This document shows, in pieces, positions 1 through 32,000 of a DNA stretch of 32,000 nt; positions within the stretch are counted from its first letter, which is position 1, and the number at the start of each line of letters is the position of its first letter. The position numbers and the translations under genes were made by a program. The stretch is taken from assembly GCF_000709555.1 (NCBI RefSeq), contig NZ_CP006873.1:150001-182000 (forward strand), given 5' to 3'. Source of the stretch: Candidatus Saccharimonadota bacterium. GTDB lineage: Bacteria > Bacteroidota > Bacteroidia > Flavobacteriales > Blattabacteriaceae. The notes beneath the pieces were generated by a model. That model was not told the DNA's origin and made no database searches. It was given only the letters and a program-made list of their open reading frames with translations.

Positions 1-1643
1 ACTGTTTTTGAATATTTATAGAGATATCCCATATTTACTTTCAAATTCGGAGCTCTCCATTTTTTTCTCCGTATATCCCATTCATTTTCATTGATTTCAA
101 GGTTAATAGTATTATTAACTGCATTTATAGTAACAATATCTCCATCATTTATTAAGGCGATAGGACCACCTTCTTGGGCTTCAGGAGTGATATGACCTAC
201 AACAAAACCGTGTGACCCTCCAGAAAATCTCCCATCTGTGATAAGAGCTACTTCTTTTCCCAAACCTGCTCCTGTTATATAAGCTGTAGGTTTTAGCATT
301 TCAGGCATACCAGGGCCTCCTTTAGGACCTACATATCGAATAACTATGACTTCTCCTTTATTTATTTTACAAGATAAAATAGAACGATTGAAAGCATCCT
401 CTGAATTAAACACTCTAGCACGTCCTGAAAATTTCATTTTTTCTTGTCCAGTAATCTTTGCCACAGATCCTCCAGGAGCAATATTTCCATAAAGAATGCG
501 AAAATGTCCTTCTTTTTTAATGGGATGATTTATAGAAGAAATAACTTTCTGATCAAAAGACAGCGAGGGTACATATTTTAAATTTTCTTTTAAAGTGTCT
601 CCAGTAACTGTCATACAGTCTCCTTCAATGAGGCCATTTTCCAACAAATATTTCATAATCACTGGAATTCCCCCAATAGCATGAATATCTTCCATTAAAA
701 ATTTTCCACTCGGTTTTAGATTTCCAATGAGAGGAACACTATCGTTAATTTTTTTAAAATCTGGAAGTGTTAGGTCAATTTCTGCTGTTTTAGCAATTGC
801 TAATAAATGCAGTATTAGATTAGTTGACCCGCCTAAAGCAGTAGTTAGACTTATCGCATTTTTTAAAGAGTTTTTGGTAATAATATTTTTAGGTTTAATA
901 TCTTTCTGCAAAAGTTTTTGAATCACTCCCCCCATCTTAAAACACTCCCATTCTTTATCTGCACCGATAGCAGGTGTAGAAGAAGAATAAGGTAAGGTCA
1001 TTCCCATTGCTTCAAGAGCAGCTGCCATAGTATTAGCTGTATACATACCACCGCAAGCCCCAGCACCAGGACAAGAATTTTTTATAATATTTTTATATTC
1101 TTCTTCGGATATTTTTTTAGTTTTCCTTTTACCTAAAGCTTCAAAAGATGATACGACGTCTAGTTTTTCACCTTTATAATAACCTGAAGCAATACTACCA
1201 CCATATACGATAACTGAAGGACGATTAATTCTAATGAGAGCAATTAGAACACCAGGCATATTTTTATCGCAACCAGGGAGGGCTATTATACCATCATAAT
1301 GCTGAGAGTTTGCTACTGTTTCTATACTATCAGCAATAATTTCTCGAGAAGGTAAAGAATATCTCATCCCTGGAGTTCCCATAGATATACCATCACTTAC
1401 GCCTATAGTGTTAAATCGGAAACCGACTAACTCTTTTTCGTGAACAGATTTTTTGATACTCCTTCCTAATCTATTCAAATGCATATTGCAAGGATTTCCC
1501 TCGTACCAGTTGCTAACAATCCCAACCTGCGCTTTTTTAAAATATTCTTCTGGAAGTCCTGTAGCATACAGCATCGCCTTAGCTGCTGGAAGATTTGGAT
1601 TTTGCGTGAGTTGTGCACTCAAATAGTTAATCTTTTTATTCAT
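1..1643 (-). CDS. ilvD: dihydroxy-acid dehydratase (3' end outside window)
   Basis: Manual minus-strand translation from the ATG at 1643-1641 gives MNKKINYLSAQLTQNPNLPAAKAMLYATG... It carries the IlvD motifs PGCDKNMPG, CPGAGACGGMYTANTM and DGRFSGGSHGFVVGHITPEA. The ORF runs off the window start, so it is absent from the ORF track. Confidence 0.93.
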   Translation of the reverse strand, partial: MNKKINYLSAQLTQNPNLPAAKAMLYATGLPEEYFKKAQVGIVSNWYEGNPCNMHLNRLGRSIKKSVHEKELVGFRFNTIGVSDGISMGTPGMRYSLPSREIIADSIETVANSQHYDGIIALPGCDKNMPGVLIALIRINRPSVIVYGGSIASGYYKGEKLDVVSSFEALGKRKTKKISEEEYKNIIKNSCPGAGACGGMYTANTMAAALEAMGMTLPYSSSTPAIGADKEWECFKMGGVIQKLLQKDIKPKNIITKNSLKNAISLTTALGGSTNLILHLLAIAKTAEIDLTLPDFKKINDSVPLIGNLKPSGKFLMEDIHAIGGIPVIMKYLLENGLIEGDCMTVTGDTLKENLKYVPSLSFDQKVISSINHPIKKEGHFRILYGNIAPGGSVAKITGQEKMKFSGRARVFNSEDAFNRSILSCKINKGEVIVIRYVGPKGGPGMPEMLKPTAYITGAGLGKEVALITDGRFSGGSHGFVVGHITPEAQEGGPIALINDGDIVTINAVNNTINLEINENEWDIRRKKWRAPNLKVNMGYLYKYSKT

Positions 1644-1779
1644 GATTTACAAAGTAGATTATGGATTCCCTATCCAGAGAGAACACCATATGGGATTCAG
1701 CAGAAAGTAGGCTCGATATGATTTTATATATTTATTTAGGAATGAGTCCCATTATTAAGTCGACTAAAAAAAATCGCCT

Positions 1780-3276
1780 ATGTATTTATCAGAACAAGAA
1801 ATTATACGGAGAAAGAAATTGAAAAAAATAAGTGAATTAGGGATAGAAAACTATCCAGCAGCTACTTATAATACAAGTGCTTCTATAAAAGAACTTATAG
1901 AAAAGTATGAAAAAAATAAAAACGCTAGTGTAGCAGGACGTATTATGCGGATGCGGATCATGGGAAAATCGTCTTTCGTTGAATTAAAAGACTATAGCGG
2001 AATAATCCAACTTTATGTAAAGCGTGACGATATTTCGGAGAATAAAGAAAAAACTTTTTATAATATTTTTTTTAAAAAATTGTTAGATGTAGGAGATATT
2101 ATTGGGGTAAAAGGATTCATGTTTAAGACTAGAACTGGAGAGATTACTCTTCATGTAAAAGAACTTGTATTGCTCTGTAAGTCGCTACGACCCCTTCCTC
2201 ATGTAAAAACCGATAATAATGGAAATATCTATGATGCCTTTTCTACCCAGGAACAACGATACCGTATGCGTTACATTGATCTTATTGTAAATGACAAAAT
2301 AAAACAAATTTTTCTACAACGAACTCGGATCATACAATATATCCGAAACTTTCTCAATGAATATGGTTATCTCGAAGTGGAAACTCCTATACTTCAGTCA
2401 GTTGCTGGGGGAGCCCATGCCTTACCGTTTGTTACTTATCACAATACTCTAAATATTCCTTTATATCTACGTATTTCTAATGAACTTTATCTAAAAAGAC
2501 TCATTGTAGGTGGATTTAATGGAGTATATGAATTTTCTAGAGATTTTCGCAACGAAGGTATGGACAGAACTCATAATCCTGAATTCGTTATTTTAGAGTT
2601 ATACGTTGCCTATAAAGATTATTACTGGATGATGAATTTCACTGAAATTCTTCTGGAAAAACTTTGTTTCAACATTCATGGAAGTACAGAAATTAACATA
2701 GAAGGCCAGACAATCTCTTTTAAAAAATCCTTTCCGAGGATCCCAATTTATGAGGCTATTCAAATTCATACAGGATTTGACATTAGTAAGATGAATGAGA
2801 AAGAATTACAAATGGTTTGTAAAAAATTGGAGATAGAAGTTGACAAAACGATGGGAAAAGGTAAACTTATTGATGAAATTTTTAGTAAAAAATGTGAAAA
2901 ACACTACATACAACCTACCTTTATTATAGATTATCCTGTAGAAATGAGTCCTTTGACTAAAAAACATCGGGAGAAAAAAGGACTAACTGAACGGTTTGAA
3001 CTATTTATCAATAAAAAAGAGATAGCTAATGCTTATTCAGAACTAAATGACCCAATCGATCAATTAGAACGTTTTAAAGAACAAATATACGAAAAAGGAA
3101 ATGATGAATCTATGCGTATAGATTATGATTTTATTCGATCCCTTGAATTTGGCATGCCACCAACGTCAGGGATTGGTATAGGTATAGATCGATTGGTCAT
3201 GTTACTTACTAAACAAAATTCAATACAAGAAGTTTTGTTATTTCCACAAATGCGTCCTGATAAAAATAATTTATGA
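1780..3276 (+). CDS. lysS: lysyl-tRNA synthetase, class II
   Basis: 498-aa ORF. Class II motifs are present: FRNEGMDRTHNPEF, ELFINKKEIANAYSELNDP and GIGIGIDRLVMLL. Ends in a TGA stop. Confidence 0.95.
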   Translation: MYLSEQEIIRRKKLKKISELGIENYPAATYNTSASIKELIEKYEKNKNASVAGRIMRMRIMGKSSFVELKDYSGIIQLYVKRDDISENKEKTFYNIFFKKLLDVGDIIGVKGFMFKTRTGEITLHVKELVLLCKSLRPLPHVKTDNNGNIYDAFSTQEQRYRMRYIDLIVNDKIKQIFLQRTRIIQYIRNFLNEYGYLEVETPILQSVAGGAHALPFVTYHNTLNIPLYLRISNELYLKRLIVGGFNGVYEFSRDFRNEGMDRTHNPEFVILELYVAYKDYYWMMNFTEILLEKLCFNIHGSTEINIEGQTISFKKSFPRIPIYEAIQIHTGFDISKMNEKELQMVCKKLEIEVDKTMGKGKLIDEIFSKKCEKHYIQPTFIIDYPVEMSPLTKKHREKKGLTERFELFINKKEIANAYSELNDPIDQLERFKEQIYEKGNDESMRIDYDFIRSLEFGMPPTSGIGIGIDRLVMLLTKQNSIQEVLLFPQMRPDKNNL

Positions 3277-4605
3277 AACTGTAAGTAACCTATATACGGC
3301 TTCGTTGGCTTTTTCAAAATGAAAAGAATTTACTACAGACTTCATAAAGTGATGAATATTTTCATTACATAAATTTACTACGTGGGTAGTGACTTCCCTT
3401 GTCAAGGTTTGAAAATTTCCATTCTGGATCTCACACCCTACTTTTTTATAAGCATCTCGGAAAGACATTCCTTCTAGCACGTATTTATTTACCGATTCAA
3501 CGCTAAAAAGATAATGATATTTACTATAATTTAGTATATTGTTATTAATAATCATCTGTTCAAACAGATATTTATAGATCTGAAGACAACTTTTAAGATC
3601 ATCGAATATTGGGAGTAATATTTCTTTTATGATTTGAAAATCACGGTGATATCCAGAAGGTAAATTCGCTATAATCATAGCTATTTCGTTAGGCAACGAA
3701 TTTATTTTATTACATAGAGAGCGGATCAGTTCTAAAACATCTATATTTTTCTTATGCGGCATGATGCTGGACCCGGTAGTAATATGATCAGGAAAGGTAA
3801 TAAAGCCAAAATTTTGGCTGGTGGATAAGCAAATATCCTGTGATAGTTTGGCCAAAGTATACGAAATAGATGCTAGGGCATCTGCCACTACACGTTCACT
3901 TTTTCCACGTACCATTTGGGCATATATGACGTTATAATTAAAATTTTCAAATCCTAATATATGTGTCGTAAATTCTCTATCTAGGGGTAAGGAAGATCCA
4001 AAGCCAGCTGCTGATCCTAAGGGATTTTTATTCGTTATGCGATAGGCAGCTTGTAGCAATAGGAAATCGTCTGTCAAACTTTCAGCATACGAAGAAAACC
4101 AAAGTCCAAAAGAAGAAGGCATAGCTATCTGATCATGTGTATATCCTGGCATCAATATCTCCTTGTAATTATCACTAAGAGTGAGAAGTGTTTTAAAGAG
4201 ACTATATACATTTTCAACCACAGATTGAATTTTTTGTCTTATGAAGAGTTTTAGATCTAACAATATTTGATCATTACGTGATCGTCCGCTATGTATTTTT
4301 TTACCAATTTCTCCAAGTCGGTGTGTTAAAATAATCTCGACTTGAGAATGTACATCTTCCACATAGTCTGAAATATAAAAATTTCCCTCTACAATTTCTA
4401 AATAAATTTTTTTTAGCTCTTGCATCAAAACTTTAAATTCATTTCCTTTTAATAGTTCTATGCTAGAAAGCATAGAGCTATGAGCCATCGTACTTATAAT
4501 ATCATAAGGAGCTAGTAACAAATCCAATTTTCTCTCTTTCCCAAAAGTGAATTTTTCAATTTCTTTACTGAGGTTCTTTTTTTTCTTCCAAAGCTTCACC
4601 ATCAT
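3271..4605 (-). CDS. argH: argininosuccinate lyase
   Basis: 444-aa ORF with the fumarate-lyase family signature GSSIMPHKKN. N-terminal KLW...FT.G...LD pattern is typical of ArgH. Its 3' end overlaps lysS by 6 nt (convergent). Confidence 0.92.
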   Translation of the reverse strand: MMVKLWKKKKNLSKEIEKFTFGKERKLDLLLAPYDIISTMAHSSMLSSIELLKGNEFKVLMQELKKIYLEIVEGNFYISDYVEDVHSQVEIILTHRLGEIGKKIHSGRSRNDQILLDLKLFIRQKIQSVVENVYSLFKTLLTLSDNYKEILMPGYTHDQIAMPSSFGLWFSSYAESLTDDFLLLQAAYRITNKNPLGSAAGFGSSLPLDREFTTHILGFENFNYNVIYAQMVRGKSERVVADALASISYTLAKLSQDICLSTSQNFGFITFPDHITTGSSIMPHKKNIDVLELIRSLCNKINSLPNEIAMIIANLPSGYHRDFQIIKEILLPIFDDLKSCLQIYKYLFEQMIINNNILNYSKYHYLFSVESVNKYVLEGMSFRDAYKKVGCEIQNGNFQTLTREVTTHVVNLCNENIHHFMKSVVNSFHFEKANEAVYRLLTVS

Positions 4606-4617
4606 GATAATTAATAT

Positions 4618-4965
4618 TTAGGTGTGCAAGAATTTTTTTTTCTCTAGTAGTTCATCTTTACTTTCTATAGATTCTTCATCCAGAACGCAACAATCCACTG
4701 GACATACAGAAGCACATCTGGGCTCATCGTAAAAACCTACACATTCAGTACATTTTTCTGCTACAATAAAATAAATATCATTTTTTTTAGGTGCTTTCGG
4801 TTGACAGGCTTCTGTAGTGACACCTGATTTCAGGGTAATTACACCTTTCAAATTTGTCCCATCTGAAAAACGCCACTGAAACGATCCTTCGTAAATAGCA
4901 TTATTGGGGCATTCAGGTTCGCAAGCTCCACAGTTAATGCATTCCTCAGTAATTTTTATAGCCAT
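4618..4965 (-). CDS. 4Fe-4S dicluster ferredoxin
   Basis: 115-aa ORF with two cysteine clusters: CINCGACEPECP and CTECVGF...CASVCPVDCC. Confidence 0.85.
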   Translation of the reverse strand: MAIKITEECINCGACEPECPNNAIYEGSFQWRFSDGTNLKGVITLKSGVTTEACQPKAPKKNDIYFIVAEKCTECVGFYDEPRCASVCPVDCCVLDEESIESKDELLEKKKFLHT

Positions 4966-4969
4966 ATTA

Positions 4970-4997
4970 TTTGATTTGGAAAAAACGGGTATATTTG
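4970..4997 (+). promoter_or_regulatory. candidate Bacteroidetes-type promoter upstream of rpsU
   Basis: TATATTTG at 4990-4997 matches the Bacteroidetes -7 consensus TAnnTTTG exactly. TTTG motifs lie at 4970-4973 and 4975-4978, but the 16 and 11 nt spacings are shorter than the usual ~19-21. Sits ~100 nt upstream of the rpsU ATG. Motif-only call. Confidence 0.2.
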
Positions 4998-5096
4998 TTA
5001 GAGAATAATAGCTAGTCTAATGAAGATTTTTCGGTAATAAATCTGACTTGAATTGAAAAAGAGTTATAAATTAACACAAATTAAAAAATCTAAAAG

Positions 5097-5297
5097 ATGC
5101 TAATGATTAAGATAAAAGATGGAGAGTCTATTGAAAAAGCAATTAAGCGTTATAAACGAAAATGCGAGAAAATACGTCTTCTGAAAGAATTTAGAAAAAT
5201 CCAATTTTATGTTAAACCTTCAATAAAAAAAAGAGAGGCATTTTTAAAAGCCTATTATAAACAATGCTTAATTTCTAAAAAGGATAATTCTGCATGA
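5097..5297 (+). CDS. rpsU: 30S ribosomal protein S21
   Basis: 66-aa basic ORF (IEKAIKRYKRKCEKIRLLKEFRKIQFYVKPSIKKRE) typical of the S21 family. Confidence 0.88.
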   Translation: MLMIKIKDGESIEKAIKRYKRKCEKIRLLKEFRKIQFYVKPSIKKREAFLKAYYKQCLISKKDNSA

Positions 5298-5324
5298 GAT
5301 TTCATAAAAAAACGGAGATCATGA

Positions 5325-6119
5325 ATGTCCTATCTTAAGGTATTACCTCGGAGCATTTATAAAAAAAAGAATGAATATTTATTCTTTTTATTATGTTTAT
5401 TTTGCAATGAGTTTTTACGTTTAATAATAAATTTTTTGTTTATAAAAATATTCGGGTTTGATTGGATAGATCAATTTTTAAATTTTATTTTATCTACTAC
5501 TTGTATTTCTATTTTAATTGCATATTATAATAATAATTTTAAACCAAACTCAATTAAATTAACATGGTATATTTATTTAAATGTTTTTTTAATGATGTTT
5601 ATTTTTATTTATTTAAGTGAATATGTCGTTTCTATTATTCCAATAAATGGTCCTCTTTTTGGAAAGATGTATAAATTTTTTCATGTTACACAATATCCAA
5701 TTTCATTTTTTTTAAGTGCTATTTTATTTGCTCCTATTTATGAAGAAATTTTATTCCGTGGAATTTTTTTAAGAAAAATATTTAAAACAAGTATTTCTTC
5801 TATAAAATCTATTTTTTTTTCGGCTTTATTATTTGGAATAATGCATTTAAATCCATGGCAAATTATAATAGCGTTTTTATTTGGAATTTTTATCGGAATA
5901 ATTTATATAGGGACACGTTCGATATCCATATGCATATTTTTGCATGCTATTTATAATAGTATGCAGATATTGCATAGCATTCAGATATTAAATGTCTTTT
6001 TAGCCATTATGGGAATTCTGTTGATTTTGTTTATAATTCTGTTGATTTTGTTTATTTTTCAAACAAAATCGTCATGGAAATATGATAATTGTTTAAAACA
6101 AAGTGCGATTATTTTTTAA
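5325..6119 (+). CDS. CPBP family (CAAX-type) intramembrane glutamic protease
   Basis: 264-aa polytopic hydrophobic ORF with the three CPBP motifs: YEEILFRG (EExxxR), FGIMH (FxxxH) and HAIYN (HxxxN). Confidence 0.75.
   Translation: MSYLKVLPRSIYKKKNEYLFFLLCLFCNEFLRLIINFLFIKIFGFDWIDQFLNFILSTTCISILIAYYNNNFKPNSIKLTWYIYLNVFLMMFIFIYLSEYVVSIIPINGPLFGKMYKFFHVTQYPISFFLSAILFAPIYEEILFRGIFLRKIFKTSISSIKSIFFSALLFGIMHLNPWQIIIAFLFGIFIGIIYIGTRSISICIFLHAIYNSMQILHSIQILNVFLAIMGILLILFIILLILFIFQTKSSWKYDNCLKQSAIIF
6015..6056 (+). repeat. in-frame 21-bp tandem duplication inside the CPBP protease gene
   Basis: attctgttgattttgtttata (6015-6035) is followed directly by attctgttgattttgtttatt (6036-6056), 20/21 identical. 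Encodes ILLILFI twice. Confidence 0.9.
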
Positions 6120-6131
6120 AAATTAAAATTA

Positions 6132-6875
6132 TTGCGTTATTTTATTGAACTATCTTTTAATGGAACTAAATATCATGGTTGGCAGATCCAGAAAACCGGA
6201 ATCTCCGTAGAGGAAGTGTTAGAAAATTGTCTATCCTATCTATTAAAGATGCCAGTTAATATTATTGGAGCTGGAAGGACAGATAGCGGGGTCCACGCCA
6301 AACAATTTTTTGCTCACTTTGATTATCCATATTCTCTTCCCCCAAGGTTTAGACAGAAACTTAATTCATTCTTACCTAAAGACATTAAAGTATACAATAT
6401 TTACTTGATGCAACCGAAAGCACATGCTCGGTTCAGTGCTCTATGCCGAACTTATGAATATTTTATTTCTTTAGGGAAAAGTCCTTTCTTTAAAGAATTT
6501 AGTTGGCAATGGTTATCTAATCCCCCTGACATTGCAAAAATGAACCAAGCAGCTATGATCTTAAAAAGATACGAAGATTTTAGTACTTTCTGTAAGTCTC
6601 ATTCTAATAATAAAACAAGTTTTTGTAAAATAGAATATTCTTATTGGAAATACAAGAAGGGGTTATTGTGTTTCCAAATTACGTCTAATAGATTTTTAAG
6701 AAACATGGTTAGATCTATTGTTGGAACTCTTATTAGAGTCGGCATAGGTAAAATTGATTCAAAAGATTTTTGCCAAATTGTTGAATCTAAAAATAGTCAA
6801 ATGGCAGGATGTTCAGTCCCAGCAAAAGGATTATTTTTAAAATCTGTATCTTATCCAAACGATATTTTTTTATAA
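6132..6875 (+). CDS. truA: tRNA pseudouridine(38-40) synthase
   Basis: 247-aa ORF with a TTG start. Contains YFIELSFNGTKYHGWQIQ and the catalytic-Asp motif GAGRTDSGVHA. Confidence 0.9.
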   Translation: MRYFIELSFNGTKYHGWQIQKTGISVEEVLENCLSYLLKMPVNIIGAGRTDSGVHAKQFFAHFDYPYSLPPRFRQKLNSFLPKDIKVYNIYLMQPKAHARFSALCRTYEYFISLGKSPFFKEFSWQWLSNPPDIAKMNQAAMILKRYEDFSTFCKSHSNNKTSFCKIEYSYWKYKKGLLCFQITSNRFLRNMVRSIVGTLIRVGIGKIDSKDFCQIVESKNSQMAGCSVPAKGLFLKSVSYPNDIFL

Positions 6876-6887
6876 AAATTTTTGGTC

Positions 6888-9800
6888 TTACTCCCTCTCT
6901 TTTGATGATACGAGAAATTGGTCGTATTCTTTAAGACCTGTTCCTGCTGGAACTTTGTGTCCTACAATAACATTTTCTTTTAATCCAAGTAAGTAATCAG
7001 ATTTTCCACTAATTGCAGCCTCATTCAATACTTTAGTTGTCTCTTGGAAAGAGGCTGCAGATATGAACGACTTTGTTTGCAAAGATGCCCGTGTAATGCC
7101 TTGAAGTACAGGTTTAGCTATAGCAGGAATAGCATTGCGAGCACGCATAATCCTCTTCCCATTTTGTCTAAGAATATCATTTTCATTATTCAATTCGGTT
7201 AAATTTATTATTTGTCCAGGTTTAAACTGCTCAGAATTCCCAGGATCTTCTACTACTTTCAGACTTGAAATTCTTTCGTTTTCTTCAAAAAAATCAGTTT
7301 TAGATTCTATCCTATTTTTTATAAACCGTGTATCTCCAGAATCTATAATTTTGACCTTTCGCATCATTTGACCAACGATAATTTCAAAATGCTTATCATT
7401 TATTTTTACTCCCTGTAACCGGTAGATCTCTTGGATTTCATTGACTAAATATTTTTGAACTTCTTTAGCTCCCTTAATATGAAGTAGATTTGAAGGGGTA
7501 ATCGCACCTTCTTCCAGAGCTGTACCTGCTTTAACATAATCATTTTCTTGAACTCGAATTTGATTGGATAACTTAACAAAATATTTTTTTGAGTATCCGC
7601 TTTTCGATGCAATAATAATCTCACGATTACCTCTTTTAATATTTCCAAAACTCACCACTCCATCAATTTCCGATATAACTACTGGATTAGAAGGATAACG
7701 TGCTTCACACAATTCAGTTACACGCGGCAATCCTCCAGTAATATCCGTTGTTTTTCCATCTGTTCTAGGAATCTTTACAAGAATTTGTCCTGCTGTAATT
7801 ACTTCCCCATCTTCTACAATTAAGTGAGCACCAACAGGAAGATTGTAAATTTTTAAGTCGTTTCCTTCCTTATCAAGGATCCTTAAAGAGGGAATTATGT
7901 TTTGATCTCTAGATTCATAAATTACTTTTTCTTGGAACCCGGCTTGGTCATATATTGTATAGGTTTTTCCCTGTTCAATATATTCATAGGCTATGGTTCC
8001 GGAATACTCAGAAATAATAACAGCATTATAAGGATCCCATCGACAAATTTCCGTTCCTTTTTTTATAGTAACTCCATGATGGACAAATAAAGTTGATCCG
8101 TAAGGGATATGATTCTGCATTAAGATGGAATCATCTCTTCCTAAGAGTCTCATATCTGTAGAGCGTGAAACCACTAATTCGAGATTGTTTCCTTTTTCAT
8201 CTGGTATCTGTACTGTACTAAGATCTTCAAATTCTATAATTCCATCAAAACGAGCACGTATTTGGGAAGATTCAGAAATATTTACAGCCGTTCCACCTAC
8301 ATGAAACGTCCTTAGTGTCAATTGTGTCCCCGGCTCTCCTATAGATTGAGCAGCAATAACACCTACTGCTTCTCCTTTATTAACCAATTGTCCTGTTGAC
8401 AGGTTTATACCATAGCATTTAGCACAAATCCCTCTTTTCGATTGACAGGTCAGTGGGGATCGAACTTCTACCGTTTCTATTCCCAATTCTTCTATAAGAA
8501 GAGCTTTATCTGCATCAAACATTTCATCATAAGCGACTATAATTTCATCCTTCCTCGGATGATAGATATCATAAAGAGCAATTCTTCCCAAAAGACGTTC
8601 AGATAAATTTTCTATAATTTCTTCATTCTTTTTAAGAGCACTTATTTCAATTCCTATAATCGTACCACAATCTTCTTCCGTAACGATAATATCTTGAGCT
8701 ACGTCGACAAGACGTCGTGTGAGATAACCTGCATCAGCTGTTTTTAGAGCTGTATCTGCTAACCCTTTTCTAGCCCCGTGCGTAGAAATCAAATACTCGA
8801 GGATAGAAATACCTTCACGGAAATTGGATAAAATTGGATTTTCAATAATTCCTACGCTAGTACGTTGTGGTTTTGCCATCAAGCCACGCATTCCAGAAAG
8901 TTGTCGAATCTGTTCTTTCGATCCCCTAGCTCCTGAATCAAGCATCATATATACTGAATTAAACCCTTGATGGTCTTCAGACATTTGTTTCAGAACTTTT
9001 TCAGTTAATAGGGTATTGGTACTTGTCCAGATATCAATAACTTGATTATAACGTTCATTATTAGTAATCAAACCCAGATTATAGTTAATTTGAACTGCAT
9101 CTATTTGCTCAATAGCACTATTAATCATAGTTTGTTTCTCCTTAGGGATAATAATATCACCTAAACTAAAGGAAAGACCACCTTTAAAGGAATTATAAAA
9201 ACCTAGTTCCTTAACATCGTCTAGAAATTTTACTGTGGTAGGAACATTAGTAAGCATCAATATTTTCCCAATTATATCACGTAAAGACCTCTTAGTTAGT
9301 AACTCATTAATATATCCGACTTTTTTAGGAACCACTTGATTAAATAGGACTCTCCCTACAGTCGTTTCCACAATTCTATCTACAAGTTTATTCTTTTCTC
9401 GAATAAGGACTTTTACTTTTATCCCAGCATGGATTTCAGCCGCACCTTCATTATACGCTATCTGGACTTCTTCTGTTGAAGAAAATACTAATCCTTCACC
9501 TTTAATTTTCCTATCTGATGTAGATTTAAAACATTTTGTCATATAATAAAGTCCTAGGACCATGTCTTGTGATGGAACAGTAATAGGAGATCCATTAGCA
9601 GGATTTAAAATGTTTTGTGAAGACAGCAGAAGTAATTTAGCTTCGAGAATAGCCTCTGGTCCAAGAGGGAGATGTACTGCCATCTGGTCACCGTCAAAAT
9701 CGGCGTTGAAAGCTGTGCAGACCAATGGATGCAGTTGGATAGCTTTACCCTCAATGAGTTTGGGATAAAAAGCTTGAATTCCTAATCTATGCAATGTCGG

Positions 9801-11120
9801 AGCACGGTTCAGTAGTACGGGATGCCCTTTAAGCACATTATCCAAGACATACCATACAACCGGATCACGGTTATCAACAAGTTTTTTAGCTGATTTGACG
9901 GTTTCAACAATACCACGTTCGAGTAATTTCCTAATAATAAAAGGTTTGTAAAGTTCTGCAGCCATCTCTTTGGGAAGTCCGCATTCGTATAGTTTTAACT
10001 TCGGTCCTACTACAATTACAGAACGTGCTGAATAATCGACACGTTTTCCTAAAAGATTATGACGAAATCGTCCTTGCTTACCTTTAAGTGAATCAGATAA
10101 AGATTTCAAAGTTCGATTCCTATTCTTAGCGGAGGTTTTCTTTGTGTTATCATATAATGAATCCACCGCTTCTTGAAGCATCCTTTTTTCATTTCGTAGA
10201 ATAATATCAGGAGCCTTTATTTGTAAAAGACGTTTCAATCGATTATTACGAATAATAATTCTACGATAGAGATCATTTAAATCTGAAGTTGCAAAACGGC
10301 CACCCTCTAAAGGTACTAAAGGACGTAATTCAGGTGGAATCACTGGAAGAGCATGAATAATCATCCACTCTTTACAATTTTTCTTTTTTTTAGATGATTC
10401 TATAAATGCTTCTACTACCTGCAACCGTTTTAGAGCTTCTATCCGTCGTTGTTTATATGTTTCATTCTCGGCTTTATGACGAAGACTAGAAGAAAGTTCA
10501 TCTAGATTTACTCGTTTAAGTAGTTCTTCTATACATTCAGCACCCATCTTAGCGATAAATTTATTAGGATCTCTATCATCAAGGTCTCGATTTTCCTTTG
10601 GGAGATTCTCTACTATTTGGAGATACTCTTCCTCCATTAAAAATTCAAGATGTTTCAAAGGGGTCCCATCGGTATATTGGGCAATCCCCGGCTGTATGAC
10701 CACATATCGTTCATAATAAACGATCAGGTCAAGTTTTTTTGAAGGAAGACCTAAAAGGGAACCAATCTTATTGGGTAATGATCTAATATACCATATATGG
10801 ACCACAGGTACTACTAAATTAATATGTCCAAGACGTTCCCGTCGTACTTTTTTTTCTGTAACCTCGACACCGCATCTGTCACAGACAATCCCCTTATAAC
10901 GAATTCTTCTATATTTTCCACAAGAACACTCATAATCCTTTATGGTACCAAAAATTCGTTCACAAAATAGTCCGTCACGTTCTGGTTTCTTAGTACGATA
11001 ATTAATTGTTTCAGGTTTTAGGACTTCTCCGTAAGATTCTTGAAGGATCTCCTCCGGAGAGGCCAAACTTATAGTAACCTTGTTAAAGTTTTTAACTTTT
11101 TTAGTTGTTTTGATAGACAT
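6888..11120 (-). CDS. rpoC: DNA-directed RNA polymerase subunit beta'
   Basis: 1410-aa ORF with catalytic [12 protein letters not shown] and an N-terminal zinc-binding CSCGKY...CDRCGVEV. Confidence 0.98.
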
Positions 11121-11153
11121 TTAGACTTTTTTAGTTGTTTTGATAGACATTTA
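11095..11153 (-). repeat. tandem duplication of the rpoC translation start (29-bp perfect repeat, 30-bp period)
   Basis: Plus-strand acttttttagttgttttgatagacattta occurs at 11095-11123 and again at 11125-11153, separated by the single base g11124. Confidence 0.95.
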
Positions 11154-11189
11154 TAGAGAATATTTTTCTCGAAGAGTCCTACGATATCT

Positions 11190-14100
11190 TTATTCTTCAA
11201 GATGGAGGTTTAATCCGAGTCCTTTAAGTTCATGGAGCAATACATTGAAAGATTCAGGAATCCCGGGTTCAGGCAGAGTTTCTCCTTTAACAATAGATTC
11301 ATAGGTTTTAGAACGACCTACTACATCATCAGATTTTACAGTCAGTATTTCTCTTAGAATGTTTGAAGCTCCAAAAGACTCTAGAGCCCACACTTCCATT
11401 TCTCCAAAACGTTGTCCTCCAAATTGCGCTTTTCCCCCTAACGGTTGCTGGGTGATCAGTGAATAAGGACCTATGGAACGAGCATGCATCTTGTCGTCTA
11501 CCATATGACCAAGTTTTAACATATAAATAATTCCCACGGTCGTTGGCTTATCAAAACGTTCTCCAGTTTCCCCATCATAAAGATAGGTGCTTCCTAAGTG
11601 AGGTAATCCTGCCTTACTAGTATATTCAGTAATTTGTTCGATTGAAGCCCCATCAAATATAGGGGTAGAAAATTTTATTCCCAGCTTATGACCTGCCCAT
11701 CCCAATATTGTTTCATATATTTGTCCCATATTCATTCTAGATGGAACACCTAATGGATTTAGCACAATATCTACAGGGGTCCCGTCTTCCAAAAATGGCA
11801 GATCTTCATCACGAACAATACGTGATACAATTCCCTTATTACCGTGACGTACGGCCATTTTATCACCGACTTGAAGTTTTCGCTTTTTAGCAATGTATAC
11901 TTTTACTAGTTTGACTATTCCCAGGGGCAATTCATCACCTACAGAAAGAGTCAATTTGTGACGGTTGAGTTCTCCTTGGAAATTTCTAACCTTAATTTTA
12001 TAATTATGTAATAGCATTGATACTAAACGATTCGTATTTTCATCTGAAGTCCATTCAGAAGAAGAAATATTGATATAATCAGAAATATTCTCTAGAAGAT
12101 TTTTAGTAAAGATGTTTCCTGCAGGAATAATTTCTTCTTGCATATCATTCTCGATTCTCCGAGAGATTTTAGATTGTAAAAGTATATATAATTTCTCACA
12201 TAGCAGCTTATGCAATTCCGAAAAACGACTTTTATATTGAGATTCAAAATATTCTATGTCCATTTTATCTAGGGCACGGATTTTTTTATCTTTAATACTT
12301 CTTGAAAAAAGCTTTCTATCAATAACCACTCCGTAAAGCGAAGTATCTGCTTTTAATGACGCATCTTTTACATTCCCAGCTCTTTCTCCAAATATCGCTA
12401 TGAGAAGTTTTTCTTCCGGGGTCGGATCATATTCTCCTTTTGGAGTTATCTTTCCTATAAGAATATCCCCAGGTTTTACCTCTGATCCTACACGAATAAT
12501 CCCATTTTCATCAAGGTTTTTAGTAGCCTCCTCACTCAGGTTAGGAATATCACTGGTAAGTTCTTCCATACCTAATTTTGTATCACGGACTTCGAGAGAA
12601 TATTCATCTATGTGAATAGATGTAAATAAATCTTCACGAACTACACGCTCCGAAAGAACAAAAGCGTCTTCAAAATTAAAACCCTTCCAAGGCATAAAAG
12701 CCACAAGTATATTACTACCTAAAGCTATTTCTCCTTTTTCCGTAGCATAACCTTCGCAGAGCACTTGTCCTTTGGATACTTTCATTCCCTTTCTAACAAT
12801 AGGCTTAAGTCTAATTGAAGTATTTTGATTAGTTTTTTTAAACTTCATCATATTGTAAGTTTTAATGTTAGAATCAAAACTTAGAAAAGCTTCTTCTTCA
12901 GTTATGTTATAACGTATAGAAATATGATCTGATTCTACGTCTTCTACAAGACCTTCTCCCTCCGCATTAATAAGTAGACGGGAATCAGTAGCCACTTTTT
13001 TCTCTAGACCAGTTCCTACAATCGGAGATTCAGGACAAAGCAAAGGCACAGCTTGACGCATCATATTTGAACCCATTAGAGCACGATTGGCATCATCATG
13101 TTCAAGAAAAGGAATTAGAGAAGCTGAAAGAGAAGCTATTTGATTGGTTCCGACGTCAATGTAATCAATTTTCTCATATTCAACCAGAGGAAAATCTCCG
13201 TCTTTCCGAGAAATAACTATTTCGGTTAGAAAATATCCATCTTCATCCACCTTTGCTTTAGCCGTAGCTATAGTTTTTTCAGACTCTTCTTCAGAGGGCA
13301 GATAAATAGAAGAAGAAAAGTCAATTTGACCATTTGTTACTTTTCTGTAAGGGGTTTCTATGAATCCCAGACGATTCACTTTAGCAAACACACAAAGTGA
13401 ATAAATTAATCCAATATTGGTCCCTTCTGGGGTTTCTATGGGACAAAGTCTACCGTAATGGGTATAATGAACATCACGAACTTCGAACCCAGCACGGTCC
13501 CTCGAAAGGCCTCCTGGTCCAAGAGAAGAGAGTCTTCTCTTATGCGTGATTTCAGAAAGTAAATTAGTCTGGTCCATAAATTGAGAAAGTGGGCTAGTAC
13601 AAAAAAACGAATTGATGACAGAAGAAAGAGTTTTTGCATTGATTAAATCTATAGGAGTAAAAACTTCATTATCACGGACATTCATTCTATCACGAATAGT
13701 ACGTGCCATACGTGATAACCCAATATTTAATTGTGCCGATAATTGCTCACTTACTGTTATCACTCTACGATTTGAAAGATTATCCATGTCATCTATTTTT
13801 GAGTGAACTCTCTTCAGAATATATTTGACAATATAGATCAAATCTTCTTTTGTAATTACCTGTATTTCAATAGGAATATTTATTCCTAAACGTTGATTTA
13901 GTCGGTATCTTCCTACTTCTCCGAGATGGCATCGATTAAAGAAAATTTTTTCAATTACTCCTATAGCTGTTTCTTCGTCTGGAGGGGAAGAATTTCGGAA
14001 TTGTCTGTATATATGTTCAAGCGCTTCCTTACCAGAATTGGTCGGATCTGTGTTAAGCGTATTTTGAAGAATGATATAATCGATAGTGTTCTTTTCTTTT

Positions 14101-14975
14101 TTTTGTAAAATCACGCTATCAATACCTGATTCTATGAGGTGATAAATATGCTCATGTTCAAGGATAATATCACGATCAAGAATAACCTCATTTCTTTTAA
14201 TGGAAATAACTTCTCCGGTGTCTTCATCAACGAAATCTTCTATCCATTGTTTTAAAACACGTGCTCCAACTTTAGCCCCTATTAATTTGTTGTAATTAGA
14301 TTGAGTGACCTGAACTTCTTCAGAGAAGTTGAAAAGATAAAAAAGATCTTGATCTTGTTCGTATCCAATAGCACGAAAAAGCGTAGTAACTGGAAACTTT
14401 TTTTTACTATCGACATAAGCATACATTACATTGTTTATATCGGTAGAAAATTCAATCACTGATCCCTTTACGGGTATTACTCTAGCTGAGTATAAACGTG
14501 TCCCATTAGCGTGTATAGATTGACCAAAACAGATTCCTGGAGAACGATGCAGTTGTGAAACCACTACACGTTCAGCTCCATTGATTATGAAAGACCCTGT
14601 TGGAGTCATATAGGGAATAGTTCCAAGATAAACGTCCTGAATAACTGTCTTAAAATCTTCATGTTCAGGATCTTGACAAGAGATCTTCATCCTTGCCTTC
14701 AAGCTTACACTAAAAGTTAACCCTCTTTCAAGACATTCTGAGATCGAATACCTTGGAGGATCTAAGAAATAATCTAGAAATTCTAGAACAAATTGATTTC
14801 TTACATCGTAAATAGGAAAATTTTCCCTGAAGGTTTGAAATAATCCGTCATTTTTTTTCTTTTCGTATTGGGTTTCTAGTTGAAAGAATTCCTTAAAAGA
14901 TTGGATCTGAATTTCAAGAAAATCCGGATACTCTACTTGCTTCTTCACAGAAGCAAAACTCACTCTCGAAGTCAA
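11190..14975 (-). CDS. rpoB: DNA-directed RNA polymerase subunit beta
   Basis: 1261-aa ORF with [12 protein letters not shown] and [14 protein letters not shown] motifs. Lies directly upstream of rpoC. Confidence 0.98.
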
Positions 14976-15012
14976 CGTTAATTTGATTTATGTTTTTAGT
15001 ATTCTCAAGAAT

Positions 15013-15369
15013 TTATTTCAATTCGACTGAAGCACCAGCTTCTTCTAATTTTTTTTTAAGGGATTCGGCTTCATTTTTAGTTATCCCTTCTTTAACATTC
15101 TTTGGAGCACTATCTACTAGTTCCTTAGAATCTTTAAGTCCCAATCCAGTAATTTCTTTAATAAGTTTAACTACGGTTAGTTTAGAACTTCCTGCCGATT
15201 TAAGTACGACATCAAAAGACGTTTTTTCTACACTGGGTTTACCTGAATCAATAACTGGAATAGGAGCTGGTTCAATCCCGTATTCTTCCTTTAGAATTTT
15301 AGCCAAATCATTGACTTCTGAAACTTTTAGGTTAATCAAAGTTTCTGCTAATTTTTTTATGTCTGACAT
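15013..15369 (-). CDS. rplL: 50S ribosomal protein L7/L12
   Basis: 118-aa ORF. The C-terminal domain [30 protein letters not shown]...EAGASVELK is typical of L7/L12. Confidence 0.95.
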
Positions 15370-15393
15370 ATAGAAATAATTTTTCGTGATTTT

Positions 15394-15936
15394 TTACGTT
15401 ATTTGTGAAAATTGGGGTGATCCTTTTGATAATATTTCAAGGCATCCTAAAATTTTATGATCTACTGATTTTAATGTAGAAATCATATTTGTTAGAGGAA
15501 AATGTAATAAACTAATTACATCACTAATCAATTCTGTTTTAGATTTTATATTAACTAATGTTTCGAATTGTTCAGATCCAATATAAAAGGATTCTTCTAC
15601 ATAAGCGCACTTAAATAAGGGTTTATCACTATTATTTTTTGTTTTGAAATCTCTAATGATTTTTGCAGGAACATTATTCACTTCCGAAGTCATCACAAAG
15701 GTATTTCCTTGAATAACACAAAATAACGGAGACCATTTTGTTATATGGCTTTCCATAGCTTTGCGTAATAAGGTATTTTTAACTAACCGAACCTTAACCT
15801 GATAATCGGAACAATTCCGTCTTAATTCAGAAATTTTATTTGCATTTATTCCAGATATATCGATAAAATATATATTCTTTGAAGATAAGACAGAAGTAAG
15901 GGTTTTTATTGATTGTAATTTTTGTTCTTTTGTCAT
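15394..15936 (-). CDS. rplJ: 50S ribosomal protein L10
   Basis: 180-aa ORF in the conserved position between rplA and rplL. Its start overlaps the rplA stop by 4 nt. Confidence 0.88.
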   Translation of the reverse strand: MTKEQKLQSIKTLTSVLSSKNIYFIDISGINANKISELRRNCSDYQVKVRLVKNTLLRKAMESHITKWSPLFCVIQGNTFVMTSEVNNVPAKIIRDFKTKNNSDKPLFKCAYVEESFYIGSEQFETLVNIKSKTELISDVISLLHFPLTNMISTLKSVDHKILGCLEILSKGSPQFSQIT

Positions 15937-16628
15937 ATTATACTTTTAACATCTATCTGAATTCCAGGACTCATAGTTCCTGAAAGAAAGATACTTTTAA
16001 GATAAGTTCCACTAGATGAAGAGGGTTTCAACCTATTGATAATTTTAATTAACTCAAGAGAATTATCGACTACCTTTTCAGGTAAAAACGAAGCTCTTCC
16101 AACAGTAGCATGCACAATCCCGAATCGATCTACTTTAAAGTCTATTTTCCCAGATTTCACTTCTTTAATAGATTTTCCAATTTCTGTACTAATCGTTCCA
16201 GTTTTAGGATTGGGCATTAATCCTCTAGGACCAAGTATTTTACCTAAACGTCCTAACTTTGGCATCATCATTGGCGTGGTAATAATCACGTCAATTTCAG
16301 TCCACCCATGATTAATCTTTTCAATATATTCATCTGAACCAACATAATCTGCTCCAGCCTCTTTCGCTTCAACTTCTTTGTCAGGTCCAACAAGGGCTAA
16401 AATACATATATTTTTCCCAGTACTATGAGGTAACTTAACTACGCCACGAACCATTTGGTTAGATTTTCTAGGATCTATACCTAGACGGACAGCAATATCA
16501 ATTGAAGAGTCAAACCTACTATAGGAAGATATTTCTTTTACAATCTTTGCAGCCTCAGATAGTGGATAAGCTTTATTTCGATCGTATTTCTGAGAAATTT
16601 GTTTTCTATTTTTAGTGAGTTTTCTCAT
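15933..16628 (-). CDS. rplA: 50S ribosomal protein L1
   Basis: 231-aa ORF containing LGPRGLMPNPKTGT and GKIDFKVDRFGIVHATVGRASF. Confidence 0.95.
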   Translation of the reverse strand: MRKLTKNRKQISQKYDRNKAYPLSEAAKIVKEISSYSRFDSSIDIAVRLGIDPRKSNQMVRGVVKLPHSTGKNICILALVGPDKEVEAKEAGADYVGSDEYIEKINHGWTEIDVIITTPMMMPKLGRLGKILGPRGLMPNPKTGTISTEIGKSIKEVKSGKIDFKVDRFGIVHATVGRASFLPEKVVDNSLELIKIINRLKPSSSSGTYLKSIFLSGTMSPGIQIDVKSII

Positions 16629-17081
16629 CTATTTATTATTTTTATGAATAGGAGACTCACCATAGATTTCTATACCCATGGATCTAGCTGTCCCTGCCAC
16701 CATAGACATAGCGGATTTTAGGTTAAAACAATTAAGATCCGGCATTTTATTTTCTGCAATTCTTTTCACTGTATTCCAATCTATTTTTGCCACTTTATTT
16801 CTATTGGGTTCTTTAGAACCTTTTTTTAACGAAGTTGCCTCCATCAACTGAACAGATACAGCAGGATTTTTTACTCTAAAGTCAAAAGATCCATCATCAT
16901 AAATATTTATTAATACTGGTAACAATTTTCCCAAATTATTCTTAGTCCTATCGTTAAATTGTCGACAAAAAGACATAATATTTATCCCAGCTGCTCCACA
17001 GGCAGGTCCTATCGGAGGTGAAGGGTTAGCTGTTCCTCCATTGATTTGAAGTCTTATAACTTTTTTTATTTGTTTTTCCAT
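16629..17081 (-). CDS. rplK: 50S ribosomal protein L11
   Basis: 150-aa ORF containing [35 protein letters not shown]. Abuts rplA. Confidence 0.95.
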
Positions 17082-17104
17082 TGTTATGATTATGTTGTAA
17101 ATAT

Positions 17105-17647
17105 TTATATTATTTTTTCTATTTGCGTCAAACTTAAATATAATGGAGTTTTTCTTCCAAAGATTAATACTGATAAAGAAACTTTTTCTTCATGTATTTT
17201 CTCTATAGTTCCAGAAAATCCTACAAAGGTCCCATCTATTATTTTTACTTTTTCTCCTCGAATGAAGGAAACACTGGCATTCCTTTCGGAGAGTTCATTT
17301 ACTATTCCAAACATCCTATTTACTTCGTATTTTCTCATTGGAATAGGGTGACCACCTTTTTTTTCACTTAAAAAGGAAATCACTCCAGGAATATTTTTTA
17401 GAGTCTGTTCGACTTGACTTTTTAAACAAGTTTCTATCAACACATACCCAGGATAATAGATTTTTTCTTTTTTAATTTTTTTACCATTACGGATCTGAAT
17501 TATTTTTTTTACAGGAACTAGCACCTTCCCTATATTTTCTTTAATCCCTAAATGCTGTATTTCATTTTCTATGTAGTATTTAACTTGATTTTCTTTGCCA
17601 CTTACAGTTCTAAGGATATACCACTGTTTTTCGTGAGTCTTTTTCAT
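17105..17647 (-). CDS. nusG: transcription termination/antitermination factor NusG
   Basis: 180-aa ORF with an NGN domain ([12 protein letters not shown]) and a KOW motif ([21 protein letters not shown]). Confidence 0.93.
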
Positions 17648-17659
17648 ATTATCTTTTCT

Positions 17660-17839
17660 TTAAAAAATTACGTGGAAAACAATTCCAAAAATTGCATCTA
17701 TGCAAGAGACAATAAGAGATAATATAAAAACAGAAACTGAGACCATAACAGCAGAAGATTGTAATTCTTCCCATTTTGGCCAAGTCACATTCCTTACAAA
17801 TTCATTAAAAAAGTGGTCTAAATTTGGAATTTTTCTCAT
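17660..17839 (-). CDS. secE: preprotein translocase subunit SecE
   Basis: The tracked 98-aa ORF was trimmed to the internal Met at 17839, because its upstream part is a read-through of tRNA-Trp. The resulting 59-aa product MRKIPNLDHFFNEFVRNVTWPKWEELQSSAVMVSVSVFILSLIV... has a single C-terminal TM helix. Canonical position between tRNA-Trp and nusG. Confidence 0.8.
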   Translation of the reverse strand: MRKIPNLDHFFNEFVRNVTWPKWEELQSSAVMVSVSVFILSLIVSCIDAIFGIVFHVIF

Positions 17840-17856
17840 CAGTTTCCAGGTTTTTG

Positions 17857-17929
17857 CACGGGTGATAAGAATCGAACTCACGACCTTCGGTTTTGGAGAC
17901 CGATGCTCTACCAACTGAGCTACACCCGT
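17857..17929 (-). tRNA. trnW: tRNA-Trp (anticodon CCA)
   Basis: Hand-folded cloverleaf. Acceptor acgggtg/cacccgt, D arm gctc/gagc, anticodon stem tcggt/accga with loop ctCCAaa, T arm gtgag-ttcgatt-cttat. CCA end is not encoded. Confidence 0.93.
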
Positions 17930-17948
17930 TTTTTTAAGAGGAATAATA

Positions 17949-19136
17949 TTAATCAAATATTTTTGTCACTTTACCTGCTCCAACAGTTCTTCCTCCTTCA
18001 CGTATAGCAAAACGTAGTCCCTCACTTAAAGCAACAGGTTGAATCAATACAACTTTGACAGATATATTATCTCCTGGCATTACCATTTCTACACCATCAG
18101 AAAGGTGAATTTCTCCAGTAACATCCGTGGTCCTAAGATAAAATTGAGGACGATATTTATTATGGAACGGGGTATGTCTTCCACCTTCTTCTTTGGATAG
18201 AATATACACCTCTGCATTAAAGATCCTATGAGGTTTTACAGAACCAGGTTTCCCAATGACCATACCACGTCGAATATCTGTTTTTTCAATACCACGCAAC
18301 AGTAACCCAACGTTGTCTCCCGCTTGACCTTTATCAAGAATTTTCCTAAACATTTCCACACCAGTTACGGTAGAAGCAAGTTTTTTTTCTCCCATACCTA
18401 CTATTTCTACAGAATCCCCCGTACTAACAACACCAGTTTCAATACGGCCGGTAGCTACAGTCCCCCTTCCGGTAATAGTAAATACATCTTCGACAGGTAG
18501 CAAGAAAGTTTTATCAACATTACGAATTGGTTCAGGAATATAATTGTCTATAGCCGTTATTAATTCGTTAATTTTTTCCATCCATTTTACTTCTCCATTT
18601 AAAGCACCTAATGCAGAACCATGTATTATAGGGGTATTGTCCCCATCAAATTCATATTTTGATAATAATTCGCGAAGTTCAATTTCTACAAGTTCCAGCA
18701 GTTCTGGATCATCTACTATATCTACTTTGTTCATAAAAACCACGAGTTTAGGAACACCTACCTGACGTGCTAAAAGAATATGTTCCCGAGTTTGTGGCAT
18801 GGGACCATCGCTAGCAGCAACCACTAAAATAGCACCATCCATCTGCGCTGCACCGGTTACCATGTTTTTGACATAGTCAGCATGTCCTGGACAATCGACA
18901 TGCGCATAATGACGTTTAGGTGTTTGGTACTCAACATGTGATGTATTAATAGTGATACCACGTTCTCTTTCTTCAGGAGCATTATCAATGGCACTAAAAT
19001 CTTTTGCTTCAGCCAACCCTTGCTCAGATAATACTTTAGTAATAGCAGCTGTCAAAGTAGTTTTCCCATGGTCTACGTGACCAATTGTCCCGATATTCAA
19101 ATGAGGTTTGTCACGTTTAAATTTTTCTTTTGCCAT
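17949..19136 (-). CDS. tuf: translation elongation factor Tu
   Basis: 395-aa ORF with G-domain motifs [18 protein letters not shown] and NKVD. Confidence 0.99.
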
Positions 19137-19170
19137 GATTTCTAATTGTGTTTATCCTTGTAATTTATAG

Positions 19171-19242
19171 AGCCAATGACGGGTATTGAACCCGTGACCT
19201 CTTCCTTACCAAGGAAGCACTCTACCTCTGAGCTACATCGGC
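19171..19242 (-). tRNA. trnT: tRNA-Thr (anticodon GGT)
   Basis: Hand-folded. Acceptor gccgatg/cattggc, anticodon stem cttcc/ggaag with loop ttGGTaa, T loop ggttcaatacc. Confidence 0.92.
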
Positions 19243-19245
19243 TAG

Positions 19246-19318
19246 AGCGGAAGACGGGACTTGAACCCGCGACCTTCAGCTTGGAAGGCTGACGCTCTAC
19301 CAACTAAGCTACTTCCGC
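19246..19318 (-). tRNA. trnG: tRNA-Gly (anticodon TCC)
   Basis: Hand-folded. Acceptor gcggaag/cttccgc, anticodon stem tcagc/gctga with loop ctTCCaa, T arm gcggg-ttcaagt-cccgt. Confidence 0.92.
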
Positions 19319-19327
19319 ATTTCATTG

Positions 19328-19409
19328 TGGGGAGAGCAGGATTCGAACCTGCGAAGATTTTATCAACAGATTTACAGTCTGCCCTCGTTAGCCACTTGAG
19401 TACCTCCCC
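19328..19409 (-). tRNA. trnY: tRNA-Tyr (anticodon GTA), long variable arm
   Basis: 82 nt. Acceptor ggggagg/tctcccc (one G-U), anticodon loop ctGTAaa, long extra arm, T arm gcagg-ttcgaat-cctgc. Confidence 0.92.
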
Positions 19410-19418
19410 TTTAATTTT

Positions 19419-19492
19419 AGCCGGTGAAGGGATTCGAACCCCCGCCCCCGAGATTACAAATCACGCGCTCTAGCCAACTGAGCTACACCGGC
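19419..19492 (-). tRNA. trnT: tRNA-Thr (anticodon TGT)
   Basis: 74 nt. Acceptor gccggtg/caccggc, anticodon loop ttTGTaa (one U-U mismatch in the stem), T arm ggggg-ttcgaat-ccctt. The order Thr(UGU)-Tyr-Gly-Thr(GGU)-tuf mirrors the enterobacterial thrU-tyrU-glyT-thrT-tufB cluster. Confidence 0.9.
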
Positions 19493-19512
19493 AAGTCTGA
19501 GTACCTACAAGG

Positions 19513-19571
<59 letters not shown>

Positions 19572-19614
19572 TTATCAGAACCTATACAGTAAAGATAATA
19601 TATAAAAAAAAAAT

Positions 19615-20691
19615 CTAAACTTTAAGATCAGCTATATCAGCTATTTTCAGAGCATTGATCATTTCTTGAATATGTCCATTCATAAACTCATCAAGAGAAT
19701 AAATTGATTTGTTGATACGATGATCTGTCACTCTTCCCTGAGGGTAATTGTAGGTCCGAATTTTAGCCGATCGATCTCCAGTAGAGACTAATGATTTTCT
19801 TTCATTGGCTCGTTCTTGAGTATTCTTTTTTAATTCGGTTTGATATATACGTGCACGAAGTACATTTAAAGCTTTTTCATAATTCTTATGTTGATAACGT
19901 TCTTCTTGACATTCTACTACTATTCCTGTTGGAATATGTGTTAACCGAACTGCTGATTCAGTTTTATTCACGTGTTGTCCTCCTGCTCCGCTAGATCGAA
20001 ATGTTTCTCTTTTAATATCATCCGAGTTAATATTTACATTAAGAGCGTCCACTTCAGGTAAAACCGCAACTGTAATAGCTGAAGTGTGGACTCTCCCTTG
20101 AGATTCAGTTTCAGGAATTCGTTGCACACGATGTATTCCAGATTCAAATTTTAAAATCCCATATACTTTTTCTCCTTGGACATCTAGGATAATTTCTTTA
20201 TAACCATGACCAGTTGATTCTTGTGCGTTTAAAATCTTATATTTCCAATTTCTCTCTTTAAAGTACATGGTGTACATTCGTAAAATATTTTTCACAAATA
20301 GACAAGCCTCATCACCTCCAGTTCCTGCACGTAACTCAACAATAGCATTTTTATCATCTTCAGAATCTTTAGAATCTACTAAAGATTGAATTTTATTTTC
20401 TATTTGTTCTAAATCTATCAAAAGTTGATTTTTTTCTTCTTGTGCCATTTTTTTTATTGAAATACATTCATTAGCATCACAAAGGATTTTTTCATTTTCG
20501 TGTAAAGATTTAGATTTAGATTTATAGTCGTGATAGATTTGTATAATCTTTTCCAGATTTTTATATTTTTTTGAAAGAGATACAAAACGTTGTTTATTTG
20601 CAATAATATTAGGTTGAATAATAAGATCATAAATATCGTAAAATTCTTGCTCTAGTTTATCAAGCTTTTCCATTAGAAACCTTTTTTTCAT
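19615..20691 (-). CDS. prfA: peptide chain release factor 1
   Basis: 358-aa ORF with the GGQ motif ([11 protein letters not shown]). Has [17 protein letters not shown] with P-E-T at the RF1 PxT position (RF2 would have SPF). Confidence 0.93.
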
Positions 20692-20924
20692 ATTTTACTG
20701 TTTTATAAATGTTTGACTGAACTTTACTATCACTAATGAATTACAAGAAATAAATGACGAAATATATCTAAAGATAGAGAAAAAGGACATAAAACTGATA
20801 TGCACTATAAAGAACAAATTTAGAATGAAAATAGGTTGTCACGATTTCATAAAAACCATTGGAATACTCAGTATAACACAAAACGTCCAATTTATATGAG
20901 GAAAAATAAAACCAAATAGACATT

Positions 20925-22103
20925 ATGCCTTTGGAAAACAAATATCGTTATCGTTATCGTTATCGTTATCGTGCAGCAAATTATGAATTTGAAGGAATTG
21001 TGGCTAGTGAAGGAGTTCTTGAAATTATGCAAGAAAATTATGGATTTCTAAGATATTCAGATTTTAATTATCTCTCGTCTCCAGACGATGTTTATGTTTC
21101 TCAATCGCAAATTAAACTTTTCAGTCTTAAAACAGGTGATACAATCAGTGGAGCAATTAGGCCACCTAAAGAAAGTGAAAAATATTTTCCTATGATTAAA
21201 ATAATTAAAATTAACGGGAGATCTCCTTATGACATACGTGAGAGATCTTCTTTTGAACATATGACACCTTTATTTACAGAAGAAAAATTGAATTTGTCTG
21301 ATAAGAACCCTACTGTTTCTACGAGAATTTTAGATATTTTTGCTCCAATCGGAAAGGGACAACGTGGGATGATTGGAGCCCCTCCTAAAGTTGGAAAAAC
21401 TATATTATTGAAAGATCTAGCTAATGCTATAGCAGCAAATCATCCTGAAGTCTATTTAATGATCTTATTAATCGATGAACGTCCTGAAGAGGTGACTGAT
21501 ATGCAACGTAGTGTAAAAGGTGAGGTAGTAGCCTCAACTTTTGATGAATCAGAAGAAAGACATGTTAAAGTAGCAAATATTGTTCTACAAAAGGCAAAAC
21601 GAATGGTGGAATGTAATCACGATGTAGTGATATTGCTAGATTCTATAACTCGTTTAGCAAGAGCGTATAATACTGGAGCTCCGGCTTCAGGAAAAGTCCT
21701 TTCAGGAGGAGTAGAAGCTAATGCTTTGCATAAACCTAAGAGATTTCTTGGTGCTGCTAGAAATATCGAAGGCGTAGGCTCTCTTTCTATTATAGCTACA
21801 GCTATGATAGAAACTGGGTCAAAAATGGACGAAGTTATCTTTGAAGAGTTTAAGGGTACAGGGAATATGGAATTACAACTTGATAGAAAAATAGCTAATA
21901 GAAAATTATATCCTGCTATAGATCTAGTTGCTTCAAGCACCCGGAGGGATGATTTATTATTGAACGATCCTACATTGCAGAGAATGTGGATTTTGCGAAA
22001 ACATATTTCAGAGATGAATCCTATAGAAGCTATGGAATTTTTGATAAAACGAATTAACCAAACTCAAAGTAACGACGAATTCCTTATTTCGATGAATAAG
22101 TGA
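20925..22103 (+). CDS. rho: transcription termination factor Rho (N-terminally short form)
   Basis: 392-aa ORF. OB/CSD-like RNA-binding region [14 protein letters not shown]...[23 protein letters not shown], Walker [10 protein letters not shown], and [10 protein letters not shown]. The ~47-residue N-terminal helical bundle seen in E. coli Rho is absent from the ORF. The frame is closed by a TAA at 20907-20909. Confidence 0.9.
20943..20972 (+). repeat. (TATCGT)5 hexanucleotide repeat encoding (YR)5 in rho codons 7-16
   Basis: Five perfect tatcgt units in frame with rho. Confidence 0.97.
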
Positions 22104-22137
22104 TTTAAAAATATAAGTTTCTACACATTTTTTTATT

Positions 22138-23547
22138 ATGTTCTCTTTCAAATTCAAAAGCTTTAAGAAAAAAATTAGAGCAGATATTACTACTCCTATT
22201 AAGCTTTATATGCAATTAAGAGATCATTTTACAAAGACATTACTTTTAGAATGTGCAGATTCTCCCCAAAAACAAATTTCCATTATTTGCCTACAATCTG
22301 TAGCAGAGATTATTGTATGTGATAGATATATATATAAACGTTATCCAGATTATACTTCCGACCAAATAAAATTAAAAAATCGTCTAAGTCTAAGTCTAAA
22401 TGCTTCTCCATTTTTAGCCCCTTTTTTTTCCCAATTTATAGTAGAACCAAGTTTTTCACCTTATTCAGGTTTGTACGGTTATATAACTTACGATAGTATT
22501 CCTTTTTTTGAAAATATCATTTTTACCTCCCCTTCTTTTGAAGAGGATCAAGTACCCAAAATTCGTTTAGGTTTTTTTAAGAATCTTATAGTTTTCGATC
22601 ATTTTCATAATAAACTTATTGTTATAGAACATCGATTCTTTGAAAAGGAAGATTCCCAAATGGAAACAATTTTGAATATTATTCATCAGAGTAGATTTAG
22701 AAATTTTCCTTTTAACAGAATAGGTAATTCTGTATCAAATATGACTGATTATCAATATCGGGATTTGGTGTCCAAAGGTATAAAAGCATGCGTGTTGGGA
22801 CAAGTGTTTCAAATTGTACTTTCACGACAATATAGTCAAAAATTCAAAGGAGATGAATTCAATGTATATAGAACCTTGCGTTCTATTAATCCTTCGCCTT
22901 ATTTATTTTATTTCGATTATGGAAATTATAAAATATTCGGGTCTTCTCCTGAATCTCAAATAGTTATTAGTAATAATACAGCTTCTATTTATCCAATAGC
23001 TGGAACTATGCATCGTTCTGGAGATTATACAACTGACAAAAATGCAGCTGAAATCTTAGCAAAAAGTCCGAAGGAAAATTCAGAACATGTTATGTTAGTA
23101 GATTTAGCTCGTAATGATCTCAGCAAGACTTCTGAAGAAGTAAAAGTGAATCGTTATAAAGAAATACAATACTTTTCGCATGTTATGCATCTGATTTCAC
23201 AAGTTTCAGGAAAATTAAAATCTGGAATTTCTTCTATCAAAGTCTTTGGAGAAAGTTTTCCTTCCGGAACTTTATCTGGTGCTCCAAAGTATAAAGCTAT
23301 GGAACTAATAGACCATTTTGAAAATCAATCACGTGGGATCTATGGAGGAGCAATAGGTTTTTTTGGTCTTAACGGTGAAGTGAATACAGCTATTATTATT
23401 CGTTCCTTTCTAAGTAAAAATAATATGCTATTTCTGCAAGCAGGAGCAGGAATTATAGCAGATTCTAAAGAAGAAAATGAACTCCAAGAAGTAAATAATA
23501 AACTTGAAGCACTAAAACAAGCTATTTTATGTGCGGAAAATATTTAA
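22138..23547 (+). CDS. trpE: anthranilate synthase component I
   Basis: 469-aa ORF with the chorismate-binding domain: SPSPYLFYFD, PIAGTMHR, GGAIGFFGLNGEVNTAIIIRS. Confidence 0.95.
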   Translation: MFSFKFKSFKKKIRADITTPIKLYMQLRDHFTKTLLLECADSPQKQISIICLQSVAEIIVCDRYIYKRYPDYTSDQIKLKNRLSLSLNASPFLAPFFSQFIVEPSFSPYSGLYGYITYDSIPFFENIIFTSPSFEEDQVPKIRLGFFKNLIVFDHFHNKLIVIEHRFFEKEDSQMETILNIIHQSRFRNFPFNRIGNSVSNMTDYQYRDLVSKGIKACVLGQVFQIVLSRQYSQKFKGDEFNVYRTLRSINPSPYLFYFDYGNYKIFGSSPESQIVISNNTASIYPIAGTMHRSGDYTTDKNAAEILAKSPKENSEHVMLVDLARNDLSKTSEEVKVNRYKEIQYFSHVMHLISQVSGKLKSGISSIKVFGESFPSGTLSGAPKYKAMELIDHFENQSRGIYGGAIGFFGLNGEVNTAIIIRSFLSKNNMLFLQAGAGIIADSKEENELQEVNNKLEALKQAILCAENI

Positions 23548-23550
23548 TAA

Positions 23551-24129
23551 ATGGGTATAATAAAAATATTAGTCCTTGATAATTACGATTCTTTTACCTA
23601 CAATTTAGTGTCTTTGATTAAAGAAATTACAAATAGTCCTGTCTCCGTTTTTAGAAATGATTCTATTCCCTTAGAAGAAGTTGATAATTACGATAAAATA
23701 CTCTTGTCGCCAGGACCAGGAATTCCAGAGGAATCTAATATTCTCAACCCTTTGATCCAGAATTATGCCCCGACAAAAAGTTTATTCGGAATTTGTTTAG
23801 GTCTGCAAGCTATCGCAGAGGTTTTTGGAGGAGAATTACTTAACACAAAAAAAGTATATCATGGAATTACCAGTAAGGTCAAAATAATTGATTCTACGGA
23901 ACAAATTTTCAAAGGCTTGCCTGATATTATTGAAGTAGGCCGTTATCATTCATGGATTGTTTCGGCCCAACAATTTCCTAAAGAATTAAAAATTACGGCA
24001 AGAGGACCCAAATGGGAAATCATGGCTATACGTCATAAAAAGTATGATGTAGTAGGTGTTCAATTTCATCCTGAATCTATATTAACTCCTTATGGAAAAA
24101 AAATAGTGTATAACTGGTTACATGTCTAA
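23551..24129 (+). CDS. trpG: anthranilate synthase component II (glutamine amidotransferase)
   Basis: 192-aa ORF with class I GATase catalytic Cys in FGICLGLQA and His in VQFHPES. Confidence 0.95.
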   Translation: MGIIKILVLDNYDSFTYNLVSLIKEITNSPVSVFRNDSIPLEEVDNYDKILLSPGPGIPEESNILNPLIQNYAPTKSLFGICLGLQAIAEVFGGELLNTKKVYHGITSKVKIIDSTEQIFKGLPDIIEVGRYHSWIVSAQQFPKELKITARGPKWEIMAIRHKKYDVVGVQFHPESILTPYGKKIVYNWLHV

Positions 24130-25123
24130 TGTAAAAATTCCGGATATACTAAACTATCTTTTTGAAGAGAAAATTCTTAATCAGCAAGAGGCAAAATCTC
24201 TCATGATTAATATAGCAAATAATAAATTCACTCCTGCTCAAATATCAGCATTAGTAAGTATTTATAACATGAGAACTCCTAAATTGGAGGAAATAAAAGG
24301 CTTTTATGAAGCATTGCTTGACTTTCATCTTCATCTAAATTTTAATACAGTTGATGCAATAGATCTTTCTGGAACCGGAGGAGATGGGAAAAATACTTTT
24401 AACATTTCCACTTTAGCTGCTTTTATAGTGGCTGGTTCCGGTGGAAAAGTCATAAAACATAGTAATTATAGCGCAACGTCTATTACTGGATCTTCCAATT
24501 TGCTAGAATCATTGGGATACAAGTTTACTAATGAAGAAGGACGCTTACAAAAAGAATTGGAAAAATCTGGAATATGTTTCTTACATGCTCCACTATTCCA
24601 TCCAGTTATGAAAAACGTCTACTGGGTAAGAAGAGAAATAGGGATAATGACTTTCTTCAATATTCTAGGACCTTTGTTAAACCCTAGTGAACCACACTAT
24701 CAACTATTGGGAGCAAATAATCTAGAAATCGCAAGATTATACTATTATTTTTTTAAAAATGAAAAAAAAAATTATGCGATTATTCATAGTCTAGATGGGT
24801 ATGATGAGATTTCATTGACTAGTCCATTTAAATGTTACGATTCAAAAGGTGAATCTATTTATACTCCACAAGAATTAGGTCGATTAAAACTTCTTCCTAA
24901 AACTATTACAGGAGGTCAAAATCCAGAAGAAAATAAACGTATATTCGTTAGGATCCTTTCTGGAGAAGGAAGTAAAAGCCAAAATGAAGTAGTATTGACA
25001 AATGCGGCATTCTCTTTATGTTTACTGAATAACAAAGATTTTAAAAGTAATTATCTGATAGCAAAAGAAAGTTTAGAAAGTCAAAAGGCTAAAAAAGTGT
25101 TAGAAACATTATTAAACATTTAA
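24122..25123 (+). CDS. trpD: anthranilate phosphoribosyltransferase
   Basis: 333-aa ORF with the GTGGDGKNTFNISTLAAFIVAG motif. Overlaps trpG by 8 nt and trpC by 1 nt (TAATG). Confidence 0.93.
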   Translation: MSNVKIPDILNYLFEEKILNQQEAKSLMINIANNKFTPAQISALVSIYNMRTPKLEEIKGFYEALLDFHLHLNFNTVDAIDLSGTGGDGKNTFNISTLAAFIVAGSGGKVIKHSNYSATSITGSSNLLESLGYKFTNEEGRLQKELEKSGICFLHAPLFHPVMKNVYWVRREIGIMTFFNILGPLLNPSEPHYQLLGANNLEIARLYYYFFKNEKKNYAIIHSLDGYDEISLTSPFKCYDSKGESIYTPQELGRLKLLPKTITGGQNPEENKRIFVRILSGEGSKSQNEVVLTNAAFSLCLLNNKDFKSNYLIAKESLESQKAKKVLETLLNI

Positions 25124-25910
25124 TGAACATTTTAGAACAAATTATTACTATAAAACATAAGGAAGTTTCCAGAAATAGGCATCTTGTTACTATAAAAACC
25201 CTGGAAAAAAGTCCTTATTTAGAAAGAAATTGTCATTATTTATCTAATAATTTAAAAAAAAAACATCCCAATATTATTGCAGAGTTCAAGCGGAAATCTC
25301 CTTATAAGGGGATTATTAATAATCGGGTTTCTGTAAAAGAAGTAGTGAAAGCTTACGAAAATGCGGTAGCTTCTGGAATATCTATATTAACAGATTCTTT
25401 TTTTTTTCTGGTAAAAATGAAGATATTACAGAGGCTAGAGAAATCGTTTCTTTACCTCTCTTGTGTAAAGATTTTATAATTGACGAATATCAAATTATTG
25501 CTGCGAAATCGCTTGGAACAGATATCATTTTACTAATTGCTGAGGTACTCTCCAAAGAGAAAATACAGTCTTTGACCCATGTCGCTAAAATACTAGGTTT
25601 AGAAGTACTTCTGGAAATGCATTCTGAAAACGAATTATACAAAATTAATGAATATATCGATATTATAGGAATCAATAATAGAAATCTTAGCACTTTTTTT
25701 GTCGATATACAACGTTCTGTCGAATTATTTAAAATAATACCTAATAATTTTATAACAATCTCAGAAAGTGGTCTATCTGATCCTATTAAAGTGAGTTTTT
25801 TAACCCAAATGGGCTTTGCCGGCTTCCTTATTGGTGAAATATTTATGCGTTCTTCTCATCCTGGAAAACAAATGGAAGAGTATATTAAACAAGTTAACCT
25901 AAAGACATAA
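25123..25910 (+). pseudogene. trpC: indole-3-glycerol-phosphate synthase interrupted by a -1 frameshift in a T10 run
   Basis: Two tracked ORFs (25123-25479 and 25461-25910) together cover one IGPS. The N-terminal part has IIAEFKRKSPYKGII...ISILTDSFFF. After the T10 run (25398-25407), the next frame reads [43 protein letters not shown]...ISESG...GFLIGE. Confidence 0.9.
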
Positions 25911-25916
25911 CAGATC

Positions 25917-26537
25917 ATGTTTAAAATTAAAGTTTGTGGGTTGAAAGATCCTAGTAATATAATGGAAATTTTTATTCTGAAACCTGATTTTCTAGGATTT
26001 ATTTTTTACCCTTTCTCTCCTCGATTTATAAAAAAATATTTTCCAATTCCCAATTTCTGCGAAGTAAAAAAAATCGGGGTCTTTGTCAATTCAGATGAAA
26101 AATACGTTTTACAAAAAATTGAAAATTATAGATTAGATTTAATTCAACTTCATGGAAATGAAGATGTGAAATTTTGTTATAGTTTATACAGTTTAGACAA
26201 AAAAAATATTAAAATTATTAAAGCGTTTAATGTAGATCAAAATTTTTCTTTTGACCAAATTAAAAAATATAGGAATTGTGTTGATTATTTTCTTTTTGAT
26301 ACAAAAACCTCAAAATATGGAGGCAGTGGTAAAAAATTTTTCTGGAAGAAACTTGATGAATATTATTTTGATATTCCCTTTTTTCTAAGTGGAGGTATTA
26401 CTATAAATGATACTGATGAAATTCTGAAACTTTCACATCCGAAATTATTTTGTCTAGATATTAATAGTCATTTTGAAATTACTCCTGGGTTCAAAAATAG
26501 GAATTTAATTAGTAATTTTATAACAAAAATACGTTGA
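25917..26537 (+). CDS. trpF: phosphoribosylanthranilate isomerase
   Basis: 206-aa ORF. Has FKIKVCGL at the N-terminus, LIQLHGNED and FLSGGI. Lies in operon position between trpC and trpB. Confidence 0.88.
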   Translation: MFKIKVCGLKDPSNIMEIFILKPDFLGFIFYPFSPRFIKKYFPIPNFCEVKKIGVFVNSDEKYVLQKIENYRLDLIQLHGNEDVKFCYSLYSLDKKNIKIIKAFNVDQNFSFDQIKKYRNCVDYFLFDTKTSKYGGSGKKFFWKKLDEYYFDIPFFLSGGITINDTDEILKLSHPKLFCLDINSHFEITPGFKNRNLISNFITKIR

Positions 26538-27727
26538 TGAATTCTTATTTAGATGATAAGAATGGATTTTATGGCGATTTTGGAGGTACATTTATTCCCG
26601 AAATTTTATGGATTAATTTCAAAGAATTAAAAGACTCTTATGAAAGTATAATTTTGGACCCTAGTTTTAACAAAAAATTTGAATCATTGCTTAATAACTA
26701 TGTAGGACGTCCTACTCCTTTATTTTATTGTAATGAACTTTCTAAAAAATATAAAACTAATATTTATTTAAAACGTGAAGATCTTAATCATACTGGATCA
26801 CATAAAATTAATAACACAATCGGACAAGCTTTATTTGCAAAACAACTTGGTAAAAAAAAAATTATTGCTGAAACCGGGGCCGGACAACACGGAATTGCTA
26901 CAGCTACTGTTTGTTCTCTTCTTTCTTTAGAATGTATTATTTTTATGGGTGAAACTGATATTTTACGACAAGCAATTAATGTATCTAAAATGAAAATGTT
27001 AGGAGCTAAAATTATTCCTGCTACTACTGGAAATAAAACTCTTAAAGATGCGATTAATGAAGCTTTACGTTATTGGATAAATCATCCTGAATGTTATTAT
27101 TTAATAGGATCAGTAGTAGGACCACATCCATATCCAAAAATCGTCGCTTATTTTCAATCTATTATAAGTAAAGAAATTAAAAAACAATTACAAGAAAAGA
27201 AAGGAATAACACAACCTAATTATATTATTACTTGTATCGGAGGAGGTAGTAATTCAATAGGTGCTTTTTATCATTTTTTAGAGAATGCATCAGTAAAATT
27301 AATTGCTGTGGAATCAGCAGGATTAGGAATATATACTAATAAAACAGCAGCTACTACTATTCAAGGATCAAAAGGGGTTATCCATGGAAGTCTTACTTTT
27401 GTTATGCAAGATAAATATGGCCAAATTATAGATCCTTATTCAATATCTGCTGGAATGGATTATCCAGGAATAGGTCCCATGCACGCTAATTTATTTCATA
27501 CACAACGTGTAAAATTTTTTAATGTTACTGATAATGATGTGTTACAAGCAGCTTATGAAATAAGCCAAATTGAAGGAATAATACCAGCGTTAGAAAGTGC
27601 TCATGCTTTAGCTATTTTGCCTAAAATTTCTTTTAAAAAAGAAGATATAGTAGTAATTAATCTTTCAGGGAGAGGAGATAAAGATCTAAAAAATTATATT
27701 AGACATTTAAATCAATTTTTAAAATAA
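26537..27727 (+). CDS. trpB: tryptophan synthase beta chain
   Basis: Contains the PLP-lysine motif HTGSHKINN and GGGSNSIG. The ATG at 26537 overlaps the trpF TGA (TGATG). The track alternatively starts at the TTG at 26534. Confidence 0.96.
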   Translation: MNSYLDDKNGFYGDFGGTFIPEILWINFKELKDSYESIILDPSFNKKFESLLNNYVGRPTPLFYCNELSKKYKTNIYLKREDLNHTGSHKINNTIGQALFAKQLGKKKIIAETGAGQHGIATATVCSLLSLECIIFMGETDILRQAINVSKMKMLGAKIIPATTGNKTLKDAINEALRYWINHPECYYLIGSVVGPHPYPKIVAYFQSIISKEIKKQLQEKKGITQPNYIITCIGGGSNSIGAFYHFLENASVKLIAVESAGLGIYTNKTAATTIQGSKGVIHGSLTFVMQDKYGQIIDPYSISAGMDYPGIGPMHANLFHTQRVKFFNVTDNDVLQAAYEISQIEGIIPALESAHALAILPKISFKKEDIVVINLSGRGDKDLKNYIRHLNQFLK

Positions 27728-27736
27728 TGAATAATA

Positions 27737-28504
27737 ATGAATATTATAGATCATCTCTTTAAGAAAGGAAAAAACAAATTAAGTATTTATTTTACAGCTG
27801 GTTATCCCAAATTAAATAGTACTAAAAAAATTATTCAAATTTTACAACAATCTAAAGTCAATCTGATTGAAATTGGGTTGCCTTATTCAGATCCTATGGC
27901 AGATGGTTTAATCATTCAAAAAAGTAATAAAAAAGCTCTTAAAAATGGAATGAATCCTGATCAATTATTTTCTCAACTCCAATTAATACAAAATGAAATT
28001 CAAGTTCCATTAATCTTAATGGGGTATTATAATCAATTTTTGAAATTTGGAGAAGAATCTTTTTTAAATTGTTGTAAAAAATCAGGAATATCAGGTCTGA
28101 TTTTTCCGGATTTACCTCTAGAAATTTATAAAGAAAAATATCAAAAGTTATTTGAGAAATATGAATTATATTTTATTTGTTTAGTAACGTCACAAACTCC
28201 AGATAACCGAATTCTTTTGCTTAGTAATATTAGCAAAGGATTTTTATATGTAGTTTCTTCAATATCTACTACAGGTCAAAACAAAGACTTTGAAACAGAT
28301 CCCCTGATTTTTTTAAATAGGATTAATAATTTGAATTTATCTATTCCTACCCTAGTTGGTTTCGGTATCGCCAACAAGAATTCATTTAATTTGGCTTGTC
28401 AATATGCTAACGGAGGGATTATAGGAAGCGCATTTATACAATCTCTAGATGAGAATGACCTCGAAGGAAGTATTCATCGTTTCATAGCATCTATTTTGTA
28501 TTAA
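27737..28504 (+). CDS. trpA: tryptophan synthase alpha chain
   Basis: 255-aa ORF with IEIGLPYSDPMADGLIIQ and VGFGI motifs. Last gene of the trp operon. Confidence 0.93.
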   Translation: MNIIDHLFKKGKNKLSIYFTAGYPKLNSTKKIIQILQQSKVNLIEIGLPYSDPMADGLIIQKSNKKALKNGMNPDQLFSQLQLIQNEIQVPLILMGYYNQFLKFGEESFLNCCKKSGISGLIFPDLPLEIYKEKYQKLFEKYELYFICLVTSQTPDNRILLLSNISKGFLYVVSSISTTGQNKDFETDPLIFLNRINNLNLSIPTLVGFGIANKNSFNLACQYANGGIIGSAFIQSLDENDLEGSIHRFIASILY

Positions 28505-28535
28505 AAATTTCCCCACCTAGAGTTTTTAGCCTAAT

Positions 28536-29426
28536 TTAAACCTGACCTAATCCCATAAACAATGCGTATAAAAAAGTAATTATAGCCATGTTTTTAATCT
28601 CTTTATCGAAATTTGTCCTCGAAAATACTTTCTTTATGTTAAAGAAAATTGGAAATAATAAAATTAAAAAGGCCCATCTATAAAATTGGGTCTGCTTATT
28701 TAGCATTACAAAAAAACTTCCTAATACAAAAGGAGTTAAAACTAGGAAAATATGATATAGTTTGGCTATCTGAAGTCCTATTTTCACTACAAAAGTATAT
28801 TTACCATTTTGTCTATCTCCATTTATGTCTCTCATATTATTAAGATTAAGTACTGATGTACTTAAAAGACCTATGGATATAGCCAATAAAAATATATCCC
28901 ATTCAACCCGATGAGTATATAAAAAATAGCTTCCTAGAACAGAGGTTAGTCCAAAGAATAAAAATACAGATACATCCCCCATTCCCTTGTAACCATAAGC
29001 ATTTTTTCCAACTGTGTATTTAATAGATGCATATAAACAAGTAAATATCCCTATGATAAAAAATATAGGAGCAATTCCTTTATAATTTTTAAACGAAATC
29101 CAAATTAATATTGTAGAAGAAATCAGATAGACGATTGTTATAAATCCGATAGCTTTTTTCATGCATTCTCTTGAAATATAGCCAGACGATATCACCCGGG
29201 GTGGACCCATCCGAAAAAAACTATCAGTTCCTTTCACAGCATCTCCGTAATCATTAGAAAAATTAGCTAAAATCTGTAGAAGCAAAGAAGTTATACAAGA
29301 CATAAAAAATATCCCGACATCATAATGATCTCTGGAGTACGCTATAAGAGCAGACAGTAAAATTCCTGATAAAGCAATAGGTAAAGTATGTACACGAGCA
29401 GCATCAACCCAAAATTTAATATACAA
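28536..29426 (-). CDS. menA: 1,4-dihydroxy-2-naphthoate polyprenyltransferase
   Basis: 296-aa polytopic membrane ORF with the UbiA-family Asp-rich motif NDYGDAVKGTD. Adjacent to menB. Confidence 0.88.
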   Translation of the reverse strand: MYIKFWVDAARVHTLPIALSGILLSALIAYSRDHYDVGIFFMSCITSLLLQILANFSNDYGDAVKGTDSFFRMGPPRVISSGYISRECMKKAIGFITIVYLISSTILIWISFKNYKGIAPIFFIIGIFTCLYASIKYTVGKNAYGYKGMGDVSVFLFFGLTSVLGSYFLYTHRVEWDIFLLAISIGLLSTSVLNLNNMRDINGDRQNGKYTFVVKIGLQIAKLYHIFLVLTPFVLGSFFVMLNKQTQFYRWAFLILLFPIFFNIKKVFSRTNFDKEIKNMAIITFLYALFMGLGQV

Positions 29427-29462
29427 TGTGGAGAATATTTTTTATAGAGAACATTCGTGCTG

Positions 29463-29511
29463 TTTTTAATTTTGAATTTTGAATTTTTAATTTTGAATTT
29501 TTAATTTTGAA
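29463..29511. repeat. 14-bp tandem repeat (tttttaattttgaa), 3.5 copies, in the menB-menA spacer
   Basis: Full units at 29463-29476, 29484-29497 and 29498-29511, plus a 7-bp half unit ttttgaa at 29477-29483. Confidence 0.93.
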
Positions 29512-29545
29512 TCCAAGGAAAGACAATTCATTTTCTGAATTCTTC

Positions 29546-30343
29546 CTAACGTTTTTCAAGAAAAGCTTTCTTCCCTTCTTGAGATTCCTCTGTTAAATAA
29601 TACATTAACGTTGCGTCGCCAGCTAGCTGCATTATACCGTGTTGACCGTCTAGTTCTGCATTTAGACAACGTTTAATCATTCTCAAAGCCATGGGACTGT
29701 GCTGTTGAATAATTTTACACCATTCCATAGTAGCCTCTTCAAGATCTTCTTGAGGGACTACTTTATTAACTAGTCCCATATCTAGAGCTTCCTTTGCACT
29801 GTATTGCTGGCATAGAAACCAAATTTCTCTTGATTTTTTTTGTCCTACATGACGAGCTAAATAAGAGGATCCAAATCCTCCATCAAAAGAACCGATTTTT
29901 GGACCAGTTTGTCCAAAACGGGCATTTTCTGAGGCAATAGTAAGATCACAAACTACATGAAGTACATGTCCCCCTCCTATTGCATAACCGTTAACCATAG
30001 CTATAACAGGTTTAGGGAGTTCTCGGATTTTCTTATGTAGATCTAAGACATTAAGACGGGGTACTCCGTCTTCTCCAATGTATCCTCCAATCCCCTTTAC
30101 TCTTTGATCTCCCCCACTACAAAAAGCTTTTTTCCCTGCACCTGTCAGAATGACTACGTCAATAGTCGAACACTCACGAACTATATCCATAGATTGAATC
30201 ATTTCATCAATAGTTTCTGGACGAAAAGCATTATGAACTTCTGTCCGATTTATAGTAATTTTAGCAACTCCTTTGCACACTTCAAAGGTTATGTCTTTAT
30301 ACTTGCAAAGAGACTTCCAAACTATGGTTGACATGGATAACAA
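29546..30343 (-). CDS. menB: 1,4-dihydroxy-2-naphthoyl-CoA synthase
   Basis: 265-aa crotonase-fold ORF containing [33 protein letters not shown] and [16 protein letters not shown]. It ends at a TAG a few codons earlier than typical MenB. Confidence 0.94.
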
Positions 30344-31558
30344 AATTTAACCCTTGGTTCTTCATGCTTACTTTTTCTTCTAATAACTTATCCAGTTCTT
30401 TTATAGATAGACGTTCTTGTTTCATAGTATCTCTGTATCGTACTGTCAAAGTGTTCGTCCTCAAACTTTCATAGTCTATTGTGAAACAGAATGGGGTTCC
30501 AATAGCATCTTGACGACGATAACGTTTCCCTATAGATTCTTTATCTTCATAAACTAGAGAATATTTCCATTTCAATTCATCAAAAATTTTTTAAGCTAAT
30601 TCTGGTAACCCATCTTTTTTTTTGTTTGTTTTGTTGTTTTTTTTTAGCAAGGGTAATATAGCTGCCTTGATAGGAGAAATTGGTTCTGGTAATTTTAACA
30701 CGAAACGGGAAGTTCCATCTTACAAAATTTCTTTGTGAAGAGAAGAAGAAAATATTACAAGAAACAACCGATCAAGACCTAATGAAGTTTCTATTACATA
30801 CGGAATGTAACTTTTATTTTTTTCTGCATCAAATCAAAATCAGTACGTGAATGAATACCTTCAATTTCTCTAAATCCAAAAGGAAAACGAAATTCTATAT
30901 CAGCATAATGTGCTAATTTAGTATGCTTACTCACACGATAGTTCTCCGATGATAATCCTAGCCATCGGATTTCCTTCCAATATTCATACCATTTTATTTC
31001 CTCGCCTACTCAAGTTCTCGCGCATTCTAAAAATAAATTGTCTAGCTATAATTTCATTACGAAAAACTTTCGTGTACTTTTTTGCACAGTCATAAAATTT
31101 ACAAAAACCCCCTGAGCTGTTTCAGGCCGTAAATAAAGTGTAGTAGATTCTTTTGGTGGTTTGAAACATCAAGTTAAATTTCCGTACATCTGTCCAATTT
31201 TTTTAGATCATATAAATTATTTGCTTCCATCGCATGGACTATACGTTCTGATATTTTCTTTTTTAAAATTTGTTGCAATTTTTCACAATAATCTTCTAGG
31301 AGAACATCTACACGATAACGATATCCACTATCTTTATTTTCAATTAAAAGATCATTAAAAGACTCCACATGTCCTGAAGATTTCCAAGTGATGCCTCCGA
31401 ATGGAGATTTACCACCAATAATCTTTCAGATTGTTCTTAAGAGCTACTCCATATGGCCCGTAATCGTATATGGCACTTAATCCATCATAAATATGACTTG
31501 AAGGAAAAATAAAACCATAAGATTTTGCGTGAGAAACGACAAGTTTTAGGAGACTGAC
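30297..31558 (-). pseudogene. glyS: glycyl-tRNA synthetase (alpha2 GlyQS type), multiply disrupted
   Basis: GlyRS-like segments appear in order but in changing frames. They include [155 protein letters not shown] and IGKRYRRQDAIGTPFCFTIDY. There are in-frame TAAs at 31409-31411, 30720-30722 and 30591-30593. No start codon is present. Confidence 0.9.
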
Positions 31559-31637
31559 TTTTATTTTTCTATGTTACCCTCCCTTAATATCATATTTCCT
31601 GAGATATTCTTCAATAGTATTATTGTTAATAGCTTTC

Positions 31638-31811
31638 TTATTTTTTCGAACGCTGCTTTAATATCTCCTGGAATTTTTTTTTATTATATTTAGTAGATAA
31701 TTCAGCATATCCATTAGGGATCAGATAGTTTCTAGCGAACCCAGGCTTTACAACTATTTCTTCATATTTCAACCCAAGATTATCTATATCTTTTTTTAGG
31801 ATAATTCGCAT
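31638..31811 (-). CDS. rplI: 50S ribosomal protein L9, truncated to the N-terminal domain (possible pseudogene)
   Basis: Manual translation from the ATG at 31811 gives MRIILKKDIDNLGLKYEEIVVKPGFARNYLIPNGYAELSTKYNKKKFQEILKQRSKK* (57 aa, below the track cutoff). This matches the L9 N-terminal domain and the start of the linker helix. The C-terminal domain is absent. Starts 12 nt after the rpsR stop. Confidence 0.7.
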   Translation of the reverse strand: MRIILKKDIDNLGLKYEEIVVKPGFARNYLIPNGYAELSTKYNKKKFQEILKQRSKK

Positions 31812-31823
31812 CTTTATTAAGGT

Positions 31824-32000
31824 TTATTTCAAATCGTCAGTTATAAAAGGTAGAATCGCTAAATGTCTTGCTCTTTTTATCGCCTTACTGACTTTCCCCT
31901 GATACTTAACAGAAGTCCCTGTTATCCTACGTGGTAAAATTTTCCCCTGAGGATTGAGAAATTTTAATAAAAAGTTAGGATTTTTGTAATCTACATGTTT
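31824..32000 (-). CDS. rpsR: 30S ribosomal protein S18 (5' end outside window)
   Basis: Manual translation gives [58 protein letters not shown]. The stop is at 31824-31826. Confidence 0.92.

Follow-up and report, generated by a model that had tools for sequence, protein, structure and literature searches.

A shattered glycyl-tRNA synthetase pseudogene in the scale-insect endosymbiont Candidatus Walczuchella monophlebidarum LLAX

The window analysed here is a stretch of 32,000 nucleotides (contig NZ_CP006873.1, positions 150,001 to 182,000) whose proteins exactly match GenBank AID37431-AID37455 from the 309,299-bp chromosome of Candidatus Walczuchella monophlebidarum LLAX, an endosymbiont of the scale insect Llaveia axin axin. 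On its minus strand, a remnant of glyQS, the gene encoding the class-II alpha2 glycyl-tRNA synthetase (GlyRS), was delimited at positions 30322-31548 by tblastn with the intact orthologue P0003 and by DNA alignments with intact orthologues. The remnant has rplI on one side and the trp operon on the other, as expected from the conserved gene order rpsF-rpsR-rplI-glyQS-...-trpA. It starts at GlyRS codon 7, ends at the native stop (TAG, 30322-30324) and measures 1227 nt, whereas codons 7-480 span 1422 nt in intact orthologues. Three-frame minus-strand translation and tblastn with P0003 recovered eight collinear GlyRS segments in alternating frames (summed E = 5e-167), corresponding to codons 7-52 (frame -2), 76-137 (frame -3), 151-166 (frame -1), 170-196 (frame -2), 210-225 (frame -1), 236-305 (frame -2), 319-468 (frame -1) and 474-479 (frame -3), in agreement with an original prediction, made from the sequence alone, of a fragmented GlyQS-type enzyme on this strand. 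The stitched translation of these segments has its best matches among Walczuchella GlyRS proteins (75-76% identity to the intact enzymes over the full length, 85-92% within HSPs), and surviving blocks share ~97-99% DNA identity with the intact orthologues. When the same pseudo-protein was compared with a collection of genome contigs that does not include the LLAX genome, matches were restricted to the Walczuchella of Icerya purchasi and free-living Flavobacteriia. Plus-strand ORFs across the glyQS region are short, and an Rfam scan of both strands of the pseudogene detected no RNA feature.

Collinear homology to a functional gene is combined here with multiple disabling lesions. The remnant contains ~16-17 deletions of 2-45 nt (~234 nt in total) and three insertions, with seven frame switches, three in-frame TAA codons and segments spread over all three frames. 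The uninterrupted ORF of ~476-515 codons expected of a functional GlyRS is absent, the longest ORF being 92 aa, and the 5' end has no ATG, GTG or TTG start codon. The reading TAA-CAT-AGA-AAA-ATA-AAA upstream of ..KVSLLKLVV is as originally described, but the residues HRKIKVSL that precede LLKLVV are not GlyRS: they are the C-terminus of ribosomal protein L9, encoded by the upstream gene rplI. A junction deletion of ~66 nt removed the end of rplI, the intergenic spacer, the glyQS ATG and codons 1-6, so that L9 '..HRKIKVSL' is now fused to GlyRS 'LLKLVV..' at codon 7, with TCTCC microhomology at the junction (31549-31553).

Towards the N-terminal end, a cluster of four deletions (10, 10, 19 and 5 nt; 31390-31415) removed 22 codons (KAMVNIHKNIVGIDTSILMHPT) and created the in-frame TAA at 31409-31411, which had been recognised after DYWW; between WW and TWK, 66 nt were thereby reduced to 22 nt, a larger loss than the replacement of ~17 codons by 10 nt originally estimated. 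The locus alignment places an in-frame 9-nt insertion AAATTTTAA at 31262-31270, which is present in all five lineages of the Drosicha+Llaveia clade and missing from the Icerya/Crypticerya clade. Deletions of 2 and 45 nt meet at 31203-31210, where ..KLIDELGISDAKSGS.. was lost, an event left out of the original prediction. The stop codon that had been assigned to 31174-31176 does exist as a TAA, but it lies outside the native frame, which reads KFNLMF. A 5-nt deletion (GGCTC) with three substitutions at 31150-31153 switches the frame ahead of ESTTLYLRPETAQG; the loss of roughly 10-20 conserved residues that had been predicted at each frame change does not apply to this one, as only 5 nt are missing before LYLRPETAQG. 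Further downstream, a 34-nt deletion (junction 31070-31071) removed MKIPFGIAQIG from a position just ahead of motif 2 (FRNEIIARQF), deletions of 4, 16 and 6 nt (31008-31018) removed FEQMEMQFFVAP, three in-frame deletions of 6, 9 and 12 nt are located at ~30966, ~30961 and ~30904 (30904-30966), and a 43-nt deletion with 5 nt of microhomology (junction 30833-30834) removed LKNHQYFSGKKIQY. Both nonsense codons predicted in the C-terminal half are present: TAA at 30720-30722 (EIL-stop-DG) is a G-to-T change at GlyRS codon 356, and TAA at 30591-30593 (ELA-stop-KIF) is a GAA-to-TAA change at codon 391. An A-rich run at 30615-30645, which is A7 in intact genes, carries a 24-nt in-frame slippage insertion (KKNNKTNKKK). 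The 92-aa ORF at 30297-30575 is indeed the sole residual ORF, encoding part of the anticodon-binding domain and represented only by a UniParc/MetaClust entry. A +10/-8 nt rearrangement at 30343-30359 throws its last 24 residues, which had been taken as part of the gene, out of frame.

Among the parts of the catalytic core lost through these lesions are the 11 codons leading up to motif 2 and conserved stretches near the N-terminal end. Pfam PF00587 (tRNA-synt_2b), which scores 51.4 bits in intact P0003, was undetected in the stitched LLAX translation even at E<=1. The HGTP anticodon-binding domain (PF03129) still scores 69 bits in the stitched translation, a value that indicates homology, not function; of the in-frame stops, the TAA at 30591-30593 breaks this domain and that at 30720-30722 lies ahead of it. 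From its sequence, we consider that the region is a non-functional glyQS pseudogene of LLAX with a probability of about 0.9. With the start codon and first six codons deleted, the locus would no longer encode a GlyRS.

The manner of decay appears to be characteristic of the lineage. Mean microhomology at deletion ends was 1.4 nt in LLAX (P = 0.02) and 1.7 nt in L085, a Logan assembly (P = 0.001), versus 0.77 nt expected, representing weak enrichment. As most deletions have 0-2 nt of microhomology, slippage between direct repeats explains at most some of the events. The route by which glyQS decayed would seem to be the usual one in this lineage: numerous small deletions that have little or no microhomology at their ends, together with slippage insertions in simple runs and G-to-T nonsense changes, the latter matching its transversion-dominated substitution spectrum (dominated by G<->T, with nearly all changes being A:T<->C:G transversions). 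A possible 19-nt deletion signature was rejected: five deletions of exactly 19 nt were found in L085 glyQS, four of them aligned as common to DRPI and DRCO, but no deletion of exactly 19 nt occurs in the menA/menB remnants, and the pattern was therefore treated as a local curiosity.

The expectation that neighbouring genes are intact was borne out for menB (29546-30334, minus strand; Pfam ECH_1; WP_038436173), whose start overlaps the native 3' end of glyQS, but not for rplI or trpC. The rplI ORF is truncated to 57 aa (31638-31811, minus strand; RefSeq WP_081823214, 'bL9 family') by a GAA-to-TAA change at codon 58, and its eroded C-terminal part was identified at 31549-31637 (minus strand) by alignment with the intact rplI-glyQS loci of ICPU, CRGE and ICSE and with the Drosicha-group loci. 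The LLAX product retains only Pfam Ribosomal_L9_N, whereas the protein of relatives has 153 aa and both L9 domains, and the lesions that eroded rplI in LLAX are different from those in the Drosicha group. The trpC gene is split by a frameshift in a T10 run. Both menA and menB are intact in LLAX alone, being shattered in six relatives, where 18-32 deletions, most of them 2-50 nt long, fall within 1.8 kb.

Comparison of eight Walczuchella loci showed the loss of glyQS to be clade-wide. An intact syntenic glyQS of 476-479 aa is present in four Icerya/Crypticerya genomes (two assemblies of ICPU, ICSE and CRGE), and CRMU encodes an intact 479-aa GlyRS (P0002), known as a protein rather than as a locus. 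The gene is shattered, through different deletions, in each of the four further Drosicha+Llaveia lineages sampled (DRPI CP170567, DRCO CP170568, Logan SRR27234917 and ENA ERZ15609813), leaving glyQS dead in five of five members of this clade. These copies come from other groups and pipelines, and their independent disruption rules out a sequencing or assembly artefact, in support of the original reading of a genuine, multiply disabled pseudogene in a flavobacterial endosymbiont. That the LLAX gene is truly intact and its lesions were introduced by the 2014 Velvet/Phrap assembly is in our view extremely improbable. LLAX is represented by a single assembly, no independent Llaveia data were found, its copy has an unusually high indel-to-substitution ratio, and the LLAX-private substitutions in the flanks include transitions and A>T changes nearly absent on other examined branches, which could hint at some assembly noise. 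Nevertheless, coverage was reported as 1571x (Rosas-Perez et al. 2014, PMC3971599), and ~20 indels of 2-45 nt are packed into 1.3 kb of a window in which rpoB, rpoC, tuf, lysS and most of the trp operon are intact. As the LLAX catalogue contains no single-base deletion, the lesions are also not single-base homopolymer miscalls.

It is likewise very improbable that the remnant is a redundant copy, with an intact GlyRS (a second glyQS or a glyQ/glyS pair) encoded elsewhere in the LLAX genome. Such a copy would account for the 2014 description of this genome, in which the missing synthetases are limited to those for Met, Asn, Ala and Asp, GlyRS not being counted among them (Rosas-Perez et al. 2014, PMC3971599). 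However, relatives that keep GlyRS carry glyQS at this one syntenic position, and none of the best 120 of 8000 GlyRS matches came from Walczuchella chromosomes of 309,299, 297,114 or 295,965 bp, although this is a weak test. The complete collinearity reported for seven Walczuchella genomes (Choi et al. 2025, PMC12188211) also counts against a second copy. Symbiont genomes of around 300 kb are, moreover, essentially not known to carry housekeeping genes in duplicate. Continued function through recoding, whether by transcriptional slippage, programmed frameshifting or a split enzyme, has a negligible probability. Rescue by slippage has been suggested for some Walczuchella genes with long poly(A/T) runs, including trpC (Choi et al., PMC12188211), and the trpC frameshift in the LLAX window does fall within its T10 run; in glyQS, by contrast, none of the seven frame switches is at a long homopolymer, there is no start codon, ~234 nt of conserved core are gone, the catalytic domain is undetectable and the anticodon-binding domain has lost its first strand in the ORF that follows the final stop.

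The timing of inactivation of this pseudogene is less clear-cut than its identity. It had been described as recent on the grounds that its fragments are easily recognisable, but recognisability says little about age, since DNA divergence among all Walczuchella genomes is only ~2-4.5%. What does support a late event is the scarcity of LLAX-private substitutions, with 3-4 clean changes in ~730 sites of the remnant (~0.5%, within an estimate of about 0.5-1% under strict filtering) versus 0.79% in flanking functional genes. A private rate of 3%, corresponding to neutral evolution along the whole LLAX branch, was rejected because it was inflated by misaligned columns near indels. On the Drosicha-group stem, the rate was 2.2% in glyQS versus 1.02% in the flanks, and the Drosicha-group copies show a 2- to 5-fold substitution excess with 13 nonsynonymous versus 4 synonymous changes. 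In addition, LLAX and the Drosicha group have no frameshifting indel in common despite ~17 deletions in each. These sequence patterns would fit a late, independent inactivation in LLAX. Against a recent date, the two nonsense codons are common to LLAX and two sister lineages, suggesting that inactivation may predate the split between Llaveia and Drosicha, and the gene is shattered in all four sisters.

There is a roughly even chance that two GAA-to-TAA mutations killed glyQS once, in the ancestor of the Drosicha+Llaveia clade, with indels accumulating later and independently. Codons 356 and 391 both have a first-position T in LLAX, L085 and L093 (that at codon 391 of L093 being probable), and on the tree implied by common indels this history requires four events versus six for parallel gains; the death of the gene in every clade member and the clade-wide 9-nt insertion, which marks common ancestry, are in keeping with it. 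Yet DRPI and DRCO have GAA at both codons, which would demand two exact reversions on a short branch, homoplasy is frequent (~20 conflicting site patterns in 8.5 kb) in a spectrum where G<->T changes dominate, and the lack of a surplus of private substitutions in LLAX would be unexpected in a gene that died before LLAX separated from the Drosicha group. Somewhat short of an even chance is the possibility that the clade ancestor experienced only relaxed selection on glyQS and the adjoining L9 C-terminal domain, for example with a replacement enzyme already supplied, and that the LLAX gene was disabled independently and later than that of the Drosicha group. The separate sets of frameshifting indels and of rplI lesions favour this second history, as does the difference in rate between LLAX and the Drosicha stem in glyQS, where the flanks are similar; however, two or three lineages must then have acquired the same nonsense mutations at both codons, and the rate comparison rests on small counts and is complicated by the differing LLAX substitution spectrum. 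Selection on glyQS would in any case appear to have been lost or strongly relaxed across the entire Drosicha+Llaveia clade of Walczuchella.

An Rfam scan of the window detected only five tRNAs, which include the cognate tRNA-Gly(UCC) (19246-19318, minus strand). Neither its acceptor stem (G1-C72/C2-G71/G3-C70) nor its anticodon or U73 varies when one lineage that has GlyRS is compared with four that lack it. Bacterial GlyRS favours U73 and eukaryotic GlyRS A73. The retention of this tRNA under constraint would imply that Gly-tRNA is still needed, and glycylation in LLAX therefore probably depends on an imported GlyRS. The most likely supplier would be a host enzyme, as has been proposed for other aminoacyl-tRNA synthetase (aaRS)-poor insect symbionts, with a co-symbiont (Sodalis TME1 in Llaveia and Cedecea-like bacteria in Drosicha, according to the literature) being less likely. 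A more specific scenario, which we put forward tentatively and regard as rather doubtful, is that the common ancestor of the Drosicha+Llaveia clade could already do without GlyRS, whose gene was then destroyed independently in each lineage along with the L9 C-terminal domain, while the acceptor stem, anticodon and U73 of tRNA-Gly were kept, the hosts having evolved delivery of a GlyRS that charges a bacterial-type tRNA-Gly before the symbiont gene died. If host delivery is true, the clade would offer a clean natural experiment on protein import into a Bacteroidota symbiont, with intact sisters that are ~95% DNA-identical.

The death of LLAX glyQS is the expected kind of loss in an endosymbiont known for gene decay, and the general picture of aaRS loss in tiny symbiont genomes and of accelerated pseudogenization in Walczuchella has already been described. 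The published accounts concern the same organism and the same LLAX genome: each Walczuchella genome has 27-84 pseudogenes formed by truncation or fragmentation, with 'significant decay in many aminoacyl-tRNA synthetases' (Choi et al. 2025, PMC12188211), and the lineage reportedly lacks DnaB, DnaG and most DNA repair. The main texts of PMC3971599 and PMC12188211, whose gene-level tables are supplementary, do not name glyQS or GlyRS, and nothing specific to Walczuchella GlyRS was found in a minimal-translation-machinery paper or in a 2025 Bacteroidota preprint. Whereas the ribosomal protein set of LLAX was given as complete and GlyRS was not counted as missing (Rosas-Perez et al. 2014, PMC3971599), here rplI is truncated and glyQS dead, and the essential translation genes lost from LLAX now also include GlyRS and, as a truncated form, L9. 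A gene loss that is clade-wide, still in progress and matched by intact orthologues in the sister clade is a handy system for asking who charges the symbiont tRNA-Gly, and how fast and through which mutation types a dead gene erodes in a repair-poor lineage.

As obligate bacteriome symbionts that have retained tRNAs while losing aaRS genes, Sulcia, Nasuia and Tremblaya are close parallels, with 15 aaRS genes lost in Sulcia, 17 in Nasuia and all in Tremblaya, and with host mitochondrial-type aaRS genes that are over-expressed in bacteriocytes and have been proposed as gap fillers (Mao et al. 2018, PMC6294904). In those symbionts the lost genes are usually traceless, whereas Walczuchella glyQS is in mid-decay, with intact sister orthologues at ~97% DNA identity. 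The mode of decay resembles the gradual, small-deletion erosion seen in another recombination-poor endosymbiont, Buchnera. Silva, Latorre and Moya in 2001 and Gomez-Valero et al. in 2004 are said to have found that Buchnera genes erode via many small deletions, not one excision. Compared with Buchnera, the ratio of deletions to substitutions in LLAX glyQS is much higher (~17 deletions versus a handful of substitutions), while in the Drosicha-group copies it is roughly 1:1 and Walczuchella substitutions are almost all A:T<->C:G transversions. A further counterpart is found at the adjoining locus, where the menA/menB pseudogenes of other Walczuchella show the same mode of decay as glyQS in a reciprocal pattern, menA and menB having survived only in LLAX and glyQS only in the Icerya/Crypticerya clade.

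The remnant of the GlyQS-type (alpha2, class II) glycyl-tRNA synthetase (GlyRS) gene, glyQS, occupies 30322–31548 on the minus strand in Candidatus Walczuchella monophlebidarum, the symbiont of Llaveia axin axin (LLAX). Ten proteins encoded in the window are identical to GenBank AID37431–AID37455 and to RefSeq proteins of a 309,299-bp chromosome, with LysRS, L1, L11, L7/L12, EF-Tu, RF1, Rho, TrpE, TrpG, TrpD, MenA and MenB among the matches, which assigns the sequence to this symbiont. Three-frame translation of minus strand 30297–31600 and tblastn with an intact Walczuchella GlyRS (P0003, 479 aa) recovered the protein from codon 7 to the C-terminus as eight collinear segments in alternating frames, with a summed E-value of 5e-167, so the similarity to GlyRS is not due to chance. 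A best-case translation stitched from these segments shared 75–76% identity over its full length with intact Walczuchella GlyRS, the closest among the best 120 of 8000 hits, with free-living Flavobacteriia ranking next (about 48–52% identity). The GlyRS pseudogene is real, confirming the shattered glyQS of the original prediction, and all the stops listed there are present at their coordinates. Some details required revision: the interval between DYWW and TWKSSGHV, described as about 17 codons replaced by 10 nt, is 66 nt reduced to 22 nt by four deletions; before LYLRPETAQG the frame does change, but through only a 5-nt deletion rather than a loss of about 10–20 residues; a 2+45-nt deletion near 31203–31210 had been missed; and the TAA at 31174–31176 is present but lies outside the native frame. 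Tblastn and alignment with intact orthologues place the native stop at a TAG (30322–30324), which puts the 92-aa ORF's tail out of frame.

Lesions were catalogued by aligning the locus to intact orthologues from three Icerya/Crypticerya-clade genomes, ICPU, ICSE and CRGE. A deletion of ~66 nt with TCTCC microhomology (31549–31553) eliminated the rplI end together with the spacer and took from glyQS its ATG and codons 1–6; the peptide HRKIKVSL that apparently precedes GlyRS is the C-terminus of ribosomal protein L9. About 16 internal deletions of 2–45 nt, 9 of them frame-shifting, removed ~234 nt altogether, including conserved catalytic-core stretches such as the 11 codons immediately upstream of motif 2. 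The three insertions comprise an in-frame 9-nt insertion, an A-rich, slippage-type 24-nt insertion (30615–30645) and a +10/−8 rearrangement at the 3' end. Two nonsense substitutions, both G-to-T, affect codons 356 (30720–30722) and 391 (30591–30593), while a third TAA, after DYWW, was produced by deletion. Pfam tRNA-synt_2b, which scores 51 bits in P0003, was undetected in the stitched translation even at E ≤ 1, and the anticodon-binding domain remains identifiable there. With this many lesions, neither slippage nor recoding is a credible means of rescue.

The genus Walczuchella divides into a Drosicha+Llaveia and a Crypticerya+Icerya clade (Choi et al. 2025, PMC12188211). We compared loci from ICPU (two independent assemblies; L001/L002/L005), CRGE (L003, L004), ICSE (L086), DRPI (L087) and DRCO (L088), together with the metagenome or SRA assemblies L085 (SRR27234917) and L093 (ERZ15609813). 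glyQS is intact (476–479 aa) in all four Icerya/Crypticerya-clade genomes (CRMU being represented by its protein P0002) and shattered in all five Drosicha+Llaveia-clade lineages, a distribution that disposes of an assembly artefact. Flanking trp operon DNA differs by 2.2% between LLAX and L085 and by 4.0–4.5% between LLAX and the other clade. As all compared genomes are thus very alike in DNA, easily recognisable fragments are weak evidence for the predicted recent inactivation, which is uncertain: LLAX-private substitutions are few, but two nonsense codons are common to LLAX and L085.

One of two readings, to which we give a probability of about 0.5, is that glyQS was inactivated a single time, in the common ancestor of the Drosicha+Llaveia clade. 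Both TAA codons occur in LLAX and L085 (alignment columns 1245 and 1374), DRPI and DRCO have GAA at both positions, and L093 carries T at both sites, although its codon 356 is TCA and its codon 391 adjoins a deletion. By shared indels the closest relatives of L085 are DRPI/DRCO, and on the tree these imply, an ancestral origin with two reversions requires four events, against six for parallel gains. The TAA distribution implies either reversion at both codons or recurrent parallel hits, and points to strong mutational hot spots. Homoplasy is however frequent in these genomes, with about 20 conflicting site patterns across 8.5 kb of the flanks, and the substitution spectrum is dominated by G↔T changes.

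On the other, nearly as probable reading, selection was relaxed at the clade base and each lineage then lost the gene independently, LLAX latest; this requires the six events of parallel gains. In its favour, strict filtering of the alignment left only 3–4 clean LLAX-private substitutions over about 730 remnant sites (about 0.5%, against 0.79% in flanking genes), unlike the excess on the Drosicha stem (2.2% against 1.02%); the DRPI+DRCO branch gave 0.8% against 0.15%. These counts point the other way from the event count favouring ancestral nonsense codons. Many deletions are common to the four Drosicha-group copies and none of these to LLAX, the in-frame 9-nt insertion being the sole indel common to all five lineages. 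Under either timing, the indel erosion in LLAX is entirely later than its split from the Drosicha group.

Genes in Walczuchella appear usually to erode through many small deletions, since menA/menB (28536–30334), intact only in LLAX, have shrunk from 1.8 kb to 0.8–1.3 kb through 18–32 similar deletions each in six other lineages (L002, L003, L085, L086, L087, L093), the reciprocal of the glyQS pattern. Flanking microhomology is slight (mean 1.4–1.7 nt against 0.77 nt expected). Insertions sit in simple runs, such as the A-rich run in LLAX, and an 18-nt tandem (TATCGT)n expansion in DRPI/DRCO glyQS (alignment columns 433–450) is likewise a slippage insertion. Deletions and substitutions occur at similar frequencies, except that deletions are several times more frequent in LLAX glyQS. 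In the L085 remnant, 5 of 17 deletions are exactly 19 nt (alignment columns 322–340, 388–406, 562–580, 616–634 and 1011–1029); four align as common to DRPI/DRCO (partly also L093), the fifth coincides with a 14-nt gap in DRPI/DRCO, and no 19-nt deletions were seen in the menA/menB remnants.

Across 19600–28500, aligned with L085, L002, L003 and L086 (also L087, L088 and L093), between-genome substitutions are almost all A:T↔C:G transversions (53/53 in ICSE, 158/198 on the clade-separating branch; 56 A>C and 18 C>A among 80 L085-private changes), with hardly any transitions outside the LLAX branch, on which transitions or A>T account for 30/76 changes. This spectrum resembles the 8-oxoG signature expected of mutT/mutY/mutM deficiency. 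The identity of GlyRS in two independent ICPU assemblies argues against a sequencing-platform artefact. Choi et al. 2025 (PMC12188211) report that dnaB and dnaG have been lost along with most repair genes, and do not mention the transversion bias.

The neighbouring genes, predicted to be intact, proved so for menB but not for rplI and trpC. The rplI remnant (31549–31811) retains a 57-aa N-terminal domain, ended by GAA-to-TAA at codon 58 (G-to-T, as in both glyQS nonsense mutations) and deletions. L9 has 153 aa in Icerya/Crypticerya-clade relatives and 59–67 aa in the four Drosicha-group lineages; truncation thus spans all five Drosicha+Llaveia-clade lineages (57–67 aa) with lesions differing between LLAX and the Drosicha group, the same pattern as in adjoining glyQS. 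trpC (25123–25910) is frameshifted at a T10 run (25398–25407) into ORFs of 118 and 149 aa; it is split 118+151 in ICPU assembly OZ034981, intact in CRGE (264 aa) and among the genes possibly rescued by transcriptional slippage (Choi et al. 2025, PMC12188211). TrpE (22138–23547) has 469 aa in LLAX and 427–430 aa in all other Walczuchella, L085 carrying a separate 42-aa ORF immediately upstream; roughly 40 N-terminal codons seem to have been lost or split off in relatives.

Bacterial tRNA-Gly identity resides in G1-C72, C2-G71, G3-C70, the anticodon and U73, whereas eukaryotic GlyRS prefers A73. The tRNA-Gly(UCC) at 19246–19318 has these elements identical in LLAX, DRPI, DRCO, L093 and GlyRS-proficient ICSE; it is therefore still under constraint, and acceptor stem, anticodon and U73 give no sign of retuning toward another synthetase in these genomes. 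Unless an undetected second GlyRS gene exists, glycylation would have to be supplied from outside the LLAX symbiont. Such a paralogue is unlikely, because synteny is reported as complete among Walczuchella genomes, which hold 27–84 pseudogenes each (Choi et al. 2025, PMC12188211), and in the relatives compared glyQS is found at this one locus. By analogy with leafhoppers, in which Sulcia lacks 15 aminoacyl-tRNA synthetase (aaRS) genes, Nasuia lacks 17 and bacteriocytes over-express host mitochondrial-type aaRS genes (Mao et al. 2018, PMC6294904), the host would be a candidate supplier. A co-symbiont is less likely; these are Sodalis TME1 in Llaveia and, in Drosicha, Cedecea-like bacteria kept in separate host cells.

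The 2014 LLAX genome paper (PMC3971599) reported 27 pseudogenes and the absence of Met-, Asn-, Ala- and Asp-tRNA synthetases, left GlyRS unmentioned and called the ribosomal protein set complete. Six further Walczuchella genomes came with Choi et al. 2025 (PMC12188211), who describe significant decay of many aaRS genes and leave GlyRS unnamed in the main text. What the comparison provides is useful groundwork and no new kind of biology: glyQS and rplI are shattered throughout one clade by lesions specific to each lineage, menA/menB show the reciprocal distribution, and tRNA-Gly is conserved. Loss of aaRS genes from tiny symbiont genomes and accelerated pseudogenization of Walczuchella had both been described before.
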